From a virus, in the UHGV virus genome UHGV-0293664: a stretch of DNA of 64,000 bases; one strand, 5' to 3'. Positions 1 through 64,000 of this stretch are shown piece by piece; position 1 is the first letter of the stretch, and the number at the start of each line of letters is the position of its first letter. Both the position numbers and the translations under genes were made by a program. The notes beneath the pieces are model-generated. The model saw only the letters and a program-made list of their open reading frames with translations. It was not told where the DNA came from and ran no database searches.

Positions 1-158
1 GTGTTGCCGTAATAGTTGATCCATGACATCAGCTCACTTTCTTGCTCTTCCTCTGGGATGGACTCTCGAACGCTGACAAGTTTTAAGAAAACCCAATCAC
101 AATCCACCCCCATCCTACCAGACAGACAATAGTGCTTCATAAAACCCTCCCGCCTGGT

Positions 159-353
159 TTAGAATATTGCTTCTTCCATTGCACCTGAGAGCAACAAAGA
201 GGTAATCTGGCTAACATTCATCTCAGACTCCACTTCCTCTCCTTTGAAAGGTTCGCGGCAGAATAGGACTGTTTCAGGATTTTTACTTCGAACAATATAA
301 TACAAATCATTCAAAGTGTTGTAGTAATAAGTGTTAAAATGTAAGTTTTTCAT
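159..353 (-). CDS. hypothetical protein (64 aa)
   Basis: Met-to-stop ORF in the uniform minus-strand gene block; no recognisable motif. Confidence 0.3.
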   Translation of the reverse strand: MKNLHFNTYYYNTLNDLYYIVRSKNPETVLFCREPFKGEEVESEMNVSQITSLLLSGAMEEAIF

Positions 354-637
354 TTTCTAGTCCCCTTTTTAGATTTTTGTGCAGAAACGCTTTCTGCAAT
401 ACGAGACAGGCGTTCTTCTGAAGCTTTACCTACCCCAGGTTTCTTGAGCGGGTTATCTTTATGACCGCAATCCAATTGGATGCTAGATACATCCCCAACC
501 TTGTAAGTCAATTCTAGCAAAAGGTTGTCGTCCTTGTCAAATGTTTTTACGATAAATTTTTTATCGTCCTCCTTAACTTCATATCTAGTACCTGCAGTAT
601 ACAGCATGGTGCCATCAGCGTAGGATATCCAGATCAT
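350..637 (-). CDS. hypothetical protein (95 aa)
   Basis: ORF; stop/start overlap with downstream ORF suggests translational coupling. Confidence 0.4.
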   Translation of the reverse strand: MIWISYADGTMLYTAGTRYEVKEDDKKFIVKTFDKDDNLLLELTYKVGDVSSIQLDCGHKDNPLKKPGVGKASEERLSRIAESVSAQKSKKGTRK

Positions 638-981
638 TGCACCTCCTTCTGCTGCAACAGCATCAACTCTTTGTTGGAAATCTTTACTGCTGTCTTTATT
701 GTCCCATCTTCACGGAACCACGACCAGAATTCTACAGTATCACCACTATCAAGCAAGGCATGACCATGGTAAAAATCTTTGTCCTTAGACAGTTTCTCAT
801 CTATATCTGCATCGACACATTCGTGATCCATAGCATTCTGCCTGAATGCATCGGTTATGCCAATGCACGCCTTGCTCTCAAGACTGGTATATCCGATATC
901 TTTTAATTCAGTTTCCCAAGTCCAGTACCCTATAAAAGCTAAAACAGCTACCCACAGTAATAACGTTTTAATCTTTGGCAT
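634..981 (-). CDS. hypothetical secreted or membrane-anchored protein
   Basis: N-terminal hydrophobic segment LLLWVAVLAFIGYWTW resembling a signal peptide or TM anchor. Confidence 0.4.
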   Translation of the reverse strand: MPKIKTLLLWVAVLAFIGYWTWETELKDIGYTSLESKACIGITDAFRQNAMDHECVDADIDEKLSKDKDFYHGHALLDSGDTVEFWSWFREDGTIKTAVKISNKELMLLQQKEVQ

Positions 982-1043
982 TCTCTCTACCTCTTTCTTA
1001 GTTTATTTAACTATGGCACATCCTTTGTGCCATATCTCAACCA

Positions 1044-1505
1044 CTACTTAAATAGTAGTTCAAAATAGTGCAAAATTAACAGAAGTTGAACTACACCTAG
1101 TGCAACGGCGAGTATATTAATCTTAGAATCGAAAAACTTCTTAACTTTTACTCTAAAAGGTTCCTTAATGTCCTTTACGATCCTATCTATAGATGACCTC
1201 ATATCTCTGATTACCATCCTGAACATTAAAGACGGCTGCTCCCTCTCCGTAACGGAGTCGAAAACATACTCTCTTCGGTCACAAGGGCCGCCAGCTCTGC
1301 GTATCACCCTCTCCACAGAGACCTCGAACGTCACACCTGTAACGTAATCATCTATAACAAGCATTGACGGGTCTTTACCATCAAAAGGTATCAAAGTTAT
1401 CTTTCCGGATTTTGTTAAAATCTCTCCTTTTTCAAGTAAGGTGTACCAATGCTCTCTGCCAAGGCTGTTGAGGCACGTTTTTACATATTTGACAAACATC
1501 GTCAC
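1044..1505 (-). CDS. hypothetical protein with C-terminal hydrophobic helix
   Basis: ORF of 153 aa; C-terminal ILAVALGVVQLLLILHYF hydrophobic stretch. Confidence 0.4.
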   Translation of the reverse strand: MTMFVKYVKTCLNSLGREHWYTLLEKGEILTKSGKITLIPFDGKDPSMLVIDDYVTGVTFEVSVERVIRRAGGPCDRREYVFDSVTEREQPSLMFRMVIRDMRSSIDRIVKDIKEPFRVKVKKFFDSKINILAVALGVVQLLLILHYFELLFK

Positions 1506-1705
1506 CCCTCATCGCACGTCTGATATAACCATTCTATAAAATCTTGATACCATTCGCCCTCTGAGCGCTCCGTAGGCCAATAATCTTCACCCTCTCGTGC
1601 ATTAAAATCTGAGTATTCAACTTTCCACTCCTTTACCAGCTCGTGGAGAAGGTTTTCAGCCTGCTCTAAAGATTTATTTTTTACCATTGCTGTCTCCTTT
1701 TTCAA
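1502..1705 (-). CDS. hypothetical protein (67 aa)
   Basis: ORF packed tail-to-head with neighbours. Confidence 0.3.
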   Translation of the reverse strand: MKKETAMVKNKSLEQAENLLHELVKEWKVEYSDFNAREGEDYWPTERSEGEWYQDFIEWLYQTCDEG

Positions 1706-1906
1706 GATAGTTATACATCAGAACTGCACCACCTAAGATGGCTACCAGTAACAATACCCCAGATAGCATCTCAATAAACATGGCTTGAAACACTGGAAGG
1801 CCTCCCTAGATTAACGCACCATCTTAAATACATGCTCTTTTCCCATAAAGGTGCCTGGCTAAGATCTGCGTAGAACGCAATCTCTTTAAGAACAGTATAA
1901 ACAGTT

Positions 1907-2143
1907 TTAGGTGCGGTCTCCATTCCTACCCTCCTTTTTCTCCTTACGAATATTCTTGTAGTAATCAACCAGGCACATTATCACGATGAAGATAACAACA
2001 GGCCAAAAAGGTGCAGCAGTGATGATGGTGATAAAATCATCAAACTTCACCCTTCGTCTGGACACGATGCATACACCTGTCAAGAATACCGCTGTTATAA
2101 CGGACATTACCAGGTAACCTATTAGCACAACATTTATACTCAT
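1907..2143 (-). CDS. small two-TM membrane protein (holin-like topology)
   Basis: 78 aa with two hydrophobic helices and a charged C-terminus (KNIRKEKKEGRNGDRT); function is inference only. Confidence 0.35.
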   Translation of the reverse strand: MSINVVLIGYLVMSVITAVFLTGVCIVSRRRVKFDDFITIITAAPFWPVVIFIVIMCLVDYYKNIRKEKKEGRNGDRT

Positions 2144-2173
2144 TGGTCCTCCCTTTGTAGGTTAAATTGTATA

Positions 2174-2707
2174 CTACAAATGGTCGCTGAGGGTGTCAAG
2201 AAAATTATCCCGTTCTTTCTCAGAGTTTTCATGTGTGTAGCTGAAAAACATATCGAGAATAACCTTATTGATATATTCCAGCTCCTCTGTGTTCAGATGC
2301 TTAGCAGGATCTACAATGACATCCCAAATATCATACAGACCACACTCATGATACCCATAACGCCACTCAATTGTCAAGCTGAGCGGCAAATCTTTACCTT
2401 CACAAACAACCTTCCATCTACATATGTTGGTATCTGGTCGTACCTGTGCACGGTACACCTGTACAAAATCCAATTTGAATTTAAGGTACTCGTCATACAA
2501 TTTAAACACAAAGCTCTCGATTTGTGGAGACACTTTTGCAGCAAACTGTGCGTATTTGTACTTGCACTGGATGATCTTTCTGCGTTTTGCAGTTAAATTT
2601 TTTGCCGCCAGTTGTTCTTCGGTGTATCTCCACCTACGATCAACAAACGCAACAGGGTCTTTGTCCCCATAGAGGTCTTCCCAGTTAATCAGAAGCATAC
2701 CTGTCAC
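2174..2707 (-). CDS. hypothetical protein (177 aa)
   Basis: ORF with protein-like composition; no motif recognised. Confidence 0.45.
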   Translation of the reverse strand: MTGMLLINWEDLYGDKDPVAFVDRRWRYTEEQLAAKNLTAKRRKIIQCKYKYAQFAAKVSPQIESFVFKLYDEYLKFKLDFVQVYRAQVRPDTNICRWKVVCEGKDLPLSLTIEWRYGYHECGLYDIWDVIVDPAKHLNTEELEYINKVILDMFFSYTHENSEKERDNFLDTLSDHL

Positions 2708-2937
2708 TCCTCCACAACTTCAAGGCCTTTACCGCCTCGCTCTGGCAGATTACTTAAAGATAGGTAATACATATAATCAGGAGAGATCCTGCCAGACTCT
2801 GCACCTGCAGCTAGTAAATCCTTCCCTTTAACCAGGACAACATTCTCGTTTGCAGATAGCCGTTTTGCTTCCACAATTTTACCAACACAGTCAACCAAGG
2901 AAGGGTACCCTAAATCTGTAAGAAATTTAACTTTCAT
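2704..2937 (-). CDS. hypothetical protein (77 aa)
   Basis: ORF. Confidence 0.35.
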   Translation of the reverse strand: MKVKFLTDLGYPSLVDCVGKIVEAKRLSANENVVLVKGKDLLAAGAESGRISPDYMYYLSLSNLPERGGKGLEVVEE

Positions 2938-2976
2938 GCTACCTCCTACTTCTACCGTCCCTGGTAAGATAAATTA

Positions 2977-3375
2977 TTACTGAACAGAGCGCGGTGCTGG
3001 GAAGGATAACTCTTCTAAAGAGAAGATTTCATTTCCTACCACCCAAGTTGCTGGATCATCTGGGTCAACAGGCCGGATAATCATTACCTCATCCGCCTCG
3101 CACACACGTTTCCCACCTATAGTAGCGTCAGCCACTAACATACGCGGCTCTTCAGAAATGCACAGGTAGCCACCTCGGCCCACTGTTCCTTCCACGGGAT
3201 CCTGACCTTTGACCACAATGAATACCTTCTCTCCTGTGGCGATATTACTTTGCACCCTAACAGTTTGACCAACTTTAGATGTACCGATCTTGGTGGCTTC
3301 AAACATTAAATCCCGAATTACTGTTGCATAGTTGCCGGACACTTTCTTACCTTCTTTAGTAATCTCAATCTTCAT
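2977..3375 (-). CDS. hypothetical protein (132 aa)
   Basis: ORF. Confidence 0.45.
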   Translation of the reverse strand: MKIEITKEGKKVSGNYATVIRDLMFEATKIGTSKVGQTVRVQSNIATGEKVFIVVKGQDPVEGTVGRGGYLCISEEPRMLVADATIGGKRVCEADEVMIIRPVDPDDPATWVVGNEIFSLEELSFPAPRSVQ

Positions 3376-3647
3376 AATCTAGGCTCCTTAAATGAATCTA
3401 TGTAATCAATCAAATCCCAAGCATCGCGATGGGCTGTCAGAGGGTATACTTCTCCGAGAGGGATCATAGCAATAAGTCTATCAAAAACCCAGTCTGGACG
3501 CAACATTTTATGGTGATATTCCCACTCACCTTCCACAGATTTTTTCTGAGTGATCAGGATCTCTGTGTAGTGTTTCGCCTGTCTTGAGTAGATTGAAAAT
3601 GCCTTGTACATAAATGACCCCCTCTCTTGTTGAAAACAACAATACAC
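3372..3647 (-). CDS. hypothetical protein (91 aa)
   Basis: ORF. Confidence 0.4.
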   Translation of the reverse strand: MYCCFQQERGSFMYKAFSIYSRQAKHYTEILITQKKSVEGEWEYHHKMLRPDWVFDRLIAMIPLGEVYPLTAHRDAWDLIDYIDSFKEPRL

Positions 3648-3649
3648 AA

Positions 3650-3964
3650 CTACCAGGTTACTGTCAAGTAGGCAACCGTATTATTTTTCTCTGGGGAGAT
3701 GCCAACAACATCTACCTGCAGACCTCCTGCCCTTAAATCTCCAACAATGTGCGGGAAGTAATCTGAGAGATGCGATGGTAGATTTATCGAAAATCCGCAC
3801 CCCAGAAAGCCTGCTAACGCTTTATTTTGTATCTCCCCTACAATCGCATCATAAATGGAGTTAAGCTCGTCAGGGAGCGTTACAGGACGTTTTAGCGCTA
3901 ACTGGTGTAATTTGTCCTTAGCACTCATTTTCATTTCAGGTCTACCTCTGGTGGTGCCAACCAC
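3650..3964 (-). CDS. hypothetical protein (104 aa)
   Basis: ORF. Confidence 0.4.
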   Translation of the reverse strand: MVGTTRGRPEMKMSAKDKLHQLALKRPVTLPDELNSIYDAIVGEIQNKALAGFLGCGFSINLPSHLSDYFPHIVGDLRAGGLQVDVVGISPEKNNTVAYLTVTW

Positions 3965-4464
3965 ATAAATGGCGGCAAGCCTAAACGGTTTTTCTTATCC
4001 CACACAAAATATGCATATGCTTGCCCGTCAGTTCTGCCATTTGATTGAAACGACGGACGCTTAGATATTGTAATCACAGTGGTAGGTGCATTATCAAGCC
4101 ACCATTCAAATCTGGCTTTGCTTTCCAGAAAATTAAGACGTAAAAGCATAATAACTACGTCAGCATCTTTCAACGCCTTGTCTACAAACTCACGAGCCAG
4201 GCTGTATGGTGGGTTGGTGATAATACAGTCAACATGGTTGTATTCTGTATTCAGATAGTCAACACCTTCTTGTATTTCTCCCCATGCAGATCCTAACGGC
4301 ATACGGGAGTAGAACACACCTGAGGCACTATTCCTGCAAGGCTCTAAGTAGGTCCAGTCTTCTGGGAACGGAATAAGGTCATACAGCCCTTCTGCACACC
4401 ACTCCGGTGTCACATACTCATCGTAGGCGTTACGTTGTTCATCAGGTTTTCTAGCACAAGTCAT
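3931..4464 (-). CDS. putative N6-adenine (or N4-cytosine) DNA methyltransferase, small
   Basis: DCIITNPPYS matches amino-methyltransferase motif IV (NPPY); only 177 aa, so could be a compact or partial MTase. Confidence 0.45.
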   Translation of the reverse strand: MTCARKPDEQRNAYDEYVTPEWCAEGLYDLIPFPEDWTYLEPCRNSASGVFYSRMPLGSAWGEIQEGVDYLNTEYNHVDCIITNPPYSLAREFVDKALKDADVVIMLLRLNFLESKARFEWWLDNAPTTVITISKRPSFQSNGRTDGQAYAYFVWDKKNRLGLPPFMWLAPPEVDLK

Positions 4465-4475
4465 GCAAATCTCCA

Positions 4476-4503
4476 GATCATAAAAGCCCTCCGAAGAGGG
4501 CTT
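4476..4503 (-). terminator. rho-independent terminator (minus strand)
   Basis: Hairpin AGCCCTC-ttcg-GAGGGCT followed by TTTTAT on the minus strand, just downstream of the ClpP-like gene. Confidence 0.45.
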
Positions 4504-4515
4504 TAGAATTAATGT

Positions 4516-5562
4516 TTAAGCTTCTTCGACAATTCCTGCACCCAGGATTTTTTCATTGAGCTCTTTTGCTGTTTTAATAATATTGTCCACCAGACGCTTG
4601 CGAGTCTTATCTTTCACCTTAACCTCTTCACCGCCGTTCAGAGTAGTCTTCAATTGAGACAGAATATCCTGAAGTTCAACGACAGAGAATCTCTGCAGAT
4701 CTTCTGAAGTAATCTCACTCAGGGCAATTCTGACGGTCTCGCCACTTTCCATCTGCAGATTCAGGAACACAGTGTGAACATCACCTTTCGAACCACCCGC
4801 TTTTGCAGATTCAACAGCATGAACTAACTCATCTAAAGATGTGCACTGGTGAATCTCCGGAAGACCTGCTTCACCTAACACGCCTTCATCACCTTTTGCC
4901 AGAAGCTTTTTAGGTTTTTGTCCGTTCTGGATGCGTTGTATGTTGCCTTCATCCAGAATAATAGCTCCAGTACGTGCTGCCAACTCTTCTCCGTCCAACC
5001 ACACTTCGCCACCAGCTGTGATGGATGCGATCTCATCTTCTGTCAGCACTCCACCGTAGTATTTTTCAATCAGGCGTTCAAAACGTTTTTTCCAGTAGCT
5101 GACCTGAGTATTCATGTTCACACCGTTACCATAAGTGCCACCTTGATAGTAGTGGAACATAAATTCTGTGTCCGGAGCCACAGTGCGCTCTTTGCAACCC
5201 AGCCATAAGATTGTTCCCGCAGAGCAGCACATCCCTTCAGCATGTGCAACAACGCTTGCCTGAGACTCGCGGAATGCCTGCAGATAAGCCATTGCAATGT
5301 GCACGCAACCCCCAGGGCTATTGATGATCACCCGAATGCTTTCTTCCGGCTGAGCCATACGGATCGTCTGCAGACGAGACATATGATCCTGCAGGTCTTC
5401 CAAATCGTCGATATAAAGAACGTGGTCAACAACAGGTGTTGGGTAGCTGTATGTTTCCATGATACCGCCCGGCATACCGAACATTTTATTACTCATAGGT
5501 TCGAAACCGTTCTGTTTTTCTTTCATGCCGCGTACCATGGTGCTGCGAGGTGTTAAATTCAT
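4516..5562 (-). CDS. ClpP-family (S14) serine protease with C-terminal charged extension
   Basis: INSPGG...GMCCSAG (active-site Ser context) and FMFHYYQGG (His) match the ClpP fold; about 150 aa of coiled/charged C-terminal tail. Confidence 0.7.
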   Translation of the reverse strand: MNLTPRSTMVRGMKEKQNGFEPMSNKMFGMPGGIMETYSYPTPVVDHVLYIDDLEDLQDHMSRLQTIRMAQPEESIRVIINSPGGCVHIAMAYLQAFRESQASVVAHAEGMCCSAGTILWLGCKERTVAPDTEFMFHYYQGGTYGNGVNMNTQVSYWKKRFERLIEKYYGGVLTEDEIASITAGGEVWLDGEELAARTGAIILDEGNIQRIQNGQKPKKLLAKGDEGVLGEAGLPEIHQCTSLDELVHAVESAKAGGSKGDVHTVFLNLQMESGETVRIALSEITSEDLQRFSVVELQDILSQLKTTLNGGEEVKVKDKTRKRLVDNIIKTAKELNEKILGAGIVEEA

Positions 5563-5622
5563 GAGAAATCCTTAATATTGGAAGTTGAAAGCTATTTATT
5601 TAAACCTGATTCACATTTACCT

Positions 5623-5934
5623 TTATTTAGCAATCACTATGGAATACTTACGATTGTCAGAAGCATCACAACTCAATGATTGCCAGTCTACCACATACCA
5701 CGTATCATTGTCAACAATTACTTTATCGCCTGTTCTGTAGCAAGTGCTGCTTTCAATAATTCGAGACTCGATAAAGAATCTGTGGCGGCGCTCACGTAGC
5801 AACGCTAAGTTGACTATATTACCACCGCTGTCCTTGGTCCACACATTCTTGGATCCTTTATTTGCCAAAATTGTATCACCGTTATAAACAAACAGGCAGT
5901 ATATTTTATTCAGTTTCTCTTGTATTGTAGCCAC
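5623..5934 (-). CDS. hypothetical protein (103 aa)
   Basis: ORF; possible minus-strand promoter TTGACA-N17-TATTAT at 5993..5965. Confidence 0.4.
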   Translation of the reverse strand: MATIQEKLNKIYCLFVYNGDTILANKGSKNVWTKDSGGNIVNLALLRERRHRFFIESRIIESSTCYRTGDKVIVDNDTWYVVDWQSLSCDASDNRKYSIVIAK

Positions 5935-5989
5935 ACTATCTCCTTCTCCTTGTTTTGTCCGATAATAATACCTAAAGTTTATCTGTTTG

Positions 5990-6919
5990 TCAACAATTGT
6001 CTTCTAGAAACTCTACAATATCATGAGAGTACCAGAACCACTCCGTTGCCCCGTCGAAACCTTCGAAGTGGCAGTTGCGATCTGCAAAGACTTTATGCAC
6101 CAATTTTTCAAGCTGCATGGTAGCACACCCCTGTTCGAAAGTAAATACTTTAAGCACGTGAACAGGAAAATTTGTGTTCCTTCTTATGTTGTATAGTCTG
6201 CTTTGTAGATTGATAGTCACCCCAACTTTTATAACCGTGGGAATGGTAAGATCATCAACAAGAAGGTACAGACAGCTCTCTTTAGTACTCTGCCTGAATC
6301 CTGAAGTAGAGCATTCTGGGCAACCGTTACCGCACAGGTGGTTTGCAGGCTGTTGAAGAAACTTACACCCGCAAGACTTGCAGATAATGGTTACAGGAGT
6401 GTGGGTATTCACATACTCCACTTCTGAATAGTCATATATGTCTCCGTGTAGTTGAGTAGCATCCTCTATGAATCTATCTTTAGACTTCCTCATCTTTTTA
6501 GCTGTCGCTCTTTTTCCACACTTGTAGCACCCACCAGCTAAATGATTTGCAACTGTCTGATTGAACTCTCCGTGGATGGGGCAAATAATAGTAACAATGT
6601 CGTTCCTGTTAGAAAAACTTTTTACAAGAGAGTAGTCATACTTTCCCTTGTGCAGTTCTGTTGCCCTTTTTACAAACTCCTCCTTGGACATTCGGAATCT
6701 CTCACTTAACTCCCTGTTCTTACAATCTGGGCATCCTGCGCCTATAAGGTGAGACTTAGGAGTTTTACTAAAAACTGTACCACACTTGTTGCACACTATA
6801 TCCACAGGTGTTGTGTTGTTTTTGTATACAACTTTGGAGTAATCATACTTGCCACCATGCTTATCAGTAGCTTTCTTGATAAACACTTCTTCTCGTGATA
6901 ACTGTTCTCCTAAACGCAT
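5990..6919 (-). CDS. zinc-ribbon-repeat protein with C-terminal T5orf172 (GIY-YIG-like) domain; putative homing endonuclease
   Basis: Three tandem ~65-aa repeats (KYDYS...CxxCG...HLxGxGCPxC) then a C-terminal segment with KVGVT...EKLVHK...GATEWF resembling T5orf172. Confidence 0.5.
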   Translation of the reverse strand: MRLGEQLSREEVFIKKATDKHGGKYDYSKVVYKNNTTPVDIVCNKCGTVFSKTPKSHLIGAGCPDCKNRELSERFRMSKEEFVKRATELHKGKYDYSLVKSFSNRNDIVTIICPIHGEFNQTVANHLAGGCYKCGKRATAKKMRKSKDRFIEDATQLHGDIYDYSEVEYVNTHTPVTIICKSCGCKFLQQPANHLCGNGCPECSTSGFRQSTKESCLYLLVDDLTIPTVIKVGVTINLQSRLYNIRRNTNFPVHVLKVFTFEQGCATMQLEKLVHKVFADRNCHFEGFDGATEWFWYSHDIVEFLEDNC

Positions 6920-6960
6920 CTTAAATAGAGGGTGAATAATATCACCCTCTCTCCTATATA

Positions 6961-7755
6961 TTATAAACCTGCCTCAGGGGTCCATACACCTTTATTACGG
7001 TCAGTCATAAGGCCTAGTGCAAACAGTCTACCAATACCTGAGCGAACCACATCTTCTGGCTCGTCAAAATCTACGATACCAACACCGTTGATTTCGTGCC
7101 TCGTTACGAAGTCGATCAGCCACTGAAGTCCTGAGGTGCCTTTGAGATCGTTCTGTCGTAAGTCTCCCATGCAAATCATTTGTGCATGCTCACCAAGCCG
7201 TGTGGCAATTGCCAAAGCCTCTGCACAGGTTGTCAATTGAAACTCATCAACTAAGATGATGCAACGATCAGAGAAATCTCGACCTCGGATTGTTGCAACC
7301 TCTTGCACCTCGATGCGTCCAGTCTGACCGTCTCCCAATAACGTACTATAAGCACCAGGCCCGAGTCGTTTTTTGAGAGTTTCTAAAATTGATTTTAAGA
7401 AAGGTTCGTTTTTCTGTAGTACACCTCCAGGTTTGAACCCTGTGCCATGGCTCCCACATTCAACATTTGGGCGGCAAACAATAATTCTATCAATCTCGTT
7501 CTTACGAAGCAGGTCTGCAGCATAAGCTGCAGCCATAAACGACTTGCCTGTGCCAAACAGCCCTGTTGCGATCACTAACTGTTTAGTTTTAAGAAGGTGG
7601 AGATAATACTCTTGTTTTTTATTCATCGGTCGGAGAGCTGGAGCGGTGTGCTCTCGTTCGTCAGCAAATTTCTCAGCAGCTTTACGCAGGCGATCAGATT
7701 TGCGAGCCTCTTTAGCTTCATCACGCATGCGTTTTGTTTCTTTAGCTCGACCCAT
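6961..7755 (-). CDS. phoH: PhoH-like ATPase
   Basis: Walker A GLFGTGKSF, Walker-B-like IILVDEFQ, overall PhoH-like layout. Confidence 0.8.
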   Translation of the reverse strand: MGRAKETKRMRDEAKEARKSDRLRKAAEKFADEREHTAPALRPMNKKQEYYLHLLKTKQLVIATGLFGTGKSFMAAAYAADLLRKNEIDRIIVCRPNVECGSHGTGFKPGGVLQKNEPFLKSILETLKKRLGPGAYSTLLGDGQTGRIEVQEVATIRGRDFSDRCIILVDEFQLTTCAEALAIATRLGEHAQMICMGDLRQNDLKGTSGLQWLIDFVTRHEINGVGIVDFDEPEDVVRSGIGRLFALGLMTDRNKGVWTPEAGL

Positions 7756-7793
7756 GTTGGGACTCCTTTCAGATTGAGATGTGTCTGGAACTT

Positions 7794-8144
7794 TTACTGC
7801 AACAGTTTTTCAATAGCCGCTTCCATGCTGCTTGCAACAGCCTGAACTCGGATATTCATCTCTTCTTGGTGGATCAGCTCCTTAAGCTCTTTAATGGTAA
7901 ATTCTTTAGAGAAACCCTCCACCATAATCTTGTGCAAGGCTTCTTGCGTGTCTACTTGCAAGAACTTTTCCAGTTTGTTGGCAGAGGCTTCTAAATCAGC
8001 CCGAATACGAGGGTCATCTGTGCGATTCAGCATTAGGCGTAAACCATCAAGATTAGTGGAAATAGCGTCTGCATGTTGAGTAACTAACCGTGGCAAAATG
8101 AGATCTACAAACTTATTAGCTAAATCGATACGTTCTTGTGTCAC
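7794..8144 (-). CDS. hypothetical protein (116 aa)
   Basis: ORF. Confidence 0.4.
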   Translation of the reverse strand: MTQERIDLANKFVDLILPRLVTQHADAISTNLDGLRLMLNRTDDPRIRADLEASANKLEKFLQVDTQEALHKIMVEGFSKEFTIKELKELIHQEEMNIRVQAVASSMEAAIEKLLQ

Positions 8145-8283
8145 TGTTGCACCCCCTCTTCATCCTCATAATGTTTCTTTTCACGCTTGTGTTTTTTCTT
8201 AAGCTCAAGCGCAATCTCTTTTTTGTACGCCTTCTTCAAGGCTTTTTTAGCCATTTGGCACCTCCTCTGCTTTCATTACGCTA

Positions 8284-8313
8284 ATTATAACCAACTTAAC
8301 AAAGCTTTGTCAA
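8284..8313 (-). promoter_or_regulatory. sigma70-like promoter (minus strand)
   Basis: Minus-strand TTGACA (8313..8308), 18-nt spacer, TATAAT (8289..8284). Confidence 0.45.
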
Positions 8314-8316
8314 CAA

Positions 8317-8790
8317 TTAGTCAACCTGAACCCAACCGCCTGCTGTCTTTTTAAACATTCTTTGGTTATCACTACCTCTGAAGGGTTTTTTGGTTGGGTT
8401 ATCTTTCTCGTACTTACCATCCATAATGTAATCGACACTATCTTTAATGTGATCGGGAACCTCTTCAAACAAATACCCTGTGTACACCCAGATAGTTTTT
8501 GTGTTGCCGAAGCGTTCACGGATAGCGCGAATAATCGAGTACATACCATCAATATTATAAGGCGCTAAAGGTTCGCCACCGCATAATGTAACGCCAGTAA
8601 TATGTTTCGGCTCTACAGAGTGAAGTATACTCTCAATAGTGTCATTTGTTAACGGTTCCCCTTTAGCTGGTGACCAAACACTTTTGTTTTGGCAACCGAC
8701 GCAGTGATGTGGGCAACCAGAACAGAACACCGTTGTCCTAATGCCTGGGCCGTCAACCATACTACACTCTATAATATTAACAACATTCAT
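8317..8790 (-). CDS. nrdG: anaerobic ribonucleotide reductase activating protein (radical SAM)
   Basis: CSGCPHHCVGCQN radical-SAM CxxxCxxC cluster; size and position next to nrdD. Confidence 0.8.
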   Translation of the reverse strand: MNVVNIIECSMVDGPGIRTTVFCSGCPHHCVGCQNKSVWSPAKGEPLTNDTIESILHSVEPKHITGVTLCGGEPLAPYNIDGMYSIIRAIRERFGNTKTIWVYTGYLFEEVPDHIKDSVDYIMDGKYEKDNPTKKPFRGSDNQRMFKKTAGGWVQVD

Positions 8791-9022
8791 TCCTTATCCT
8801 CTTTGAGGTAGGGATATTCAGGCCACAATAAGCTCGATCTAAGAAAACAGCTTCTTCCCCTCTGGAATCGGTAGATCTATAATACCCATCACCATGGTAA
8901 CTAACGAACCAGTAGCACCCATCATCGCTTTCTACTGTTGTGGCTCTGTCCGAATGAAAGATAATTTCGTAATCCTTACCGAGTGTAAACCATCTGTTAG
9001 CTTTTACACAGACACCTATCAT
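8777..9022 (-). CDS. hypothetical protein (81 aa)
   Basis: ORF between nrdD and nrdG. Confidence 0.35.
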   Translation of the reverse strand: MIGVCVKANRWFTLGKDYEIIFHSDRATTVESDDGCYWFVSYHGDGYYRSTDSRGEEAVFLDRAYCGLNIPTSKRIRNECC

Positions 9023-9173
9023 AAGGAACCTCTCTTCTGTGGTGCGCTTCTATTCAAGATAGACCTATAAAAGTCCATTTGATGAAGCCGTATAACTTTT
9101 TATACTTACGCTTCAGTGCTAACAATTTTATCTTGATTTTCTTGATAGATTTCCGCATTTCGACCCCTTATGC

Positions 9174-9290
9174 TTATAAGTACTCCGCGTCGCATTCAGG
9201 ACAATGCCAAATAAAATCGTCCAGTGCCTTGCACCAACGAAGATTGCAACGACAACCACACTTGCAAATTTTATAAATACCTTTAGACAT
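9174..9290 (-). CDS. small Cys-rich (zinc-ribbon-like) protein, 38 aa
   Basis: Not in the ORF track (under 60 aa); AGGAGG six nt upstream of ATG; translation MSKGIYKICKCGCRCNLRWCKALDDFIWHCPECDAEYL. Confidence 0.3.
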   Translation of the reverse strand: MSKGIYKICKCGCRCNLRWCKALDDFIWHCPECDAEYL

Positions 9291-9353
9291 ACTGTACCTC
9301 CTAGCTCGCTGTGTGTCAATAATATGCCACATCCTTGTGGCTTTTGTCAAGTA

Positions 9354-10562
9354 TCAGCAACTACAACTTCCATAGTGCTTAACTCTCTCGATAACTTCCG
9401 CTTGCTTACCTTTATTATAAGGACGGGAGTTAGGACTGGAAAGGTATCCAGACACACGTCGAATTACACTGATCGTTCCCTCTTCATGGTTTCCACACTC
9501 TGGGCATACAAAGCCTTTAGCTGTTGCACTAAACTCACCAGAGAAACCACACTTGAGACATTTATCCACAGGTTGGTTAATACCAAAATACATAATGTGT
9601 TTATACCCGAAGTCAACAAGAGCCTCTAAAGCATCTAAGTTGTTTTTCAGATTTGGTGTCTCTACATATCCGATGTTGCCACCAGAGGAGATCATAGCAA
9701 AACCTTCCTCATACTTCCACTTATCAAAAGGAGAGCTATTGATCCATACTGGCTGATGGAAACTGTTGGTGAGATATTCATGCTCGTGCTTCAACACTTC
9801 AGGATATTCACGATCCAGACAGGTTGCAGCTTTATAGCATAGACTCTCAGAAGGGGTGCCGTACAAGCTAAACGCTAGTCTACTTTCCTTCTTGTATCGC
9901 TCACAAGCATCTCTCATGTGCTGAAGGATTCCAAGAGCTAAAGCCTTGTCACCCTCTCTGCCCAAAATCTGACAGGTTTCATACACACCAATATACCCAA
10001 TGCTGATGGAAGCGTACCCGTCATAGAAGAGTTTATCAATACTTTCTTCAGGATCCAGGCGAGCAAGAGCGCCTTCACACCACATGATGGGGTTCTGCCC
10101 TGCCTTTGTTCCTTTTAGACGGTTAACCCTTACAAGGTGAGCCTCGTATGCAAGATCCAAGTATTCGTCAAGAACTGCAAAGAAATCAACACCTTCCGTC
10201 TTAGCTTTTGCCGCAATCATTGGCAGGTTAAGGCTAACAACACCCAAGTTGAATCTGCCAAGGTATTTCTCCTCACCTGTTTCCAAGTCATTGTATTTGC
10301 TAAGAAAACTCCTGCAACCCATGCTAGTTACTTTGCCATCTGTCGAGCCTGTCACTTTTCTATTTAGTGGTACAGATACGAAGTCAGGGTAGATACGTTC
10401 TGCACAGCATTCCAGAGCTAATCGTTTCAAATCATAGTTAGGATCCCCAGGGTTCATGTTGACACCCTCTTCCAGGAAGAACAGCACTTTAGGGAACACA
10501 GGTGTAATACGTTCTTCACCAAGACCCATTTTGTGGACTTTCAAGTAGTTTTTGGTAATCAT
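9354..10562 (-). CDS. nrdD: anaerobic ribonucleoside-triphosphate reductase, C-terminal part (exon 2 of split gene)
   Basis: C-terminal Zn ribbon CLKCG...CPECG and glycyl-radical motif RVSGYLSS; lacks the N-terminal half found in the upstream ORF. Confidence 0.8.
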   Translation of the reverse strand: MITKNYLKVHKMGLGEERITPVFPKVLFFLEEGVNMNPGDPNYDLKRLALECCAERIYPDFVSVPLNRKVTGSTDGKVTSMGCRSFLSKYNDLETGEEKYLGRFNLGVVSLNLPMIAAKAKTEGVDFFAVLDEYLDLAYEAHLVRVNRLKGTKAGQNPIMWCEGALARLDPEESIDKLFYDGYASISIGYIGVYETCQILGREGDKALALGILQHMRDACERYKKESRLAFSLYGTPSESLCYKAATCLDREYPEVLKHEHEYLTNSFHQPVWINSSPFDKWKYEEGFAMISSGGNIGYVETPNLKNNLDALEALVDFGYKHIMYFGINQPVDKCLKCGFSGEFSATAKGFVCPECGNHEEGTISVIRRVSGYLSSPNSRPYNKGKQAEVIERVKHYGSCSC

Positions 10563-10870
10563 TCTACCAAAGACCGAGGTATCCAGTCCTAAACTTAATG
10601 TGATAAAAGGGGTTTGCGGTCCCCACCCTTATGTTTCCACAAGGCCAGACTATCTCTTGCCTGAAATCACACCGTGTGATTCTTAATCAGACCTCTGCGT
10701 TTCGGAATCTTCCATAATCCCTACACCAAAAGGTTAGTCGTTACAACCGCCTCACTCCTTGTGAAGCTAGTCACGGGATTGGCATAGCTTTCGCCTTAGC
10801 GTTCCCCGTTAGCCAGCGATCAGCTGACCCCTCATACTGAGGTTAGCAGAGTTTTAAAACGGCCAGTTTG
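10563..10870 (-). ncRNA. putative ORF-less group I intron interrupting nrdD
   Basis: About 310 nt GC-rich, stop-dense insert between the two nrdD ORFs; minus-strand GACUA/UAGUC-type elements; T4 nrdD (sunY) has an intron. Confidence 0.55.
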
Positions 10871-11734
10871 TTAACCGTTGACAGAAGTTAACGTATTTAT
10901 TTGATAGAGCAAAGTCTGCATGCTGTCAAATACGTCTTTATCTGTCATTTGCATTGCAACAGTCTCAGCATCTGGCAACCAATGTTCCTGGCAAAATTTA
11001 AGGTTCTTCTCATAGGTCGCTTCAGCATACTGTGCCAGATAATGATCAATATGGCTCATGGTCTGACCTCCATATTGAGCACTAGCTACTGCACTAGAGA
11101 TTTGGCTAAGGATTGTTGTTGCAACCCCTATTGACTTCGGCTTACTGACATGGGCGTTACCAATGTTGAATCCGTTTTCCAACATATCTGGATAGTTTAC
11201 CAAACAACAGTTTGTTAACGGACTGATCAAGTAGTCAAGATCATGCACATGGATGAAGCCTTTATTGTGCTCTTCTGAGACACGGTTTGGCAGGATCTGT
11301 GTTGATGCAAGGTGTTTGCTAAGGATGCCTGCAAGCAGGTCACGATGAGTGTGTACATGATTGGTAGGCTTATTTGCGTTTTCTTTTGTAAATTCATCAC
11401 AAGTGCGATCCAAGAAGCCACTAATATCTGCAAGCAGTTTTCCACCTGCCTCTCTGTTATTATCTCTTGTCTGCCTATACTGGATGTATTCTCTGGCTGC
11501 ACATTTTAAACCCATATCCATAAGAGCGTCTTCAACAAGGATATGGATATTTTTTACAGAGATCGTGCACTGGTCGGTTGGTAGATTGTTAGCAACAACT
11601 TCATTAACCGCGCAGGCGATCCGGTAAGCTTCTTCTTCAGTATGTCCAGACTCAAGTAAGGCGGACTCTGCCGCCTTGATCACCTTAATTCCGTTATAGA
11701 CCTCTTCTCTACCGTCCCGTTTTACAACTTTCAC
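10871..11734 (-). CDS. nrdD: anaerobic ribonucleoside-triphosphate reductase, N-terminal part (exon 1, ATP-cone)
   Basis: N-terminal ATP-cone-like MKVVKRDGREEVYNGIKV; colinear with the downstream C-terminal ORF. Confidence 0.8.
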   Translation of the reverse strand: MKVVKRDGREEVYNGIKVIKAAESALLESGHTEEEAYRIACAVNEVVANNLPTDQCTISVKNIHILVEDALMDMGLKCAAREYIQYRQTRDNNREAGGKLLADISGFLDRTCDEFTKENANKPTNHVHTHRDLLAGILSKHLASTQILPNRVSEEHNKGFIHVHDLDYLISPLTNCCLVNYPDMLENGFNIGNAHVSKPKSIGVATTILSQISSAVASAQYGGQTMSHIDHYLAQYAEATYEKNLKFCQEHWLPDAETVAMQMTDKDVFDSMQTLLYQINTLTSVNG

Positions 11735-12009
11735 TTTTTCTCTCCAAAACCATTCTTAACAAAAGAGATGAAATCATCGGCACCGCCTATATGGGCACTT
11801 TCAAGATTACTTTCTAAGAAGATCTGCGGCAACGTTCTGGGTACGATTGGACTGCACTTCTCAATAAGCTCTTCTTTTGTGTAACCCTCGCCAAGTGTCT
11901 TATATACAAAAGGCAGACCTTTACTGACTGCAAATTCTTTTGCTCTTACACAATGTGGGCAGTTATCTTTACCGTAAATAATAAAGAAAAAAGATTTTTC
12001 ACAGCTCAT
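11731..12009 (-). CDS. glutaredoxin/NrdH-like redoxin
   Basis: CPHC active-site motif in a 92-aa protein between nrdB and nrdD. Confidence 0.7.
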   Translation of the reverse strand: MSCEKSFFFIIYGKDNCPHCVRAKEFAVSKGLPFVYKTLGEGYTKEELIEKCSPIVPRTLPQIFLESNLESAHIGGADDFISFVKNGFGEKK

Positions 12010-12012
12010 GTA

Positions 12013-13161
12013 TTAAAACTCCCAAATTTCTTCTTCAGCGTCGTTAACAGTTGTGTTGACTCGGTAGTCAGTGTTCGACATTTCTTGGTTCGCCGTCTGT
12101 TGCAATGAAGGTTTCATCCACACCTGCATAAACGGTAGCGGGTCCTTTGTTGGCGGCACAAAGTCTTTGTCGATATCGTAGTAATCATAAATCGGTGAGC
12201 AGTTATAGTCAACCCATTCTTTAAGCAACGGTGAGTTAAGGCCTATAATCGCTCTTCCTTCGCTGAAAATATAGTCGCTCCAACCGTACTCCTTGGTTCG
12301 TACTTCATCAAGAATCTCTTTTAACTCCCCTTTTATCTCCAGGAAGCTTTTCTCCCATGCTGGATCGTTAAGCAGGATATCAATGATGGCAAAATCACCT
12401 TTCGAATGTAGCATTTCGTCAAGCATGATTTTTTGAACAAGCTGTGCCACCTGAACAAAAATACCCTGTTCAGCTACTGCGAAAGTGCATGCAAAACTTG
12501 CAATAAACTCAATACTTTCCAGAGCTAAAAGTGCAAAAAGCGCTCTAAGAATGCATTTCCGCACAATATCTTCTTCAACACTAGAAGGATCCAGTCGGTA
12601 TTTTGCACCAATAACCTCAAGCTCTTGCATGTATTTGACAATAACGCCAGATCTGCTCAGAACGTTTTGGTTTTCCTGAATCTCTTCTATAATCTCACGG
12701 GCATTGGGGAGGCATTGTCTAACAATCTCTGAGTAAGTTAGTGCGTGAAGAACTTCAATCTCTGACTGTTTCATCAATAGAGTGAAAAGCTCACTATTAG
12801 TGATGAATGGTGAAAAGAGGCAGATGATCGATCTTGCCGCAACGCTATCAGCCTCCCATTGCCACATCAAGGTCTGCACCATTACATCATAAGTTGACTT
12901 GGAGCATGTTACAAAATCTGAAATAGATTGCGACAAATCCACTTCATCCTCTGCCCAGTCTTGTTCTTTTTGTTTTTTGTACAGTTCGAACAGTTGTGGA
13001 TATTTTTTGTTGATAGAGTCGTACATACCCATTTGCTGTCCCAGAAACAGCGGATAGTCACCAGTTTTATGAGCGGTGTTCTCAGCATTAAATACAGCCA
13101 TTATTCTACCTCTAAAATGGGGCCGAAGCCCCTTTAAAATTATAGTGCACAGCTTTCGCAA
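12013..13161 (-). CDS. nrdB: ribonucleotide reductase class Ia small subunit
   Basis: 382 aa, acidic C-terminus EEEIWEF, conserved Glu/His-rich helices; directly downstream of nrdA. Confidence 0.85.
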   Translation of the reverse strand: MRKLCTIILKGLRPHFRGRIMAVFNAENTAHKTGDYPLFLGQQMGMYDSINKKYPQLFELYKKQKEQDWAEDEVDLSQSISDFVTCSKSTYDVMVQTLMWQWEADSVAARSIICLFSPFITNSELFTLLMKQSEIEVLHALTYSEIVRQCLPNAREIIEEIQENQNVLSRSGVIVKYMQELEVIGAKYRLDPSSVEEDIVRKCILRALFALLALESIEFIASFACTFAVAEQGIFVQVAQLVQKIMLDEMLHSKGDFAIIDILLNDPAWEKSFLEIKGELKEILDEVRTKEYGWSDYIFSEGRAIIGLNSPLLKEWVDYNCSPIYDYYDIDKDFVPPTKDPLPFMQVWMKPSLQQTANQEMSNTDYRVNTTVNDAEEEIWEF

Positions 13162-15455
13162 TACGGATCTTCAACTGAACTATCTGCAATCAAAGGATAG
13201 TTCTTTCTGGTTTCATCTTCAGCCTGTTTCTTGGCATGAAGTTCCTCTGCCAAGGAGTCACCCGCACCAACCCTAGAGTTTAAATAATACCATGTCTTCA
13301 TTCCGAATTTAGTGGCACGGATAAGGTACCCTAGCTGCTCCTTCATTGAAATTTTACCATCTTTCAACTTGGTGTAGTCTATGTATAAATCCGCGCTGAT
13401 TGCCTGACCTGTGAATTTTTGAATCACAACATACATATCGATCATGTCGTTAGTATCAACGTCCCAAGCCGAAGTGTAATACTCTTTCAACTCATCATAG
13501 TCAGGAACGATAAACAGCACCTGCCCTTGTGGCGACTTTTTAAAGATAATGTGCTCACGGACAGGATAAACCCCGTTAGTGGTGTTTGTTGCCAGCGAAG
13601 AGCTTTCATTAGGCATATATGCTTCAAGAACGCTATTACGTAGCCCACCATTTTCAATGATTTCTTTACGTAACCCTTCCCAATCCTGTTTAAGAGAAGG
13701 ATCTTTCACCACGCTATCGACCTCTTTGTTATAGGTGTCGATTGGTAACCAACCTTCTGGATATTTTGTTTTATGCATCCACTCGCAGACACCACGCTCT
13801 TTTGCCAACCGTAAACTTGCCTTATGCAAGCTGTAGCTGTGAAGTTCTGCAAGATCGTGAACGAGCTGTTTACTTTCAGGAGATCCGTAAGTAACCTTGT
13901 GGCTGGCAATAAAATGTGCAACATTGGTAAGGCCAACCCCGATGGATCTACGTTTTTTAACTGTGCTTTCCATATTTTCATACGGATATGTCATGATTTC
14001 CATAACATTGTCAATCATAAGCACCGTATAGTATGCAACATCCTCATACTCCTCTGGAGTAACCCTCCCAGCTACAAGAGATGACAGGAAGCACAATGCA
14101 ACCTCTCCATCATCAGCATCGTACTTGAAGATATTACGCATATCTGAATAGCCTTTTGTCGGGAGGGCTATTTCTGCACACAGGTTACTTGAATAGATCA
14201 CATCTTTAAAAGGTGTATGTCTATTCATCTCATCTGTCCAGTATACATACAGCCTTCCCACCTCAGTACGCTGCGTGATCAGTTCAACAGCAAGATCTCT
14301 GGCCCGGATCCATGTTTTAGGAATACTGTCATCTTTAGCAATACGATCAACCTCTGCATCAAACTCCTCCATAGACATGGTGAAGATACCCTCATGCAGT
14401 TGAGGCGCGTGCTTATAAGAAACAAGCATCCAATCCAAATTCTTAGCCACACGGTTGATAAACGACCTATTAATACCGATGGAGTAGTCCATGGTGTTGA
14501 TTCTTTTTGAAGCAACAGTCATAGGGTTTCTCAAACGGATTAGCTCATCAATCTGCGGGTCCAGTGCAAGGAATGATACTGTTGCAGAACCGCCACGTGA
14601 TTGTTGTCTGTTCTCCTTAACACCAGCATCAATACCTCGATAATATGGAATCTTACCCATATGTTTAATAGTGTTACCACGAACACCATCGCCTGCAGAT
14701 CTTGAGGATAAGTAGTAGCCGATACCTGCCTGGTTAACCGTCATTGTGTACGCAACTTCACGTGCCACACCAATGGATTTTGCTGTATCGTCAGCTTTTA
14801 TTACACAACAAGATGCATACCCTGTCTTACCTGTGCGCAGCCCGTTTAAGTACGGTGTCGGGGCATTGATCTTTAAGTCGGACAGATAAGTGTATAATTT
14901 TACAACATCGTTGATACGACGTTCTTTCGGCATATTCTTCATGACAGCCATTGCTATCCCCATAAACATCATCTGAGGAGATTCAAACAAGGTGTCTTTA
15001 AGAGTATCCTTGATCCCGTATTTGTCGCGAAACTGTTTAAGGACTGCATAGCCATAACCGAGATCTTTACTGTGATCAATAACAGTGCCTAAAGTGTTTA
15101 ACTCGGTAAAGCTATAACCCATATCCTCCCAATACCCTTTCTCAACCATGTCGTTGTAAAATGATGGTAAGGAAGGGATCTTTGTAAACCCTCCAAAAGC
15201 CTCTTTATAAATCTGACCAATAAGAACACGACCAGCCATACGAGAATGTGCTTCGTCCTTACGGCTAACACAGGAGTCTATAATAGCTTGGTTAACTTCT
15301 TTGGTTGTGCATCCATCATACAGCCGTTTGTATGCATCAAGTGCAATATGTGACCAATTGCCGTTACCGTCATCACCGAAAATAGCTGCCTTATTTAAAC
15401 GTTCCGGATCGAATGCCACTTCACATCCGTTGCTTTTAATTACCTTGGTGATCAA
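13140..15455 (-). CDS. nrdA: ribonucleotide reductase class Ia large subunit
   Basis: 771 aa; N-terminal ATP-cone, active-site NLCAEI, C-terminal Cys pair CESCAL. Confidence 0.9.
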   Translation of the reverse strand: MITKVIKSNGCEVAFDPERLNKAAIFGDDGNGNWSHIALDAYKRLYDGCTTKEVNQAIIDSCVSRKDEAHSRMAGRVLIGQIYKEAFGGFTKIPSLPSFYNDMVEKGYWEDMGYSFTELNTLGTVIDHSKDLGYGYAVLKQFRDKYGIKDTLKDTLFESPQMMFMGIAMAVMKNMPKERRINDVVKLYTYLSDLKINAPTPYLNGLRTGKTGYASCCVIKADDTAKSIGVAREVAYTMTVNQAGIGYYLSSRSAGDGVRGNTIKHMGKIPYYRGIDAGVKENRQQSRGGSATVSFLALDPQIDELIRLRNPMTVASKRINTMDYSIGINRSFINRVAKNLDWMLVSYKHAPQLHEGIFTMSMEEFDAEVDRIAKDDSIPKTWIRARDLAVELITQRTEVGRLYVYWTDEMNRHTPFKDVIYSSNLCAEIALPTKGYSDMRNIFKYDADDGEVALCFLSSLVAGRVTPEEYEDVAYYTVLMIDNVMEIMTYPYENMESTVKKRRSIGVGLTNVAHFIASHKVTYGSPESKQLVHDLAELHSYSLHKASLRLAKERGVCEWMHKTKYPEGWLPIDTYNKEVDSVVKDPSLKQDWEGLRKEIIENGGLRNSVLEAYMPNESSSLATNTTNGVYPVREHIIFKKSPQGQVLFIVPDYDELKEYYTSAWDVDTNDMIDMYVVIQKFTGQAISADLYIDYTKLKDGKISMKEQLGYLIRATKFGMKTWYYLNSRVGAGDSLAEELHAKKQAEDETRKNYPLIADSSVEDPYCESCAL

Positions 15456-15760
15456 TTTGCTTCCTCCACTTCATCAACGTATTTATCAAGGCAGGTATCA
15501 GTATCTTGTTGGATAAAGGTATCCTCTTCTACAGAGATATTTATAATTTTACCTGTATACTCGTCATAATAAACATCATCATACATTTTAATATCGTTTG
15601 TCAGGCCGTTGAACCAAAGCCATCCGACATATTCTGCCCGACTTGCAAAACCAAGATCCTTCCACTTGGAGTTATGACTCATCTTCACCACCTTAGCTTT
15701 CAATACCGAATAATTTTTCCAGGCGATGCAGATCTTCAAAATTGAAAGGTTCATCAACAA
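15452..15760 (-). CDS. hypothetical protein (102 aa)
   Basis: ORF. Confidence 0.4.
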   Translation of the reverse strand: MLMNLSILKICIAWKNYSVLKAKVVKMSHNSKWKDLGFASRAEYVGWLWFNGLTNDIKMYDDVYYDEYTGKIINISVEEDTFIQQDTDTCLDKYVDEVEEAN

Positions 15761-16166
15761 TATGAATATCTTCAGCCTTTTCAGATTGTTTTGTATACTT
15801 TCTTACATTAACACGATCCTCTACGGGGATATCATACGGAAGATCTTGAACAAGCATTGCCTCACCAGGTGCTTTATCTACATCTAAAATATCTACACCG
15901 TTATACATTTGTGGGTATCTAAAGTCTGCACGCATGACACCAGCAAATACATCTGCCTTTCGATAATGGGTTGGCTTATTTTTGCATCGAACGTTTTTTC
16001 CACGAAGAACATCAATATTTTTTAAATCAAACCCTACGGCGAAGAGTGCAGCTCGGAGACCGTTTCGTGTGCGAACGTTAAACCCAGGGACGGTAGATAG
16101 GAAATCTAAAGTAACTGAAATAAATGTCTTTTTAGGAATCATAACATTACTCATATCTGTCTCCAT
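15693..16166 (-). CDS. hypothetical protein (157 aa)
   Basis: ORF. Confidence 0.4.
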   Translation of the reverse strand: METDMSNVMIPKKTFISVTLDFLSTVPGFNVRTRNGLRAALFAVGFDLKNIDVLRGKNVRCKNKPTHYRKADVFAGVMRADFRYPQMYNGVDILDVDKAPGEAMLVQDLPYDIPVEDRVNVRKYTKQSEKAEDIHIVDEPFNFEDLHRLEKLFGIES

Positions 16167-16256
16167 TTCTGGCTCACCAACAAAGAAAGTGAGCCATTAT
16201 TATAGATTATCTAATACTATTAGTCAACACAGAAGTTACCTATCGCTGTGATAGGA

Positions 16257-17240
16257 TTAACCTTTCATGAAGTGGTTATTAAGCAACTGTCTGTGCTGAA
16301 CCCACCCACAAAAGTTGGCAGACCAGAATTTACCATCACGGTCTTGATGGGTTACACCTTCCTGCCAAACACAGCTGTCCTGTGTGATTTCACATGAAGA
16401 CAGGTAATAGTTTAAACGTTCCATTGCGTTATCGTGATCCATAGGTGTTGCCTGGTGCTCGTAAGGGCTTGCATGAATACGATCTCCACCAATCAATTTT
16501 TTAGCCACGCTGTCTGCCTTTTCAAACGTGCTGTCAATATTTCGATAAGATACTTGTGCACAGCAACTAGCACTGATAGACAGAGCTTCTTTAGTATCGA
16601 GAATGCAGAGCTTTCCTTCTGTGTCACGCACAGCGTAGTTAAACTCTCCGTCCAAATAAACGTGCTCTACATATGGGGTGTGCCATTGACCCGGTTTAAG
16701 GATTTCAGGAGTGCTATTCCCAAGAGCCTCCCACATACAATTAGCCAACATCTGAATCGTAGGATCCGCATCGTGCCAGCAACGGAGGTGGAAAAAATTA
16801 TTCCACTCGGTGCTCGTTACAACTGTTTTCATGCGTTGAAAAGGCTCCACTAAGCGGTTACACACTTGCTTATGGTAACCAGCAAGGGCGAACTTTTCTG
16901 CATGCCAAGCGGCGTTTTTTGCAGCTTCTTTCCAAAACTCTTCAGGAGTTAGTTCCATGTCAGTGTACTCTACACGGATCTTTTGATCGTGTTCCCCACC
17001 ATCTTCCATTCCTCGCTTATTTACACCGAAGCGAACTGGCATTGCCGGATTCTCCACAATCTGTTGCAGCATCTTGCCGACAGGTACTGCACGGGAAGAC
17101 ATGGCGTTTCGGCTGAACACTCGGTGCGTCATAAGCTCTGAGTGAATAATTCGAGGATACTCTAGTTCAAAAGTGGTGATACGCTTACCTTTCTCGGAAA
17201 TGCTGTCAGCAATAATCTTTGCAGTGCACAGTTTTAGCAT
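16257..17240 (-). CDS. thyX: ThyX-like flavin-dependent thymidylate synthase (putative)
   Basis: THRVFSRNAMSSR resembles the ThyX RHR-x7-S-x-R signature with first Arg replaced; sits among nucleotide-metabolism genes. Confidence 0.5.
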   Translation of the reverse strand: MLKLCTAKIIADSISEKGKRITTFELEYPRIIHSELMTHRVFSRNAMSSRAVPVGKMLQQIVENPAMPVRFGVNKRGMEDGGEHDQKIRVEYTDMELTPEEFWKEAAKNAAWHAEKFALAGYHKQVCNRLVEPFQRMKTVVTSTEWNNFFHLRCWHDADPTIQMLANCMWEALGNSTPEILKPGQWHTPYVEHVYLDGEFNYAVRDTEGKLCILDTKEALSISASCCAQVSYRNIDSTFEKADSVAKKLIGGDRIHASPYEHQATPMDHDNAMERLNYYLSSCEITQDSCVWQEGVTHQDRDGKFWSANFCGWVQHRQLLNNHFMKG

Positions 17241-17440
17241 TATTTAGCTCTCCTTGTTTTAATTTTGGAAATTTCGTCTGGGTTTATGTTGGCCTTAAAT
17301 GCAAGGTATCTGTTGAACATGTCAGAGCACATATCTTGGGTGATCCTGGAGGCATACACTAGCTTACCTCCCAGATCATACACCTCTAGCCAGTCACCGT
17401 ATCTGACTACAGGATCGCCACCTTTAGAACATCTGCCCAT
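17240..17440 (-). CDS. hypothetical protein (66 aa)
   Basis: ORF. Confidence 0.3.
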   Translation of the reverse strand: MGRCSKGGDPVVRYGDWLEVYDLGGKLVYASRITQDMCSDMFNRYLAFKANINPDEISKIKTRRAK

Positions 17441-17441
17441 T

Positions 17442-18035
17442 TCAAATACCTTCTAAAAACTTTCCTATTTTATACCAGCTATCAGCGGTATAGTCAACAC
17501 TGACCTTTAACTCCTCAAATTGCTCATAAGGCGTATCTTTTAGGATTTTAATAACTTCAGGTCGTGAAGCGAATTGGTTCAGGTATTCATGCCTGTCGTC
17601 AATTATAACATCTACAGCCACATTTCCTTTGAAATGTGTGGCGTAGAATCCGTGGCCCTGGGTGTGATCGTCCAGATCCATAAAATCACTGGTCCAACGC
17701 TTTAAGAATCTTGATTTAGATGCAAGGTGACCTTTCTTGCATACCGAGATAAATGCAAGCTTGTGACCACGAGCCACCAAATCTTTCATAACCTCAATAG
17801 CCCCCTCTTCAGGCTTAAGGAAGTCGTAGAGGAACGGGTCACTCCAGAAATCAAAAGGTCCTATGATGTTTTCTTTGGGACGATCAGGCCAATACTTTGA
17901 CAGATCGTAATACATTAGCCCATTAGAAGGTTTAGCTACTGTCTTACTGGCTGGACCATACAAACGCTCCAACCACTCCCACCATGCTGTTCCTGAATCT
18001 ACCAGTGTCAGATCTACATCAATTCCGATTAACAT
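17442..18035 (-). CDS. HAD-superfamily 5'(3')-deoxyribonucleotidase-like phosphatase
   Basis: N-terminal DVDLT (DxDxT) motif, later IIDD. Confidence 0.5.
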   Translation of the reverse strand: MLIGIDVDLTLVDSGTAWWEWLERLYGPASKTVAKPSNGLMYYDLSKYWPDRPKENIIGPFDFWSDPFLYDFLKPEEGAIEVMKDLVARGHKLAFISVCKKGHLASKSRFLKRWTSDFMDLDDHTQGHGFYATHFKGNVAVDVIIDDRHEYLNQFASRPEVIKILKDTPYEQFEELKVSVDYTADSWYKIGKFLEGI

Positions 18036-18646
18036 TCTTCTTGGGCCTCTTTAGCATCAATATACTTGCACACAATCTCCGATGCACACTCCCAAGGTGC
18101 ACCTTCAGGGTTTACAACATCAAACTCAACCCCTTTTATTCCGTTCTTTTCCAGACTTAGATAGGTTCTGGAATCATTTCCCCAGTCATATCCTACACGG
18201 TGAATACGGAACAACAACAGATCTCCACCTGTGCTGTATGCGTACTCGCTAAGGCATGCCAGCTCCTCCTTGAATCCCCCATCGGAGTAAACAATAACCC
18301 CTTTACCTTCAGGAAAATCTTTCTTCAAAGATGCGACTGCGGCTTTACCGAAAGCATCTTCACCAAAGATAGGTTTAATAAGATTTTCACTACAATGGAT
18401 CATCCACTCTCGCGGAGAAACATGCTTGCCGTCTATCATTAAGAAAGGGCAAGGCGCTTCTTTGTAGTAGCGGTCATAAAGTGCATTCCAGAGTTGAGGA
18501 GTTACACCAGCCGCCTTAATTGCCACACTGAAGAGCATCTCCTTAACCTCACGGTGATGTGAGTTAGGAATAGCTTCCAACAAGAGATCTGCAATGTGAT
18601 CCTTACCACTGCTAGGTGGGGCGTTAAGAACAATAATATCCATCAA
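18029..18646 (-). CDS. deoxynucleoside monophosphate kinase-like P-loop protein
   Basis: N-terminal APPSSGKDHIADLL resembles the T4 gene 1 dNMP kinase P-loop. Confidence 0.45.
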   Translation of the reverse strand: MMDIIVLNAPPSSGKDHIADLLLEAIPNSHHREVKEMLFSVAIKAAGVTPQLWNALYDRYYKEAPCPFLMIDGKHVSPREWMIHCSENLIKPIFGEDAFGKAAVASLKKDFPEGKGVIVYSDGGFKEELACLSEYAYSTGGDLLLFRIHRVGYDWGNDSRTYLSLEKNGIKGVEFDVVNPEGAPWECASEIVCKYIDAKEAQEEC

Positions 18647-18846
18647 AAACCTCCGTGGTATTCTTCAACTGCATCAATGATACTTTTACACTTATTTACC
18701 AGCTCGTTAGCCACTACAGCATCGTCTTCCCAAACAGCTTCCTCGATCTGATCAAGCAATGATCGCATCTTATCCATCATTTCTGGGATAAAGTTTTCTG
18801 AAAAGCTGTCTGGAATTGTTAACTTTAGTGTCATTGTGGACTCCAA
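18643..18846 (-). CDS. hypothetical protein (67 aa)
   Basis: ORF. Confidence 0.3.
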   Translation of the reverse strand: MESTMTLKLTIPDSFSENFIPEMMDKMRSLLDQIEEAVWEDDAVVANELVNKCKSIIDAVEEYHGGF

Positions 18847-18861
18847 TCATACTATGCGTTA

Positions 18862-19320
18862 TTAGAAGTTTGTTTTTACACGTCCCTTTTCATCAACCTC
18901 GTTGTTAGCTAAAAGCGTTACAAAGTCTGTGAAACGGACATGAAGAACTTTTTTCTTATCAAGGTATCCTAAAGCCACCCCTGAGAAATTTAGCATCAAA
19001 GGGGCTAAAGAAGCTCTGGCACTGAAATGCTGTTGTTCTACCCTTCCAACACCCTTAGTGTAGGATGGGTTAAGATTGTAAGTTCTGAATCCTAGTTTTG
19101 TTGGAGCTTTAGAATTAAAAACAACTTTATAGCGTTTCTTACTCAACTTATGCTCAAGGATAAGCATTCCCTTATCACCCTTGATAAGCTGAAAATCTGT
19201 AAAGTGCTCTTTTAAGACGAAAGGTAGTGCCAGTCCCATCGCCTGCCCCCTTTGTACCGCTGTCTCACCAAAAGCTTTTGCATCAGTAAGTTCTTTAGTC
19301 AAGTCTATGCTTTTGATCAT
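18862..19320 (-). CDS. hypothetical protein (152 aa)
   Basis: ORF. Confidence 0.4.
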   Translation of the reverse strand: MIKSIDLTKELTDAKAFGETAVQRGQAMGLALPFVLKEHFTDFQLIKGDKGMLILEHKLSKKRYKVVFNSKAPTKLGFRTYNLNPSYTKGVGRVEQQHFSARASLAPLMLNFSGVALGYLDKKKVLHVRFTDFVTLLANNEVDEKGRVKTNF

Positions 19321-20131
19321 ATCTGGTCTCCAAAATGTATTGTAGTTCTTTCTTGCCTATACTCTTCATTCCAGCAGTCTTACCTGCTTCTTCTTGAAAA
19401 GAAGAATAGCATTCAGCAAACACTCTGTCAACACCGTCAACTAAAGATTTTATGAAATATGTTGATTCTTCAGATTTTGGGTCATCATCCCCCAATACTT
19501 TTCCAGCATTATACCCAACACGTCTTACACAGAAGTCGTAGTCATCTGGTGTGCTAAAAGAAAATAACTTATTCTCTCCAATCTCTACAGGATCCCTATT
19601 GCACACCTTTTTCTCCCAAATTTGGAAAACACATGGCACGTCATAAGGTTTACCATTAAGTAAAAACGAATTCTTAGGGCACCTTTCGCTGTAGACAAGG
19701 TGCATCGACATGTCCAGTTTGTTTGCAAAAAATATTTTTTCAAATGTCCGTGGCAAGATGAAGGCTATAGCCCCTCCAAGCTCTAGCAATGATGCACAAT
19801 GGTTAAAGAATTTGCAAGCTAATGATGAATTCTTGCCAAATGGTGGGTTACCTATGAAGACATCTGCCTTGGGATGCACCTCCAAGAAGTTTGCCTGAAT
19901 GCACGGTGTTGGTCCTTCAAATTCAGGATCTGGTACTAAATCGTACGACAATATCTCTGAAAATAGTTTTGAAAAAGAACCCCTTCCAGCAGAGGGCTCA
20001 ACGTATGCACAATTCCCATACTTATCTTTTACCCTACCAACAAGATATTCTGCATACTCAGGGTTTGTGTAGTATTTGTCGTTAGACTCTTTCTTGCTCA
20101 AAGTGCCTCCAAAATGAAAAGGGAGGCGCAA
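19295..20131 (-). CDS. putative DNA N6-adenine methyltransferase
   Basis: VFIGNPPFGKN matches amino-MTase motif IV (NPPF). Confidence 0.5.
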   Translation of the reverse strand: MRLPFHFGGTLSKKESNDKYYTNPEYAEYLVGRVKDKYGNCAYVEPSAGRGSFSKLFSEILSYDLVPDPEFEGPTPCIQANFLEVHPKADVFIGNPPFGKNSSLACKFFNHCASLLELGGAIAFILPRTFEKIFFANKLDMSMHLVYSERCPKNSFLLNGKPYDVPCVFQIWEKKVCNRDPVEIGENKLFSFSTPDDYDFCVRRVGYNAGKVLGDDDPKSEESTYFIKSLVDGVDRVFAECYSSFQEEAGKTAGMKSIGKKELQYILETRYDQKHRLD

Positions 20132-20146
20132 GCCTCCCTCTACTTG

Positions 20147-21136
20147 TTAGATTATCTGAATCAGGGTGTTTTTCATTTCTTCTCTGGTACGGATGTTGTT
20201 ACGGTCACGAACAACAGATCCACAACCTTCGCAGCGGTATGTTTTAAATGCACTCAGCTGAGTATACGCCAAAGCTTCTTCCTCGTGAAGGTGTTCTCCA
20301 CCACAGCGTGGGCAACGAACTTTTGGCTCCTCGTCTTGATAGTACAATGACATGTTTGGGTGCTGCTTAGCAAACGGGCGAGCCAGCAAATACAGGCCTT
20401 CCAGAGACAGGATATCACCAACATTGTACTCCCGCATCTGCTTAAACGCTTCAAGATCACCGTGAACACACTTGATCCACATTTCAAATGTGTGGTCAAT
20501 CAGTTTCTGTCTGGCAAGTTGGAAGTATTTGCATGCATACTCCAAAGTGTTTGCATTCAAACGGAATGCCTTCTTGATCATTTTAAGGGTGTCAACCTCT
20601 TTGTAGGGGCTTGTTGGAGGCAACCCGTGAAATGCAAATCGTTGGTTGGCCCACCCACAGTCAAAACCTGAATTGTGGGCTACTGCGACATCACATTTAT
20701 CCAGATAATACCACAAATCCTGAATCAATTCGAGATCATTGTGAATATCCTCATCCCACATTTTGTAATCGGGAAGAGCGCAGTCAACCACACTGGGGCT
20801 GTCTAACCACTTACCTGCGAAAGTTAGCATATAGGGCATAACTTCAATACCACAGGTTTGAATGTTGGTCTTATAGTGCCCAAAGAACCAGCCGTTTGTT
20901 GGGGATGTTTCTGTATCATACACCCAAACTTTAGCACCTTTGTGCTCTTCAAGGAAGCGCTCCGTTGCTTCTCCTACAATCTCTGACATATTCTCTTGTG
21001 CACGTTTAAGCTGTAGTCGGATCCAGCTCTCACGTGACTCACGGCCTAAAAATTCACGAGCAATTTGTCTATTAGTGTATCCCTGTTGCTTTAGTGTTAA
21101 AATTTGCTCAAGAGTTAACTTTGTCATCATCGTCAA
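20147..21136 (-). CDS. putative DEDD-type 3'-5' exonuclease with N-terminal HTH and C-terminal zinc ribbon
   Basis: VYDTETS (Exo I-like), AHNSGFDCGW (Exo II-like), N-terminal YTNRQIAREF, C-terminal CPRCGG...CEGCG. Confidence 0.45.
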   Translation of the reverse strand: MTMMTKLTLEQILTLKQQGYTNRQIAREFLGRESRESWIRLQLKRAQENMSEIVGEATERFLEEHKGAKVWVYDTETSPTNGWFFGHYKTNIQTCGIEVMPYMLTFAGKWLDSPSVVDCALPDYKMWDEDIHNDLELIQDLWYYLDKCDVAVAHNSGFDCGWANQRFAFHGLPPTSPYKEVDTLKMIKKAFRLNANTLEYACKYFQLARQKLIDHTFEMWIKCVHGDLEAFKQMREYNVGDILSLEGLYLLARPFAKQHPNMSLYYQDEEPKVRCPRCGGEHLHEEEALAYTQLSAFKTYRCEGCGSVVRDRNNIRTREEMKNTLIQII

Positions 21137-21142
21137 GATTCC

Positions 21143-21364
21143 TTAGTAAAACTGAAGAATGTCTTTTAAAGCGAAGTCACGATATTCGCCCTTGTCTACA
21201 TCAAAGGCGTGCATCAACCACTGCTCTTCTTTATGATACTCTGTAGAGCCAAACCATAAATTAGGCTCAGTAACGCAGCGATCTGCAACAACACCTTTCC
21301 AGTTACGGTATTTCATCCTGATCAGAACTGAATCGCAAGGATTGAATACCTTTTTCATCCCCAT
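21143..21364 (-). CDS. hypothetical protein (73 aa)
   Basis: ORF. Confidence 0.3.
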   Translation of the reverse strand: MGMKKVFNPCDSVLIRMKYRNWKGVVADRCVTEPNLWFGSTEYHKEEQWLMHAFDVDKGEYRDFALKDILQFY

Positions 21365-21908
21365 AGAAATCTCTCTCCTCAGTTTTCTTTATAAACTCCT
21401 GCATGTAGAACTCAATAGCCTCATGCTTGGTGCATTCCGGATTAATGACAAGATTGAGATCTGATTCTGCTCGTGCAATGATCGTAGCTTTAGAGCATCT
21501 CCTCAAGAACTTTGTCATATCATCTCTGTAGTTTTTGTGGAGCGGGAAGTCGCTGTAGTCTTTCTCCAAATAGTCAGCCATCCGGCGCAACGCCTCTGAT
21601 AAACTGCAATCTGTATACTCGTTACAGTATTTCATCCAGTATTTAAGTACATACCCCTCAAAGGTATTAGTGCATTGGGACAAAACACCCCTGCAACGAC
21701 CAGTCAGATGGTCATGATCCAAACAAGGCTTACGAAGTGGCTCGCACAAGATCGGATCAAGACCATCCTGCTCCTCTGACAATTCTTTTCGAAAGTTGGC
21801 TATGTCCTTAGAATCTTTTAACCACCCGTTATGAACGGGGGCTTTGACAGCTTTCTTTCTTATTTTACGCTTTGCGATAATCCCTCCAGATGCGCCCTGC
21901 CTATCCAA
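21303..21908 (-). CDS. endonuclease VII-like (HNH-family) nuclease
   Basis: LDHDHLTGRCRGVLSQCTNTFEG closely parallels the EndoVII-type core of the intron ORF at 38085. Confidence 0.55.
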   Translation of the reverse strand: MDRQGASGGIIAKRKIRKKAVKAPVHNGWLKDSKDIANFRKELSEEQDGLDPILCEPLRKPCLDHDHLTGRCRGVLSQCTNTFEGYVLKYWMKYCNEYTDCSLSEALRRMADYLEKDYSDFPLHKNYRDDMTKFLRRCSKATIIARAESDLNLVINPECTKHEAIEFYMQEFIKKTEERDFYGDEKGIQSLRFSSDQDEIP

Positions 21909-22489
21909 TAAGCATCTGCAAGATCGGCCTTACCTTGTACCAAATTGATCCCATCTAGGAACCCAGGTTCAGATACTTCGCAGGCCTTAACCATCAACTT
22001 TTTATCCATCGTAACAGGTTTCTTCACAGTATGCTCTTTACCTGTCTTTTTGTCAAGCTTTTTCTTCTCCTCGAAAGCAAGTTCCTCAGGAAGATGACTA
22101 CGAGCAAACTTTTTGGCAGTTGTTGGTGTCACTGTATGGACCTTAAACAGGCCGTCATTTTCACAATCAGCTAAAGCATCCCAAAGCATAACTTCAAGAC
22201 CGTAAAACAATCCAGCCAGTTCACGTGTGGCATCCCCGCGTGATCCAAAGGAAAGCCCTTCCATAACTACGGTGTCAACGTGGTGCGTGTGGATATAATA
22301 TCTGACCTGTTTGCAGATCCAGTCAATACGCTCAGCAGCTGTTGCAAAAGAAACCGTCCCTGGTTTCTTCTCTTTTGCAGATGAGCTTTGAGTTCGTAAC
22401 ACAACCTTATGGACAGGCTTTCCATCGTCCCATACAACGCAAGCTGTGTGTGTCAACGATTGGTCTATGGATAATAGACGCTCTCTCAT
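21860..22489 (-). CDS. putative RuvC-like Holliday junction resolvase
   Basis: N-terminal LSIDQSLTHTA and VVMEGLSF acidic positions resemble the RuvC fold; weak. Confidence 0.4.
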   Translation of the reverse strand: MRERLLSIDQSLTHTACVVWDDGKPVHKVVLRTQSSSAKEKKPGTVSFATAAERIDWICKQVRYYIHTHHVDTVVMEGLSFGSRGDATRELAGLFYGLEVMLWDALADCENDGLFKVHTVTPTTAKKFARSHLPEELAFEEKKKLDKKTGKEHTVKKPVTMDKKLMVKACEVSEPGFLDGINLVQGKADLADAYWIGRAHLEGLSQSVK

Positions 22490-22821
22490 GCTTCCTCATC
22501 CTCCTCTCCTTCATCAGGAGCATAAGCCTTATCTTTGAACAAGACGAGAGAGCAAAGCTTAACATCTGTTTCCACACTGGTAAACATGCATAACCGCTCG
22601 CCCTCAATCAGCTCACAATCCTCTTTTAAAACAGCAGACCATACACGGTCATCTGCGTAATCATCCGTGTACAGGATGTATGAAATGGTGTCATCTTCGT
22701 ACAACCGCCACATACCTGTGGCAACAACGAATGTATTTTTTGTTTTAAGTGTCCCTGTTGTGTGATCATCCTCAAAAACAGCTTCCATAATTGCGTTATC
22801 TACAGAATTTTTAGTCATCAA
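22486..22821 (-). CDS. hypothetical acidic protein (111 aa)
   Basis: ORF; acidic C-terminus. Confidence 0.35.
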   Translation of the reverse strand: MMTKNSVDNAIMEAVFEDDHTTGTLKTKNTFVVATGMWRLYEDDTISYILYTDDYADDRVWSAVLKEDCELIEGERLCMFTSVETDVKLCSLVLFKDKAYAPDEGEEDEEA

Positions 22822-23957
22822 ATTGCTCCAACATTTCTAAGAACGTTAACAAGTTTTGTTTGATCATTGAATGTTCGCTTCATATACAAACAGTCAAAAA
22901 TTATACTCATCCATTGACCTACGGAAATTCTACGATCAATACCATTGAAGTCAGTATACTTAACAACACCTTTCGGGAACCACTTCTTGTACTGATCAAT
23001 AATAGCCACCCACATCTCCTTTGGAGTGCTGCACTGAGACAGTAGGTAGAATGCTGAGGCATCTCCGAACTTACCCTTACCGATAAGTCCTTGATACGGC
23101 TTGATGTTGTCAGCAGAGTCACCACACAGCATTTGGTATCCGAAGAACAGCATTCCGTAACCACCAACCTCTCCATTAGGCTTCATGAAGATGTTCCCCA
23201 TACCGTTATCGATCAGCATAGGGGTTTCCCTTACAAAATCTCCCTTATCGTTTCGCATGGGATCGAACACAAGCCCAGGTAGTGTTCTTTGGTCCTTATC
23301 AATAGAGATAATAAACTTGTTGAACTTACCTGTTTTTTGGTAGTGATTCCAACCTTCAAATTGCTGGATAGCTAACCAGTCGTCAGCCTCGATACCGTTG
23401 ATCACTTGAGCATTATACTGCTTTTGGAGATACTGTCTTGCATCTCCAAGCAGCAGTGGTCGAAGAGTATTGTTACGGTTGGCTTTATATCTTTCCGGCA
23501 TGGGAAGATCTAGTCTGAAATTACCTGTGCCTCCAAGTACCCCCACGCACCGATCTTCCGGAATACCGAGATAATTAAGGACTGCATTAGCTTTACACTT
23601 AATTGTGTGCAAGCAGTTCTCTACAGGATCAGGGGTTTGGATATCCAAGACATCGAAATCTTCTCGTGTCCACGGAATAAACTCCTTGCCAGCCTTTTTA
23701 CATGCAGCTTCACGGTTGGTATTCTCAGCTTTTAACCAACCACCAACGGTGTTCTTCTGCCGCCCCCAGAACTCTGTTCGTGTTTTAAACATCTTCTTAC
23801 GTCCGGAGGCTTTGTGTGTTACCTCAATTGTCCTTTTTTCACAACTTGCCGCAGCTTGATATGCAACCTGGTCGAAGTCATAATAAACTATAGCGTCAGG
23901 TTCGAGAAGATCAGCAAGACAATCTACAGATTCAATAAGTGGATATTCTCTACTCAA
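22818..23957 (-). CDS. 5'-3' exonuclease / flap endonuclease (T4 RNase H-like)
   Basis: YKANR and GIEADDWLA motifs characteristic of FEN/5'-nuclease family. Confidence 0.65.
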   Translation of the reverse strand: MSREYPLIESVDCLADLLEPDAIVYYDFDQVAYQAAASCEKRTIEVTHKASGRKKMFKTRTEFWGRQKNTVGGWLKAENTNREAACKKAGKEFIPWTREDFDVLDIQTPDPVENCLHTIKCKANAVLNYLGIPEDRCVGVLGGTGNFRLDLPMPERYKANRNNTLRPLLLGDARQYLQKQYNAQVINGIEADDWLAIQQFEGWNHYQKTGKFNKFIISIDKDQRTLPGLVFDPMRNDKGDFVRETPMLIDNGMGNIFMKPNGEVGGYGMLFFGYQMLCGDSADNIKPYQGLIGKGKFGDASAFYLLSQCSTPKEMWVAIIDQYKKWFPKGVVKYTDFNGIDRRISVGQWMSIIFDCLYMKRTFNDQTKLVNVLRNVGAI

Positions 23958-24258
23958 AGTCCCTCCTGTTAGTTACTCTGCAAGATGGTTGGATGCTGTA
24001 ATGAAATGCATCATCACTTTCTGCAATAAGTGACTCAACATCCCAATACTTTTCAAAAAGGAACGGATTAGACCCCCAGTGGTGGGTTATTTTCATCAAG
24101 GAGTCTGGTATCAGATAGCCACAGATCTTAATTACATCGCCAGGTTGAATTGTGTTTTCATGAAGGTTGCTTGCCTTCTTCAGAATCATACCTTTGTGAT
24201 TCTCATTTGCATACAACTGGACGATATCTTTATCTTCAACAATAAAAATTTTAAGCAT
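23950..24258 (-). CDS. hypothetical protein (102 aa)
   Basis: ORF. Confidence 0.35.
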   Translation of the reverse strand: MLKIFIVEDKDIVQLYANENHKGMILKKASNLHENTIQPGDVIKICGYLIPDSLMKITHHWGSNPFLFEKYWDVESLIAESDDAFHYSIQPSCRVTNRRDFE

Positions 24259-24317
24259 ACCTAGTTCTCCTAGTTAATAAATAGTTAACTGATAATATCA
24301 GATCAGAGACTCATTTG

Positions 24318-24611
24318 TCAAGACTTTTTAGTCTTTCTTGGAGAGCTTTTTGTTGATCTTTTTCTTTTGTGGTAAATTCCAAGTGCAGCATTTTCTTGGG
24401 CACACGTTTTAACGGTTTTTAGATCAGAGCTTTCAGCTTTAGGTAGATTAAGCTCCCACCAACCCAACCAGTAAAGCTCTGATTCCGACAACTGCTCAGA
24501 TTCAGACTTCCGATACAAGGCTTGCATACCTCTGATGATATCGTCCAGAGGTGTATCGAATACAAAAGCTGTCTTATCAAATTTCTCTTTTGCAGGTTTC
24601 TTAGCCATCAA
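24318..24611 (-). CDS. hypothetical basic protein (97 aa)
   Basis: ORF; Lys/Arg-rich ends. Confidence 0.35.
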   Translation of the reverse strand: MMAKKPAKEKFDKTAFVFDTPLDDIIRGMQALYRKSESEQLSESELYWLGWWELNLPKAESSDLKTVKTCAQENAALGIYHKRKRSTKSSPRKTKKS

Positions 24612-25116
24612 GGTAACCCTCTATCCACGAAAAGTCAGTCTTCCATTCTGGAACTTTACTAAGCTCACGCCACTCTGCAAAGCAGTCTCGGTAATAGGCC
24701 TCTGCCATACCCTTGGTGATCTTATTCACCTTAGCCAACTGATTAACTGCCTGAGCATACTTTCCACGGATATTTGCTAACCCAGGATGCACAGATGTGT
24801 GACAATCTGGGCACAACGCTATCAGTCCGACAAGCCGGATCACTCCCTCTTCGAAAGTGTAAAGTTCATGACACTCCACTGGATGTTTGCTGCCTTTACC
24901 TCCGCACACCTCACAAGTGTAGTTAGCCTCTCTGTAGCACTTCTTACGGATCTTATCCCACTCACTCTTCTTCACAGCGTTTCGGAGGTTATTATACCAA
25001 GCTGTTTCTGGGATCAGTTGCACAATAAGCCTGCGTTCAGACTTCATTAAACGTCCGTCTTCCACGTGTTCTCCCTCATTCAAAGAAATGGGTGCGAGGG
25101 CAGGAACCTGCCTCAC
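24601..25116 (-). CDS. putative HNH endonuclease
   Basis: CEVCGG...ECHE...CPDCH Cys/His arrangement typical of HNH zinc-finger nucleases. Confidence 0.45.
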   Translation of the reverse strand: MRQVPALAPISLNEGEHVEDGRLMKSERRLIVQLIPETAWYNNLRNAVKKSEWDKIRKKCYREANYTCEVCGGKGSKHPVECHELYTFEEGVIRLVGLIALCPDCHTSVHPGLANIRGKYAQAVNQLAKVNKITKGMAEAYYRDCFAEWRELSKVPEWKTDFSWIEGYLDG

Positions 25117-25282
25117 CTTGTTTCACAAGCTCGTAGAGCTCACCTTGGCTTGTCTCATAAAGGCAAATACGTTTACCATTGTCACGATATACATCGACAA
25201 GGTATGCTGTTTCACCTGCAAATACGACACCACAGGCCAAACATGCCACCATGAACAAAATTGCCAACAGAAAATCTTTCAT
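25076..25282 (-). CDS. small secreted protein or lipoprotein (68 aa)
   Basis: N-terminal signal-like MKDFLLAILFMVACLACGVVFAG. Confidence 0.35.
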   Translation of the reverse strand: MKDFLLAILFMVACLACGVVFAGETAYLVDVYRDNGKRICLYETSQGELYELVKQGEAGSCPRTHFFE

Positions 25283-25346
25283 GGTTAAACCCTCCCAAAC
25301 ATTTTATGAGGTGACAATACCACGTCCGTGTGGATTATGTCAACCA

Positions 25347-25826
25347 TTAATCCAGTACTGTGCCTCCGGCTTTTCGGAAGACGTCCAGCATCTTCTCTAT
25401 GTTTTCTACACGCTGATCATACAGTTTACCAGCCCCCGGTGGTGGTGGGAAACTTGCCCAACGGCTACGGCATTTATAGATAGCTGAACGGATCCTTCCT
25501 TCATAAATGTCATCAAGGGCTTTACATTCGCGGATCAACTGTTTTGCTATGGCATCCTGACTTGCCGGACCAAAATCTCTTAAGCCAAGCTGCTTCATGT
25601 AATGCTTAGCGTATTTCTCCAGAATTTGGTATCTGCCAAATGCTGAAGAGGTAAGGCCTGGTCTTAATTTGACATAAATACCGGGATGCCTGCTGAGATC
25701 CTCTATGTATTTTCCACCAACAAGGATGTGGTACGAAGCATCTTCGCCACCATACCTGTCAGTACCTTCTGAGTGTGAAATCATCGAAAAAAATGCTCTC
25801 AATTGTACATTTTTATCTAGCTTCAT
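25347..25826 (-). CDS. endolysin, lambda R-type lytic transglycosylase
   Basis: HSEGT (catalytic Glu context) and SSAFGRYQ match the lambda-lysozyme family. Confidence 0.7.
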   Translation of the reverse strand: MKLDKNVQLRAFFSMISHSEGTDRYGGEDASYHILVGGKYIEDLSRHPGIYVKLRPGLTSSAFGRYQILEKYAKHYMKQLGLRDFGPASQDAIAKQLIRECKALDDIYEGRIRSAIYKCRSRWASFPPPPGAGKLYDQRVENIEKMLDVFRKAGGTVLD

Positions 25827-26587
25827 TTAAACCTCCGATTAAACCACTCTTCCAACGAATCATCATGTTTTGCATATTCTGCGGATTTTCTGACGCATAC
25901 AGCATCCCACCACTCCGTGTATTGCCCCAAATGATACCTTTTGCTGTTTTCAGCAATCTGAACTTGCCACTTGTCAGTATCGTGTCTCCATTTAACACCT
26001 GTACACCCAGATGTGTTATTAAGTTTTAGTATTTTGCCTTTATAAGTACCTGAAACTAGCTGTTTTCTTGCCTCTACAGCCTCATCTTTGGTCTTAAAGT
26101 ACCCAGCAAACCTATCTCCTTCGAGGGTGTTATATACTGCATACCATAAACCACATTTCTTATAAACGCCTAAGTTACCGTGCGGGTTATTTTTCGGGAG
26201 TAAATTATTTCTTATGCGGTCCTTGTTGTTATCACTGTAGGTGCCCATAGAAAGATTTTCTATATTATCCTGGCCTTTTATATCATTTAAATGCCTGACA
26301 AGAAAGTTTTTTGTTAAAGAGTTATAAAACATGTCGTAAATAATTCTATGACGCTTCTTATCACCACCTTTATGAGAGTTGATTATAACATACCCTTGTG
26401 CATCATTACAACCAGCTTTTGTGCCAGCTTTTATGAAGAGTTGATTTTTACCTCGGCCTCTATAATGACTCTTTGTCCAAACTAGCTCCCCATCTTTGTA
26501 CCAAAATGCAAAATTATCATTGAAGAAGAAATTAATCATTTTTTTTTTACTCTCCAATCTACTTATAGCATATCCGATCAACAACAC
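25823..26587 (-). CDS. HNH homing endonuclease with C-terminal AP2-like DNA-binding domain
   Basis: His/Asn-rich HNH-like core (HKGGDKKRHRIIYD...NIENL) plus C-terminal GVKWRHDTDKWQVQI...YHLGQY AP2-like module. Confidence 0.55.
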   Translation of the reverse strand: MLLIGYAISRLESKKKMINFFFNDNFAFWYKDGELVWTKSHYRGRGKNQLFIKAGTKAGCNDAQGYVIINSHKGGDKKRHRIIYDMFYNSLTKNFLVRHLNDIKGQDNIENLSMGTYSDNNKDRIRNNLLPKNNPHGNLGVYKKCGLWYAVYNTLEGDRFAGYFKTKDEAVEARKQLVSGTYKGKILKLNNTSGCTGVKWRHDTDKWQVQIAENSKRYHLGQYTEWWDAVCVRKSAEYAKHDDSLEEWFNRRFK

Positions 26588-26694
26588 TGTACAGCATGGT
26601 TATATTGCACAGTGCGAATATCAGGGCATATGCAGGTGCCAATTGAAAAAACCCTCATTCAATTGGCTACCGTTACCTACTAAACCTTCCTACA

Positions 26695-27978
26695 TCATTC
26701 CAGCACCTCCCAAGTGTCTGGGTTAACATTTCGAACGCGGATACCGACAGGGAATTGGTAGTTGTTGTCTTCTGTCCTTGCTTGGTATTTGAAGGTGATA
26801 AACTTGCCGATCATTTCCTGCATCCTGTCATAGCTACGCTCCTCGTGCGTGCCTTTCATCTTCATTTTAACAACAACACCTTCCTTGTCAACACAGATAA
26901 GAACACCTTCATCATTCTTATCTTTCTCAACGTCAATAACCTTCACCTCTGCGTCGTTGAACTTTTTCCATTTCAATGCTTCAGATGTTCGCTGACCATA
27001 CTCATATTTACCACAGAAGTTACGCATAATGGTACCTTCATATCCCTCAGACATAAATATACCAACAGACTCTTCGCACCGATCAACTGTGTATGCAAGC
27101 TCTGCATCAACAACCTTAATATGATCAAGCATCAAAGAAGCAATAGCACCATTTGCCTCCATAAGATCCTTACAGCGCCCAGACTCTGTTTCAGGATCCC
27201 ACCACACCTTATCGCTAGGGATATCGAAAATATGATACTCTAAATCGTAGCTGCAGTACCCTCCGTAACGCAAATCATCACGAACAGGCTCAACATCAAC
27301 AGGAATGTCTACCTTGTTGAAGTTTTTGTATGTTGCTAAACCTGCCTTAATCGCAGCCTGACGGCGTTTTTTATCTGCCTTGTAGTCTTTATCGATCTCG
27401 GCCTGAATTTCTTCCTGTGTGCGCCACCGTTTAGCAAGAGACACTATTTTCTGCAGAGGTAGACCATGAATATAGAGCTCTCCGTCGAGCTGTTTAATCC
27501 CGGTGGTTAGGTGGAAAGAGCGAAGTTGCTCCAGAAGCTTCCCTTGAATAGGGTAGGACTTATTACCACGGGAAATAAATTTAGGCTCACCATTCTGGAA
27601 AACAACAAGTAGACGAAGGCCATCTAACTTACGCAAGATCCAGCAAGGTAATTTAAGTGCCTTGCCACGCTTCAGGTAGTCATGCACCAACATGGGTAGA
27701 AGATCAACACCTTGCTCACAATCTTCCATACTCTCCACGTACCCAAGTCGGACCTGTTTTTCCCACTTACTGATCGCTTCCAGCTCGGCCTGTTGTTCAG
27801 CTGTAGTCTCGTTGGCACGACCTACGTTCTTAGGTGTGCATACCGTCTCTTTGTACTGCAGTTTACCGTCAAGCTTTCCAAACTCTACGATAACCTTACT
27901 ACCATCTGTGAATACTTTCCATTGCTGGTAACTTCCATCTTTATTTAGTGCATAAAGTGTTGTTTTGATTTGATGCAT
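26695..27978 (-). CDS. ATP-dependent DNA ligase
   Basis: Motif I RKLDGLRL (KxDG), 427 aa. Confidence 0.8.
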   Translation of the reverse strand: MHQIKTTLYALNKDGSYQQWKVFTDGSKVIVEFGKLDGKLQYKETVCTPKNVGRANETTAEQQAELEAISKWEKQVRLGYVESMEDCEQGVDLLPMLVHDYLKRGKALKLPCWILRKLDGLRLLVVFQNGEPKFISRGNKSYPIQGKLLEQLRSFHLTTGIKQLDGELYIHGLPLQKIVSLAKRWRTQEEIQAEIDKDYKADKKRRQAAIKAGLATYKNFNKVDIPVDVEPVRDDLRYGGYCSYDLEYHIFDIPSDKVWWDPETESGRCKDLMEANGAIASLMLDHIKVVDAELAYTVDRCEESVGIFMSEGYEGTIMRNFCGKYEYGQRTSEALKWKKFNDAEVKVIDVEKDKNDEGVLICVDKEGVVVKMKMKGTHEERSYDRMQEMIGKFITFKYQARTEDNNYQFPVGIRVRNVNPDTWEVLE

Positions 27979-28247
27979 TACTCGGCCTCTTCCTTAAAAA
28001 TTTTAAACATCTCTTCTTTACTCATTACCAACCAGTCTCCCATAAAGTCAACTAACCAATCTCCCTGGTACAAGACTAGGTTACCAAACGGCTCTACAAG
28101 CTCACACATGCGACGAAGATCTCTGGTCCGAACAGGTGACGATGTAAACACACCTGTATCAATCCACCGTTGCAGATCAGATACTGATGAAGAGCTTCCG
28201 TCAAACTGGTGTGCTTCTACAGGTTTAGCAAGATTAAATAACGGCAT
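27978..28247 (-). CDS. hypothetical protein (89 aa)
   Basis: ORF. Confidence 0.35.
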   Translation of the reverse strand: MPLFNLAKPVEAHQFDGSSSSVSDLQRWIDTGVFTSSPVRTRDLRRMCELVEPFGNLVLYQGDWLVDFMGDWLVMSKEEMFKIFKEEAE

Positions 28248-28572
28248 TGCAGTCCTCCTTATCTAATAGGTCTTTTATCGGGTAAACAAGCAGGTGTGGA
28301 TCGTAATAATTTATAGTTTTATTCTGCCACACTATGAACTTAATTACAACTAAATTTACCACATCTTTATCTCCATGTAGTCCAACACACAGATTTGTCC
28401 ATATTTTGTGGTTGAATACTTTGCTGTCGATGTAGATCTTAGTGTCAAACTTATCCTCTATCCTTCCTATGAGTTTAACCAACTCTTTCATCTGATCCCC
28501 AAACACAGCATCGTTTTCAAGATCTCTAGAGTGCTTGTACATAACTATCTGCCTCACTTGCATACTTTCCAC
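28234..28572 (-). CDS. hypothetical protein (112 aa)
   Basis: ORF. Confidence 0.35.
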   Translation of the reverse strand: MESMQVRQIVMYKHSRDLENDAVFGDQMKELVKLIGRIEDKFDTKIYIDSKVFNHKIWTNLCVGLHGDKDVVNLVVIKFIVWQNKTINYYDPHLLVYPIKDLLDKEDCNAVI

Positions 28573-28605
28573 AACAAGTAAAGCCGGGTGATCCCGGCTA
28601 TGTTG

Positions 28606-29319
28606 TTAAATATACTCTGTTACATCCTTGAAGCTTGAAGGCTTCATGATCTTACCTTTACTGTCAAGGAATATGATAACTTTATTACCGTTGTAGAACT
28701 CTTCCTTAGCAACAAAACCTTCATATCGACCATCAAAGCGTCGCTCAAGATCTTTAATCTCCAACTCTACGAGTTGTTCAGCAGGCATATCTGCACTGGC
28801 ACCGTGTGAATACCGTAGATGGTTAATCTTTGCAAACTTGCTGTCATTCGATTTGAGAACCTTACGCATCATCCCGCACACATCGCCGCGAAGCTGGAAC
28901 AGCAAAGCTGTTGACAACTCCGCTAAGCGGTAAGCTGACGCTCTTTGCTTAGGTGTGTTTTTCGCAGCGATCAGGGTATCATAGAACTCACCGATCTTGA
29001 ACTTAAGGCCTCGTGGATTATCAAACAGGCTTGACCACTTTTCGTGATTGTCATTAACAAGATAAGCGGCATAACTTGTGACAACGTGAAGATCGCAGGC
29101 CTCTTTTAGCAGGTGATCTCCACCATCGCCTTTCTCCAGCTCTTCCAAAACTTCATTGAACTCTTCCTCAATGAAGCTAAGCTGTAATTCGAACGGTGTG
29201 TATGATTTTTTCACTTTAGCTGCCACACGGTTCCAGTTTTCCACCCAGTTGGCAGACCAAAGGTAGTTTTCAGGTTGGGACAGTTTTTCCAGGTTGTCAA
29301 TCAATTTGGTATTCAGCAT
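28606..29319 (-). CDS. putative MazG-like nucleotide pyrophosphohydrolase
   Basis: EEEFNEVLEELEKGD...HLLKEACDL resembles the MazG EExxE...D metal-binding helix pair; weak. Confidence 0.35.
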   Translation of the reverse strand: MLNTKLIDNLEKLSQPENYLWSANWVENWNRVAAKVKKSYTPFELQLSFIEEEFNEVLEELEKGDGGDHLLKEACDLHVVTSYAAYLVNDNHEKWSSLFDNPRGLKFKIGEFYDTLIAAKNTPKQRASAYRLAELSTALLFQLRGDVCGMMRKVLKSNDSKFAKINHLRYSHGASADMPAEQLVELEIKDLERRFDGRYEGFVAKEEFYNGNKVIIFLDSKGKIMKPSSFKDVTEYI

Positions 29320-29332
29320 TAAAGGTCTCCTT

Positions 29333-30094
29333 TTAAAGTTCCATAAAGTTTTCTACGATCTCAATGAATGTTTTATCAGAGAAAGCATCGACCGCCCCGT
29401 TAAACCAAACTGGGATGCCGCGATCCTCATATTGGTAAATATCACTACGTGAAATGCCATTCTCCCCCAGCTGCTGTGAGTCGTATTTGTTAACGATCAG
29501 CAGTTTGGTTCCCTTATTGCAGGCAGGGAATAGCTCCCAGTTAAAATTGATAACTGTGTTGGAACACCCTACAAGGATAACCATATCATTACTCGTAAGA
29601 GAAGTCAACAGGTCATACATGTCTGTATACTTCGGAGCTACTTCTCCGAAGAACACCACATTAGGCTTAACCCAGGTATACTTTCCTGCATCTACCTCAG
29701 AGTATCCAATGTCCTTAATGACGTTACTTCCTTCATCGTCCTCATAGACTATTTCTGGCAAATACCCGTGGACATGTAAAATATCTTCATGTTTTACACC
29801 AGCACGCTCCAGCAAATCATCTACATTGGTGGTAAGGTTGATCACACGACCAGACCAGCGGGAATACCACTCAGCGATCCGAAGATGTGCAAGGTTAGGA
29901 TCAACACTGCCCAGAGCTACACGACGTGCATTGTAAAAGTCATGCACCTTATAGTAGTTCTTGGCAAAGGTGTGGATGTTGCACACCTCATCGATGCTGA
30001 AATTCTCCCACATTGCAGTGCTACCAGATCGGAAAGTGGGAATACCAGATTCAGCGCTCAAACCCGCACCGGAGATAATAATAAGTCGTCGCAT
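29333..30094 (-). CDS. Sir2-family (sirtuin-like) protein lacking the zinc ribbon
   Basis: GAGLSAESGIPTFR, TTNVDDLLERAG, LHVHGY (catalytic His), VVFFGE, ILVGCS all match sirtuin motifs; no CxxC pairs. Confidence 0.65.
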   Translation of the reverse strand: MRRLIIISGAGLSAESGIPTFRSGSTAMWENFSIDEVCNIHTFAKNYYKVHDFYNARRVALGSVDPNLAHLRIAEWYSRWSGRVINLTTNVDDLLERAGVKHEDILHVHGYLPEIVYEDDEGSNVIKDIGYSEVDAGKYTWVKPNVVFFGEVAPKYTDMYDLLTSLTSNDMVILVGCSNTVINFNWELFPACNKGTKLLIVNKYDSQQLGENGISRSDIYQYEDRGIPVWFNGAVDAFSDKTFIEIVENFMEL

Positions 30095-30102
30095 AAGTGT
30101 CC

Positions 30103-30453
30103 TCAGTAGATGTTTTGTTTAATATCTATTCCAAACTTTTTAAACGAGTCAGCTGCAAGCATGAATTTACGAGCCGCTGATGGGTTAGAAGTATGCACGA
30201 AAATCTTCACGTTGTCAACTACAGGAGGCTTACCAAATACAAATTTTTCCTCCAACATAGATAGGCAATCGTACCCTTCGAACACCTCTCCAAGGTCGTT
30301 GTCCATGTGCCACTCAGAAACGCGTCTGTAGAGCTTTCTATTATCGTTAATAAAATCCATAAACTCGGAGGAATTCTTTAGCCAAATAGCGTCTGGTAGC
30401 CCATAATTTGACGGATCTCTCAAGTCATCCAGCCACACAATCAACTTCTTCAT
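30103..30453 (-). CDS. hypothetical protein (116 aa)
   Basis: ORF between Sir2 and the ligase-like gene. Confidence 0.4.
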   Translation of the reverse strand: MKKLIVWLDDLRDPSNYGLPDAIWLKNSSEFMDFINDNRKLYRRVSEWHMDNDLGEVFEGYDCLSMLEEKFVFGKPPVVDNVKIFVHTSNPSAARKFMLAADSFKKFGIDIKQNIY

Positions 30454-31406
30454 TGCATATAGTTCTCGTTGTGGAAATAGTAATCAAGTATCTCACGGCG
30501 TTCCTGCTCTAGGAGGCAGTTCCATACATCCTCTGTGTAGTTGTTACGAATGAAGTTTACCATGCCGTAAAACTCTTCGTCAACACGTTTAAAGATATCA
30601 TCATCCCAAATCTTCCAAGCTTTACCTCTCATTACGGCCTTCCGTGCCAGATAGTATGGAGACTTAATCTTCAGCTGCAGATCATAAGGGTAGTAAGGCT
30701 TACGAATCATATACCCTTCACCTCTTGTTTCTGCAGCTAATTCTTTTGCATAACTGAACGGAATTTCACGCACAGTGTGAGGACGTTTTGCACCAAGGTA
30801 TTTGGCAATCCCGTCTAGAGCTGCTTCTGGTAGCATTATTCCAGAATCATTATATCTGCAACCTATCAAATATGCGCCATGATCTTCCTGAACAATATGC
30901 GGATCTGAAGGGTGACAAATTTCAAACATGAATGTCATGTTTTCATTACCCATAACTTTCTTGATAAGATCTAAATTACCACATTGCTCATGGATGGTTT
31001 CCTTTGCGAGGTCACAATATGGAGAATCAAGAGATCCGGTTGTTGAGAACAATAGTTCACCTTTATGAGATGATACCACACCAAGGAATCCGTTCTTTTT
31101 CTCTACCGCCGTCACAAGCTTATTGTCAGGCAGGTTGGTGGAGTTTTCTCCTAAGTTAAACACTTTTGTGAAGGGCCATGCCACAACATTTCCTTCATTA
31201 CCGACAACAATGCCTCGACACTCCAGTAAACGAGGGGACAAATGCCATAGATTGTTGTAAAATACTTTTCTGGCATATTTATAGATCTTTAACCCAAGAT
31301 CTGGGTAATATCTACTGGTTACAAGACCTTTGTCAACTAGGTCGTCTGCATTAAAATACTTCATCATACGTTCCTCATTTGTCATTTTGTTCCACAATCT
31401 TCCCAC
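30450..31406 (-). CDS. putative RNA ligase (covalent nucleotidyltransferase)
   Basis: Motif I EKKNGF (KxNG), motif IV EGYMIRK, motif V LKIKS; distinct from the DNA ligase at 26695. Confidence 0.5.
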   Translation of the reverse strand: MGRLWNKMTNEERMMKYFNADDLVDKGLVTSRYYPDLGLKIYKYARKVFYNNLWHLSPRLLECRGIVVGNEGNVVAWPFTKVFNLGENSTNLPDNKLVTAVEKKNGFLGVVSSHKGELLFSTTGSLDSPYCDLAKETIHEQCGNLDLIKKVMGNENMTFMFEICHPSDPHIVQEDHGAYLIGCRYNDSGIMLPEAALDGIAKYLGAKRPHTVREIPFSYAKELAAETRGEGYMIRKPYYPYDLQLKIKSPYYLARKAVMRGKAWKIWDDDIFKRVDEEFYGMVNFIRNNYTEDVWNCLLEQERREILDYYFHNENYMQ

Positions 31407-31428
31407 ATAAACAGCATCATGTCAACAC

Positions 31429-31457
31429 TTGAAATGTTCAAAAGAACACGATATACT
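31429..31457 (+). promoter_or_regulatory. sigma70-like promoter
   Basis: TTGAAA (31429-31434), 17-nt spacer, TATACT (31452-31457) upstream of the kinase gene. Confidence 0.4.
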
Positions 31458-31485
31458 ATCGTTGAAATTAAAACGGAGGATTACT

Positions 31486-31896
31486 ATGTCTAAAATGCTA
31501 TATATCGTGCGTGGTCTACCAGGGTCTGGCAAATCAACACTGGCAAATGCGCTATCTTTAGAAGGTCTGTATCCACATTTTGAGAACGACATGTTCTGGT
31601 ACGACGATGATGGAAATTACAACTGGGATGCAAGTAAAGTAACACTTGCAGCAAAATGGTGCAAAGATAACGTAGAAGATATGATGCGTATGGGATACGA
31701 CCGTATCGTGGTAAGTAATACGTTTACAAAAGAAAAATATGTGCAAGAATATATTGACATGGCGATCAGTCATGGGTATAGTTATACCGTGATCGTGGTT
31801 GAAAACCGCCATGGTAATAAAAGCATTCATGATGTTCCAGACAGGGTTGTGGATCGTATGGAACGCCAGCTTAAAAACTGCATTAAACTTAAATGA
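31486..31896 (+). CDS. polynucleotide 5'-kinase-like P-loop protein
   Basis: GLPGSGKSTLANAL P-loop and VVSNTFT resemble the T4 Pnk kinase domain; start placed at the SD-preceded ATG (31486), not the longer track ORF. Confidence 0.55.
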   Translation: MSKMLYIVRGLPGSGKSTLANALSLEGLYPHFENDMFWYDDDGNYNWDASKVTLAAKWCKDNVEDMMRMGYDRIVVSNTFTKEKYVQEYIDMAISHGYSYTVIVVENRHGNKSIHDVPDRVVDRMERQLKNCIKLK

Positions 31897-31903
31897 GGAA
31901 TGT

Positions 31904-32458
31904 ATGAAATACTTTGTAACAAGCGACACACACTTTCTCCACCAGCGGGTCATGGAGTTCGACTCATGTCAAAAACACAGATCTCAGTATGATCACAATC
32001 TTGACAGTATGAATGCGGGAATCATCACCAAGTGGAACTCTGTTGTGTCACCTGCAGACACTGTGTTCCACTTGGGAGATATTGCGTGCACTAATGATAA
32101 GAATATCAACAACTTACTTCCAGATATTCTAAATATGTTGAACGGACATATTATTCTTGTTCGTGGCAACCATGACACAAGGACGACTGTCAGAATTATG
32201 AAAGAGTTCGGTCATGAGGTTGTAGATTATTACGAGCTTCGCCACAACAAGAATTTGATCTGTATGAGCCATTACCAGTTTGCAAAGTGGAACAGAAAGC
32301 CTCACGGATCAGTCCAACTGTTCGGTCATGCTCACGGAACCACACAGCAGTTGTTTGGCAGGCAGTTTGATGTCGGTTGGGATGTGTGGGGGAGACTCTT
32401 ACCATTAGAAGAGGCATACCGTATTGCAATGAGTCTTGCTATTGACAGCGGGGAGTAA
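31904..32458 (+). CDS. calcineurin-like metallophosphoesterase
   Basis: SDTHF, HLGDIACTND, VRGNHD binuclear-metal motifs; start placed at ATG 31904. Confidence 0.6.
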   Translation: MKYFVTSDTHFLHQRVMEFDSCQKHRSQYDHNLDSMNAGIITKWNSVVSPADTVFHLGDIACTNDKNINNLLPDILNMLNGHIILVRGNHDTRTTVRIMKEFGHEVVDYYELRHNKNLICMSHYQFAKWNRKPHGSVQLFGHAHGTTQQLFGRQFDVGWDVWGRLLPLEEAYRIAMSLAIDSGE

Positions 32459-32505
32459 TCCCTGCTATTTTAAAGAAAATTGCCACACAAGGAGAATCAG
32501 GAGAT

Positions 32506-32856
32506 ATGAAAGATGGGGATAAGCTGCTATATCTTAAAGTCCCCCTTGAAATACTATCTATGTCAAAAGTTTTGAATGACACAACTGGGGAGGTTGTTGT
32601 TCTTGACTTATATGACAAGATCGTATACTGCTACCTGCACAACTGGTATAAGCTTGGAGGAAATTCACGCTTCACACCCAGCACAAGGAAAATTGCAGCA
32701 GATGTAGGGATAAAGAAAACAAAAGCAGCAGCGTGCGTTAAAACTTTAGAATGTGCAGGAGTGGTTGAAATATCCACACAAGGGAGAGGTAAAAGATGCA
32801 CATTTTCCAAAGTTTTGCCACCAGAAGAGGTTATTCGAATGTCAACAACTGATTAG
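32506..32856 (+). CDS. putative HTH DNA-binding protein
   Basis: STRKIAADVGIKKTKAAACVKTLECAGVV helix-turn-helix-like segment; immediately upstream of the iteron array. Confidence 0.4.
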   Translation: MKDGDKLLYLKVPLEILSMSKVLNDTTGEVVVLDLYDKIVYCYLHNWYKLGGNSRFTPSTRKIAADVGIKKTKAAACVKTLECAGVVEISTQGRGKRCTFSKVLPPEEVIRMSTTD

Positions 32857-32910
32857 ACCAGTAAAAACTTAAATATCTGTACTATAAGGATTCGTATGTT
32901 TTATGTTCGC

Positions 32911-33015
32911 CATGGAACAGACACTGTTAACTGTCCGTGATACGGACACTACTGTCCGTCACGCGGACACATCTGCCCGTAATACGGACACTAACTGTCC
33001 GTGATACGGACACAT
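32911..33015. repeat. tandem array of about 4 inverted-repeat units (GTCCGT-N4-ACGGAC), iteron-like
   Basis: Units at 32931-32950, 32951-32972, 32973-32993, 32994-33015 preceded by an ACAGACACTGT palindrome. Confidence 0.6.
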
Positions 33016-33140
33016 AAAGAATATAACTAAAATAACTAAATAATAAAAATAAAAAGATCTAGTACTTATGGTACTAAAGTACATATACTTAACTTATGTA
33101 GAATATACTAGATCCTAAGTACCATGTTTTAAAATTATTA
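33016..33140. other. AT-rich tract
   Basis: About 125 nt of very high A+T between the iterons and a GC-rich island. Confidence 0.5.
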
Positions 33141-33144
33141 CTTA

Positions 33145-33430
33145 CTATAGGTAGTGTCGGCCCTTCATTGGCACTCGCCTACGAGGGGCGAGATGCCGGG
33201 CCTCCATGGTGCACACAATAACAGAAGTGCATACATGCAGGTCTGTTAACATGTGTGGGAGCGAAGCGATAGCGCAGGCCAAAGGCCGAGCACTGATGTG
33301 GACCACCGACGAAAGCTTGCCAGCGCCGTAAGGAGTCGGTTGAGAGTCTCCCGCGCGAGCTTGGATGAAGTTTATGTGTGGAAACGGACAAGAAGGCACC
33401 TAAATCGCTCCACAGCTATATAAACTGCAC
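33145..33430. ncRNA. GC-rich non-coding island; candidate structured RNA
   Basis: Local G+C far above the flanks; the only ORFs are two overlapping minus-strand frames with non-protein-like composition; hairpins such as CTCGCC-tacgagg-GGCGAG. Confidence 0.3.
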
Positions 33431-33517
33431 CAAGTAGGGCAATCACATCAGTTTGATAGAAAAGCTCGTTACAAAGCGATACAGTGAGTTTTTCTATAAC
33501 TTGAAGAGGAGGCTGCT

Positions 33518-34096
33518 ATGAGTTCACGCAAAGATTCCCGTGAAAAGATTGCAAAACGTTATCAGAATGAAGAACAGATGGAGAAAACTTTCAAGTGGAA
33601 GCCAGGTTTCCAGCGTAATCATTCTAACGCTCGTGATCGTAAGCATCCGGATAAGTGGTTAACACCGCCAAATGATGGCATGCAGGCTGGTGATGAGAAG
33701 GAGCTGTCACCTGGAAAAGATGGCAACTACATTCGCACTAAGGAAGCAGGTCCAAAGGATGACAGTTATCTTGTAGATAAGGTTCTTGACGGTATTGATG
33801 TAGATGTTGACACTGCACGAAACCTTTTTCTTGGTTGGTATCGCACAGGGTTTTTCGACATCAAGGCTATTCGTCGTGTTTGTGATATTAAAAAGTCTGC
33901 CTATGATGATGACTCCCTACATCGCACTCTGAGACAATACTCGGAGAGATACGGTCATCCAGTTATCACTCTTGACGATATTAACGAAGTGATGTATCAT
34001 GCAGAGGTTGTTGCAGGTAGATTCGGTGATGCATACCTGGACATCCTTTCTGCAAAGGATGAGGTAATGTTGAATAAGATTTACTATGAACGCTGA
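33518..34096 (+). CDS. hypothetical protein (192 aa)
   Basis: ORF with SD GAGGAGG upstream. Confidence 0.45.
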   Translation: MSSRKDSREKIAKRYQNEEQMEKTFKWKPGFQRNHSNARDRKHPDKWLTPPNDGMQAGDEKELSPGKDGNYIRTKEAGPKDDSYLVDKVLDGIDVDVDTARNLFLGWYRTGFFDIKAIRRVCDIKKSAYDDDSLHRTLRQYSERYGHPVITLDDINEVMYHAEVVAGRFGDAYLDILSAKDEVMLNKIYYER

Positions 34097-34295
34097 GGAG
34101 CGCTTAATGAACAATCTGGTAGCAAAGAACTGTAATAGGTTTAACAAGTCTGCGATTCACACTGACAGGAAAAAGAGCTGGTCTCCTGACATCGACGATG
34201 AGCTTGAGAGTTACTTTGAAGACCTGGTCACTAATGCAGATGAGATTGCGATTAAAGAATACGCAGACAGGCGAGATAAGGCCGGAATCTGTTGA
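34086..34295 (+). CDS. hypothetical protein (69 aa)
   Basis: ORF overlapping the previous stop. Confidence 0.3.
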   Translation: MNAEERLMNNLVAKNCNRFNKSAIHTDRKKSWSPDIDDELESYFEDLVTNADEIAIKEYADRRDKAGIC

Positions 34296-34320
34296 CAAAA
34301 ATAATCTTACCTGATAAGAT
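34292..34320 (+). promoter_or_regulatory. sigma70-like promoter
   Basis: TTGACA (34292-34297), 17-nt spacer, TAAGAT (34315-34320). Confidence 0.5.
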
Positions 34321-34371
34321 CTGCAATATGATGTGATACAATTTTAACTTACGAGGTCTACAGGTAATGTT

Positions 34372-34614
34372 ATGTTTAAGGTTAAGCTCGTTTTTCGTTC
34401 CATGAATGAGGATTATTTAGAAGATGAAGGTGAATTTCGTGCACTAGATGATGCAATAGATTTTGCCAACGACTTAGCTTGTATGAATACTGGTTATGGG
34501 TTATGCTGTTGGGATGGTGGTGTTCAGATTGGCGATAGCAAGATCTTCTACTTCTACCCAGAGCCGGATAACAAACAAATTAAGTATGTTTTATTTATTT
34601 GTGCTTTACAATGA
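34372..34614 (+). CDS. hypothetical acidic protein (80 aa)
   Basis: ORF downstream of the promoter. Confidence 0.4.
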   Translation: MFKVKLVFRSMNEDYLEDEGEFRALDDAIDFANDLACMNTGYGLCCWDGGVQIGDSKIFYFYPEPDNKQIKYVLFICALQ

Positions 34615-34639
34615 GGTTGTTTTCGTGTATCATGATGAA

Positions 34640-34904
34640 TATCCAATTTAAAGATGAATTTGATGGCTTTATCTCCGGATGCTTTGAAACAGGGTTCGGA
34701 GAAGACTGAGTTCCCCTTAGAGGGCTTGATAGTGCACCACACTCAAAATGGTAGGGGCAGCCAGCACATGACGATGTGACCCCAGCCAACCTGTAATAAG
34801 GTCGAGCCCAAGTGCGGTAATGGGTATAGCTGGTAACCCACTTGTTGGGTCTTGTTGGTCCAGGACGCTGGGCAAGTCGCAGGGAACACCACCCTGCGGC
34901 GAAC
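34640..34904. ncRNA. non-coding GC-rich stretch; possible structured RNA or leader
   Basis: Only short overlapping minus-strand ORFs; hairpins GGGTATAGCTGGTAACCC and CAGGGaacaccacCCTG. Confidence 0.25.
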
Positions 34905-34933
34905 TTGACAATCAGTATTTGCTATGATAAAAT
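34905..34933 (+). promoter_or_regulatory. sigma70-like promoter
   Basis: TTGACA (34905-34910), 17-nt spacer, TAAAAT (34928-34933). Confidence 0.5.
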
Positions 34934-34961
34934 CCACCTATCACGTGATAATGGAGGAAAC

Positions 34962-35300
34962 ATGGCGGATACAACTAAAAAGCGTCGCCGTAGAGGCAGA
35001 CCTCTGAAAGAGGAGTCCAACGCCATTCAGCTAGAGAAGAACATCCTTGATATGAAGGAATCTTTTATAGCGATGGTTCCAGAAGCTCACAAAGTTTTAA
35101 GAGAGCTGATGTTGGACCCGAAAACCAAACAAAATATTCGTCAAAGCATTGCAGAGTATGTTCTTGATAAGGCAGAACGAATGCAGGAAGAATATGATGA
35201 GATGTTTGGTGAAGAGGAAGAGGTGGTAGTGGAAGAGGCTGAAAAACCAGCACCCTTTATGCCATTTACCACAGAAATACAGCCTGTTGGCAATAGTTAA
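34962..35300 (+). CDS. hypothetical protein with basic N-terminus and acidic C-terminus
   Basis: ATG after GGAGGA; KKRRRRGRP then EEEEVVVEEAE. Confidence 0.45.
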   Translation: MADTTKKRRRRGRPLKEESNAIQLEKNILDMKESFIAMVPEAHKVLRELMLDPKTKQNIRQSIAEYVLDKAERMQEEYDEMFGEEEEVVVEEAEKPAPFMPFTTEIQPVGNS

Positions 35301-35309
35301 AATATTTTC

Positions 35310-35338
35310 TTGACAAACTTTGCTTAACAGTGTAATAT
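35310..35338 (+). promoter_or_regulatory. sigma70-like promoter upstream of tRNA cluster
   Basis: TTGACA (35310-35315), 17-nt spacer, TAATAT (35333-35338). Confidence 0.5.
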
Positions 35339-35396
35339 TGTAAACATGGTCTCCCACCTTTTCTGGCGGCTCAGGTGTAAAAGAAAGCCACCCAGT

Positions 35397-35471
35397 GCCC
35401 TGTTAGCTTAGTGGATAAAGCAGCGGCCTTCTAAGCCGTTGACACTGGTTCGAGTCCAGTACGGGGTGCCA
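35397..35471 (+). tRNA. tRNA-Arg (anticodon UCU)
   Basis: Hand-folded cloverleaf: acceptor GCCCTGT/ACGGGGT (two G-U), D-stem GCTT/AAGC, anticodon loop CTTCTAA, T-arm ACTGG-TTCGAGT-CCAGT, CCA encoded. Confidence 0.65.
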
Positions 35472-35601
35472 AGTTCTTTTTAATGTAGCTTACTTTAGCA
35501 GAGTAAATCTTCGGCAAGTGGCGGTAACCACTTTACCGATACCTCATAGTTAGTGGTGAGAACACTAGCTATTTTAAAAAGAATTTAAATATTAGTATTT
35601 A

Positions 35602-35689
35602 GGTGAGTTAATTCCGTAGGGGTAGCGGGGCAGACTGTAAATCTGTTATCATTGCGATTCGGGTGGTTCGACTCCATCACTCACCACCA
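35602..35689 (+). tRNA. tRNA-Tyr (anticodon GUA), long variable arm
   Basis: Acceptor GGTGAGT/ACTCACC, anticodon arm GCAGA-CTGTAAA-TCTGT, long variable arm, T-loop TTCGACT, CCA encoded. Confidence 0.65.
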
Positions 35690-35803
35690 AATTTATATTT
35701 TTAAATGCATAAATCATACAGATAATGGCATTGATATTTATCGTCGTTTATACTAGTCACTAACTGCTCGAAAATCAGTGTCATTATCAGTATTGTTTAT
35801 AAA

Positions 35804-35894
35804 AGAGGGTAGGGAGCAATGGTGCTCAAGCGGTCTTGAAAACCGTCCCGTTGAGGATGACTCGATGATGGTTCGATTCCATTATCCTCTGCCA
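35804..35894 (+). tRNA. tRNA-Ser (anticodon UGA), class II
   Basis: Acceptor AGAGGGT/ATCCTCT, anticodon loop CTTGAAA, long variable arm, T-loop TTCGATT, CCA encoded. Confidence 0.6.
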
Positions 35895-35992
35895 TATTGT
35901 TGACCTTGTAATTAAGCGAAAGCCGGAAGCAGAACCGGATTATCAAATGTTACAGTCGTCATCGCCGACTAGCAACATGGTCAACATACTGA

Positions 35993-36089
35993 GCTAGGTA
36001 AGCCCTTTGGCAAGGGCGAGGATTTTTAATCCTGAAAATAGACGAGGTAGTCGTTGAATACATAGGTGGTTCGATTCCATCACCTAGCA
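35993..36089 (+). tRNA. atypical tRNA-like gene (97 nt; anticodon uncertain, possibly UUU)
   Basis: Perfect 7-bp acceptor GCTAGGT/ACCTAGC, D-stem GCCC/GGGC, T-arm GGTGG-TTCGATT-CCATC, but only a 4-bp anticodon stem AGGA/TCCT (loop TTTTTAA), a 30-nt extra region and no full CCA. Confidence 0.45.
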
Positions 36090-36096
36090 CCTTTTT

Positions 36097-36172
36097 GCTG
36101 ATGTAGCACAATTGGTAGTGCAATTGATTTGTAATCAATAGGTTGCAGGTTCGAGTCCTGCTATCAGCACCA
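36097..36172 (+). tRNA. tRNA-Thr (anticodon UGU)
   Basis: Acceptor GCTGATG/TATCAGC, D-stem GCAC/GTGC, anticodon arm ATTGA-TTTGTAA-TCAAT, T-arm GCAGG-TTCGAGT-CCTGC, CCA. Confidence 0.7.
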
Positions 36173-36173
36173 T

Positions 36174-36248
36174 GGCCCTGTAGCTGGAAGGTTCAAGCAA
36201 GCGACTCATAATCGCCAGACGGTGGTTCAATTCCACCCAGGGCCACCA
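36174..36248 (+). tRNA. tRNA-Met (anticodon CAU; initiator, elongator or Ile2 not distinguishable)
   Basis: Acceptor GGCCCTG/CAGGGCC, anticodon loop CTCATAA, T-arm GGTGG-TTCAATT-CCACC, CCA. Confidence 0.65.
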
Positions 36249-36259
36249 AATAATAAATA

Positions 36260-36336
36260 CTCCGCGTAGCTCAGCTTGGTAGAGCGCCTGATTTGGGATC
36301 AGGAGGTCGAGTGTTCGAATCACTCCGTGGAGACCA
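36260..36336 (+). tRNA. tRNA-Pro (anticodon UGG)
   Basis: Acceptor CTCCGCG/CGTGGAG, D-arm GCTC-AGCTTGGTA-GAGC, anticodon arm CCTGA-TTTGGGA-TCAGG, T-arm GAGTG-TTCGAAT-CACTC, CCA. Confidence 0.7.
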
Positions 36337-36383
36337 CTTTCAGTTATACTTTAAACATATACAAACAAAAGGAACCTTTAAAA

Positions 36384-36653
36384 ATGTATACACTTAAAAT
36401 TGTAGAGCGTGTAAATCCAACCCATACCGTAGATTTTCGTGACGATTTCAATCCTCTGGCTGTAAATCTTCGAGAGTCATATCATGAACTCAGCTGCGAT
36501 GCAGTGGTGGTCTTTTTTGAAGACAACTCTGAAGGGGCGGTAGCTTGTGTTGTTGATAGTGAGCAGAAGTTTTATATTTACAGAGATGTAGATGCATACT
36601 TGATGAATGAAAATGCAGTTACTGTTAGAATCATCCACCGAGTGCCTCGATAA
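36384..36653 (+). CDS. hypothetical protein (about 90 aa)
   Basis: Start placed at ATG 36384 after AAGGAA, because the longer track ORF (36276) would overlap tRNA-Pro. Confidence 0.4.
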   Translation: MYTLKIVERVNPTHTVDFRDDFNPLAVNLRESYHELSCDAVVVFFEDNSEGAVACVVDSEQKFYIYRDVDAYLMNENAVTVRIIHRVPR

Positions 36654-36709
36654 GTATTAGTCTCCTTTTAGTTAGTTTCGATCTATTTAGGTTACTCAAT
36701 TTTAACCCG

Positions 36710-36740
36710 CCCCGTTAGCTGTATAGCTGCGGGGTTTTTT
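36710..36740 (+). terminator. rho-independent terminator
   Basis: CCCCG...CGGGG hairpin followed by TTTTTT. Confidence 0.55.
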
Positions 36741-36758
36741 CGTTTCTGGAGCCTTAAA

Positions 36759-37157
36759 ATGATTTCAGTTTTAACATGGCTGAGCAGGTATAGAGGGGTC
36801 ATAAAAGGTTTAGTTTTTGCAGCTGCGATAGGTACAGCTTATCTTGGGGCCGTATATTGGTTTAACTCTAAGATTAATGAAGCCTACCAAGAGGGTGTAT
36901 CAGCAACAGAGTTAAAGTGGGAACGGATCCTTGATCAGCAACAAAAGCAGGCCGACAAAATTAAAATGGGCCACGCAGAGGAGGTTAAAAACCTTGAAAA
37001 ATCCCTTTCTGATCTGCAGGATAAATTAAATATGGCTGAGAAGGCAGGTAAAGAAAAGCAGATTATCTACCTCCAGTCACCTGAGGGCAAGAAGTCAACA
37101 CTTCCTGATCAGCTTATAGATATTTATAATGAGAGTATCAATCAGGAGGATCAATGA
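36759..37157 (+). CDS. putative i-spanin (Rz-like inner-membrane lysis protein)
   Basis: N-terminal TM helix (VIKGLVFAAAIGTAYLGAVYWF) then charged helical coiled-coil-like region; followed by a lipoprotein gene. Confidence 0.45.
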   Translation: MISVLTWLSRYRGVIKGLVFAAAIGTAYLGAVYWFNSKINEAYQEGVSATELKWERILDQQQKQADKIKMGHAEEVKNLEKSLSDLQDKLNMAEKAGKEKQIIYLQSPEGKKSTLPDQLIDIYNESINQEDQ

Positions 37158-37441
37158 GAGTTGCTACACTGTTTATTGTGTGCTTGTTATTATGTGGGTG
37201 TGCAACCAGCGTTGAGAGAGAATACAAGATTGACCCTCCTGATGTAGGAAGGTTGATTGTTAAACCCCCGGAAGGTGCCATGAAACCACCTGCTAAAGCT
37301 ATGCCTTTGAAGAAAGGTGCGCCAGATGCAGTGAATTCTGGCATTATGAGGGATAATAATCTGTCTTGTAGCAATGATAGAGTTAAATTGATCATTTTGC
37401 AAGACTATATTAGAACACTGTTTCCAAAGGAGAGAGGTTAA
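37154..37441 (+). CDS. putative o-spanin (Rz1-like outer-membrane lipoprotein)
   Basis: Signal peptide with lipobox-like LLLCGC and a Pro-rich mature region (DPPDVG...KPPEGAMKPPAKAMP). Confidence 0.5.
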   Translation: MRVATLFIVCLLLCGCATSVEREYKIDPPDVGRLIVKPPEGAMKPPAKAMPLKKGAPDAVNSGIMRDNNLSCSNDRVKLIILQDYIRTLFPKERG

Positions 37442-37869
37442 TGTCTAAGATTTACGGACCGTGTTCTGAAAAGCAGAAGATGATCCTAGAAAACGATGCA
37501 GATATTTTGGTAATCGGCGGTGCCGCAGGGTCTGGCAAGTCGTTCCTCCTGCAGTTGATGCCGCTTAAAATTATTGATGACCCACACAGCTCTGTGGTTA
37601 TGTTCCGAAGAACAACTCCACAGTTGGAAGGTGAGGGTGGGCTATGGCCTAAAGCAGTAGCTATTTACAGTGATCTGCCTGAAAACATTAAACCAAAGTT
37701 CAGAGAAAAGGATCATAAGTTTATTTTTCCACGGTTTGATCCGAGCACTGGCAAGTGGGATAGGAGCAAAAAGGGGGCCGTTGTAAAATACTGCCACATG
37801 GAGTATGTCCAAGATAAGCTTAACCATCAAGGCCTTGAGTACACAATGGTTTGCTTCGATGAGGGTTAA
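37441..37869 (+). CDS. terminase large subunit, N-terminal ATPase part (exon 1 or split-gene part 1)
   Basis: Walker A VIGGAAGSGKS and Walker B MVCFDE; ORF stops right after Walker B. Confidence 0.75.
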   Translation: MSKIYGPCSEKQKMILENDADILVIGGAAGSGKSFLLQLMPLKIIDDPHSSVVMFRRTTPQLEGEGGLWPKAVAIYSDLPENIKPKFREKDHKFIFPRFDPSTGKWDRSKKGAVVKYCHMEYVQDKLNHQGLEYTMVCFDEG

Positions 37870-37916
37870 TTTGTAGCTCTCGTAAAACCTCCCTAATTGC
37901 GGGGAAATCTTTATTA

Positions 37917-37945
37917 TTGACACCACCAACCTGTCATGGTAACAT
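37917..37945 (+). promoter_or_regulatory. sigma70-like promoter inside the intron-like element
   Basis: TTGACA (37917-37922), 17-nt spacer, TAACAT (37940-37945). Confidence 0.4.
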
Positions 37946-38084
37946 GATAGAGGCTTCGAAGAGAGATCGAAGGTATGGTAACAGTGTGTTAATTTAGATA
38001 ATCCGCAGCGAAGCATCCGAAAGGATGAACGTTCAACGACTAGTCGAAAGACGTAGAATCAAGCGATTCGAAACGGGAGGGTGA

Positions 38085-38675
38085 ATGTGTAATACTAAAA
38101 AATGTATGGATTGCCAAAGAGTTCTACCTCTTGATGATTTCTTTTTATCATCTAAGAGCAAGGATGGATACTCCGGTACATGCAAGGAATGCTATATGTA
38201 CTACAGGAAGAATGGATCTCGTAGAAACAAAAATATGGTTAAGAGAGATGATGCAGCATCTTTTATTCAAGACTTACTGAAGAAAGGTGAGCTTTTTGAA
38301 TGTAAATCTTGTCATGAAAGTATGCTTGCTGATAGTTTTTACACAAAACGTGACTATGGTAAAGTGTATCTGGTTACGAACAGGTGTAAGATGTGTGAAA
38401 AGTTTTATCAGATTGAGAAGAAATTTCACATAACAAAAGATGAATACTATCGTTTACTCTCAGATCAAGATCATAAGTGTGCCATTTGTAGAATATCTCT
38501 TGATGAGTATAGGACGCAAGGGTACAGAGATTTCTTTTGTGTTGATCATGACCATAAAACTGGTGCTGTAAGAGGGTTGCTTTGTGATAAATGCAACAGA
38601 GCTTTAGGTTTCTTCCAAGAGGATGAGGAAACCATTCTTAGAGCAGCAGAGTATTTGCACATTCATAAGATATAG
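38085..38675 (+). CDS. HNH / endonuclease VII-like homing endonuclease
   Basis: CVDHDHKTGAVRGLLCDKCNRALGFF EndoVII/HNH catalytic core plus N-terminal Cys clusters; lies within the terminase interruption. Confidence 0.7.
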   Translation: MCNTKKCMDCQRVLPLDDFFLSSKSKDGYSGTCKECYMYYRKNGSRRNKNMVKRDDAASFIQDLLKKGELFECKSCHESMLADSFYTKRDYGKVYLVTNRCKMCEKFYQIEKKFHITKDEYYRLLSDQDHKCAICRISLDEYRTQGYRDFFCVDHDHKTGAVRGLLCDKCNRALGFFQEDEETILRAAEYLHIHKI

Positions 38676-38782
38676 TCTGGTCTGCATGGAGACATGCAGC
38701 TGCCTGAAAATGGCGGGGCAAGACTAGCGACCTTGCCCGAACATAAACGACGCAGTTCGAATGGGAGCAGATAGACTATCTG

Positions 38783-39871
38783 ATGTCTCGTCTGCGATCT
38801 CAGTCAAAGTATCCATCAAGAATGGTTATCAGCTGTAACCCCGATTCAGAACACATGCTTGCCAAACTGGTTAGGTGGTGGTTGGACGATGAAGGGTATC
38901 CAGATCCGGAGAAATGCGGTAAGAAAAGATATTTTATCCGACGCGACGGTGAATTTATCTGGGGAGACTCTAAAGAAGAGTTGATAGAGAAATACACCAC
39001 GGTTAACGGACTGGGTGTAGAGATCAAGCCGAGACCGTTGTCATTCTCGTTTATAGGCGCAACAATCTTCGATAATCCTGTCTGTTTGAGAGACAACCCA
39101 GAATACCTTGCTTTCCTTGAAGGTCTACCCGAGCTTGAAAAAGCTCAGCTTCTTCATGGCAACTGGTTTGCCAAACCTGAGGGTGCGAACTATTTCCAAA
39201 GATCTTTCCTTCGTGATGCCGATAGAGTACCACTTGGATCAGTATCTTGCAGGGCATGGGATAAAGCTGGAACTGAAAGAACTTCAGGTAATAAATTCCC
39301 TGACTTTACCGCCAGTGTTAAGGTAAGTAAAGATAGCGACGGCTTTTATTACCTGTCCGGTTATTATTGTCCTGAGAACGTGGATGACGGGAGGTATTCC
39401 ACAGGTCTGGAAGGTAAGTTCTGTAAAAAGGCTGGTGAACGAGATGTGATCATCAGGAAACAGGCACAGTTTGATGGTGATGATTGTATAATCGTATTCT
39501 CTGTGGACCCCGGTCAGGCAGGTAAGAGTGAGTTCTTAACTTCCTCCAGATCCTTACTCGCCGAAGGGTTTAGGGTTGAAGAAGACCCAATGCCTTCCAA
39601 CAAATCTAAACTAACAAGGTTCTCACCTTTTGCCAATCTTGCCCAACAAGGAATGGTGAGGATTGTAAAATCCAGTTTTCATCCTGATACTCTGGAAGCA
39701 TTTCTGACTGAACTTGAAAAATTCAACGGGGAAAGATCAACATTTAACAGAAAAGACGACTGGGCCGACTGTGTAGCTTCTGCGATTAATTTCCTGGAGA
39801 AAGAGGAGGTAGCACTTCCTTGTGTTATTCCATCAATCTCATCACCTTCTATGTTCAAGCGTTTTATCTAA
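38783..39871 (+). CDS. terminase large subunit, C-terminal nuclease part (exon 2 or part 2)
   Basis: Continues colinearly after the Walker B region; acidic catalytic-type residues (VDPGQAGKSE, DDWADCVASA); true 5' boundary undetermined. Confidence 0.7.
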   Translation: MSRLRSQSKYPSRMVISCNPDSEHMLAKLVRWWLDDEGYPDPEKCGKKRYFIRRDGEFIWGDSKEELIEKYTTVNGLGVEIKPRPLSFSFIGATIFDNPVCLRDNPEYLAFLEGLPELEKAQLLHGNWFAKPEGANYFQRSFLRDADRVPLGSVSCRAWDKAGTERTSGNKFPDFTASVKVSKDSDGFYYLSGYYCPENVDDGRYSTGLEGKFCKKAGERDVIIRKQAQFDGDDCIIVFSVDPGQAGKSEFLTSSRSLLAEGFRVEEDPMPSNKSKLTRFSPFANLAQQGMVRIVKSSFHPDTLEAFLTELEKFNGERSTFNRKDDWADCVASAINFLEKEEVALPCVIPSISSPSMFKRFI

Positions 39872-39874
39872 GTG

Positions 39875-39903
39875 TTGCCAATCTTGATCAGATGTGGTAC
39901 AAT
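39875..39903 (+). promoter_or_regulatory. sigma70-like promoter upstream of portal gene
   Basis: TTGCCA (39875-39880), 17-nt spacer, TACAAT (39898-39903). Confidence 0.45.
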
Positions 39904-39971
39904 AGAGTAATTGGAGATAATAGCCCTCTGATGAGGGCTATTTTGTTATACTGTTTTGAGGGGTAAAGCTT

Positions 39972-41528
39972 GTGTCCAAAAAGAACCGCAGGAAACACAA
40001 CGCCACAGCCAAAACTGTGAATAAATCTGGGAACGCAGGCGCACCAACTCATAATGTTCGTATGAGTGAGATCGGTTCTGGCGCACTTTCCCAAATTATG
40101 GCAGAATCGCAATCTATGATGGTTGAGGAATTGCGTTGGCCTCAGCTGATTGCCACCGTGGAGACTATGAAATGTGATTCCACAGTTGCTACTGCCTTAG
40201 ATACAAAATATGTTTTCATCACGAAAGCATTCAATGATTTTAAGATCCTTTATAATGTTAAAAGTGAAGACTCTAAGAAAGCTGCAGAGCTTATAGAGTA
40301 TTCTTTGCGTAATTTGGCAAACCAACAAACTCTTCGAGATATCGCAAGAAGCGCAGCTACCTTTAACGAGTATGGTTTTTCACTGTTTGAGAAAGTATAC
40401 CGCAGAGAGAAAGAAGGTAAATATGCCGGGATGCTTCTTATTGATAAAATTGCATTCCGACCTCAGGCCAGCTTGTCCAGATCAGAGCCGTTTGTTTTTG
40501 ACAAGAATAGTAGAACACTGACAGGTATTTATCAGTCACCTAATGCATTTCTAAACACTCAGAATGCACGCTGGGCTGGACCTCTTGCTGCAATGCCTTC
40601 AAAAGGCTTTAATGAGCCTGAAATTTTCATCCCTGCTAAAAAGCTTATGCTCATGACCCTGTCAGGAACAGAATCTAACCCTGCAGGTGTATCACCAATG
40701 ATAGGTTGCTACAGATCTTTCCGTGAGAAAGTTCTGATTGAAAACCTTGAGGTTGTTGGCTGTTCCAAAGACCTTGGTGGTGTGCTTGAGCTGAAAATTC
40801 CTTCCAATATTTTGAACAAGGCCAGCATTGACCCGAATTCAATGGAAGGGAGAATGGTTGCAGACCTTATGCTTGACGCAGCAAACGCCCATAGTGGTGA
40901 GCAAAGTTTCTTTATACTTCCGTCTGATAGAGATAAGTCTGGTAAAGAGCTTTACTCCATGACCCTGAAGGGGGTTGACGGTATGGGTAAGCAGTATTCC
41001 ACTAAAGATTTGATTGATGCCCGTAAGAAGGCGATTCTTGACCGTTTCGGTGCTGGCTTTATTAACCTTGGTAACGATAACGTCGGATCTTTCTCTCTGT
41101 CTGAGTCAAAACAGTCTATCCATGGTCATTTTGTTCAGCGTGATATAGATATTATCACTGAGGCCTTCAATAAAGATCTTATCCCACAGCTTCTGGCATT
41201 GAATGGTATCATCCTTGAAGATGATGATATGCCTAAACTGAAACCTGGTCTGATTGAAGAGGTGGACATGGAGAGCTTCTCCAAGTTTGTCCAGAGGATC
41301 GGTGCTGTAGGTTACTTGCCAAAAACTCCTGCAGTAATTAATAAGATTCTTGAAGTAGGCGGGTTTGATGAAAGATTTGACGAGGACATGGATCAGGAAG
41401 AGCTGATGAAGCTCTTGGGCCAGGACATTAGTAGGGCTGGTGATGGAATGGCTGCAGGATCCACTGGCAACGGCACTTCTAAGATGTCATCAACCAGAGA
41501 TAATTCCATATCCAACATGGAAAATTAA
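39972..41528 (+). CDS. putative portal protein
   Basis: 518-aa protein directly downstream of terminase (GTG start); assignment by position and size only. Confidence 0.55.
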   Translation: MSKKNRRKHNATAKTVNKSGNAGAPTHNVRMSEIGSGALSQIMAESQSMMVEELRWPQLIATVETMKCDSTVATALDTKYVFITKAFNDFKILYNVKSEDSKKAAELIEYSLRNLANQQTLRDIARSAATFNEYGFSLFEKVYRREKEGKYAGMLLIDKIAFRPQASLSRSEPFVFDKNSRTLTGIYQSPNAFLNTQNARWAGPLAAMPSKGFNEPEIFIPAKKLMLMTLSGTESNPAGVSPMIGCYRSFREKVLIENLEVVGCSKDLGGVLELKIPSNILNKASIDPNSMEGRMVADLMLDAANAHSGEQSFFILPSDRDKSGKELYSMTLKGVDGMGKQYSTKDLIDARKKAILDRFGAGFINLGNDNVGSFSLSESKQSIHGHFVQRDIDIITEAFNKDLIPQLLALNGIILEDDDMPKLKPGLIEEVDMESFSKFVQRIGAVGYLPKTPAVINKILEVGGFDERFDEDMDQEELMKLLGQDISRAGDGMAAGSTGNGTSKMSSTRDNSISNMEN

Positions 41529-41547
41529 AAATTATCAACACAGGGGG

Positions 41548-41576
41548 TTGCAAAACCTCCTTTGGCGTGATAAAAT
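41548..41576 (+). promoter_or_regulatory. sigma70-like promoter
   Basis: TTGCAA (41548-41553), 17-nt spacer, TAAAAT (41571-41576). Confidence 0.4.
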
Positions 41577-41595
41577 AATCCACATGGGGAATAAG

Positions 41596-42015
41596 ATGCC
41601 ACAGGAAGAAATGATTTCCTACGAAATCATCTACGAGCCTGACACTAAAGATGCTCACGGTGAGTGGATGAGTAAAGACACCATCAAAAAGGCTAAAGAT
41701 AACTGGGACGCAGCATACGCCGCAGGCCTAGTTTCTGAAAACCTTTTTCACTTGACCTCTACAGATGCTTTCACCATTGAAAAGACGTGGATTCAAGAAG
41801 AGTTTGATGTTGTAGTGATTGGCACTGAGCAGGTCATCAAGGCTGGCTCTTGGGTTGCTAAAGTTAAATACAATAATCCTGAATTATGGGAAGCTAAGAA
41901 GGCTGGCATTGTTGGTGGCCTAAGCATTCAGGCAACAGGTAATGTTGATGAAGAAACTGGTGAAATTACCAACGTAAACTTCGGGATCAGTGTTGTAGAA
42001 GAGGGCAATGAATAA
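41596..42015 (+). CDS. hypothetical head-module protein
   Basis: ORF between portal and scaffold; start placed at ATG 41596 rather than the longer track ORF that overlaps portal. Confidence 0.35.
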   Translation: MPQEEMISYEIIYEPDTKDAHGEWMSKDTIKKAKDNWDAAYAAGLVSENLFHLTSTDAFTIEKTWIQEEFDVVVIGTEQVIKAGSWVAKVKYNNPELWEAKKAGIVGGLSIQATGNVDEETGEITNVNFGISVVEEGNE

Positions 42016-42992
42016 TGTCTGAAAAAACGATTACTATTAAAGAGAAGGGGATTGCCCTGTGCCATAAGGCGCAAGGCTATAGCGCTAACAACAGACCTGT
42101 ATCTCTTTTGATGAAGAGTGATCTTCAGCCTGAGCAGTTGACAGACGATATTGTTAAGGCACTTCGCCAAGTTACTGTGGAGCTTAGTTTTGAAGAATAC
42201 CTGCGTCGTTTCTTCGATATGTGGTATGACGATGCCAAGGCACTTGCACACATGCTTGGTTTTGAGATTGAAGAGGAAGCTTGGGCTAAAGAGCATCCTG
42301 ATTGGGAATGGGCGCAAGCTGACGCAGAGTCTTGCATTGCATGGCTGGAAGAGCGTTGTGATAACGTGACCATTCATAAAGCTGCAAAAGAAGGCAAGCA
42401 GCTTAGTGTGGTAGATCAGTACAGCCTGTTAAAAACACAACAGATTTTTGAACAAGTAACCGCTGATCTCTTCGATAAAGAAGGGAACCTGATCAAGGCG
42501 GTACAGGAACCTACTGAGGTGGATAAAACTACCGAGGTGGATGATGTTGCAAAATCCGCAAATACCGAGGAGAATCCGGTGGACGTAACCAAAACTAAAG
42601 AGTATCTGGATCTGCTGAAGCAAGTAGAAGAGCTGAAAGCAACCCAGAGTAAAGCTGAAGAAATCATCAAGGCCCAGGTTGAAGTTGAAAAAGCTAAAAT
42701 GCTGGCTAAAGCTCAAGCTTTAAGCTTTGTTGGTGAAGAAGATCATGCAACCCTTGTTGACTTCATGCTGGAAAAAGCTAACGAACCTATCGTAGCTATG
42801 CTGGAGAAAGCTCAAGCCAAAATTAAAGAGCTGGAAGCAGAGGTGCATAAAACCAAAGAAGAGTTTGCCACCACTGAACATGGTAATGATGGCGAACCTG
42901 TTGTGGATGATATTGCAAAATCCGCAGAAGAAATTCTTGCTGAAAACGTTGCAAAAGCGCTTGCTCGTGCACGTGCAGAATCTAACAAATAA
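42015..42992 (+). CDS. putative scaffolding protein
   Basis: Acidic, helix-rich, coiled-coil-like (KAQVEVEKAKMLAKAQ); located just before decoration and capsid genes. Confidence 0.5.
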   Translation: MSEKTITIKEKGIALCHKAQGYSANNRPVSLLMKSDLQPEQLTDDIVKALRQVTVELSFEEYLRRFFDMWYDDAKALAHMLGFEIEEEAWAKEHPDWEWAQADAESCIAWLEERCDNVTIHKAAKEGKQLSVVDQYSLLKTQQIFEQVTADLFDKEGNLIKAVQEPTEVDKTTEVDDVAKSANTEENPVDVTKTKEYLDLLKQVEELKATQSKAEEIIKAQVEVEKAKMLAKAQALSFVGEEDHATLVDFMLEKANEPIVAMLEKAQAKIKELEAEVHKTKEEFATTEHGNDGEPVVDDIAKSAEEILAENVAKALARARAESNK

Positions 42993-43012
42993 GACATTAA
43001 CGGGGGAAATAA

Positions 43013-43402
43013 ATGATTACCGCTCAATATTCTGATATCGTGCTCGGCAAAGTTGATTCTAGCGATGCTGGCTACAATTTTAAAGAGATGGAAATTACAC
43101 TGACAGAGCACCATCATGCTGGCACTGTTGTAACAAAAATTGGCACTATCGCTAACGATGATGGCTCAGATGTTTATGGTGTTCTTGTAGACCGAGCTCT
43201 GGTAAAAGATGCAGGAAAAGTTCATCTGGCTGAGCCTCTGCAAACAGGTCAGAAATATAAACTGGTTGTTGCAGTTCACGGTGTTACCTTTGCAAAAGAT
43301 AAGCTGCTAGGGTCTAACGGTGAAGCAGCTAAGCAGGCTGTTCTTGAAAAGCTGGAAGCTCTGGGTAACAAAGTTCACGTCCAGACTCTTGGTGAAGAGT
43401 AA
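43013..43402 (+). CDS. putative head decoration protein (lambda gpD-like position)
   Basis: 129-aa protein between scaffold and major capsid; codon usage of a highly expressed gene. Confidence 0.4.
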   Translation: MITAQYSDIVLGKVDSSDAGYNFKEMEITLTEHHHAGTVVTKIGTIANDDGSDVYGVLVDRALVKDAGKVHLAEPLQTGQKYKLVVAVHGVTFAKDKLLGSNGEAAKQAVLEKLEALGNKVHVQTLGEE

Positions 43403-43449
43403 GCCCTAAATAGTTCGGGAAATATTTAAGTTTTACTTTGGAGAAATAA

Positions 43450-44460
43450 ATGATTACTCGTAAAGATGAATTTGGCATTGTTGATTTAGGTGCTACTCTG
43501 GACCTTGTTCCGCGCCAATTCCGACTGATTACCGGTATGGATCTGTTCGAAACCCGTCTCGGCACCTCAACAATTGCTCAGATCGAGCGTGTTGATGAAG
43601 TCGTAACCGACATTCCGGCACGCCGTCGTGGTGGTGAGCGTAACTACGTTGGTAGTGAACGTGCTCAGGTTAAAAACCTGAACATCCCGTTCTTCCCTCT
43701 GGACAAAGGCATCACCGCAGCAGATGTTCAGAACTTCCGTCGTTACTTCACTCCTGATGCTCCGAAAACTGTTCAGGACGTAGTAACCCGCGTTGTTCGC
43801 CGTATCCGTGTTTCTCATGAAGCACTGCGTGAGAAAGCGCTGTTCCAGGCTATTCTGGGTAAATCCTATGCACCTGGTGACACAACCTGTCAGTATGACT
43901 ACTACACTCTGTGGGGTGTGACTCAGAAGTCTGTTGAGATTGACCCTGCAAAAGCAGATCAGGATCCGATGGAGGTTCTGGAAGAAGCTCGTCTGCACAT
44001 CGCGCTGCAAGCTGGCGATAACGCAGCTGGTTATCGTATTGTAGCCCTGTGCTCACCAGAGTTCTTCAGTGCTATTACCCATCACCCACTGGTAGAACTG
44101 GCATACACCTATTACGGCTCTGCTCAGGAACCTCTGCGTCGCCGTCTGGGTGCAGGTGGTCAAGACAGCGTATACCGTGTGTTTGAGCATAAAGGTATCA
44201 CCTTTATCGAAGATATCTCTGGCAATATTCCTAAGAAAGAAGCTCGCATTCTGCCGATGGGTATTGATCAGATGTTCCAGCTGCACTTTGCTCCGGCAGA
44301 TGATGTTAACGAAGCAAACACTCCAGCACAGGAACTGTACATGTGGTATAAACACTCTGCATACCTGCGTGAAGAGAAGATTGAATCTGAAACTTCCATG
44401 CTGGCAGTTAACACCCGTCCAGAGCTGGTTGTTAAAGCAACTCTGAAAGCTGGTGGCTAA
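43450..44460 (+). CDS. major capsid protein (lambda gpE-like size and position)
   Basis: 336 aa, biased high-expression codons, strong terminator immediately downstream, lambda-like gene order. Confidence 0.65.
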   Translation: MITRKDEFGIVDLGATLDLVPRQFRLITGMDLFETRLGTSTIAQIERVDEVVTDIPARRRGGERNYVGSERAQVKNLNIPFFPLDKGITAADVQNFRRYFTPDAPKTVQDVVTRVVRRIRVSHEALREKALFQAILGKSYAPGDTTCQYDYYTLWGVTQKSVEIDPAKADQDPMEVLEEARLHIALQAGDNAAGYRIVALCSPEFFSAITHHPLVELAYTYYGSAQEPLRRRLGAGGQDSVYRVFEHKGITFIEDISGNIPKKEARILPMGIDQMFQLHFAPADDVNEANTPAQELYMWYKHSAYLREEKIESETSMLAVNTRPELVVKATLKAGG

Positions 44461-44484
44461 TCACTGATGTGATTCATCCCATAT

Positions 44485-44515
44485 GGGGAGGGGGTTCTCC
44501 CCTCCCCTTTTTATT
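44485..44515 (+). terminator. rho-independent terminator
   Basis: GGGGAGGGGG-ttct-CCCCTCCCC hairpin then T-run. Confidence 0.7.
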
Positions 44516-44540
44516 TATTAGGGTTTACCAGGAGTGTCCC

Positions 44541-45389
44541 GTGAAGAGAGCTGTATATCCAGTCGAGTATGATCCTCTATTAAGAGTTTTCAACAATCAG
44601 TTAAGTTTTTATCAATTTTTAGCACAATATAACCCAGAAATCAATGTTGGTTTATCAGCCCTGCTGCCACCAACAGAATTCGTTATCGGCAGTGTTCACT
44701 ATCCGTGCAGAACGATTGTAGACTTCTTCGAGAAGATTGCAAAACATACAGGACTGCCAATTGATCCTGGTATTTCAACTATCCGTATGGGTGTTATTCT
44801 TCTGTTCTTCACAGAGAACCTTGATGAAAGCACTTTAACACTGCAAAGCGGGGATGTCAATATCACACTCACCCCGTCAGTGTTTAAAGAGGTAGATGCT
44901 GCTTTCCAAGTTTCCGTGGCAGAGGGCCATCTATGGGACCCTGTAGGGATGCCTAAAAAAGTGACCATAAACGATGAGCAATGCAATATTGTTTATGAAG
45001 AAGATACCCAAACCTTCACCATTGAGTGGCCTAAGAAACGTTCTCAGGTTGTAAATCTTGGACTGGTCTCTACGATAGCTCCACCGCCTGAACCAGAGCC
45101 GGAGCCGCCTGTAGGTCCTACTGAACCTGGTGGTGGTGGTGAAGAATCTCAAGGTCCGACTGTACCTGAGGAAGGCACTGAGCAGGATCCTGAACAGGCA
45201 CAAGAATCAAGATCTTCTCGCAGTGATGTTGATGCCATACTACAGCAGGCCGCAGCTCTTAACAACGAAGATGACAAAAGTGGTTCAAAAGATGCACTTC
45301 AAGCCTTCGCTAAAGAGTACGGTGTTACCTTAAGTAAGGCAAAAACTTTCCAAAATATGATGAAAGATTTTGAGGCTGCACTGGCATAA
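44541..45389 (+). CDS. hypothetical structural protein with Pro/Glu-rich linker
   Basis: GTG start after AGGAG; low-complexity PPPEPEPEPPVGPTEPGGGGEE segment. Confidence 0.4.
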   Translation: MKRAVYPVEYDPLLRVFNNQLSFYQFLAQYNPEINVGLSALLPPTEFVIGSVHYPCRTIVDFFEKIAKHTGLPIDPGISTIRMGVILLFFTENLDESTLTLQSGDVNITLTPSVFKEVDAAFQVSVAEGHLWDPVGMPKKVTINDEQCNIVYEEDTQTFTIEWPKKRSQVVNLGLVSTIAPPPEPEPEPPVGPTEPGGGGEESQGPTVPEEGTEQDPEQAQESRSSRSDVDAILQQAAALNNEDDKSGSKDALQAFAKEYGVTLSKAKTFQNMMKDFEAALA

Positions 45390-45399
45390 TTTTGTTAAG

Positions 45400-45433
45400 G
45401 CCCCTTCCAAATCAGGAATGGGGCTTTATTTTT
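45400..45433 (+). terminator. rho-independent terminator
   Basis: GCCCC...GGGGC hairpin followed by TTTATTTTT. Confidence 0.45.
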
Positions 45434-45448
45434 ACGAGGTATTTTCAA

Positions 45449-46069
45449 ATGGCATGGTATGAAGATGAAGAGATTATCCCGTCCCCGCCTAACCATGATG
45501 GTGTAGTTGATACCCCAGAAGAACCACCAAAAGAAGATCCTGTACCTCCGGAACCTGATCCAGACCAACCTCTTATTAATATTATGAGGTTGTTGCTTGG
45601 CAATGTTGATGAGGAAACCCTCCCTGACGAGGTAATTAAAACATTCCTTGACATGGAGAAGCTGAAACTAAATTATCCGGCAGACCCTGATAAGCTACCT
45701 CTGCTTAAGTACAATGTGCTTGTGCAGCTTGTGCGGTGGCTGATGATGCAGGAAGTGTCCAGCGGTAATGCAAGTATAACTTCTCGTCTGGAAAAAATAG
45801 GTGATGAGACCATAGAGATTCGTGGTGGATCTGCCTACGCCCAGTGGAAAGATTTCCTTGATTGGCTGCTGGCACACCCAGACTATGTAGACTCTGAGCT
45901 GGATGCTTACAGCAGAATGATTATCATTGGTGGTGTTCGTGTAGACGAAGGAATTCGGGTTAAATTTAATGAAAACAGCAACGGCCCGTTCGATGTCCAA
46001 GGGATTACACCTATCAGTGGTCTAAATAATCAACCTCCTCGCCACCCAAGACGCAAACGCAGTTTTTAA
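45449..46069 (+). CDS. hypothetical structural protein with Pro/Glu-rich N-terminus
   Basis: Start at ATG 45449 (MAWYEDEE); EEPPKEDPVPPEPDPDQP segment. Confidence 0.4.
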   Translation: MAWYEDEEIIPSPPNHDGVVDTPEEPPKEDPVPPEPDPDQPLINIMRLLLGNVDEETLPDEVIKTFLDMEKLKLNYPADPDKLPLLKYNVLVQLVRWLMMQEVSSGNASITSRLEKIGDETIEIRGGSAYAQWKDFLDWLLAHPDYVDSELDAYSRMIIIGGVRVDEGIRVKFNENSNGPFDVQGITPISGLNNQPPRHPRRKRSF

Positions 46070-46075
46070 AAATTG

Positions 46076-46104
46076 TTGCTTTTGATGTATCTTTGTGGTA
46101 AAAT
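46076..46104 (+). promoter_or_regulatory. sigma70-like promoter
   Basis: TTGCTT, 17-nt spacer, TGG-TAAAAT (46099-46104). Confidence 0.35.
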
Positions 46105-46122
46105 ACATTAGTGAGGAATATA

Positions 46123-46587
46123 ATGCTAAAGGTTAAATGTCAAACAAGGTTCAACTTAAAGCGTTTAGATCGCTTTTATAAAGACCTTGTGAAACTTGAA
46201 AGCAAAACAATAACCTACGGCTTTTATGACGAACCTCACCCGTCAGGCTTAAATATGGCAACATTGGCAGCTATTCACAACTTCGGTTGGAACGGGCTGC
46301 CTGTTCGCAATTTCATGGAGACGGCCTTTGCATTTCACAGCACGCAACTGCAAACCTTGACAGAAAAATTGTTGAGGGCTATGGCTAGAGGATCAAGTGC
46401 AGAGGCCGTTCTTAGGCAGATGGGGGACACAGGGGCTAAAGCTATCCAGTTTGTTATTGAGGCTGGTCAGTTTAGTAACCCTACTGTTAGTGAGCAGTGG
46501 GCACAAGAGAAGGGCTTCAACGAGGCTATGCGGCATTACGATGTGCTGCTGGAATCTGCAACCTTTAAAATTGGACAGCAAAAATAA
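46123..46587 (+). CDS. hypothetical head-tail connector-region protein
   Basis: ORF (start at ATG 46123 after GAGGA). Confidence 0.4.
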   Translation: MLKVKCQTRFNLKRLDRFYKDLVKLESKTITYGFYDEPHPSGLNMATLAAIHNFGWNGLPVRNFMETAFAFHSTQLQTLTEKLLRAMARGSSAEAVLRQMGDTGAKAIQFVIEAGQFSNPTVSEQWAQEKGFNEAMRHYDVLLESATFKIGQQK

Positions 46588-46596
46588 GGGGGTTGA

Positions 46597-47022
46597 GTGG
46601 CAGCAGGTTATAAGCTGATAGGAAAGAACAGGCTAATACCCCGTAAAACATTTAAAGGTCGCCACAGAGTGTATAACAAAACAGTTGGTGGTCCTTTTGC
46701 TAACGAGGGGTTAGAACTTGAGTATGAAGAGTTTGATGTCTTAGAGTGTGTTGTGCAGCCGTTGACAGGAAGGGCAGCTAAAGATTACTCCTCTCAAATA
46801 AATCCCGAAGGTGACAGACAGTACGAGGCTTTTACAGTTTACTCCTCAACCAAGTTGTATAGTCCAGATGAAGGAACATATGCAATGGCTGATCAAATTC
46901 AGCTGCCTGACATCCGTGGTGACTTGAAATGGTTTACCGTTTTAAAATGCGATGCATATGTCACGTCTGGTGGTGGAAGATATAGATTTTTTGTGGTAGA
47001 AGAGCCTGAAGGAGAAGACTGA
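46597..47022 (+). CDS. hypothetical head-tail joining protein
   Basis: GTG-start ORF after AAGGGGG; position between head and tail genes. Confidence 0.4.
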   Translation: MAAGYKLIGKNRLIPRKTFKGRHRVYNKTVGGPFANEGLELEYEEFDVLECVVQPLTGRAAKDYSSQINPEGDRQYEAFTVYSSTKLYSPDEGTYAMADQIQLPDIRGDLKWFTVLKCDAYVTSGGGRYRFFVVEEPEGED

Positions 47023-47573
47023 TGGAAGCTTTCGAAAAAGTTTTTTCTGATCTTGAAACAACCATTGCTAAGCTTGTCAAGGTTGCCACAGGAAGAACTG
47101 TAGTTCTGGCAGAAAGCTTCACCATACCGAAGCCGGAAGGTGAGTTTGTACTTTTACAAACCTTGGCGATCAATCCCACCACTTGGGAAGATAACGAGTT
47201 CCAAGATGCGGAAGGTAATGCTTACGTAACACACAGTTACACTGTTACCTATCTGTTAACAGCTTATCGTGGCAGGGCATATGCTGCACTTAGCAGAGTA
47301 TTGCAAGCAATAAACCTTCCAATGTTTTATGACAAGTATTTCCCTCTGGGATCGTGCTTTGCCTACTCTAACAATTCAACAATCTCACCTCAAAGAGTGC
47401 CGTTGAATAAGCAGACGTATGAAAATAGGGCCACGGTAATGCTGACATTTAACGTAAGGTTTGTTGAGACAGACATTGGGGCTTTTGAGGATCTTCAGGG
47501 AATTAAGGCTGAAATAACCATACACTTCCCTTCACCCAATTCTGATAAATCGGTTACAGACAGTGGTCAGTAA
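47022..47573 (+). CDS. hypothetical neck / tail-terminator-region protein
   Basis: ORF coupled to the upstream stop. Confidence 0.4.
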   Translation: MEAFEKVFSDLETTIAKLVKVATGRTVVLAESFTIPKPEGEFVLLQTLAINPTTWEDNEFQDAEGNAYVTHSYTVTYLLTAYRGRAYAALSRVLQAINLPMFYDKYFPLGSCFAYSNNSTISPQRVPLNKQTYENRATVMLTFNVRFVETDIGAFEDLQGIKAEITIHFPSPNSDKSVTDSGQ

Positions 47574-47645
47574 TCGTTATAATTGTGTAGTGTAATGATT
47601 ACACTGCGTGTTTGATATCCGTGCACAGATATTAAGAGGAAACAA

Positions 47646-49022
47646 ATGCCATATTTAGATAAAGTGGTAGATGTTACAGTTAACCTCGGAACCCAGCCTA
47701 TTGACACTGTAGGTTTCGAAACCCCGCTGTTCATCGCTATCCACAACAACTTTACTGAGCGAGCTCGCGTGTATGCTGAGCTGGACCAGATGGTGGAAGA
47801 CGGTTTCGCACAAGGCTCTGCAGCGTATGAGTTTGCAGCAAAAGCTTTCGGCGGTGTATTCCCTCCACAATACGTTATAATCGGCAGACAGGCTAAAGAA
47901 AAAACCACTGTAGATTTTAAAGGTATTGCTGCCGCAGCCGATACCGATGTCGTAATGACCATTGCAAAAGGCAGCTACAATACTTCTTTGATAGTGCCTA
48001 TCTCTGGTGGAACAGCTGCAACTCAGATTGCAGAATCAATGAAGACTAAAATCGAAGCAGATGATAACTTGGACGATATCACTGTAGCGGCTGAAGACGG
48101 TGTTATCACCATCACTGGTGACTGTACTGTAGGTTATCATACTGGTAACTATACAATCAAAAATATCGCCAATGCTGAAAAACCTTCTACAGTAGTTGAT
48201 AAGATCAATGCTGAGCGTGACAATTGGTACTTCCTGTGCCATGAAGACCACACCGACATTGAAGCATGTGCTAAGTGGGCTCAGGCCAACTACAAGCTGC
48301 ATGTTTACTCTACTGCAGAAGATGTGACTGGTAAAGATAATAACATCGCCACCAAACTGATGGCTGCACAATATGACAGTGTTGGCATGTACGATCCTCG
48401 TGCTGATAAAGATTTTCCAGAGGGTGGTATCGTAGGCGCTATGGCATCCAACGATCCGTCTTACGGTGACAGCTTGCACTTAAAACAGATGCCGGGTGTG
48501 ATTGCACCATCTCTGACTTTAACTCAGCGTATGGCGATTTGGGAAAACCACGTTAACTTCTACAGAATGATTAACGGTGTTGGCGCTTTCTGGGAAGGTA
48601 AGTGTGCTTCAGGTCAGTATGCAGACGCTATTCGTTTTGCACACTGGATCAAGTTCAGATCTGAAGAATCCATGTTTGGGTACATGCATCGTCGCTCTAA
48701 TATGGGTTTAAGCATGAAGATGTCCGATGATGATCTCCCGGTTATCAAGTCTGTCCTGATGAACAACCCAATCAACACTGGCATTAAGAATGGTGCGATC
48801 CTGACAGGTTTCGACGAAGACAATAATGTATTCTACGACCCGATCATTACAGTTCCTAAACGTGCAGAAATCCCAACCAATCAGTTGGCTGCTCGTGTTC
48901 TGGAAGGTGTGAAAGTAGAGCTGGTGTATAACAACGCCCTGCACTTCGTTCGTATCCGGATCAACGTCCTTCTGGACAAAGTTGGTTCTAAATCCACCAA
49001 TGCTGTTGCAATGACTGAATAA
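47646..49022 (+). CDS. putative tail sheath protein
   Basis: 458-aa protein immediately before a 157-aa tube-like gene, chaperone pair and tape measure (myovirus order); high-expression codon usage. Confidence 0.45.
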   Translation: MPYLDKVVDVTVNLGTQPIDTVGFETPLFIAIHNNFTERARVYAELDQMVEDGFAQGSAAYEFAAKAFGGVFPPQYVIIGRQAKEKTTVDFKGIAAAADTDVVMTIAKGSYNTSLIVPISGGTAATQIAESMKTKIEADDNLDDITVAAEDGVITITGDCTVGYHTGNYTIKNIANAEKPSTVVDKINAERDNWYFLCHEDHTDIEACAKWAQANYKLHVYSTAEDVTGKDNNIATKLMAAQYDSVGMYDPRADKDFPEGGIVGAMASNDPSYGDSLHLKQMPGVIAPSLTLTQRMAIWENHVNFYRMINGVGAFWEGKCASGQYADAIRFAHWIKFRSEESMFGYMHRRSNMGLSMKMSDDDLPVIKSVLMNNPINTGIKNGAILTGFDEDNNVFYDPIITVPKRAEIPTNQLAARVLEGVKVELVYNNALHFVRIRINVLLDKVGSKSTNAVAMTE

Positions 49023-49032
49023 GGAAGCCTAG

Positions 49033-49506
49033 ATGGAAACTCAAATTTTAACTCCTTATGCGTATGACCCTAAAAAGGTCAAACTGTATCTGATGCAGCA
49101 GCGTGTCACTGGCTTCGCTGCTGACACCAAGATTGTTGTTTCAAGAAACGAAGACAACATTTATCCCCACGTCGGTGTGGATGGCGAAATGTCTGCAGCT
49201 CTGTCCCGTAACCAATCTGGTGTTATGACTGTATCTTTGCAGAACACTTCTGTATGGAACGCTTACCTTTCTGACTGGCAGAAACAGGCATCGATTACTG
49301 GCCTGGTATTCTTCCCGGTTCTGCTGGAAGGTAGCCAGGGCCCTGGTATTTCCACAATCGGTTGGATCCAGAAACAGCCTGACCTGACTTACGGAACCGA
49401 AGTAGGTCAACTGGACTGGGATATCGGTATTCTGGATGCATGGCTCAACCGTGATAACATCACTGGTGCTCTTACTGGCCTCGCAGGTCTTGCAGGTATT
49501 ATCTAA
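49033..49506 (+). CDS. putative tail tube protein
   Basis: 157-aa protein between sheath-like gene and chaperone genes; followed by strong terminator. Confidence 0.45.
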   Translation: METQILTPYAYDPKKVKLYLMQQRVTGFAADTKIVVSRNEDNIYPHVGVDGEMSAALSRNQSGVMTVSLQNTSVWNAYLSDWQKQASITGLVFFPVLLEGSQGPGISTIGWIQKQPDLTYGTEVGQLDWDIGILDAWLNRDNITGALTGLAGLAGII

Positions 49507-49524
49507 GGGCACACTTTAGCATAA

Positions 49525-49551
49525 GCCTCACCTTCGGGTGGGGCTTTTTGC
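49525..49551 (+). terminator. rho-independent terminator
   Basis: GCCTCACC-ttcg-GGTGGGGC hairpin then TTTTTGCTTTT. Confidence 0.65.
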
Positions 49552-49596
49552 TTTTATGGTTTTGACACACGTTCTTGAATTGCTTGAAAGGTTAAA

Positions 49597-49625
49597 TTGA
49601 CAATGCACAATAATCATGGTAAAAT
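49597..49625 (+). promoter_or_regulatory. sigma70-like promoter
   Basis: TTGACA (49597-49602), 17-nt spacer, TAAAAT (49620-49625). Confidence 0.5.
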
Positions 49626-49668
49626 ACACAAATATGGTGCACAACATGACTAATAAGGATGCTATAAA

Positions 49669-50142
49669 ATGGCTATAAACTTTAGACCTACAACAGAGAT
49701 TGATTTAGCAGGGCACAACTTTGTGATCACCCACTGGGGACCGATGAAAGCAATGAAAAACATGCCTAAAATCGGTAAGATTGTGGCTGTCCCGCTAGGT
49801 GCTATCGGCGGATCTATTATCTCAGGCGGTCAGAACATGGCAGAAGTCCTTCCTACTGCTCTGGCTTACCTGTTCCAAGAACTTGATGATAACTCTATTG
49901 AAGAGTTATTTAAAATTTTGTTCGAAGATATTACCGTAGATGGTGTGGATAAGCTTAACCCGGATGTTGTGTTTGCAGGGCATCTGCTGGAGATGATTAA
50001 GCTGGCAGGTAAGGTTCTGGAGGTTAACTACGGCTGTTTTTTCACACAAGACGGTTTAGGAAGCCTTCTGGAGATGTTACAGCAGATGGGTATGATTCAG
50101 CAGGTGAACAACCTGGATCAGACTCCGGAAGAGCAGGAATAA
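49669..50142 (+). CDS. putative tail assembly chaperone (G-like)
   Basis: 157-aa acidic protein immediately upstream of the tape measure gene. Confidence 0.5.
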   Translation: MAINFRPTTEIDLAGHNFVITHWGPMKAMKNMPKIGKIVAVPLGAIGGSIISGGQNMAEVLPTALAYLFQELDDNSIEELFKILFEDITVDGVDKLNPDVVFAGHLLEMIKLAGKVLEVNYGCFFTQDGLGSLLEMLQQMGMIQQVNNLDQTPEEQE

Positions 50143-50402
50143 GCAAGGTTGTTGTGAGGGCCAGTGAGTGGGCAGCCAAGAACAGTTCACTCAACTGGTT
50201 CGACTTTCTTTGGTGCAGGGTGCTCAAGAATTTCAAAGGGGAAAATTTTGAATCGCTAAATCTTGCAGATATGGCGTATTTCCTGAAGCTCTGTGAGTAT
50301 CTTGATATCGAAGAATTCCTAGATACCGTCCAAAACAGGGAAATGGAGCGGGAGCAGAAGGCTGCCGCAGCTGCTGCGAAAGCTAAGCGCAGGAGAGGAT
50401 AA
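50028..50402 (+). CDS. -1 frame extension of tail assembly chaperone (GT-like frameshift product, C-terminal part)
   Basis: Frame -1 relative to the chaperone ORF is open from 50028 to 50402 and overlaps its last 115 nt; T_TTT_TTC slippery heptamer at 50037-50043. Confidence 0.4.
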   Translation, partial: LRLFFHTRRFRKPSGDVTADGYDSAGEQPGSDSGRAGISKVVVRASEWAAKNSSLNWFDFLWCRVLKNFKGENFESLNLADMAYFLKLCEYLDIEEFLDTVQNREMEREQKAAAAAAKAKRRRG

Positions 50403-50407
50403 TCTAA

Positions 50408-50442
50408 GGGCCGGATTCCTTTTCTGGGATCTGGCCCTTTTT
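50408..50442 (+). terminator. possible rho-independent terminator
   Basis: GGGCCGGA...TCTGGCCC hairpin then TTTTTATT. Confidence 0.4.
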
Positions 50443-50456
50443 ATTATGAGGAAACC

Positions 50457-52793
50457 ATGGCTACAAACAAAATAGTTGCCACAACAGTCAACAAGATTGG
50501 CTTTGAGATAGAGAACTCCTCCTACAAAAAAGCTGTAGAGAAAATTCGCAGTATTGGGAGGGAGTTCAGGAAACTGGGCGAAGATTTTAACTCAGCCAAC
50601 CCCATGAGCAGATGGCAGGCGGTAGCTGTTAAAACCCAGCAGACAATGCAGCGGGTTGCCAGACAGCAATCTCAGGCAAATGCTAAACTGCACAGAGAGA
50701 GCGTAGCACAGGCCAAGAAAGAGGCTGCAGTAAGGGCTGCAATAGAACGTAGGGAGAATGCGAGACGTAAACAAGCTGTAGGTAATCTTACCGCTAAAAA
50801 TCCAGAAATGGCTAGGATGCGTAAGTTCTACCAGCAGCAAGCTAAAGAGGCCAAAAAGGCTGCCAAATCTGCACCAGTGTCTTACGGTGGTTATAAGGCA
50901 CCTAAGGCAAGAGTTTTGGCTAATGCCAAATCTTTCAAATATATCCCCGGTAACCCTAATATGGGTGGTGTGGCTTCCGACCCTAACCTTGTGAAAGCTC
51001 AGACAGCCGCTATGAATCGTTATCATAGACAGCTAAGAAGAGACAGTAAAGCTGGTATGGATAATAAGCTTATGTCGGATCGTGAGGCAAGGAGAACCCA
51101 CCTCTACAACTCCGCGATAAGACTTTCTGCCAAGTATGGGGCCGGATTCCGTGGAAGCTTGCCAGGATACTCAGAGTTAGAGTCCAGGTTTGCTCGCGGG
51201 GAGATGAAGAAGTCAACCTTTAACGCCCACCTGTCAGCGCTGCAGTCTGGGTTTAAAAGCGCCACCAGCCAAACGCTTACACTAGGTGATGCCATGAGAG
51301 ACCTACGTAGATCTGTTATTAATGCAACAGCTGCGTATACGGCTTTTTCTGGATTTGCTGCGGTTAACAGATCCGGTCACATGATGGAGGGGGCAAGTGC
51401 TGCTCTTACTGCTGTTACTGGAGATCCAAACAAAGCCAACAGTGAGGTTGCGTTTGTCCAGCAAGAGGCTATGCGTCTTGGTTTTGATCTCAAATCTGGT
51501 CTTCAAGGTTACGCCCAGATGTCGGTAAACGCCAAAAACCAGATGACAAATCAGGAAGTGCATGAGCTGTTTTCTGCATACTCACAGTATGCTGCTGCTT
51601 ATGGTGCCGATGAGGTAAAATACCAGCGCGGTATTATGGCTATCCAACAGATGCTAGGCAAGGGACAAGTAATGTCCGAAGAACTGAAGCAACAACTTGC
51701 TGAAGCATTGCCCGGTGCATACGAACCTTTTATCAAGGCCACCAAAGAGGCTTTTGGTCTTTCTGAACTCTCCATGGATCAGTTCATGGACATGATGAAG
51801 AAAGGTGAGGTTAAAACAGCCAAGATCATGAAGTATGTGGCTAAGTACATGAACGAGGCATCTGCAGCTGGTTATGAAAGAATGCAGAAGTCTAACGTGC
51901 TGGCAGAAAACAGACTGAAAACCTTCATCGAACTGACTCGTCAGAAACTGTTCACCCGTTGGTCCGACGAACTAACAGAGTTCTATTATACACTAATCCG
52001 CACTGGTGAGACTCTGCAATTTGTGTGGGATGCCTCTGGTGATTTTGTTAGCGGGTTTGTGAGAGGCCTTAACTGGGTAGTTGGTGAACTAAACAACACC
52101 ATAGTCAAGATCCGCATGTTTTTCCTTGAATGGGGGATTAAATGGGGATTCATAACAGCTAAGACGAAGGAATATTCTGAAGAGCTTCATGACACCTTTA
52201 GTTATGCTAAATGGGCAGGGTTTGCTGCTGCCATTATGCTGGTAGTGAACGCCCTAACAAAAGGTTTTGTCATGGCATCCATGCTTGTAAAAACCTTTAA
52301 ATTCCTTAACTCTCTAAGGGGTGCAGCCGGAGCAGCGGGTGCCGCTACTACAGAAGGATCTGGTGGTGGTGCTCCGGCAGGAAAAGGGGGAGGTGGCCTC
52401 AAGACACCTGGTGGCAAAGTTGGTCTGCTCGGTAAGTTGGGCATTATCGGTACAATACTAAGCGCCGGGGAATTGTTTAATGACCGTTACAACCCACTAA
52501 GTGAAAGAAATCAGCAGCTGGATACCATCAGTGATATGATTCGTAAAGATATCATATCTGGAGGTAACGGGTTTGTTAATCCTTTGGACACCTTACCGGG
52601 AGGGACTCTTCCGTTACCAGGTGGTCCTGGTTTTGCTTCTCAATTAAGAACTATGGAAATGCTGCCTTTAGAGATCAGTGATGGGAAAATCACGATTTCA
52701 ATAGATGAGGGTGAGTTTAACAAAATATTTGATGCAAAACTGGAGTGGGAGAACAATAAAGATATCAACTTCATGTCTACCGACCTTTGGTAA
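50457..52793 (+). CDS. tail tape measure protein
   Basis: 778 aa, long helical Ala/Lys/Gln-rich regions, Gly-rich stretch, located right after the chaperone pair. Confidence 0.7.
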   Translation: MATNKIVATTVNKIGFEIENSSYKKAVEKIRSIGREFRKLGEDFNSANPMSRWQAVAVKTQQTMQRVARQQSQANAKLHRESVAQAKKEAAVRAAIERRENARRKQAVGNLTAKNPEMARMRKFYQQQAKEAKKAAKSAPVSYGGYKAPKARVLANAKSFKYIPGNPNMGGVASDPNLVKAQTAAMNRYHRQLRRDSKAGMDNKLMSDREARRTHLYNSAIRLSAKYGAGFRGSLPGYSELESRFARGEMKKSTFNAHLSALQSGFKSATSQTLTLGDAMRDLRRSVINATAAYTAFSGFAAVNRSGHMMEGASAALTAVTGDPNKANSEVAFVQQEAMRLGFDLKSGLQGYAQMSVNAKNQMTNQEVHELFSAYSQYAAAYGADEVKYQRGIMAIQQMLGKGQVMSEELKQQLAEALPGAYEPFIKATKEAFGLSELSMDQFMDMMKKGEVKTAKIMKYVAKYMNEASAAGYERMQKSNVLAENRLKTFIELTRQKLFTRWSDELTEFYYTLIRTGETLQFVWDASGDFVSGFVRGLNWVVGELNNTIVKIRMFFLEWGIKWGFITAKTKEYSEELHDTFSYAKWAGFAAAIMLVVNALTKGFVMASMLVKTFKFLNSLRGAAGAAGAATTEGSGGGAPAGKGGGGLKTPGGKVGLLGKLGIIGTILSAGELFNDRYNPLSERNQQLDTISDMIRKDIISGGNGFVNPLDTLPGGTLPLPGGPGFASQLRTMEMLPLEISDGKITISIDEGEFNKIFDAKLEWENNKDINFMSTDLW

Positions 52794-52804
52794 TAAACTG
52801 TGCA

Positions 52805-52826
52805 GGGGGCTCTGGCCCCCTTTATT
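52805..52826 (+). terminator. rho-independent terminator
   Basis: GGGGGC-tctg-GCCCCC hairpin then TTTATT. Confidence 0.6.
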
Positions 52827-52835
52827 CTATCAGTG

Positions 52836-52864
52836 TTGTAAAAACGGCTATTTTATGATACAAT
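52836..52864 (+). promoter_or_regulatory. sigma70-like promoter
   Basis: TTGTAA, 17-nt spacer, TACAAT (52859-52864). Confidence 0.4.
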
Positions 52865-52897
52865 ATTTAGATGGTATCGGAGTGTCCTGGAGAGGTT

Positions 52898-53782
52898 ATG
52901 CAAAGTAATATAGTTGATGAAAAAGACCTGTACAAGCCTCGAGAGGTTAAATCTCCAAAGGCTGAAAAGGCAGAGCAGCAAACCGAAAGCGATGTAAAGT
53001 ACACTATGTTTGTCAGCGGTCTTAACTATGGCGGTCGCAACATAGAGATGAAGGGTAAAAACTTTACTAACGATCTTGCCATTATCTTCGATCAGGTTGA
53101 GAACTACTCTTTCAAACATTCTGTTGATAAGACGGGGTTTGCGGTGGAAGATAAATCTACCCTGTCAGACCACGCTGTAATTAAAGATGGTGTATTTTCT
53201 TTTACTGGTAGGGTAAATACATCTCCACATATAATCTATGAGCAAAACTACATCGATAGGAATACTGACTCTAAAAACCCTGCAGCATCTATGCGACCAA
53301 GTGCTGCACTGGAGGCTTTGACTGAGATCATTAATAAGCGACAGTTGGTTTCTTTGGTTACCGAGGAGAGACTTCTTGAGAACTACATCATAACCAGTCT
53401 TTCTGCCAGCAAGTCTGTTGGTGAAGGTGCTGCAATGGTTTTTGATGTAGAACTTACGGAGTTCCGCACATTCTACTTGAACAAGGTTGTTAATGCAACT
53501 GTATACAGCAATCCCAAGAAAGTAGGCAAGACTCAACAAAAAGGTGCTGTCAACGATTGTAAGAATGGCAGTAACGTAGGTAACAAGAGAGACACAGGGG
53601 CATTTGCAGACACTGCATCCACAAATGCTGCAGAGGAGTGGCAGCCATATAAATCTATGATGTGGACAGATGAAAACGGTGTTACCCAATCGGCTGCGGA
53701 TTGGTATTATCAGGAATATGGAAGACCTTCTACCATAGTCCCATCTGAGCAGGGAAACTACGACAAAGTTAACGGGAAATAA
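52898..53782 (+). CDS. hypothetical tail/baseplate protein
   Basis: ORF after tape measure; start at ATG 52898 after GGAGAGG. Confidence 0.4.
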   Translation: MQSNIVDEKDLYKPREVKSPKAEKAEQQTESDVKYTMFVSGLNYGGRNIEMKGKNFTNDLAIIFDQVENYSFKHSVDKTGFAVEDKSTLSDHAVIKDGVFSFTGRVNTSPHIIYEQNYIDRNTDSKNPAASMRPSAALEALTEIINKRQLVSLVTEERLLENYIITSLSASKSVGEGAAMVFDVELTEFRTFYLNKVVNATVYSNPKKVGKTQQKGAVNDCKNGSNVGNKRDTGAFADTASTNAAEEWQPYKSMMWTDENGVTQSAADWYYQEYGRPSTIVPSEQGNYDKVNGK

Positions 53783-53793
53783 GGGGGCGCATA

Positions 53794-54174
53794 ATGGAGC
53801 TTAAAGATTGGTGCATAATCACCTTTGTGTGGGACATTGACGGCTTTCCTGATCAAACCATGCGTGTTGTTTTAGACAATGAAACGTATGAAATGCGTAT
53901 GCAATGGAATGAGAGGGATGAGTCCTGGTGGTTATCTCTTGGTCCAGTAGGTGACAGCCCTTTAGTAACCAGAAAAGTAACAGCTTGTCAAGATATTTTA
54001 GACGGACTGCATTACAGGGATGATTTACCGAAAGGTAGACTAATGGCGCTGTCGTTTAAAGACGATCAATATTGGGGCAGGGTTGGAAGATATAACCTTG
54101 GGGCAAGATCTGAGCTACAACTTGTATACGGCACCCCGGTTGATCTTTACAAGGAACAGCAAGGGTTAGAATAA
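53794..54174 (+). CDS. hypothetical baseplate protein (126 aa)
   Basis: ORF in tail module. Confidence 0.4.
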   Translation: MELKDWCIITFVWDIDGFPDQTMRVVLDNETYEMRMQWNERDESWWLSLGPVGDSPLVTRKVTACQDILDGLHYRDDLPKGRLMALSFKDDQYWGRVGRYNLGARSELQLVYGTPVDLYKEQQGLE

Positions 54175-55178
54175 TGGCAGAGTACAGACGTAGAACATGG
54201 CGATTATTGTTTGGTCGTCCGGTAGAGCATGGTGGTAAATCAAAAACCAATATCCCAAAATCTGTTGAAAAGAAAGGGGAGAGTGATTCCGGAGTTTATG
54301 AAGTTAGCTCAGACACTGGTGCTGCCAATATAGAGTTTGACATACAAAAGGACAATACCAAAGAGCCAAACAAAGGTTATGTGACAGTTTACAACCTGTC
54401 TGACGATACAGTTAACTATCTGGATATGCATCAGGCTGATGCCCTTGCAGTTATGTTTGAAGCTGGCTATGATGATGAGAACCAGTTGATATTCTCCGGA
54501 ACTGTGGAGTTTGTTGAAGACAGATGGGAAGGTCCGACCAGAAAAACTAAGTTCATCTTTGGGGATGGTACTGAGAACATCATTAAGTGCCAAAGCACAA
54601 GATCTTATCAGAAAGGCACACCTCTGAACTCTGTGCTTAATGACCTACTGAAGGATATGAACTTGCCAAAAGGTAGGGTTGTTGGTTTTGGAAACCAGAC
54701 TTTGCAATACTCTATGGCTTTCTCTGGAAACACTGCAGAGAACCTCCGCAGGTTTGCAAGGCTGACCAACTCCACATTTAGCGTTCAGGATGGAGCTTTG
54801 TATTGGACCAAGGTTGGAAAAAGGTTCAAAGACTCTGTGTTTGAAATAAGTGCAGAGTCTGGGATGCACGGATCGCCTACCCCTAAAAACCCAGAACCTG
54901 CTAAAAAACGAAAAGCTAAAGCTGCTGCCAAAGGTGGTTCGACATCTAAAAAGAAAAAGAAAAACCCGAGAGAGGATGTTGGCCTTACTGTAACCACATG
55001 CCTTAACGGAGCTATCCTCCCAGAGTCAACTATTTATCTTAAAAGCAAGCAATATACAGGATTCTATAAGGTAATCACGGTGCATCATAAGGGCACCATA
55101 GAAGGAGGTGATTACACTACAGAGCTTGGCCTTGGGGAAACAGTGGGTGGAGTTGTTGACAAAACTGAGGAGGTATAA
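54174..55178 (+). CDS. hypothetical baseplate (hub-region) protein
   Basis: 334-aa ORF with a Lys-rich segment; position only. Confidence 0.4.
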   Translation: MAEYRRRTWRLLFGRPVEHGGKSKTNIPKSVEKKGESDSGVYEVSSDTGAANIEFDIQKDNTKEPNKGYVTVYNLSDDTVNYLDMHQADALAVMFEAGYDDENQLIFSGTVEFVEDRWEGPTRKTKFIFGDGTENIIKCQSTRSYQKGTPLNSVLNDLLKDMNLPKGRVVGFGNQTLQYSMAFSGNTAENLRRFARLTNSTFSVQDGALYWTKVGKRFKDSVFEISAESGMHGSPTPKNPEPAKKRKAKAAAKGGSTSKKKKKNPREDVGLTVTTCLNGAILPESTIYLKSKQYTGFYKVITVHHKGTIEGGDYTTELGLGETVGGVVDKTEEV

Positions 55179-55855
55179 TGGCAATAAATAGGAAAGATGC
55201 TGCTGTAAGATCCTTCATAGAAAAAATAATGAGGGACTACCACACAAGTATCAGGGCCAGAGTTGTCAGTGTAGACTACAGTATCCCTTCTGCAGCCGTG
55301 CAGCCAATAGCTGAAACCACGTTTGATGACGGAGATGTGGAGAGATACCCTCTTATCTATGACGTTCCAATTCAGGTGATGTCTGCAAACAGCGGAAAGG
55401 CAAGGCTAACACTTCCTATTAAGGCTGGGGATGTTGTAGGATTGCAGTTTTCAGAGAGAAATGAAAACAATAACGACGATCAACAAACTCACGGCCTGTT
55501 TCCAGGGTGGGCAATCACCTCTGTCCATTCAGACTCAAACGCTTTACAGATTGATCCTGACAACGTAGAGTTATGGAATGATAGGGTTTATTTTAAACTG
55601 ACACCTTCTGGCGATTTTGAGCTTCAAACACCCGGTGGGACATTACGGTGCGACAGCAGTGGGGAGTTTTCTTTCACTAACGGGGCTGCCAATTTGCGAG
55701 CTGCTGTGGATGGAAATATCAGAATGAATGGTGCCACAATAGACCCATCGGGTAGAATTATAACTGCTGCTGGTGTGGATTTGGATTCATTCTATGCAGA
55801 ATATAAAGGTCATACCCACTCTTGCCCTGATGGCGAGACAAGTGGACCGCACTAA
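55178..55855 (+). CDS. putative baseplate central spike protein (gpV-like)
   Basis: 225 aa; C-terminal GHTHSCPDGETSGPH has an HxH motif like metal-binding spike apexes; baseplate position. Confidence 0.45.
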   Translation: MAINRKDAAVRSFIEKIMRDYHTSIRARVVSVDYSIPSAAVQPIAETTFDDGDVERYPLIYDVPIQVMSANSGKARLTLPIKAGDVVGLQFSERNENNNDDQQTHGLFPGWAITSVHSDSNALQIDPDNVELWNDRVYFKLTPSGDFELQTPGGTLRCDSSGEFSFTNGAANLRAAVDGNIRMNGATIDPSGRIITAAGVDLDSFYAEYKGHTHSCPDGETSGPH

Positions 55856-55867
55856 TAGAGGGCTTTC

Positions 55868-56584
55868 ATGGCTACGCTTTATAGTGATATATTGATGGAC
55901 CCACAGACAGGCGATTTGGCGATAGACAAAGGTCTTGAGTTGATAGATTCAAACCAGGTAAGTCTGCGCCAGCGCTTGTGGATGAGGTTTAATACGTGGA
56001 AGGGGAGCTGGTACTTTGACGAGTTGTTTGGCTTCCCTTATATGGACTTTCTCAGTAAGAAGGTCATGAAGACTGTTCTTGATAACAAGATTATGGAAGT
56101 GGCAAGACAAGAGCCGGATGTGCTAAACATCATAAACTTCCAGTCTACCATGGATCGAAGATCGAGAACATACCAAGCGTTCTTTGAGGTTGTTACCAAA
56201 GAGAACGAGATTGTAAGACTGGCTTTCGTAGGTCTTGATCAGTTCACCTACCCACAGCCTGATTCTGGGACAACCTCTCTCTGTGATGATGAGGGTTGGA
56301 TTAAGTGGGCCAATAAACTGTACTATCTGATCAACTTCAGATTGCCTAGAACCGGAGATGCCACATGGTGGAACCAGTATGCTGGTCCCGAGATGGAAAA
56401 CCCGATCCCTGTAGGCTCTCTGTTGACTCAGGATAAAGATCTGCTGATGACTGAGGCAGAACAAACTATTAACCGCAATACCTGGACGCTTGCTCCAGAT
56501 GAGCGCGAATACTCTGGTGTTATTGCTACCTCCAACGATGAGGCTATTGCCAACCAGTCTGGTCGTGCTATTGATGTTAACTAA
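55868..56584 (+). CDS. hypothetical baseplate protein (238 aa)
   Basis: ORF in baseplate module. Confidence 0.4.
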   Translation: MATLYSDILMDPQTGDLAIDKGLELIDSNQVSLRQRLWMRFNTWKGSWYFDELFGFPYMDFLSKKVMKTVLDNKIMEVARQEPDVLNIINFQSTMDRRSRTYQAFFEVVTKENEIVRLAFVGLDQFTYPQPDSGTTSLCDDEGWIKWANKLYYLINFRLPRTGDATWWNQYAGPEMENPIPVGSLLTQDKDLLMTEAEQTINRNTWTLAPDEREYSGVIATSNDEAIANQSGRAIDVN

Positions 56585-56593
56585 GGAGAAATC

Positions 56594-57262
56594 ATGGCTG
56601 TAGCTTATCCTACAATACCAATTCCAGATCTTGAAGATGCAGAAACAGTCCTGAGTGATGACTTCTTGGTTGTCAACCAGACTGATGGGACAAGAAAGGC
56701 TAAGATTGACGATGTTGTCAACGATCTTAGTATTACTAAGATAGTCTATTTCACAGAGGGTGGTTATCTTAAGAGCAAGAAGGACTTTGCTTATGACCCA
56801 GAAACTAAACGCTACTATACGTGGAACGGGGATTATCCTAAAATAATCCTCCCAGACTCCACTGTAGATGGTGCTGGGGGTGTGTCTGCAAATGCCTGGT
56901 CTGTTTTTGGTGAGCTTGCTGCAACTTCTTCTGGCAGAATAGTTGATTACGGATCTATCGGTGGTCAGCTTGATATGGATCTTGAAGTTGCGGATACCTT
57001 TAAGGTTCGACTAACTTCAAATACCACAATCTCTTTTGAAAATCAAACAGAAGGTCTTGAAGGGGTGGCGAGAACTATAACCGTATGCATTACTCAGACC
57101 TCTGGCGGCAACAAAGTCTATTGGCCTGGTAATGTTAAATGGTCCTACGGAAGAGATCCTATCCTAACATTTACAGCTGGTGCAACAGATATTTTTAAGT
57201 TGGAAACCTACGACAACGGGTTAACTTGGTACGGGGCACTGATCATCGCAGGAGCTATCTAA
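56594..57262 (+). CDS. tail-fibre N-terminal-domain protein (222 aa)
   Basis: N-terminal ~90 aa homologous to the N-terminus of the 1269-aa fibre (DDFLVVNQTDGTRKAKIDDVV / DDYLVVQQPDLTRRVKIGDVV; EGGYL...DFAY / EGGKL...DFAY). Confidence 0.45.
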   Translation: MAVAYPTIPIPDLEDAETVLSDDFLVVNQTDGTRKAKIDDVVNDLSITKIVYFTEGGYLKSKKDFAYDPETKRYYTWNGDYPKIILPDSTVDGAGGVSANAWSVFGELAATSSGRIVDYGSIGGQLDMDLEVADTFKVRLTSNTTISFENQTEGLEGVARTITVCITQTSGGNKVYWPGNVKWSYGRDPILTFTAGATDIFKLETYDNGLTWYGALIIAGAI

Positions 57263-57263
57263 G

Positions 57264-59861
57264 ATGCGTATTCAACACAACATTGATAACGTATTTCAGA
57301 TGATTGAGGGGCACAGGAAGTGCCTCGATAACAACACAGGTATTACCAACACACCTACACAAAATAAGCTAGTAAACCCTGATGGTCTTATAGCTGCAGG
57401 GTGGGCAGGTAATAAGATAAATAATGATTGGGCAATGCATGAGTCCCAAGCTGTGTTGATTCTGGGATACATTGAAGCATACAGGGCATCGAAAAGCGAT
57501 TTCTATCTGGATAGGGCAAAAGATGCTTGGGAAGCTTACAATAGTCATCTTCTGGGTGCATATGCTGTAGAAAGTAAAATGCAAAGATTGTCCCACCACC
57601 CTCTGTCCACAGACGGGGTTCCATCACATGGTGGGTTTAAAGATGTGGTGGTGTCTTTTACTAATGGTAGAGGAAAAATCCCAGCTGGATCTCCGACATG
57701 GGGAGAATACCTGGACAAGGCATTCCAAGCATATAACGGTGTGTTAGGAAGAAACACTGTAGACTCTGATGTTTACGGCGGCACAGATGCTAACCCAGAT
57801 TGGACAACATCCGGATTAAGTTGGTGGGTTGAGTGGTATATAGCATGGGATGGTAACCGCTATTGGGCTAACGGTAGCATAGCCGACAGTGGTCATACGT
57901 CTGTAGAGTTCGGCACAATCCAATTACAAGATAAGGGTGTTACAGGCAGCCACAAGGTGACCTATTGTGTAAGATTACCTCAAGAGCAGGGTGGATCGGT
58001 GATACCTGCAGGATCCCCTGTAATTGTAAATCCTATAAACGTGGTTGCAGATAACCAGGCCCCAGAGTTGGACGGGGAAGAGATGTGGTGTGACGCTTGT
58101 TATCAACTCTACACCTTGACAGGTGAGGAAAAGTATTACACCGCGTTTAAACAGTCTTACAACAAGTTGCTTAATTTCAGTGATATAAACGCCTACGATA
58201 AGCTGTTTAGAAAGACCACGTTGATTAAGGCACCGTTCACAGATGGTACTTGCCTAGTTGCAGGGACAGTTCCTGTCATGAGCAGGGACAGTGACGGGTA
58301 TATCAATTTTAGAATGAACGCACGCCAGCCTTGTGAAATAATTCAAAAAGGGACTACATACAAAATAGGCAGAGATGCTGAAATTGTTATGAATTTCGGA
58401 GGAGAAGGGGTTCTGTTCCAGCCACATTTCATCCTTAATGATGGCAACAATAACAAAAAACAGTACAGGATAGGGGTTCCTTTTGGAGGGGCAGAGGTAA
58501 CAGAAATAGTTGCCAAGGTTACTGATTTCGTAGAGGTGGTTGGTAAAGACGGTAATCCGTATCTCTTACCTAAAGAGGAAAACATTGCCGTAAGCGGTGG
58601 TGCTAGTGTTAGTATGCAGTATGATACCGACATTTACAACCACTCTGACAACTTCACCCGCTGTAATATAGCAAGAGGCAAAGTAACTTTCAATTTTGGA
58701 AGAGAGATTTCTTTAAACTCAGTAACTTATCGATCAGATGATGAGATGGTAAGGGTCAAATTTCTTGACAAAGACAGGTGGTTATGGTATGCTGATCTAT
58801 ATGCCACTAATGGACAATGGATAACAGAAACTCTTACTCTAGGAGATTTCAAACTAGATCCGACACAACCTCATCACACCGAAGAAGAGATTAAACCTTT
58901 CTTTGCTAATCCTAAGGGGCTCACCTCTGTAGATTTCAGCCTAAGCGACAGGCAGATAGGTAATGGCTTGTTTGATCTATATTGCGTCAACACACTACCG
59001 CAATTTTATATTGCAGATAGGGATGCCTATCTAATCTGGTTTAGCGTATGGATGGCAAGCAAGACAGAATCAACCGCTAAGGTTGGCGATTGCTATGTCA
59101 GAAACTACAAGCAAGGTGCATACAGGCACACACCGGGTGTGTTCCCTGCCGGAAAGGTGATAGATAAGGAAAACTATCTCTTAGAGGAAAAGCCAAATTG
59201 GCCCTACCCTGGCATGCAATACCCAGCAGTCTACTGCATGGGTGCAGAAAACATAGATCGCCATAGATTGTCAAATACAACAGGCTTTCTGTATGACGCT
59301 CAAGTCTGGTATAATAATACATTTAAGACAGAGGGTCCAGTTGCCTCACGTTATGTATGGCAAAGAGGTAATGAAGGGTTGACTGGTTGGTGGGAGATGG
59401 TAGATAACTCTAAACTCCAGTCAAGATCTTTTGTTGCTGCGTGCCGCACAATATATGAGCTCAAGAAACATAAAGAACCTGTTGATGAAAGACTGTTCCT
59501 GTTCTGCCAGAAATGGGCATGGTTCCTCAACAGATTCCAGTCATCTCATTCAGGAAATCTGCCTACAGACTTTAACACCTCTGGGGGATATTCTTATCAA
59601 GACAGGGGAGACAGGATGTGGGTGGTAGGTGAATGGCTTGCAGGTTGCTGCTGGCTAGGTCTGTGCGGGTATTCAGAGACAATACCTCAAATAGATATTG
59701 TTGTAGAAGCCTGTGTGAAGCTACTGCAAAAGCACCACTTCATTAATGGGGATAATGTTTTAAACGGCTGCTGGGCAGTTTCTGATCCGGTAGGCTATCA
59801 CTCTGGCGAAATCCTTCGCGGTCTGGGCCTCTATGCTCAATACCGTGGATTGTACCTTTAA
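57264..59861 (+). CDS. large tail-associated protein (865 aa), putative tailspike/fibre or baseplate component
   Basis: Long Trp/Tyr/Gly/Asn-rich ORF in the fibre region, followed by a terminator. Confidence 0.45.
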   Translation: MRIQHNIDNVFQMIEGHRKCLDNNTGITNTPTQNKLVNPDGLIAAGWAGNKINNDWAMHESQAVLILGYIEAYRASKSDFYLDRAKDAWEAYNSHLLGAYAVESKMQRLSHHPLSTDGVPSHGGFKDVVVSFTNGRGKIPAGSPTWGEYLDKAFQAYNGVLGRNTVDSDVYGGTDANPDWTTSGLSWWVEWYIAWDGNRYWANGSIADSGHTSVEFGTIQLQDKGVTGSHKVTYCVRLPQEQGGSVIPAGSPVIVNPINVVADNQAPELDGEEMWCDACYQLYTLTGEEKYYTAFKQSYNKLLNFSDINAYDKLFRKTTLIKAPFTDGTCLVAGTVPVMSRDSDGYINFRMNARQPCEIIQKGTTYKIGRDAEIVMNFGGEGVLFQPHFILNDGNNNKKQYRIGVPFGGAEVTEIVAKVTDFVEVVGKDGNPYLLPKEENIAVSGGASVSMQYDTDIYNHSDNFTRCNIARGKVTFNFGREISLNSVTYRSDDEMVRVKFLDKDRWLWYADLYATNGQWITETLTLGDFKLDPTQPHHTEEEIKPFFANPKGLTSVDFSLSDRQIGNGLFDLYCVNTLPQFYIADRDAYLIWFSVWMASKTESTAKVGDCYVRNYKQGAYRHTPGVFPAGKVIDKENYLLEEKPNWPYPGMQYPAVYCMGAENIDRHRLSNTTGFLYDAQVWYNNTFKTEGPVASRYVWQRGNEGLTGWWEMVDNSKLQSRSFVAACRTIYELKKHKEPVDERLFLFCQKWAWFLNRFQSSHSGNLPTDFNTSGGYSYQDRGDRMWVVGEWLAGCCWLGLCGYSETIPQIDIVVEACVKLLQKHHFINGDNVLNGCWAVSDPVGYHSGEILRGLGLYAQYRGLYL

Positions 59862-59865
59862 CATA

Positions 59866-59885
59866 GGGGGCTGTTTGCCCCCTTT
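59866..59885 (+). terminator. rho-independent terminator
   Basis: GGGGGC-tgtttg-GCCCCC hairpin then TTT. Confidence 0.5.
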
Positions 59886-59896
59886 CAGGAGAAAGA

Positions 59897-62800
59897 ATGG
59901 CTGATATTAAAGTTGTCAGAATTGAATCTCTTCCTGCCACTACCGCAGTGACAGAGGATGATTACCTGGTTGTTCAGCAACCAGACCTGACCCGTCGTGT
60001 AAAAATTGGCGATGTTGTCCATGTGGATGGGACTGTTTCTCATGTAATCTCCTTTAAGGAAGGTGGTAAGTTAAACGGCCCAATGGATTTTGCCTACTTC
60101 GAAGAGGAAGACCTCTACCTGCGTTGGAAAGGCGAATTTCCGCACACTGTTCCTGCACTGTCTTCACCGTACGCTGATGGTGGGATTACTGACGCTGCAT
60201 GGATGGTATATACTGACCCGTCCTTAAGGGAGGAGCTGGAATCTACCATTGGCGCATCTATGATCATGACAGCCGAAGGGCAGTCTGTCCAGGATGTAAT
60301 GGATGTTACTGTTCAGACAGCTAACGATGCTAAAGCACTTGCACAGCGTGTAGATTTTGGTACAGTGCACACTGTAGGCGATGTTATTCACCTTGATAAC
60401 TTTGTTGGCCCTGCAGTTATTGAAGAGGGAAGAACTACCAACTACCCTTCTGTAGCAGCTGGTGAAAAATTTCTGAACGGTGTGGTATCTCGTCGTGATA
60501 CTACAACTGTTGATGGTATTTTCCGTGGTGCTACCTCAGGAGCCATGTATACCATTGCAGTAACCAACGGTGTAGCAACAACAAAAAGAATAGCACTTCG
60601 TGATGAATTTAAACGCCTAGAGGCAAACAACCCAACAAGAACAGTTATCCGTGCTGGAGATGATTTAAACACAGCAGGGTACTTGCAGCTTGATGCAACA
60701 GGCCGTTGGGGTATGTGGAACCAACAAACAGCTTCGTGGCAACCTCTTGCTATAGAGCAAGGCGGTACAGGGGCCAGAGATGTAGCAGGTGCACGCATTA
60801 ACTTAGGGGCTTTCTATAAGCAACGTGCAGCCCTTGAGCCAAATTTCAATATCAATAACTTGACTGGTAATCAGGATGGTGTATACTACCAGCCGATGAC
60901 TGCTTATGCAACTGAGGCAAATGGTTACCCTGCAGGTTCTGGTGCTGGTCACTTGATTGTTTGGCAGAACAATGCTAACGGCGGTACAGGTTGTCGTCAG
61001 GAATACTATCCATTCTCTAACGTAGATGTTTGGTATTTGAGAACCTATCAGGCCAACACAAATCAGTGGACTGCATGGCAGCCGATGGTCAGACCTCGTA
61101 ATGATGATACCTTTAGAACGCACATCGGTCTTGGGTCCAGAAATTCCCCTACCTTCGGGCACCTTTACCTGTCTCAAAGCTCTGCTGATGTTAAGTCGGC
61201 ATCAGGTATTGTTAACGGGGACAAATATAGTGCTGACGGTGTCCTTGAGCATGGGTATAGGATCTACTCTGAGGTAAGAAACGACAATAAAGCTTGGTTG
61301 ACAATCCACCTGCACAAAGGTGCAAAAGGATCTGAAACTCATAGATATTTAGGTTTCCGCGAAGACGGTGTATTAGTCTGCCCTAAATATATGCAAGTTG
61401 GGGATCTTACTGGTCAGCTGACAAACTGGGGGCTTGGAGAGTGGATTCGTAGTTCAGGGGCAGAAAGAGGTTTCTGGGGGTCCAAGAAAGCCGCCAAGAT
61501 GGTCATCTGGGATGGCGGGATGGACGAATCCGGTAACGGCAGTTTGGAATGGGGTGTTTATAACAACCGGAAGGCCAAGTGGGAACCTTTACCTCACGCC
61601 GCAGGTGGTACCGGGGCTACAACTTTAGCAGATGCTCAGAATCTGTTCAAAGTTCCTATAGCAGCAGGTGTAAAAGACTTATTAACACTGCCAAGAACCG
61701 CAGGGATGGAAGATGGGAAATACTACCCAATTATCGTTAGAACAGATCCGTACTATGCTCCAGCAACTGGCACTGATATTACTATAGTCACCAGGTCTTC
61801 ATCTGGAAATGACCCTATGAACTGTGCGACCTTACAGTGTCACTATAGAACTGGTGGTTGGACAGACAGAGGAGACTCTTTCTACGGGGTAGTAAATTTC
61901 TACCAGAATGAAAAAGCAATTCTTGGGATGGTTGCTCCAACAAGGGGTAAACAAGAATATGTTGCTTTCTATGCAGAGGCGCGTGCTTTCCCTGTCAGCA
62001 TATACGCAAGTAGAAATGTTGTCGAGGTGTTTACCAGAGAGCAAGATTACCAGGTTGGCTCTGTAACAAACAATCAGGACGGTGTTAAATTCGTTGCACC
62101 TCTCCAGTCAGCAGATTTGAATCTTGCTGTTCTTGGAGATAACAACACCAATACCAGACCTATTGTTGACTTCAAAGGTACCTCTGGGTTCTACACTGGC
62201 GGCGGCACACAGTGGCACTATATAGGCACTGCTGAACGCTATGCTGTGATGAGCAAAATGAATATGCCAAAAGTTGAGCTGTGGGCAGATGGTCTTGACT
62301 ATTTGTGCTACGGCAGCTCTAGAAAGGCGTTATTCTCTAATGCAGGATTCCAGTGTGCCTCCGATGGGACAGAGGATCTGACTAACGGTACGTTTACCTC
62401 TAAATGCGGTAATGGTGCTGGTCTCAAAGGTCGGGCAGAGTTCAGATCTACTCCGGAAGCGGGTCAAGTTATTGTTCGCGATGTTGTAGGCACAGCTCAT
62501 AGATTCTACAACTTCAACAAAGATGGTACTTTCTCAGCACCTGGTGGTTTTGTATGCCACACTGGTGGAGACTGGAACAACCAGTTTGGGAATAATAATC
62601 CGTCCAAAATAATGGCTGGCAACGTCAACGGACCTGAAGGTTCAATGGTTGTTGGCGGGGTGTCTGTAGCATTTTCTGGAAATTATGCTTTCCAGATAGC
62701 TGGTCGCCTTGATAGGTTGTATACCAGATCTATCGAGGGTGGTGCTCACAGACCGTGGAACAAGATCTTCTCACACAGAGGTGTAGGTCTTGGTTCTACA

Positions 62801-63706
62801 GACCTAAACACTTACGATGGTACTTGTGAGGGCATCTACGACCAACCGCTTGATGCCAACTCGACATCTGAAAGACATTACCCAGCACCGTACGCTGGTA
62901 CTCTGATTGTTTACCAGAACAATGCAAACAATCCGAAAGGATGCGTACAGGAGTACATCACACGTTTTGGTGACAGATACACGCGTGTTGGTAACATGGA
63001 TAGAACTGGTTCCACTTACATGTGGGAAGTTTGGCGGCATGATTCTGGTAAAGCTATCCAGTTACGCCCGAATCGCAATGTTGATGAAACAGATAAAGAG
63101 CTGTGCATTCATGTTGGTGGTTCTGAAAATCCCAGCAACAACGGTAACTTACCTAAGGATGATGCTGTACTCCATTATTGGGGTAACGGCAGCACAGGGG
63201 ATCGTCCAAACGTGTTAGAGTTTAAGGTTCTTGACGAGTCTCAAGCAAATTGGGTATGGCATTGCGGTACCTTGCCGGATAAATCAAGATATCTTTCTGT
63301 AAACGGTGCTGTGAATTGCGCATCTGTCAATCAGAGTTCTGACAGGGACCTGAAAGATAACATAGCTGTTATTCCTGATGCATTAGAAGCTATTCGGAAG
63401 ATGAAGGGCTATACTTACACTCTTAAAGAGAACGGTATGCCTTATGCAGGTGTTATAGCACAAGAGGTGCTTGAAGCGCTGCCGGAAGCAGTTAGCTCTT
63501 TCGTGCAAAGAAAGGAAATCCCAAACCCTGATCAAGATGGAACCCCTTTGATAACAGAGGAAAGATTCTACAGCGTGGATTACGCAGCCGTAACAGGCTT
63601 GCTTGTCCAGGTTTGCAGGGAACAGGACGATAAAATAACCGCCCTTGAGGAGCAGGTTAAAAAATTGACAGAGGTTGTTACTGGGTTGCAAGAGAAACTG
63701 AAGTAA
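59897..63706 (+). CDS. tail fibre protein with C-terminal intramolecular chaperone (peptidase S74-like) domain
   Basis: 1269 aa; C-terminus SDRDLKDNIAV...GVIAQEV...LPEAV...YSVDYAAVTGLLVQV then coiled coil (ITALEEQVKKLTEVV); internal repeated GGTGA and LIV-QNNAN-GC-QEY modules. Confidence 0.7.
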   Translation: MADIKVVRIESLPATTAVTEDDYLVVQQPDLTRRVKIGDVVHVDGTVSHVISFKEGGKLNGPMDFAYFEEEDLYLRWKGEFPHTVPALSSPYADGGITDAAWMVYTDPSLREELESTIGASMIMTAEGQSVQDVMDVTVQTANDAKALAQRVDFGTVHTVGDVIHLDNFVGPAVIEEGRTTNYPSVAAGEKFLNGVVSRRDTTTVDGIFRGATSGAMYTIAVTNGVATTKRIALRDEFKRLEANNPTRTVIRAGDDLNTAGYLQLDATGRWGMWNQQTASWQPLAIEQGGTGARDVAGARINLGAFYKQRAALEPNFNINNLTGNQDGVYYQPMTAYATEANGYPAGSGAGHLIVWQNNANGGTGCRQEYYPFSNVDVWYLRTYQANTNQWTAWQPMVRPRNDDTFRTHIGLGSRNSPTFGHLYLSQSSADVKSASGIVNGDKYSADGVLEHGYRIYSEVRNDNKAWLTIHLHKGAKGSETHRYLGFREDGVLVCPKYMQVGDLTGQLTNWGLGEWIRSSGAERGFWGSKKAAKMVIWDGGMDESGNGSLEWGVYNNRKAKWEPLPHAAGGTGATTLADAQNLFKVPIAAGVKDLLTLPRTAGMEDGKYYPIIVRTDPYYAPATGTDITIVTRSSSGNDPMNCATLQCHYRTGGWTDRGDSFYGVVNFYQNEKAILGMVAPTRGKQEYVAFYAEARAFPVSIYASRNVVEVFTREQDYQVGSVTNNQDGVKFVAPLQSADLNLAVLGDNNTNTRPIVDFKGTSGFYTGGGTQWHYIGTAERYAVMSKMNMPKVELWADGLDYLCYGSSRKALFSNAGFQCASDGTEDLTNGTFTSKCGNGAGLKGRAEFRSTPEAGQVIVRDVVGTAHRFYNFNKDGTFSAPGGFVCHTGGDWNNQFGNNNPSKIMAGNVNGPEGSMVVGGVSVAFSGNYAFQIAGRLDRLYTRSIEGGAHRPWNKIFSHRGVGLGSTDLNTYDGTCEGIYDQPLDANSTSERHYPAPYAGTLIVYQNNANNPKGCVQEYITRFGDRYTRVGNMDRTGSTYMWEVWRHDSGKAIQLRPNRNVDETDKELCIHVGGSENPSNNGNLPKDDAVLHYWGNGSTGDRPNVLEFKVLDESQANWVWHCGTLPDKSRYLSVNGAVNCASVNQSSDRDLKDNIAVIPDALEAIRKMKGYTYTLKENGMPYAGVIAQEVLEALPEAVSSFVQRKEIPNPDQDGTPLITEERFYSVDYAAVTGLLVQVCREQDDKITALEEQVKKLTEVVTGLQEKLK

Positions 63707-63713
63707 CTGTTTT

Positions 63714-63740
63714 GCCCTCGCTTCGGCGGGGGCTTTTTGT
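63714..63740 (+). terminator. rho-independent terminator
   Basis: GCCCTCGC-ttcg-GCGGGGGC hairpin then TTTTT. Confidence 0.6.
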
Positions 63741-63745
63741 TTGTA

Positions 63746-63774
63746 TTGCGTATTAACTCAAAATCTGGTAAAAT
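63746..63774 (+). promoter_or_regulatory. sigma70-like promoter
   Basis: TTGCGT, 17-nt spacer, TGG-TAAAAT (63769-63774). Confidence 0.4.
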
Positions 63775-63806
63775 AGCTATCATGATTGTTTAACCGGGAG
63801 GCACAA

Positions 63807-64000
63807 TGTTTTTATGGGAAAGGCCTAGATACCTTCCAGATATTAGATTGGAGCTGCTGGCAGATATTGTTACGTTTAAAAGTCCGTTTACAGGTAAAAC
63901 GCAAAAAGTAACCTATGCCACACCTAACTGGAAAGGCACTTTGACGGTTTCCAATATCAGTGAGTCACAGTTGCTAGAGCTTAAGAGCTTTGTCGATCAG
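63807..64000 (+). CDS. hypothetical protein, 5' fragment (runs off window end)
   Basis: ATG after GGAGG; open to the end of the window. Confidence 0.35.

Follow-up and report, generated by a model that had tools for sequence, protein, structure and literature searches.

The comparative evidence indicates that the gap at positions 34615-34961 of the window (the whole 64,000-nt stretch of viral DNA analyzed, UHGV virus genome UHGV-0293664, from an rV5-like phage) is neither junk nor a dead gene and that it encodes a compactly folded small RNA on the + strand. Sequence comparison establishes a conserved fold in which a stem (P1) encloses a variable hairpin (P2), helices Pa, P3, and P4 form a three-way junction, and a pseudoknot links the upstream part to the tail. 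The structured RNA is present in roughly 960 sequenced phage genomes. With moderate confidence, we interpret it as a free-standing, structured small noncoding RNA that would act in trans and is predicted to bind a factor. Its predicted size is ~120 nt if the folded core alone is counted and as much as ~220-260 nt with the entire unit included.

The gap measures 347 nt and separates the genes at 34372-34614 and 34962-35300, which correspond to ORF75 and ORF74 of phage rV5. A preliminary description of the region had reported a GC-rich gap of about 350 nt containing hairpins and four overlapping short antisense ORFs, and each of these features was confirmed. The GC content is 0.557 at 34700-34900, compared with 0.478 for the entire gap and 0.433 for the window. 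The four ORFs, all on the minus strand (34554-34742, 34595-34789, 34717-34911, and 34743-34937), encode 62 to 64 aa each and mutually overlap. ORF74 (phrog_3330; + strand), whose Shine-Dalgarno sequence GGAGG lies at 34953-57, is a neighbor outside the RNA, and Pfam and PHROG searches with the genes neighboring the element returned no function. The other (first) GC-rich stretch of the window is restricted to Vequintavirus. Kinship between the two stretches was rejected: they have no repeats in common, and the covariance model of the RNA core (R1) has no match in the first.

All parts of the predicted RNA lie on the + strand. A candidate promoter, TTTACA-N17-TATCAT (34605-34633; 10/12 in a consensus scan), overlaps the ORF75 stop codon (34612-34614), and the RNA would be transcribed from it with a predicted start at ~34640. 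An 8-bp hairpin, UCUCCGGA...UUCGGAGA (34672-34702), appears in both the MFE and the centroid folds; it is specific to the window's subtype and missing in the second subtype of the Vequintavirinae (subtype 2), whose promoter occupies that position. It is followed at 34713-34743 by a 5' module that consists of CCC[CUUAGA]GGG, the linker CUUGAU, and AGUG[CACCA]CACU (loops in brackets) and is invariant in both subtypes (alignment A3). Subtype 2 carries a second copy of this module (CCC[AUAGA]GGG CUUGAAAGUGC plus a hairpin) after the core. Stem P1 (34754-34783) pairs GGGG at 34754-57 with CCCC at 34780-83 and encloses the 5' strand of the pseudoknot, CCAGC (34761-65), together with P2, CACAU[GACG]AUGUG (34765-78). 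The three-way-junction core covered by model R1 spans 34786-34823. Here the closing helix Pa (CCA 34786-88 with UGG 34821-23) surrounds hairpin P3, ACCU[GUAAUA]AGGU (34789-802), the junction strand CGA (34803-05), hairpin P4, GC[CCAAGU]GC (34806-15), and the junction strand GGUAA (34816-20). R1 detected a single copy in the window, at 34778-34828 (72.1 bits, E ~8e-20).

Beyond the core, the 3' strand of the pseudoknot, GCUGG (34829-34833), was assigned in the window by homology and pairs with CCAGC. A terminator scan then picked out a 3' module at 34836-34859, in which the hairpin ACCCA[CUUGU]UGGGU is followed by CUUGUUGGU; in the alignment, its counterpart in subtype 2 is the second CCC[AUAGA]GGG-CUUG module. 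This is a weak terminator-like site and a possible 3' end of the RNA, where transcription might terminate; alternatively, the RNA would end at the strong hairpin at 34878-98 that precedes the next promoter. UGGGU (34821-25) can pair either with the upstream CCCA or with ACCCA (34836-40), which can also form the terminator-like hairpin. Both the upstream promoter and the terminator of the window are moderate consensus matches only.

Evidence for the fold comes from several sources, and compensatory changes back each of its helices. The + strand RNA of the gap folded better than shuffled sequences (z = -2.20; 1 of 100 shuffles as good), and the minus strand had no folding excess (z = -0.03). The segment 34640-34862 alone gave a weak thermodynamic signal (z = -0.96), and the real support for the fold is therefore comparison rather than energy. 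Across 26 T4-like copies, 98.1% of 793 pair cells were standard versus 25 to 47% when partners were slid, eight pairs changed on both sides (54 cells; shuffle mean, 16.8), and the covariation score was 0.234 versus 0.077, counts for which the structure was partly derived from the very same sequences. The pair closing the junction beside P3 was AU in 20, UG in 8, CG in 5, UA in 5, and another combination in 1, i.e., paired in 38 of 39 distinct sequences. Between the Vequintavirinae subtypes, four of the five P2 pairs changed on both sides and all remained standard around an unchanged GACG loop; subtype 2 reads CUACG[GACG]CGUAG for P2 and, with two pairs exchanged, GGAAC/GUUCC for P1. The T4-like equivalents of P1 and P2 also covary (pairs 9-56 and 18-54 of alignment A1). 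In divergent members, Pa reads GCACUA/UA-GUGC, CACU/AG-GUG, or CGCG/CGCG and P4 reads GCC/GGC, GUC/GAC, or GGC/GUC, all around an unchanged junction in which the unpaired CGA and GGUAA are invariant and the P3 loop conforms to GUARNA across lineages. P3 and the junction vary so little that some of the resemblance between families could stem from recent horizontal transfer instead of long-term selection. The G-U pairs identify the + strand as the RNA strand.

The pseudoknot helix was paired in all 78 cells of the T4-like phages (A1 columns 14-16 with 110-112), with four and three pair types at two positions. RNAalifold recovered it independently, with one pair occurring as CG, AU, GC, and UA. 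Its strands are CCAG/CUGG in rV5 and in contig L006, GAGG/CCUC or GUGAGGG/CCCUUAC in subtype 2, CGGA/UCCG in the SF1-1 group, and CUCCGG/CCGGAG in phage Ivi. When cognate and noncognate strands were compared across lineages by their longest helix, the test barely discriminated (15.5 versus 14.4, p = 0.018). An initial pseudoknot model, which joined the 5' internal loop CCCUC to the GGG after GGUAA (A1 columns 19-23 with 96-101), was rejected because pair 22-97 was unpaired in 11 of 25 sequences; RNAalifold places its bases in an extension of P2. We did not adopt another RNAalifold helix, GUAA/UUAC (columns 93-96 with 103-106), because it never varies and conflicts with Pa.

At least four mutually unrelated groups of enterobacterial phages share the core, and neither its flanks nor the genes downstream are related between them. 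Its 45 bases are 91 to 98% identical in ~840 non-Vequintavirus phage records, most of them T4-like, and homologs were also found in a Phapecoctavirus relative and in the 45-kb phage Ivi, again with unrelated flanks. Model R1 scores 47 to 78 bits across all lineages. The core is more conserved than the neighboring genes (66 to 71% identity between sublineages for ORF74/75 and 37 to 44% for Vs.8). A common neighboring or downstream protein was rejected for both Vs.8 and ORF74/75: the window yielded no vs.8 homolog, and T4-like and SF1-1-type loci yielded none of ORF74. An origin from a host copy or prophage was likewise rejected, as none of 5,426 complete Escherichia coli genomes contained the core. 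Pattern scans of contigs and metagenomes with 15 specified bases returned mostly chance matches, and real metagenome loci were a handful among the matches listed.

The element is always co-oriented with neighboring genes and tRNAs and sits at boundaries between them; among ~60 copies examined, none opposed the direction of transcription and none had recombination breakpoints clustered inside the core. Its settings otherwise differ. In T4-like phages, it always occupies the 5' untranslated region of the gene that immediately follows, usually vs.8 but also ipII-like genes, without a promoter or terminator of its own; the T4 copy lies at 64,856-64,906 (complement) in the vs.8 leader. Between element and ribosome-binding site, these phages have a conserved, lineage-specific 3' hairpin, GCCA[AGGAA]UGGC, and this arrangement as a whole fits a role in cis in T4-like phages. 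In subtype 2 of the Vequintavirinae, the element has its own, stronger promoter, CTTGACA-N17-TATACT, which is located 7 nt upstream of the conserved 5' block and has invariant hexamers and a variable spacer. The Ivi copy has terminators on both sides, and the L056 copy follows the last gene of an operon and precedes two terminators and then genes on the opposite strand. Copies in or beside tRNA clusters occur in the SF1-1 group, L061, L062/L064, and the Vequintavirinae, and those of SF1-1 and L061 lie between tRNA genes on the tRNA strand. In the SF1-1 group, the element is part of arrays in which long inverted repeats, resembling processing stems, flank the units, and outer closing stems surround it in several lineages. 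The distribution of the element is patchy: among Phapecoctavirus-like phages, most of the SF1-1 version is found in only five records. Klebsiella and Karamvirus phages carry copies in tandem, or before different genes, in hyperplastic regions.

The gap also contains a composite downstream of the RNA. A hairpin with a 7-bp stem, CGCAGGG[AACACCA]CCCUGCG (34878-98, + strand), ends 6 nt upstream of the TTGACA of a promoter, TTGACA-N17-(TG)TAAAAT (34905-34933, + strand), which the rV5 GenBank record annotates as P74. With 11/12 matches and a TG extension, it was the best promoter match in a 4-kb scan, in which the total of 12 promoter-like sites was similar to the shuffle expectation of 9.3 ± 2.9. 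Subtype 2 has an equal layout in other sequences, GCUGG[AGACGGA]CCAGC followed by TTGACA-N17-TAAACT. The preliminary description was thus right that the stretch ends in a near-consensus promoter, but this promoter stands apart from the RNA: it drives ORF74 and the tRNA cluster and belongs to the downstream gene. As read from the sequence, 34878-34933 has the layout of a PeSL cassette, defined (Comeau et al. 2014, PMC4122927) as a G+C-rich stem-loop that stands directly before a near-consensus sigma-70 early promoter and lies in a variable region.

Known RNA families did not account for the element. At gathering thresholds, Rfam 15 returned only tRNAs in the window, and a search of 32850-35000 at E ≤ 10 returned nothing in 34620-34900 and no CRISPR-DR match. 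In T4, MX01, SF1-1, Ivi, L061, L062, and L045, neither gathering thresholds nor E ≤ 1 gave a match at the element. No occurrence or description of the core sequence was found in the literature covered, which excludes most subscription journals. A tRNA or tRNA-like gene was rejected, given that ARAGORN and the Rfam tRNA model detect the neighboring tRNAs and not the element; the 4-bp stem of P3 closes a loop of 6 nt, and the element is without a T-arm motif. Three resemblances serve only as leads: that of the P3 sequence CCUGUAA to the anticodon loop of tRNA-Tyr, that to the GUAAUA hexaloop in the L11-binding region of 23S rRNA, and that to a GUAAGA loop and GCGGUAA in E. coli RNase P RNA. The core of the hammerhead ribozyme comprises CUGANGA, GAAA, and a UH cleavage site among three helices. 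We rejected a hammerhead for the element, whose junction strands are 0 nt, CGA, and GGUAA and which has no Rfam hammerhead match; CUGAGUGA...GAAC occurs in the T4-like P2 hairpin in an arrangement that is not that of the hammerhead core. An RNA anti-CRISPR acting as a solitary repeat mimic was also rejected. Only the 9-nt GAGTTCCCC (34708-16) matches the start of the E. coli type I-E CRISPR repeat, the hairpin differs, and the 5' bases of the 9-mer are not conserved, reading GCGTT or GCGTA in subtype 2. Finally, kinship with T4 rnaC or rnaD was rejected, as there was no likeness in sequence or motif and R1 matched only the vs.8-leader copy in L320.

We weighed these results against four other explanations. 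That the gap is the remnant or part of a protein gene, be it one of the hypothetical proteins that several GenBank records annotate in the gap or the 219-aa vs.8 of RefSeq T4, which spans the element, has next to no probability. There are open frames of 42 to 102 codons on both strands of the gap, and in T4 an open frame starts 26 nt after denV, crosses the element, and enters vs.8. None of the gap frames is conserved in relatives, however. Several are split by frameshifting indels in contig L006 (~97% identical), and matches in subtype 2 are fragments of 12 to 21 aa in all frames, located exactly at the RNA blocks. Indels of 1 nt occur inside the core, 28 of 32 T4-like copies have an in-frame stop between the core and the conserved Vs.8 N terminus, and the PHROG profile of Vs.8 starts ~11 residues before MRTFLTG, not 52. 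RefSeq T4 annotates the element as coding, and there it is covered by an over-extended vs.8 ORF. We thus rejected a protein-coding gene, intact or decayed, an explanation that the comparative sequence data have already refuted; an intact protein gene in relatives, which the preliminary description had named as the finding that would speak against its view, was looked for and not seen. A DNA-level element, whose RNA fold would be incidental, is also improbable; it might be a target for recombination or homing, or a mobile regulatory cassette by which phages shuffle modules. It would account for near-identical cores in unrelated flanks, for the five records that hold most of the SF1-1 version, and for tandem copies at varied sites in hyperplastic regions, and T4-type phages are known to have shuffling-mediating cassettes of a stem-loop plus promoter (PMC2839356, PMC4122927), a layout like that of the composite at 34878-34933. 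Yet compensatory substitutions keep RNA helices in six or more stems, G-U pairs would read A-C on the opposite strand, orientation to transcription is invariant, the core has no promoter, and conservation peaks in predicted unpaired junction bases rather than in a palindrome. A recombination role may exist alongside the RNA role.

The remaining two explanations accept the RNA and place its action in cis. A regulatory leader, i.e., a riboswitch or protein-binding operator controlling the next gene (vs.8 or ipII-like genes; ORF74 and the tRNAs), draws on the ~840 mostly T4-like records with their hairpin before the ribosome-binding site, on the alternative UGGGU/ACCCA pairing that resembles the expression platform of a riboswitch, and on a junction whose invariant unpaired bases resemble an aptamer pocket. 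We nevertheless consider it quite unlikely and rejected a riboswitch or cis leader, for a constant 5' untranslated position before related genes was found only within T4-like phages. Downstream genes are unrelated between lineages, a strong separate promoter intervenes between fold and ORF74 in all Vequintavirinae, and no riboswitch family of Rfam matches; the copies between tRNA genes in SF1-1 and L061, between terminators in Ivi, and before terminators and opposite-strand genes in L056 also speak against it. A processing module, either a new self-cleaving ribozyme or a dedicated site at which a host RNase (P, III, or E) enters, would cut polycistronic transcripts between cistrons or tRNAs and then be functionless. 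This would explain the unrelated downstream genes, and it agrees with the co-orientation and boundary positions everywhere, with T4-like copies that have neither promoter nor terminator, and with the SF1-1 arrays. Small ribozymes typically have a compact junction, invariant unpaired nucleotides, and a pseudoknot, a pattern that the anatomy of the element matches. Even so, processing seems unlikely to us: no known ribozyme model matches even at E ≤ 1 to 10, the hammerhead motifs are missing from the junction strands, and new ribozyme classes are rare. Moreover, the subtype 2 and Ivi copies are transcription units of their own with nothing to separate, and the L056 copy follows a last gene.

Our best guess remains a trans-acting RNA that binds a hypothetical host factor. 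The copies with their own promoters or flanking terminators, the positions between tRNA genes, and the unrelated downstream genes argue for a free-standing RNA rather than a leader. As a free and stable molecule, it would work in trans, with the invariant junction and P3 loop forming a sequence-specific surface for a factor that the hosts of all these phages share. The putative partner would be a host protein, enzyme, or RNA and less likely a small molecule, and the RNA would sequester or redirect it. Because the element often lies near or in tRNA clusters and in variable accessory regions of T4-like genomes, the partner is most likely part of tRNA or translation biology or of a host defense that attacks translation or tRNA. 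The preliminary description had left the choice between a small RNA and a structured leader; its view of a noncoding, structured RNA was upheld by the compensatory changes and the lack of a conserved reading frame, and of its two options, the small RNA fits better than the leader. Of the checks it had suggested, the Rfam search matched no family, and conservation analysis found the fold kept by compensatory changes within and between phage families.

A bolder version, which we regard as speculative, is that the element, found in a well-studied setting, is the founding member of a new class of phage RNA with a biochemical activity of its own, as a decoy, sponge, or ribozyme, and that horizontal transfer carries it among families of virulent enterobacterial phages that are not related to one another. 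It might serve as a decoy, trapping a host nuclease that cuts anticodon loops or some other defense enzyme directed at tRNA, an idea suggested by the invariant CCUGUAA of P3, which resembles the tRNA-Tyr anticodon loop. Other possibilities are a sponge for a small immune signaling molecule and a new self-cleaving ribozyme. If any of these were true, it would be a new type of RNA-based phage function, hidden for decades inside the misannotated vs.8 of T4. If the element is only a stabilizing or processing module, it would still be a new and widespread RNA family suited to Rfam.

A conserved, horizontally mobile, highly structured RNA in ~960 phage genomes has apparently never been annotated. 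T4 is among the most intensively studied genomes, and phage therapy makes wide use of rV5-, T4-, and Phapecoctavirus-like phages. The junction has stayed near constant while neighboring proteins diverged to 40% identity. This implies that it has a specific molecular partner, and a host factor is the most plausible one. The element could thus offer a direct handle on phage-host interaction, and gene models in hundreds of records would need correcting.

Among known systems, PeSL cassettes are likewise short, mobile, noncoding, and located in hyperplastic regions (Arbiol et al. 2010, PMC2839356; Comeau et al. 2014, PMC4122927), and the 3' end of the gap, with its hairpin and promoter, has exactly their layout. 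PeSLs are defined at the DNA or regulatory level, and their sequences differ between phage pairs (PMC4122927). In contrast, the conserved core is a multihelix junction and pseudoknot with covariation rather than a simple hairpin with a promoter, has no promoter, and is found beyond T4-type phages. Riboswitch aptamers, the hammerhead, and other small ribozymes share with it a length of ~50 to 120 nt, a three-helix junction, conserved unpaired bases, and a long-range pseudoknot. It differs in that no Rfam model matches at permissive thresholds, the junction has no hammerhead core, and its genomic settings do not fit a cis regulator.

The species 1 and species 2 RNAs of T4, a virulent coliphage, are small and stable; their genes lie on the tRNA strand, and they are made together with the tRNAs. 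NC_000866 annotates rnaC and rnaD in the T4 tRNA gene cluster, and the present element is also embedded in or adjoins tRNA clusters in several lineages. Unlike these RNAs, the T4 element is 6 kb from the tRNA cluster and has no T-arm, whereas rnaC ends in a tRNA-like one; in a 14.5-kb T4 stretch containing both rnaC and rnaD, R1 matches only the vs.8-leader copy. Phage RNA counter-defenses include tRNAs that replace cleaved host tRNAs, solitary-repeat RNA anti-CRISPRs, and pseudo-ToxI antitoxin mimics. The present RNA is unlike tRNAs, CRISPR repeats, and repeat-array antitoxins, and membership in this group is unsupported. Counter-defense RNAs are patchily distributed and horizontally mobile in virulent phages, reside in accessory regions or tRNA clusters, and act in trans as substitutes or decoys, and it is from them that the working principle we propose for the present RNA is borrowed.

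At about 97.5% identity, the window matches Escherichia phage rV5 and over 100 other Vequintavirus genomes. Between the equivalents of rV5 ORF75 (34372-34614, on the 5' side) and ORF74 (34962-35300, on the 3' side) lies a gap of 347 nt (34615-34961), and a tRNA gene cluster starts at 35397, downstream of ORF74. The preliminary description of this gap as a GC-rich noncoding stretch with overlapping antisense ORFs, stable hairpins, and a near-consensus promoter was confirmed. The GC fraction is 0.557 for 34700-34900 versus 0.433 for the window, the minus strand holds four mutually overlapping ORFs of 62 to 64 aa, and hairpins are present, with the plus strand folding better than shuffled sequences (z = -2.2) but the minus strand not (z = 0.0). 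The TTGACA-N17-TAAAAT site with a TG extension (34905-34933) is the top promoter match within 4 kb, and the rV5 record annotates it as the promoter of ORF74. The accompanying suggestion of a small RNA is supported by a comparative RNA fold and by the contexts of the element across phages.

With only the gap as query, BLAST matched 962 phage records. Most of the gap length was matched in 119 of them, all Vequintaviruses, while the remaining ~840 matched only ~45 nt (window 34782-34826) at 91 to 98% identity. The latter are T4, T2, RB69, and T4-like phages of Escherichia, Shigella, Klebsiella, Yersinia, Salmonella, Citrobacter, and Enterobacter. The conservation analysis that had been proposed for this region yielded a ~45-nt core, built around a three-way junction (34786-34823), that is common to Vequintaviruses and T4-like phages. 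In T4-like phages the core sits in a noncoding interval upstream of a vs.8 homolog, and the gene preceding it varies (denV, ipII, ipIII, or other internal head proteins). Using pattern scans, a covariance model of the core, and additional BLAST searches, we found further carriers among the matches listed: a second Vequintavirinae subtype (subtype 2; loci L010, L011, L014, and L045), Shigella phage SF1-1 (a Phapecoctavirus relative), several 46- to 70-kb contigs, the 45-kb phage Ivi, and the divergent metagenomic phages L046, L056, L061, L062/L064, and L077. No copy of the core was found in 5,426 complete E. coli genomes. In the 64-kb window the covariance model matched exactly once (34778-34828, 72 bits, E about 8e-20); its scores in other lineages were 47 to 78 bits. 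Between sublineages the core is >90% identical, compared with 37 to 44% for Vs.8 and 66 to 71% for ORF74/75; by this measure, it has been kept far more constant than the neighboring proteins.

We assessed the helices on 26 distinct T4-like copies. P1 (AAAGG/CCUUU) contains a pair that is GC in 15 copies, CG in 9, and AU in 1. The P2 hairpin contains one that is CG in 13, AU in 11, and GC in 1, as well as paired one-base deletions on both sides (CUCA/UGAG to CUA/UAG). In Pa, the closing helix of the junction, one pair occurs as UG, UA, CG, and AU, and another as CG (23) and GC (3). The P3 hairpin, ACCU[GUARNA]AGGU, has GCCU/AGGC in one divergent copy, and a small hairpin, P4, is also supported. 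A long-range helix, a pseudoknot because it crosses P1, is paired in 78 of 78 cells; one of its pairs is CG in 13 copies, AU in 7, GC in 3, and UA in 3, and a second is GC in 15, CG in 10, and AU in 1. RNAalifold recovered this helix and an extension of P2 unprompted, overturning our first pseudoknot guess. Overall, standard pairs filled 98.1% of 793 cells, versus 25 to 47% with the 3' partners slid by 1 to 3 columns. Two-sided changes affect eight pairs and 54 cells (shuffle mean, 16.8), and the covariation score is 0.234 versus 0.077. None of 500 shuffles reached the observed value on these measures, but since the structure was partly derived from the same, phylogenetically related sequences, we place the slide control and the variety of pair types above the shuffle counts.

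The same fold was recovered in 39 distinct copies drawn from all lineages, with 90.8% of cells paired versus 28 to 46% when slid. The pair closing the junction beside P3 is AU in 20 copies, UG in 8, CG in 5, UA in 5, and unpaired in 1. The unpaired strands of the junction, CGA and GGUAA, vary little or not at all, and the same holds for positions G-U-A-x-x-A of the loop. Divergent members have the same junction with replaced helices, Pa being GCACUA/UA-GUGC, CACU/AG-GUG, or CGCG/CGCG and P4 being GCC/GGC, GUC/GAC, or GGC/GUC. The G-U pairs indicate that the plus strand is transcribed, which is also the strand of all neighboring genes and tRNAs. These alignments show an RNA fold under selection, and the element is very probably a functional structured RNA.

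We mapped the fold onto the plus strand of the window by homology and checked all coordinates against the sequence. P1 pairs GGGG (34754-34757) with CCCC (34780-34783), and P2 is CACAU[GACG]AUGUG (34765-34778). Pa pairs CCA (34786-34788) with UGG (34821-34823), followed inward by P3 (34789-34802), CGA (34803-34805), P4 (34806-34815), and GGUAA (34816-34820), and the pseudoknot joins CCAGC (34761-34765) to GCUGG (34829-34833). A conserved 5' module (34713-34743) precedes the fold; a related 3' module (34836-34859), which also serves as a weak terminator-like hairpin, follows it. In subtype 2, P1 is GGAAC/GUUCC, the pseudoknot is GAGG/CCUC or GUGAGGG/CCCUUAC, and P2 is CUACG[GACG]CGUAG, so that both sides have changed in four of five P2 pairs. 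A 21-nt block, AAAGATGAATTTGATGGCTTT (34651-34671), is identical in both subtypes (L011, about 8410-8440). Just upstream of the RNA promoter in subtype 2, this block makes up an ORF of eight codons (MKDEFDGF*) with AAGGAGAGG ahead of it; its window copy falls within the putative 5' region of the RNA. The motif GAGTTCCCC (34708-34716), followed by a short CCC/GGG hairpin, is identical to the opening 9 nt of the type I-E CRISPR repeat of E. coli, a match we regard as chance because the 5' bases are unconserved in subtype 2.

An alternative would be that the element is part of a protein gene, intact or decayed. RefSeq T4 annotates vs.8 as a 219-aa ORF running through the element. However, 28 of 32 T4-like copies have an in-frame stop between the core and the conserved Vs.8 N terminus, RB69-type copies have a 1-nt deletion inside the core, and the PHROG profile of Vs.8 begins near MRTFLTG. 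The RefSeq gene (L320 3754-4413, which is NC_000866 64253-64912, minus strand) is over-extended by 52 codons, and comparative data place the start at MRTFLTGPYL, giving 167 aa, as the RB69 annotation has it. In the window lineage no gap ORF is conserved, with frames split even in a ~97% identical contig, and matches to subtype 2 are fragments of 12 to 21 aa, in all frames, at conserved RNA blocks. An intact protein gene in relatives, which would have pointed to a decayed gene here, was looked for and not found. The stops, the deletion, and the unconserved frames rule out a coding role, and there is hardly any chance that the element is the remnant of a protein gene.

We consider a riboswitch-like leader quite unlikely. 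In T4-like phages no promoter or terminator belongs to the element itself, and a conserved additional hairpin lies near the ribosome-binding site, so a cis effect is possible in that lineage. This hairpin, GCCA[AGGAA]UGGC followed by CCC (e.g., L020 1255-1286; alignment columns 165-188), lies between the fold and the vs.8 ribosome-binding site and travels with the fold when the cassette precedes ipII-like genes; its loop resembles a CsrA-type GGA site. Several other contexts cannot be reconciled with a leader regulating one particular downstream gene. In SF1-1 the element is flanked by tRNA-Thr and tRNA-Gly and shares their strand; in L061 tRNA-Asn and tRNA-Tyr flank it. The L056 copy comes after the final gene of an operon and before two intrinsic terminators and then opposite-strand genes. 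In Ivi, where the pseudoknot is a perfect 6 bp (CUCCGG/CCGGAG), one intrinsic terminator closes the lysis operon ~70 nt upstream and another lies ~110 nt downstream, making the element its own unit of roughly 215 nt. In subtype 2 a CTTGACA-N17-TATACT promoter, with hexamers that never vary and a spacer that does, precedes the RNA by 7 nt, and all Vequintavirinae have a second, strong promoter between the RNA and ORF74. Among T4-like phages, those of Klebsiella have copies in front of vs.8 and also in front of an ipII-like gene. The proteins encoded downstream are not related from one lineage to another, and no vs.8 homolog was found in the window. A Karamvirus-like genome carries two copies in tandem, and outer closing stems surround the element in several lineages.

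Transfer RNA genes also occur within a few hundred nucleotides of the element in L025, L051, L063, and L062/L064, a context likewise at odds with such a leader. The SF1-1 region (L018 80-2642, which is PQ571307 16803-19365), ~2.5 kb wholly unannotated in GenBank, contains the RNA element along with 10 or more tRNA genes. In five 46- to 70-kb IMG/VR contigs (L025, L026, L035, L051, and L063), short-unit arrays adjoin the tRNA genes around the element. Long inverted repeats (GGTAAGAGCATTG ... CAGTGCTCTTATC) bracket each unit, a tRNA T-arm (GCGGTTCGATTCCGC) is present in one insert, and the arrays look like cassettes of processed small RNAs.

We somewhat favor a trans-acting stable RNA that would bind a host factor and sequester or redirect it. 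Near-invariant unpaired junction bases and P3, in families sharing only enterobacterial hosts, point to a sequence-specific, host-supplied partner. The recurrent association with tRNA clusters and variable accessory regions suggests that the field is tRNA or translation biology, or defense against it. A cis-acting processing module or new ribozyme is unlikely, and a DNA-level recombination cassette is very improbable.

Other features of the window lie nearby. Four 21- to 22-nt direct repeats, TAACTGTCCGTGATACGGACAC, each with a palindrome (GTCCGT..ACGGAC), span 32928-33150, precede a very AT-rich stretch, and directly follow an ORF (32506-32856) matching the PHROG "replication initiation protein" and an HTH domain; the region looks like an iteron-type replication origin. 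Another GC-rich noncoding stretch (33150-33440, GC up to 0.55), given a doubtful 56-aa ORF78 in the rV5 annotation, shows conservation in the 119 Vequintavirus records alone. It has no cross-family core, no match to the covariance model or Rfam, and no repeat shared with the gap. Rfam calls a tRNA at 35602-35686 that ARAGORN misses; rV5 annotates tRNA-Tyr there, and the anticodon loop CUGUAAA identifies it as Tyr. At 35993-36091, ARAGORN reports an unusual tRNA whose anticodon has 4 bases; its Rfam score is only 35.5 bits.

The element is apparently an undescribed family of structured RNAs. The proposed Rfam search matched no Rfam 15 family at the element in any lineage, even at E <= 1-10, and we found no description of it, or of the core sequence, in the papers searched, among which subscription journals are incompletely covered. 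It is neither a tRNA or tRNA-like gene nor a CRISPR-repeat mimic, and it lacks a hammerhead core. Short resemblances that we take only as leads link a GUAAUA hexaloop to that of the 23S rRNA L11-binding region, GCGGUAA and GUAAGA to RNase P RNA, and CUGUAA to the tRNA-Tyr anticodon loop. The content of the gap is larger than could be seen from the sequence alone: the family is common to T4-like phages, Vequintavirinae, a Phapecoctavirus relative, Ivi, and uncultured phages, and T4 itself carries the RNA, hidden under a mis-extended ORF. It differs from T4 rnaC and rnaD, to which it has no similarity. The hairpin-plus-promoter at 34878-34933 fits the published PeSL type of T4-type phages (defined in PMC4122927; see also PMC2839356), whereas the conserved RNA core is a different thing.

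Follow-up and report, generated by a model that had tools for sequence, protein, structure and literature searches.

The window analysed here, the 64,000 nucleotides of UHGV virus genome UHGV-0293664, derives from an rV5-like Vequintavirus and carries an atypical tRNA-like gene of 97 nt within its tRNA cluster. A first-pass annotation made from the letters alone offered three readings of this gene: an unusual tRNA that still functions, a duplicate in decay, or a regulatory RNA derived from a tRNA. This raises the question of whether the element is a selected gene at all and, if it is, whether its RNA decodes as a tRNA or has some other role.

The element is predicted to fold as a cloverleaf with a fifth hairpin

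Folding predicts that positions 35993-36089, together with the ACC that runs to 36091, form a cloverleaf with a fifth hairpin (Table 1). This cloverleaf with its five helices is the minimum free energy structure, with an energy of -34.2 kcal/mol (z = -4.09), and as none of 200 shuffled sequences folded as well, it exceeds what chance would give. The tRNA-like parts that had been reported for the element were all found: the perfect 7-bp acceptor stem, the A-A at positions 8-9, a canonical T arm that differs at one of 17 positions from the arm of tRNA-Tyr next to it (GGTGGTTCGACTCCATC), and an extra region of 30-31 nt (36034-36064) whose 5-bp hairpin consists of ACGA/TCGT plus a G-U pair. The hairpin that takes the place of the anticodon arm had been described as a 4-bp stem with the loop TTTTTAA. 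It can be read in this way or as 5 bp with a 5-nt loop, and the latter is favoured because the loop-closing U-A pair of Vequintavirus (columns 31-38; UA, n = 4) corresponds to C-G in other genera (n = 11). The D arm can also be drawn with a 6-bp stem and a 4-nt loop by pairing an invariant TT with AA, as RNAfold and likewise the tRNA-Sec model do; these two additional pairs never vary, so covariation cannot weigh the longer form.

Table 1. Features of the tRNA-shaped element and its surroundings in the window.
Feature	Position	Strand	Sequence and evidence
Candidate sigma-70-like promoter	35310-35338	+	TTGACA-17-TAATAT; upstream of tRNA-Arg; consensus scan, 10/12 matches
Whole tRNA-shaped RNA gene	35993-36089	+	G1 to discriminator A73; Rfam tRNA 35.5 bits, family model R1
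Acceptor stem, 5' strand	35993-35999	+	GCTAGGT; pairs with 36082-36088; 100% of cells paired in 20 homologues
Connector A8-A9	36000-36001	+	Family alignment and variant table
D arm	36002-36017	+	GCCC / TTTGGCAA / GGGC; invariant-type loop; 3/4 stem pairs covary
Anticodon-arm analogue	36018-36034	+	G-AGGAT-TTTTA-ATCCT-G; flanking G's invariant; stem covaries
A-rich single strand	36035-36040	+	AAAATA; 5' side of extra arm; three A's invariant (20 sequences)
Extra (variable-arm) hairpin	36041-36055	+	G-ACGA-GGTAG-TCGT-T; ACGA/TCGT and G-U pair; hairpin in every homologue
Single strand	36056-36064	+	GAATACATA; 3' side of extra arm; conserved
T arm	36065-36081	+	GGTGG-TTCGATT-CCATC; 99% of cells paired, one compensatory pair
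Acceptor stem, 3' strand	36082-36088	+	ACCTAGC; perfect pairing with 35993-35999
3' CC after discriminator A73	36090-36091	+	Followed by T, so that the encoded CCA is incomplete

Programs that search for tRNAs agree on the acceptor and T arms only. ARAGORN, which had been proposed as a check, does call a tRNA, although it assigns no type and its models are mutually inconsistent. The default run returns tRNA-??? with a four-base anticodon 'atcc', the stem ATTTT/AAAAT and an 8-nt loop, relaxed scoring repeats this model, and allowing introns changes the call to tRNA-Gln(ttg) interrupted by a 5-nt intron; in the metazoan-mitochondrial mode no tRNA was found in the element. We rejected the all-A/U stem of the default model, whose 36% pairing on the alignment equals that of shuffled and slid controls. 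The Rfam tRNA model (RF00005) scores the window copy at 35.5 bits, above the gathering score of 29, and thus a covariance model does not place it as a pseudogene. At E < 0.01 this collection gave no match for the Av-05, KE22, Mydo and EmilieFrey copies, the best match of the Hena1 and UTK0002 copies was tRNA-Sec at 39 bits (threshold 47), and no Rfam family besides tRNA and tRNA-Sec was matched at E values up to 10.

Within the window, the predicted promoter lies at a site equivalent to one annotated as P(tRNA) in the rV5 record, and probably drives the tRNA operon including the element. The six neighbouring tRNAs all encode CCA and the element has ACC-T instead; tRNA-Thr begins 5 nt downstream of its end. 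In most genera 1-5 nt separate its start from the CCA of a preceding tRNA, as is expected of an RNase P substrate. Genes for RNA ligase 1, a phosphoesterase and an ATPase are located approximately 4 kb from the cluster in rV5.

Covariation defines a family of phage tRNA-cluster RNAs

Comparison with homologous clusters, which had been suggested as a further check, identified a conserved family in other phage tRNA clusters. In an alignment of 20 distinct sequences with 22 scored pairs, 98.4% of stem cells are paired, compared with 32-45% in slid alignments used as a control. Both sides change in 11 of the 22 pairs, including the tertiary elbow pair, where G19:C56 becomes U19:A56; in the window this is D-loop G 36010 (column 18), which covaries with T-loop C 36072 (GC, n = 13; UA, n = 7). 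Compensatory substitutions thereby reveal selection on the acceptor stem (pairs 3:70, 4:69 and 5:68), the D arm, the T arm, the anticodon-arm-like stem (AU/GC, UA/CG/AU and CG/UA) and the 19:56 pair. The extra hairpin differs in length and sequence among homologues and covaries within subgroups, with ACGA/TCGT versus ACGG/CCGT, CCTCC/GGAGG versus CCCCC/GGGGG, and GCC/GGC versus GTC/GAC, as well as GTTAGAC/GTCTAAC. It is flanked by two A-rich single strands, GAAAAUA and AAUACAUA, whose sequence is conserved; on the 3' side, AATAC is invariant and AATACATA nearly so across the family. Canonical tRNAs have U8, whereas A8 is invariant here and position 9 is A or G. Position 14 is U, and the canonical U8-A14 pairing is absent.

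A family model, R1, scores members at 83-122 bits and all other tRNAs, class II included, at 34 bits or less, and finds one copy per genome; with this model the window copy reaches 102.1 bits (35993-36092). Genera share only ~70-75% identity in the element, which excludes very recent descent as a source of alignment artefact. The features that unite the family are GC-NNN-GT-AR, the D loop TTTGKYAA, a short hairpin G-RGG...CCY-G, an A-rich strand, the extra hairpin, AATAC(A/G), the T arm, and presence as a single copy inside a phage tRNA cluster; the window copy carries every one of these motifs. The element is thus a real gene under selection, whose product is a tRNA-shaped RNA of non-canonical type. 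It belongs to a discrete family found only within phage tRNA clusters, for which we propose the name Vequintavirinae-type tRNA-like RNA.

Distribution, transfer and loss

More than 250 deposited phage genomes carry the gene. It is present in 129 records of the rV5 group, in all Vequintavirinae genera sampled, and in ~31 Justusliebigvirus (phi92-like) records. The single copy found in an N4-like podovirus (Schitoviridae) is 88-89% identical to that of an Erwinia phage, and points to transfer of the element alone, and precisely, into the tRNA cluster of this unrelated phage. Six or more genera and two virus families have retained the element, and a third family acquired it horizontally. Metagenomic contigs also carry homologues; here, a pattern scan was built on the conserved 3' single-strand motif, and 34 of its 54 matches were discarded as chance hits without a tRNA 3' half. 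The motif AATACATAGGYGGTTMGATTCC had no exact match in 185,579 bacterial and archaeal genomes, and on this basis a bacterial origin or prophage copies were rejected.

Natural deletion hybrids without the element also exist, with the T arm as the recombination point, and show that it is dispensable on laboratory hosts; V18 and O157 typing phage 4 are natural deletion phages of this kind. In the clade of the window copy the 3' ends read ACCT, ACAT, TACA or CACA. Most other genera encode U73-CCA, a hint that selection may act on the 3' end and perhaps on charging.

Current annotation of the gene is inconsistent. In GenBank it appears as tRNA-Lys, tRNA-OTHER, tRNA-TERM (suppressor), tRNA-???(atcc), a spurious small protein, or not at all, and some copies with a UCA loop are annotated as tRNA-sup(tca). 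The small 'hypothetical protein' CDSs of several records were rejected as a reading, as compensation in the stems and indels in the loops favour an RNA gene. The element is missing from the six tRNAs given in the rV5 genome paper, and we found no description of such a tRNA-like, pseudo-tRNA or suppressor RNA in the literature on Vequintavirinae, rV5 or Hena1.

The anticodon-arm analogue is short and its loop is not conserved

The hairpin in the position of the anticodon arm measures 15 nt in the window and 14-16 nt across 31 variants, which is 1-3 nt under the canonical 17 in every member. Its loop comprises 5-7 nt and occurs in ten sequences (TTTTA, TTATA, CATCCA, CAGCCA, CCTCCA, CCGCCA, CTTCCA, CATCAAA, AATCAAG and GTGATA), and nearly all members outside Vequintavirus have A or C at position 33. 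The canonical combination of a 5-bp stem, a 7-nt loop, U33 and a purine at position 37 is absent, and no anticodon is conserved among orthologues. As a result, the UUU anticodon implied by TTTTTAA does not extend to the family and is a genus-specific reading. Because the arm is neither canonical nor conserved, ordinary decoding is not expected. The first-pass suggestion of a functional unusual tRNA or a regulatory RNA is supported as far as a functional RNA of tRNA shape is concerned, and of the two, we consider an RNA that resembles a tRNA without decoding to be more probable than a decoder for Lys, which keeps some probability in Vequintavirus.

Comparison with known tRNAs and tRNA-like RNAs

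The element shares with class II tRNAs (Leu, Ser and Tyr) a 7-bp acceptor stem, a 5-bp T stem, a canonical T loop, a D arm, G19:C56, an extra stem-loop between the anticodon and T arms, a location in a tRNA operon and, in Vequintavirus, A73. It departs from them in its extra region, which is 30-40 nt long with conserved unpaired flanks of 6-7 and 9 nt, whereas class II arms total ~13-21 nt and have short flanks. Further differences are A8 in place of U8, the 14-16-nt anticodon-arm analogue, a mostly U73 discriminator, and the lack of a Leu, Ser or Tyr anticodon; R1 scores class II tRNAs at no more than 28 bits.

The long extra arm and the possible 6-bp D stem with a 4-nt loop are reminiscent of tRNA-Sec, and the UCA-AA(A/G) loop with U73 of some genera resembles selC* tRNA-Cys (PMC5389517). 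However, tRNA-Sec (RF01852) has a 13-bp acceptor/T domain (8/5), G73, UCA and scores of at least 47 bits, whereas the family has 7/5, A73 or U73 and a best member score of 39 bits. The UCA-type loops have A at position 33, and the window copy has neither UCA nor a tRNA-Sec match. Allo-tRNAs and selC* tRNA-Cys are 8/4 or 9/3 (PMC5389517), unlike the 7/5 found in all members. Nematode nev-tRNAs likewise combine a class-II-like body with non-class-II 'anticodons', which are coincidentally Gly-like and Ile(UAU)-like; these V-arm tRNAs with Gly or Ile anticodons are charged with leucine in vitro (PMC3333845). They are eukaryotic and have canonical 7-nt anticodon loops, whereas the loops of the element are non-canonical.

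T4 RNAC and RNAD (species 1 and 2 RNAs) are also small RNAs encoded within a phage tRNA cluster; they are stable, and their function has gone unexplained for 50 years (PMC3014915, PMC9697503). The T4 rnaC gene has a T-arm-like CCGGG-UUCGAAU-CCCGG near its 3' end. Unlike the element, these RNAs are 119-139 nt long and are not full cloverleaves, and with filters off R1 gave 8.9 bits on rnaC and no match on rnaD.

Nuclease-resistant phage tRNAs provide another point of comparison, as the element too is phage-encoded within a tRNA cluster and has an anticodon stem-loop that is near, but not identical, to that of host tRNA-Lys. Examples reportedly include the T5 tRNA-Lys acting against PARIS, a tRNA-Tyr acting against retron-Eco7, and anticodon-loop variants ascribed to van den Berg et al. 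These tRNAs are otherwise canonical and demonstrably decoding with conserved anticodons, unlike the element with its non-canonical arm, huge extra region and lack of a conserved anticodon. By analogy, a link between the element and tRNA-targeting defence is plausible. Finally, non-decoding mimics such as the tRNA-like domain of tmRNA, the Y RNA YrlA and viral tRNA-like structures share the concept of an L shape and acceptor and T-arm features, although the element differs from them in having a complete D arm and an anticodon-arm-like helix. Searches of these curated tRNA-like families gave 14.8 bits for YrlA, against a gathering score of 69, and ARAGORN found no tmRNA.

A candidate non-decoding tRNA mimic

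We consider the best explanation, at a probability of about one half, to be a non-decoding tRNA mimic that is processed as a tRNA and whose Vequintavirus copy imitates the tRNA-Lys anticodon stem-loop, possibly as a nuclease decoy or back-up. We infer every functional step of this model from sequence. The element would be co-transcribed with the neighbouring tRNAs from the operon promoter, and its 5' end would be released by RNase P. Cleavage at the tRNA-Thr five bases downstream, followed by exonuclease trimming, would generate the 3' end, where the host CCA-adding enzyme would complete the CCA. The RNA would then adopt an L shape and, as a tRNA look-alike rather than an ordinary decoder, be bound by a tRNA-recognising factor.

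What that factor might be is suggested by the hairpin. The Vequintavirus GGA-UUUUUAA-UCC is similar to the loop-proximal UGA-CUUUUAA-UCA of E. coli tRNA-Lys(UUU) (sequence from PMC11464382). This resemblance to the host anticodon stem-loop is confined to the Vequintavirus loop, while its G29/C40 part is family-wide. Defences that target tRNAs and phage tRNA counter-measures to them have both been described, and the defence nucleases PARIS/AriB, PrrC and bacterial Schlafen target tRNA-Lys(UUU) (PMC11464382, PMC11555353, PMC13056530, PMC10264068). As tRNA-Lys(UUU) is a known target of these enzymes, we speculate that the Vequintavirus RNA may compete for its nucleases, or escape them, during infection. 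It counts against a mimic that the same loop also fits a canonical 7-nt Lys loop (U33, UUU, A37, A38) with A73, in a phage that has no ordinary tRNA-Lys. The U73-CCA of most other genera, the restriction of the host-like loop to Vequintavirus and the viability of deletion hybrids on laboratory hosts weigh in the same direction, and a decoy for a catalytic nuclease would have to be abundant or very tightly bound.

That fit underlies the leading rival, which we nevertheless regard as unlikely: a working, structurally unusual tRNA-Lys(UUU) that would be charged by LysRS through U34-U35-U36 and A73, read AAA and AAG, and serve as a back-up decoder, its altered anticodon stem and large extra arm protecting it from nucleases that cut host tRNA-Lys. 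The identity set of E. coli LysRS consists of the UUU anticodon loop (U33, UUU, A37, A38) and A73. With discriminator A73 in place, the loop of the window copy can be drawn as U32-U33-UUU-A37-A38 on 4 bp and a G-G mismatch, which is how the Rfam tRNA model aligns it (35.5 bits versus 29), and several GenBank records label the gene tRNA-Lys. Vequintavirus has no canonical tRNA-Lys gene, whereas Justusliebigvirus and contig L035 have one plus an element with a different loop. A nuclease-resistant phage tRNA-Lys also has a precedent (PMC11464382, PMC11555353), the T5 tRNA-Lys neutralising PARIS (PMC11464382).

The orthologues argue against such a decoder, as both anticodon and loop length vary among them; in Av-05 and TH18, the nearest relatives, the loop is TTATA and the discriminator is U or C. 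The C-G at the loop-closing positions of other genera implies a 5-nt loop, the arm is shorter than canonical, and the 3' CCA is decaying in this clade. ARAGORN assigns no anticodon and offers three models that contradict one another. LysRS, like other class II synthetases, comes to its tRNA from the side of the extra region, where the element carries 30 nt instead of the 4-5-nt variable loop of a class I tRNA-Lys body. Canonical phage and host tRNA-Lys have TGACTTTTAATCA and a short variable loop in common, and the canonical tRNA-Lys found in L035 reaches 17.7 bits with R1.

A more specific form of counter-defence, which we hold to be doubtful, is that the tRNA operon yields an abundant, L-shaped decoy that blocks or soaks up tRNA-attacking immune enzymes. 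Candidate targets would be anticodon nucleases of the PrrC, RloC, PARIS/AriB and Schlafen kinds, or else acceptor-end-modifying enzymes. The fast-diversifying anticodon-like loop and extra arm might then be the record of an arms race against different host effectors, and the rV5-like loop could represent convergence on the tRNA-Lys(UUU) anticodon stem-loop. If true, the family would be the first case of a tRNA mimic that inhibits bacterial immunity, and the solo movement of the unit between unrelated phages would be explained.

It is improbable that the element acts only in cis, as RNase P or exonuclease punctuation or as a stabiliser for the neighbouring tRNAs, with a functionless released RNA. 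Its constant position within the cluster, where the CCA of another tRNA usually lies 1-5 nt ahead of it and, in the window, tRNA-Thr follows after 5 nt, would suit such a role, as would its dispensability in natural deletion variants. Punctuation, though, requires only an acceptor and T-arm minihelix, and would leave unexplained why the D arm, the 19:56 pair, the anticodon-like stem, the extra hairpin and the invariant single strands are under selection, and why the unit moved precisely and by itself into the tRNA cluster of an unrelated phage.

We give still less weight to a class-II-like tRNA that would be charged independently of the anticodon, or by GlyRS or CysRS (U73), and whose anticodon would shift between UUU, UAU, UCC/GCC and UCA to yield a missense or opal suppressor. 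The combination of a long extra arm with non-Leu/Ser/Tyr 'anticodons' is in keeping with this, and nematode nev-tRNAs, bacterial allo-tRNAs and selC* tRNA-Cys offer precedents (PMC3333845, PMC5389517). The copies of Henunavirus, UTK0002, Justusliebigvirus and L035 combine an N-A-UCA-A-N loop with U73; they are annotated as tRNA-sup(tca), and their best Rfam match is tRNA-Sec at 39 bits. The Seuna- and Mydovirus copies (U/G-C-C, U73, G1:C72, C2:G71) resemble the GlyRS identity set. Yet nearly every member outside Vequintavirus has A or C in place of U33, many loops are only 5 or 6 nt long in an arm that is always below canonical length, and the tRNA-Sec score falls short of the threshold of 47 with an acceptor/T arrangement of 7/5 instead of 8/5; Seunavirus also has a normal tRNA-Gly(UCC). 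We rejected the narrower idea of a glycine tRNA, suggested by Seuna- and Mydovirus, as not general: the loops of Henunavirus, Justusliebigvirus, Vequintavirus and L053 have no CC, the 6-nt loops have A or C at position 33, and a normal tRNA-Gly occurs in the same phages.

We reject the decayed duplicate suggested initially, the least probable reading, under which the element would be a neutrally drifting pseudogene that arose from a Tyr, Ser or Leu tRNA of class II: the T arm near-identical to that of tRNA-Tyr, the low general tRNA-model scores, the tRNA-OTHER records and the incomplete Vequintavirus CCA would fit it, but compensation in every helix and the 19:56 pair across genera ~70-75% identical, strongly conserved unpaired segments, retention by six or more genera and two virus families with acquisition by a third in the N4-like phage, and the clean separation from real tRNAs by R1 do not.

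Under the preferred reading of a non-decoding mimic, the element is a covariation-supported phage RNA that has kept a tRNA body and abandoned the canonical anticodon arm, and it bears on why phages carry tRNA clusters and on the puzzle of T4 RNAC and RNAD. Should it prove to be a mimic directed against defences that target tRNAs, or else a Lys decoder that nucleases cannot cut, it would constitute a new counter-defence mechanism. Many of the carrier phages are being considered for the biocontrol or therapy of E. coli O157, Salmonella, Klebsiella, Cronobacter and Erwinia, and a defined family with its model would fix the inconsistent annotation and clear false "suppressor tRNA" flags. Related clusters hold another odd tRNA, which lacks a D arm and has the anticodon UCU; unlike the variable loop of the element, its canonical CU-UCU-AA loop is kept in two distant phages.

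The element is a structured RNA gene in a phage tRNA cluster

Across window 35300-36400, the cluster region containing the element, identity to Escherichia phage ECML-10 is 99.5%; for rV5, FV3 and numerous further Vequintavirus genomes the figure is 97-99%. In many rV5-like genomes this 1.1-kb query was covered to 89% by two aligned pieces, such that part of the inter-tRNA region must be absent or diverged there. Six tRNAs accompany the element, five of them recovered by ARAGORN and one by Rfam alone (see table), and it lies between tRNA-Ser and tRNA-Thr, the latter starting five bases past its CC. The tRNA-Tyr is itself atypical, with five bases (TAATT) between acceptor and D stems compared to the usual two and an Rfam score of just 39 bits, while the top Rfam match for tRNA-Ser is tRNA-Sec (39.4 bits, with a threshold of 47). 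The CAU tRNA, labelled tRNA-Met in the rV5 record and tRNA-Ile (codon ATA) in BASEL phage records, could be a lysidine-type tRNA-Ile2. Several relatives carry HNH homing-endonuclease genes beside the element or inside the cluster (L006:1523-2017, L015:608-1000 and OR062943.1), insertions that fit the mosaic, mobile character of these clusters.

Features of the tRNA cluster in the window
Feature	Position	Strand	Basis
Sigma-70-like promoter, TTGACA-17-TAATAT	35310-35338		Counterpart of P(tRNA) annotated in rV5
tRNA-Arg(UCU)	35397-35471		ARAGORN
tRNA-Tyr(GUA)	35602-35689	+	Rfam alone; missed by ARAGORN
tRNA-Ser(UGA)	35804-35894	+	ARAGORN alone
Element	35993-36089	+	
tRNA-Thr(UGU)	36097-36172		ARAGORN
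tRNA(CAU)	36174-36248	+	ARAGORN
tRNA-Pro(UGG)	36260-36336		ARAGORN

Each structural detail that the first-pass annotation gave for the element is present in the sequence: a perfect 7-bp acceptor stem, A8-A9, a 30-31-nt extra region with its own hairpin (ACGA-GGTAG-TCGT), and a T arm identical to that of tRNA-Tyr at 16 of 17 positions. To these we add a D arm of GCCC/TTTGGCAA/GGGC, an anticodon-arm hairpin of AGGAT-TTTTA-ATCCT, and a 3' end comprising discriminator A followed by CC-T. The resulting five-helix cloverleaf is both the minimum-free-energy and the centroid structure in RNAfold (-34.2 kcal/mol; z = -4.09), and none of 200 shuffled sequences was as stable. The covariance-model check proposed earlier did not place it as a pseudogene, with 35.5 bits against the Rfam tRNA model (threshold 29), although this is well under the 60-76 bits of the four top-scoring neighbours. 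ARAGORN called "tRNA-???(atcc)" by default, a tRNA-Gln carrying a 5-nt intron under other settings, and no tRNA in mitochondrial mode; the models contradict one another at the anticodon arm, and the tRNA finders therefore concur only for the acceptor and T arms. We class the element, with its place in a phage tRNA cluster, as a non-canonical tRNA or an RNA resembling one.

The element belongs to a family distributed across phage genera

BLAST with the element alone identified 129 phage records, mostly near-identical rV5-like genomes, with more distant copies in Avunavirus phages Av-05 and TH18 (93%) and a Salmonella Seunavirus (75%). Fresh searches using distant copies as queries widened the family to Seunavirus phages of Salmonella and Cronobacter and E. 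coli phage 4MG, Mydovirus phages of Klebsiella, Proteus and Raoultella, Henunavirus (Erwinia) phages, approximately 31 phi92-like Justusliebigvirus genomes (subfamily Stephanstirmvirinae), and one N4-like podovirus (Schitoviridae), Salmonella phage vB_SenP_UTK0002. Pattern scans yielded further variants from IMG/VR and metagenomes, and a scan of 185,579 genomes of bacteria and archaea gave no exact match to the family motif. Every member is located within a phage tRNA cluster, usually starting 1-5 nt past the CCA of another tRNA. Between the UTK0002 copy and the Erwinia-phage copy, identity is 88-89% and the likeness stops a few bases beyond the element, which indicates that the unit moved horizontally by itself.

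We aligned 20 distinct family sequences with MAFFT and scored four cloverleaf stems and one tertiary pair. Pairing was retained in 98.4% of cells, compared to 32-45% when partners were slid by 1-3 columns; both sides had changed in 11 of 22 pairs, and none of 500 shuffles reached the observed covariation score. Covarying pairs occur in the acceptor stem (3:70, 4:69 and 5:68), the D stem (three of four), the anticodon-like stem (three of five) and the T stem (one). The equivalent of D-loop G19 is U in exactly the seven sequences in which T-loop C56 is A, a co-change that reads as the signature of the elbow pair locking the tRNA L shape. The extra hairpin is found in all members with variable sequence and length, and covaries inside subgroups (ACGA/TCGT and ACGG/CCGT; CCTCC/GGAGG, CCCCC/GGGGG and CTCTC/GAGAG; GCC/GGC and GTC/GAC; also GTTAGAC/GTCTAAC). 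When a covariance model derived from this alignment was run over approximately 470 kb of phage sequence, family members scored 83-122 bits, all other tRNAs, including class II, scored at most 34 bits, and each genome held one copy. These RNAs therefore form a discrete family, in which purifying selection maintains an L-shaped fold. The functional RNA envisaged as one option in the first-pass annotation is therefore supported as a structured RNA gene conserved across phage genera, and we regard the element as almost certainly real.

The tRNA body is conserved and the decoding part is not

Positions that are invariant or nearly so across the family include G1-C72, C2-G71, G6, U7, A8, the D loop TTTG(G/T)(C/T)AA, the T arm, the A-rich single strand GAAAA(A)U, the single strand AAUAC(A/G), and, around the anticodon-like hairpin, a G on either side and the first pairs RGG/CCY. 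U73-CCA is encoded in most genera, and the 3' end is degenerate in the Vequintavirus/Avunavirus clade (A-CCT, A-CAT, T-ACA or C-ACA).

The decoding part shows no such conservation. A canonical anticodon arm has 17 nt; the hairpin between the invariant Gs has 15 nt in Vequintavirus, Avunavirus, Henunavirus, UTK0002, Justusliebigvirus and the variant L035. Seunavirus and Mydovirus have one nucleotide more (16 nt), and a single metagenomic variant has one fewer (14 nt). Its loop is TTTTA in Vequintavirus, TTATA in Avunavirus, CATCCA, CAGCCA, CCTCCA, CCGCCA or CTTCCA in Seunavirus and Mydovirus, CATCAAA in Henunavirus, UTK0002 and Justusliebigvirus, AATCAAG in L035, and GTGATA in the variant L053. 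U33 is found in Vequintavirus and Avunavirus and elsewhere only in the CTTCCA variant. The window hairpin had been described with a 7-nt TTTTTAA loop implying UUU. The hairpin itself holds, but 11 other sequences have a C-G pair where that loop leaves U-A unpaired, which favours a 5-bp stem with a 5-nt loop. The UUU decoder is doubtful. An alternative A/U stem offered by ARAGORN was rejected, as its 36% pairing in the alignment equals that of controls.

Proteus phage Mydo (L010:1367-1448) and Escherichia phage EmilieFrey (L031:1675-1756) encode a second, unannotated type of odd tRNA, having a 7-bp acceptor stem, seven unpaired bases in place of the D arm, a normal T arm, G73-CCA and a hairpin within a long extra arm (Rfam tRNA scores of 34.9 and 38.6 bits). 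Both of these distant phages keep the canonical CU-UCU-AA loop (Arg), which is the pattern of a strange yet decoding tRNA; the element family behaves otherwise.

Proposed function and alternatives

Selection on a full tRNA body, together with a short anticodon arm whose loop is free to change, leads us to favour a non-decoding tRNA mimic over a working tRNA (probability approximately 0.5-0.6); most economically, some factor would recognise the RNA as a tRNA, though not as a regular decoder. By established tRNA biology, the cluster promoter would transcribe all of the tRNAs together. RNase P recognises the acceptor/T-arm helix, elbow and N73-CC, all of which the element possesses, and its cleavages would free the element's 5' end and, given the nearby start of tRNA-Thr, leave a short trailer at its 3' end. 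Trimming by exonucleases and repair of the CCA, a known route for T4 tRNAs lacking an encoded CCA, would then yield a stable L-shaped RNA.

What such a mimic might do is suggested by one resemblance: the window's GGA-UUUUUAA-UCC matches the anticodon stem-loop UGA-CUUUUAA-UCA of E. coli tRNA-Lys (PMC11464382) except at position 32 and in the distal stem. Nucleases that cut tRNA-Lys(UUU) include PARIS/AriB, PrrC and a bacterial Schlafen, and phage tRNAs are known counter-measures to tRNA-cutting systems (PMC11464382, PMC11555353, PMC13056530, PMC10264068). Approximately 4 kb from the cluster, the neighbouring rV5 genes gp076-gp078 (L030:20707-22715) code for a phosphoesterase, an ATPase and a T4-Rnl1-like RNA ligase (RNA ligase 1), resembling the T4 tRNA-repair set (Pnkp and Rnl1). 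That set counters anticodon nucleases. Our best guess, a speculative one, is that in Vequintavirus the RNA could be a decoy or competitor for tRNA-Lys-cutting nucleases; a nuclease-proof back-up tRNA-Lys is a plausible alternative.

Natural deletions in two Vequintavirus species fuse a tRNA-Tyr-type 5' part to the element's 3' part, with loss of both genes. In O157 typing phage 4 (L093:840-935) the junction lies inside the near-identical T arms, the hybrid running as tRNA-Tyr through GGTGGTTCGACTCCATC and then as the element's ACCTAGC-ACC-TTTTT; in V18 (L005:1450-1546) it lies further upstream, in the extra arm, at GTCGT-TGAATACATAGG. The acceptor strands of both hybrids have lost pairing. On laboratory hosts the element is therefore accessory and can be lost, as would suit an RNA needed only under certain conditions, such as in the face of host defence.

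The most serious rival, with perhaps half the weight of the mimic, is an unusual yet working tRNA-Lys. Read as 4 bp and 7 nt, the window copy offers U33, UUU, A37, A38 and discriminator A73, which is the E. coli LysRS identity set, and Vequintavirus phages lack an ordinary tRNA-Lys; Justusliebigvirus and L035 have one plus an element with a different loop. However, even the sister genus does not keep the anticodon, the arm is short, CCA is decaying in the Vequintavirus/Avunavirus clade, and the 30-nt extra region occupies the side approached by class II synthetases. A role solely in operon punctuation is unlikely, as it leaves unexplained both the selection on D arm, elbow pair, hairpins and single strands and the stand-alone transfer into an N4-like phage. 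Still less probable is an anticodon-shifting, mischarging or opal-suppressing tRNA akin to nev-tRNAs, allo-tRNAs and selC* tRNA-Cys: the UCA/U73 copies point this way, with tRNA-Sec matches of 39 bits (threshold 47), but A33, loops of 5-6 nt and the 7/5 architecture speak against it. That the element is a pseudogene, the decayed duplicate once allowed for, is contradicted by the covariation and its retention as a conserved gene, and we give this very little credence.

Related RNAs and database annotation

Among known RNAs, class II tRNAs have a similar body and differ from the family in extra region and anticodon arm; tRNA-Sec-like RNAs and allo-tRNAs share the long arm and, with some copies, UCA/U73, but not the 7/5 architecture. 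nev-tRNAs are among the closest analogues. RNAC and RNAD of the T4 tRNA region, themselves unexplained (PMC3014915, PMC9697503), are analogous and non-homologous (8.9 bits with the family model). T4 rnaC (L094:1745-1883; species 1 RNA) carries the T-arm-like CCGGG-UUCGAAU-CCCGG close to its 3' end and folds very stably (z = -4.57), and so is also partly tRNA-like.

Rfam holds no family for the element beyond marginal tRNA and tRNA-Sec matches, the rV5 genome paper lists six tRNAs without mentioning it (PMC3606486), and full-text searches combining the phage groups with tRNA-like, pseudo-tRNA or suppressor found no description. Although its host phages are well studied, this is a clean RNA family that had not been described before, and hypotheses about it are testable using phage collections and cloned defence systems already in hand. 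GenBank labels include tRNA-Lys, tRNA-OTHER, tRNA-TERM, tRNA-sup(tca) and tRNA-???(atcc), and most records leave it unannotated. Small 'hypothetical protein' CDSs overlapping the tRNA-like gene (L002:1579-1698, L010:1006-1207, L032:1510-1611 and L011:964-1248), and opposite-strand pseudo-CDSs in the cluster stretch of OY978796.1, a stretch that bears no tRNA features, are probably annotation artefacts. Finally, 18 'Campylobacter phage' records (MG065635, MG065646 and MG065652-MG065690) match rV5-like E. coli phage sequence (97.8% identity at the cluster, 99-100% at the element), and PQ002170.1, a 142-kb Salmonella phage with a Seunavirus-type element and cluster, is classified as Demerecviridae; these look like labelling or contamination problems.

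Follow-up and report, generated by a model that had tools for sequence, protein, structure and literature searches.

In the window, the 64,000-nt stretch of viral DNA analysed here, the ATPase motifs and the nuclease domain of the terminase large subunit (TerL) are encoded by two ORFs in different frames, and a third ORF, for an HNH endonuclease, lies between them. The locus raises the question whether these ORFs are the parts of one gene interrupted by an intron, as a preliminary description had proposed, or the genes of a true split terminase, which it had offered as the alternative. The data presented below indicate that this is very probably the TerL gene of an rV5-like E. coli phage (Vequintavirus), interrupted by a group I intron encoding a homing endonuclease. 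All the features described are on the plus strand.

The first ORF (37441-37869, 142 aa) contains the Walker A (VIGGAAGSGKS) and Walker B (MVCFDE) motifs and stops at 37869, exactly as had been described, and it matches positions 2-104 of the Pfam profile Terminase_6N. The ORF 38783-39871 matches positions 117-211 of the same profile and also Terminase_6C. The earlier suggestion of aligning the two halves to intact terminases led to an exact junction, 37866|38750. Exon 1 (37441..37866) has 142 codons, with GGAAGSGKS and MVCFDE as Walker A and B, and ends in GAG GGT. Its boundary was set by alignment to the intronless alleles, and the breakpoint falls at 426|427 of the spliced coordinate in all the interrupted alleles (8/8). 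Exon 2 (38750..39871; 373 codons and the stop), which begins with TQFEWEQIDYLMSRLRS, encodes the remainder of the ATPase and the RNaseH-like nuclease domain. The nuclease half had been thought to resume at about 38783; this start has to be moved to 38750, as the reading frame is already open at 38747, with the residues TQFEWEQIDYL encoded ahead of the first ATG. The reported change of frame is real and arises because the intron length, 883 nt, is 3n+1.

Excision of the intron in silico at this junction yielded an in-frame TerL of 515 aa (CDS of 1548 nt). When compared with the uninterrupted TerL of Bas59, whose CDS is also 1548 nt, it was identical at 515/516 positions, with one residue differing. 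The spliced protein gave a single continuous Terminase_6N match (residues 25-294, 72.6 bits) plus Terminase_6C, whereas the unspliced halves reached only 26 and 28 bits with Terminase_6N. The insertion is in phase 0, between Gly142 and Thr143, immediately after D140-E141 of Walker B. The predicted spliced junction, GAG GGT | ACG CAG, reads GATGAGGGT|ACGCAGTTC, and the corresponding uninterrupted site, for example in Bas59, reads TTCGATGAAGGC|ACGCAATTCGAA. The correct annotation of the gene is one TerL of 515 aa in two exons joined at 37866|38750. Many rV5-like GenBank records instead show two genes for terminase and one for 'endonuclease VII'; JES2013 and HdK5 are examples in which the interrupted TerL is annotated as two separate terminase genes.

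The first three nucleotides of the intron (37867..38749, 883 nt), TAA, form the stop codon in frame with exon 1, and its last nucleotide is G38749 (omega G). We compared it with the group I covariance model and folded it, as proposed in the preliminary description. The Rfam family Intron_gpI (RF00028) matched over its full length (model positions 1-253) with 47 bits and E = 2e-10, and the core folds. This score is 3 bits under the Rfam gathering score of 50 because the P8 loop carries a net 564 nt of inserted sequence; the ORF-less 319-nt intron of phage rV5, which occupies the identical site and whose core can be aligned base for base with that of the window, scored 84.9 bits. Because the Rfam match stops at 38699, 50 nt short of the 3′ splice site, the final hairpin and the omega G were placed by comparison with intronless alleles. 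With this match and with a junction that restores TerL, the claim that a group I intron-like element with an HNH/EndoVII endonuclease interrupts the gene after Walker B was borne out.

An unconstrained fold of the ORF-deleted intron recovered P1, P3, P4, P5 with its extension, P6a, P7.2, P8, P9 and the 3′ hairpin. In P1 (37861..37881), predicted by both the Rfam alignment and the fold (-7.1 kcal/mol), exon GAGGGU and the following UA pair with UAGCUCUC, the internal guide sequence at 37874-37881, and the 5′ splice site is marked by the wobble U37866·G37876. The 5′ strand of P3 (CCUCCC, 37888..37893) has its partner, GGGAGG, at 38075-38080, again from both fold and alignment. P4 (UGCGGG, 37898-37903, with UCCGCA, 38002-38007) encloses P5 and a long P5 extension (37898..38007 in all); the P4-P5 region folds with -36.5 kcal/mol, and the extension contains a hairpin at 37931-37950 with a GUAA loop. 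The fold also gave the P6a hairpin, CAUCC-GAAA-GGAUG (38014..38027), and, between P7 and P3′, P7.1 (GUC-GAAA-GAC, 38043-38052) and P7.2 (GAAUC-AAGC-GAUUC, 38056-38069), a region in which the intron exceeds the Rfam consensus by 29 nt. P8 is formed by UGAAUGUG (38082..38089) and CACAUUCA (38658-38665) in the ORF-deleted fold, and the ORF fills its loop. J8/7 and the 3′ strand of P7 (AAGAUAUAGUC), followed by the P9 hairpin CUGCAUG-GAGA-CAUGCAG, occupy 38667..38699 and were assigned from the rV5 copy, identical here, as aligned to the Rfam model. The 3′ extension hairpin, GGGCAAG...CUUGCCC, with the tail AACAUAAACG (38712..38749; fold), completes the intron, whose 3′ end, ...AACAUAAACG38749, has its terminal G placed by alignment to uninterrupted alleles.

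P7.1 and P7.2 between P7 and P3′ are a feature of subgroup IA phage introns. Over the 3′ core (J8/7-P7-P9), the sequence shares 83.5% identity with the T4 td intron. These two features point to an intron of the phage IA type, related to T4 td. The GC-rich flanks that had been reported are found on one side: the 74-nt 3′ core has 55% GC, and the 5′ core, at 43%, is at the level of the window as a whole. The ORF has 35%.

We then considered how sound this ribozyme is. P10 is weak, with at best three pairs between exon 2 ACG and UGU 37872-37874 (assigned by eye), and the Rfam alignment of the intron lacks P2. Both points would fit a decayed remnant, which keeps a recognisable core and self-splices inefficiently, so that host or phage factors are needed or a reduced level of terminase is tolerated; some Bastillevirinae introns are spliced in vivo and not in vitro (PMC11878797). 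We regard this reading as improbable. The terminase is essential, yet the carriers of this allele are viable isolates (e.g. Bas50, ECP26), and the core is conserved. Among the intron-bearing loci, the P5-extension pair 37935:37946 is C-G in four, U·G in one and U-A in three; one locus has G-C in place of G·U at 37933:37948; C/T at 38738 turns a G-C pair of the 3′ extension hairpin into G·U; and the P6a loop is GAAA in the window and GAGA in seven other loci, the GNRA pattern being kept. Judged by these alignments, the variation in the intron core is of structure-neutral changes only, and the support from covariation is thin, as all the intron copies are at least 95% identical and the changes are listed individually only.

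The reading as a true split terminase assumes that there is no splicing, and that the 142-aa ATPase fragment and a C-terminal fragment started from ATG 38783 assemble post-translationally. It would account for separate ORFs in different frames and for the stop after exon 1, and non-spliced genes split by an HNH gene do exist: NrdA of Aeromonas phage Aeh1 is split by mobE, its fragments assembling after translation (as related in PMC7344957), and one HNH insertion of Pectobacterium phage CB7 is unspliced (PMC7344957). However, the insertion in the window contains a complete group I core, and initiation at ATG 38783, which lacks a suitably spaced Shine-Dalgarno (SD) sequence (GGGAG ends 15 nt upstream), would lose the 11 residues ahead of it that are conserved in the uninterrupted homologues. 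Moreover, the -1 U required by P1 is fixed in the intron-bearing alleles and absent from the intronless ones: position 37866 is T in 8/8 of the former (GGT) and C in 3/3 of the latter (GGC). The ORF-less 319-nt form would also be purposeless as a gene splitter. On account of the complete core, the missing start and SD of exon 2 and the fixed -1 U, we rejected the non-spliced split terminase; this alternative of the preliminary description found no support and is very hard to reconcile with the locus.

The endonuclease ORF (38085..38675; 591 nt, 196 aa) begins with an ATG in the 5′ strand of P8 and ends with a TAG (38673-38675) in the 3′ strand of P7. Its product has two N-terminal CxxC...CxxC modules and a C-terminal His-Me finger, CVDHDH...CDKCN; the Cys4 zinc site and the catalytic DH...N can be read directly in CAIC...CVDHDHKTGAVRGLLCDKCN. 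It matched Pfam Endonuclease_7 (PF02945) with 76.1 bits (cutoff 23.6), fell into PHROG 'endonuclease VII' families and had Hpy99I and T4 endonuclease VII as PDB matches. The HNH gene claimed at these positions was thus confirmed by a 76-bit match, and its description as free-standing has to be given up, since it lies in the P8 loop. The 3′ strand of P3 (GGGAGG(G), 38075..38081), as seen in sequence and fold, doubles as the SD sequence of this ORF, 4 nt before the ATG. Since the SD lies in P3, the start in P8 and the stop in P7, any one RNA should serve either for translation of the ORF or for folding of the ribozyme, not for both.

Among phages that are at least 95% identical, TerL is uninterrupted in about 63 records, contains the ORF-less intron in about 26, and contains the intron with the ORF in 30. 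With at least 95% aa identity, the product was present in 30 phage records, exactly as many as have the full architecture. Between its copies, synonymous changes (10-14) exceeded nonsynonymous ones (4-5), and the ORF was frameshifted in 2/7 copies examined. At the sequence level, this excess and the occasional frameshifts fit the life cycle of a homing endonuclease gene, of which the locus offers an illustration, with empty, ORF-less, intact intron-plus-ORF and frameshifted-ORF alleles at one site. An intron-encoded homing endonuclease is recognised by its location in a peripheral loop and by presence/absence polymorphism among relatives; both are present here, with P8 as the loop, and they mark the predicted protein as a putative member of this class.

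A location within TerL could also be thought to reflect function, the HNH protein being chiefly an accessory factor of packaging, comparable with HK97 gp74, instead of a selfish homing endonuclease; in HK97-like phages, HNH proteins encoded beside the terminase genes increase the cutting by terminase (Kala et al. 2014, cited in PMC7344957). But the gene is missing from 89/119 closely related records (about three quarters), has been frameshifted in the copies mentioned above, has its SD and AUG buried in the helices of a ribozyme loop, and is lacking from the same intron in rV5. We consider such a role highly unlikely. An intein is not applicable at all, because a stop codon closes exon 1 and the downstream frame is offset by one.

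A spliced, mobile intron would operate as follows; the analysis establishes the anatomy of the locus, its exact junction, the ribozyme family and the presence/absence polymorphism, and from these splicing, endonuclease activity and homing are inferred. Transcription of the TerL pre-mRNA would run through the intron, and translation of exon 1 would halt at the TAA formed by the first three intron bases, freeing the ribozyme to fold. An external guanosine would attack after U37866, held by the U·G wobble in P1, and the freed exon 1 would attack after G38749, joining GAG GGT to ACG CAG in an mRNA for the 515-aa terminase. The product of the P8-loop ORF would be an EndoVII-type HNH homing endonuclease that cuts the intronless TerL alleles of co-infecting relatives, and recombinational repair would transfer the intron, with exon markers close to it, to the cut alleles.

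The arrangement of an intron in TerL is already known, and the present case is real but ordinary and raises no new question. It had been singled out as notable, an assessment that does not hold: the introns in the terminase of rV5 were published in 2013 (Kropinski et al.; PMC3606486), and MZ501060 annotates the same architecture. In rV5 (NC_011041, three-piece CDS rv5_gp065; spliced TerL of 515 aa), the gene, the site 426|427 and the ribozyme are the same as in the window, and the core of intron 1 is ∼98% identical, with five differences outside the P8 region. The difference is in P8, which in the 319-nt rV5 intron is a short hairpin, UAAGCGA-UUGUUG-UCGCUUA, whereas in the window the 591-nt HNH ORF takes this place. 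Bas50 DrSchubert (MZ501060) shows the same architecture at 97% nt identity, a two-piece TerL CDS with an internal 591-nt 'putative homing endonuclease', and a few substitutions are all that separate it from the window. Its authors set the intron boundaries by comparative genomics (Maffei et al. 2021; PMC8594841). The architecture is also found in the Bas phages WalterGehring, MaxBurger and HeinrichReichert and in about 26 other records.

Splicing has been demonstrated for comparable introns. The HNH-bearing TerL intron of CB7 (Certrevirus, Vequintavirinae) splices, as established by RT-PCR and cDNA sequencing (PMC7344957); for TerL introns of Bastillevirinae, splicing occurs both in vitro and in vivo, and in SIOphi it was shown experimentally (PMC11878797). 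For Lactobacillus phage LL-H, a TerL group I intron has been known since 1995, as cited in PMC3606486. Like that of the window, these are group I introns in TerL, several of them with HNH ORFs; they belong to other phages and hosts, and the likeness is one of description only.

The T4 introns td (I-TevI), nrdB/I-TevIII and nrdD/I-TevII are likewise phage group I introns with P7.1/P7.2. The td intron also resembles that of the window in having an endonuclease ORF in a peripheral loop, a ribosome binding site (RBS) buried in RNA structure and a promoter-like site upstream within the intron, and for the T4 intron ORFs internal promoters and RBS sequestration have been proven (PMC2988022). However, td interrupts a gene of nucleotide metabolism and carries a GIY-YIG ORF in P6, whereas the window has a terminase gene and an EndoVII-type HNH ORF in P8. 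The T4 intron promoters are of middle/late type, whereas the candidate in the window is sigma-70-like.

This candidate, TTGACA-N17-TAACAT with a TG extension, had been reported and is present at 37917..37945; with 10/12 it fits the sigma-70 consensus better than any other site in the stretch. It is located downstream of the 5′ strand of P3 (37888-93), whose partner GGGAGG is the SD of the HNH ORF. In the fold, the -35 hexamer is part of the P5-extension stem, and the -10 hexamer consists of the GUAA loop and the 3′ arm of the hairpin. MT682716 has the site annotated as 'promoter predicted by PhagePromoter'; the 33 promoters that the authors of rV5 list do not include it. By the precedent of T4, a promoter function of 37917-37945 is plausible. 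We did not accept it as proof of an independent gene cassette, because the hexamers lie in P5-extension helices that show compensatory change, both are unchanged in the ORF-less rV5 copy, and the density of such sites is near chance (10 promoter-like sites found in the region versus 7.1 +/- 2.1 in shuffles).

The best homing-site-like match, 15/21, was observed at 37952-37972, shortly past the -10 hexamer; this value was reached by 4/100 mononucleotide shuffles, the length of the compared segment having been chosen post hoc. One may tentatively imagine that the P5 extension is dual-coded and in its DNA form provides a sigma-70 promoter, whose transcripts, starting past the 5′ strand of P3, would leave the SD exposed, and an operator for autorepression at 37952-37972, although we consider this rather unlikely. 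If true, this arrangement would parallel the T4 I-TevI circuit while having evolved on its own, with promoter elements of the host type embedded in the structural RNA helices of a late-gene intron.

Finally, we looked at the other insertion sites. In distant TerL relatives (30-69% identity; an IMG/VR scan with few informative loci), the site 426|427 is apparently uninterrupted. rV5 has a second TerL intron (HNH_3 + HTH) at spliced coordinate ∼744, whose site is empty in the window, at ∼39066-39068. The intron of the window assorts independently of this second site, and the second site and an nrdD intron also vary independently among the close relatives.

The preliminary description had placed two terminase halves and an HNH gene at particular coordinates, and these were borne out, with ORFs and Pfam matches found at each. 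The 5′ ORF of the terminase large subunit (TerL; 37441-37869, 142 aa), which carries both Walker motifs (A, VIGGAAGSGKS; B, MVCFDE), matched Terminase_6N over profile positions 2-104, and the 3′ ORF (38783-39871) matched positions 117-211 of this profile together with the RNaseH-like Terminase_6C domain. The HNH ORF (38085-38675, 196 aa) matched Endonuclease_7 with 76 bits. Directly upstream of TerL lie the overlapping i-spanin (36759-37157) and o-spanin (37154-37441) genes, for which spanin annotation is present in Bas50 and Bas59; an ATGA-type overlap at 37441 links the stop codon of o-spanin to the start codon of TerL.

Alignment to an intact terminase, suggested earlier as the check for the exact junction, placed it at 37866|38750 when the uninterrupted TerL of Bas59 (MZ501061) was used. 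Joining 37866 to 38750 in silico gave a 1548-nt ORF, the Bas59 CDS being likewise 1548 nt, and the predicted spliced TerL differed from that of Bas59 at only 1 of 516 aligned positions. The spliced protein yielded a single continuous Terminase_6N match (residues 25-294, 72.6 bits), compared with 26 and 28 bits for the halves. The insertion is in phase 0, between Gly142 and Thr143, immediately past the Walker B Asp-Glu; its first bases, TAA, are the stop ending exon 1 translation and its last base is G38749. The nuclease half had been thought to resume at about 38783 in another frame: the frame is indeed different, but exon 2 begins at 38750, its frame being open from 38747 and reading TTQFEWEQIDYLMSRLRS. 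The length of the intervening sequence, 883 nt (3n+1), accounts for the frame difference between the two terminase ORFs.

We observed that Rfam Intron_gpI covers 37857-38699 over the full model length (47 bits, E = 2e-10, 3 bits short of Rfam's curated gathering score), with the HNH ORF aligned as a large insertion within the P8 loop. At the identical site, the relative rV5 (NC_011041) has a 319-nt ORF-less copy scoring 84.9 bits (E = 4e-20); the two cores align base for base, a short hairpin in rV5 replacing the ORF. An unconstrained ViennaRNA fold of the window intron minus the ORF interior recovered P1 (GAGGGUUA / UAGCUCUC), P3 (CCUCCC 37888-93 / GGGAGG 38075-80), P4 (37898-903 / 38002-07), P5 with a long extension, P6a with a GAAA loop, P7.2, P8 (38082-89 / 38658-65), P9 (38682-99) and an additional 3′ hairpin (38712-39). 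Both P7.1 and P7.2 form when the segment 38040-38078 is folded alone. These two elements, and an identity of 83.5% with the T4 td intron across J8/7-P7-P9, place the insertion among T4-like subgroup IA phage introns. The model match, the fold and the junction support a group I intron after Walker B, as the preliminary description had supposed from intron-like features, and a truly split terminase was rejected in favour of this reading.

This architecture is already known. 'Introns in terminase' were described for rV5, with 'TerL (spliced), 515 aa' listed (Kropinski et al. 2013; PMC3606486), and GenBank NC_011041 gives TerL as a three-piece CDS. The BASEL phage DrSchubert (MZ501060) has exactly the architecture of the window, annotated as a two-piece CDS and a 'putative homing endonuclease'; comparative genomics was used for the intron boundaries in the BASEL paper (PMC8594841). 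In CB7, a related phage of the Vequintavirinae, RT-PCR showed that an HNH-bearing TerL intron is spliced (PMC7344957), and splicing was also demonstrated for Bastillevirinae TerL introns (PMC11878797); the TerL intron of LL-H has been known since 1995 (as cited in PMC3606486).

The source phage is an rV5-like Vequintavirus, its best match being phage ECP26 (97.4% identity). The full intron-plus-ORF architecture occurs in 30 public phage records, exactly the number with the HNH protein at at least 95% amino-acid identity, and the core at at least 95% occurs in 56, so that about 26 carry an ORF-less intron; some 63 of 119 records have no interruption here. Every interrupted allele examined is broken at 426|427 of the spliced CDS. 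Exon 1 ends in GGT in all 8 intron-bearing alleles, which provides the U for the U·G wobble, and in the synonymous GGC in all 3 uninterrupted ones. Ribozyme variation among the compared copies is structure-neutral: at pair 37935:37946 four loci have C-G, three have U-A and one has U·G, 37933:37948 changes from G·U to G-C, a G-C pair at 38738 becomes G·U, and GAAA and GAGA both occur as the P6a loop. We also noted 18 'Campylobacter phage' records (MG0656xx; hits including H5-H8 and H15-H17; stated host C. jejuni) with 96-97% identity to the E. coli rV5-like terminase region of the window; it looks questionable whether they are correctly named or assigned to this host.

Codon differences in the HNH ORF are 10-14 synonymous versus 4-5 nonsynonymous, and 2 of 7 copies are frameshifted. 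Judged from these sequences, this is the pattern expected for a putative homing endonuclease gene that would cycle through invasion and decay.

The HNH gene had also been credited with its own promoter. The TTGACA-N17-TAACAT site is present at 37917-37945 and is the top consensus match in the stretch, although promoter-like sites overall are near chance (10 observed, 7.1 ± 2.1 expected). Arguing against an ORF-specific promoter, the -35 hexamer lies within a stem of the P5 extension, the -10 hexamer consists of the GUAA loop and 3′ arm of a covarying hairpin (37931-37950), and both are identical in the ORF-less rV5 intron. The site is absent from the rV5 authors' list of 33 promoters; PhagePromoter predicts a promoter at the same intron site in MT682716. 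On the other side, the signals of the HNH ORF are inside ribozyme helices (SD GGGAGG as the P3 3′ strand, AUG in P8, stop in P7), and a transcript starting after 37945 would be without the P3 5′ strand, leaving the SD free. The same logic has been proven for intron-internal promoters of three T4 intron endonucleases (PMC2988022). The site is thus far a plausible candidate promoter. Directly after the -10, a homing-site-like sequence, GGCTTCGAAGAGAGATCGAAG (37952-37972), agrees at 15 of 21 positions with the intronless homing site TGCTTCGATGAGGGCACGCAG, a resemblance equalled by 4 of 100 shuffles; the arrangement is reminiscent of the I-TevI operator. The possible double use of the P5 extension as promoter and operator for the endonuclease is the sole point with some novelty.

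rV5, HdK5 and an IMG/VR contig (L012) have an insertion at a second TerL site, at spliced coordinate ∼744; in the window this site (∼39066-39068) is empty, and allele comparison showed its occupancy to be independent of the first site. The insertion of ∼980 nt (3127-4106 in locus L002, 2335-3314 in L004) has a different HNH protein (HNH_3 plus HTH; 231 aa in rV5) and only weak Intron_gpI matches in Rfam (34.9 and 24.4 bits).

On the minus strand, nrdD (class III anaerobic ribonucleotide reductase) is split by a second, ORF-less group I intron (10563-10870) into ORFs 11734..10871 (ATP-cone and NRDD 1-154) and 10562..9354 (NRDD 180-562 and Gly_radical). The Intron_gpI match (10883..10627) scored 29.2 bits, below gathering (E = 1.5e-5 on the local stretch). 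Among relatives, nrdD alleles carry no insertion, the ORF-less intron as in the window, or intron plus HNH (e.g. MZ501111, FV3, FFH2).

A tRNA cluster (35397-36336) precedes the spanin and terminase genes and comprises Arg-tct, Ser-tga, Thr-tgt, Met-cat and Pro-tgg; the tRNA match at 35602-35686 came from Rfam alone. At 35993-36091, ARAGORN reported an unusual 99-nt 'tRNA-???' (Rfam tRNA 35.5 bits) whose anticodon has four bases (atcc); its counterpart in HdK5 is annotated 'tRNA-OTHER'.
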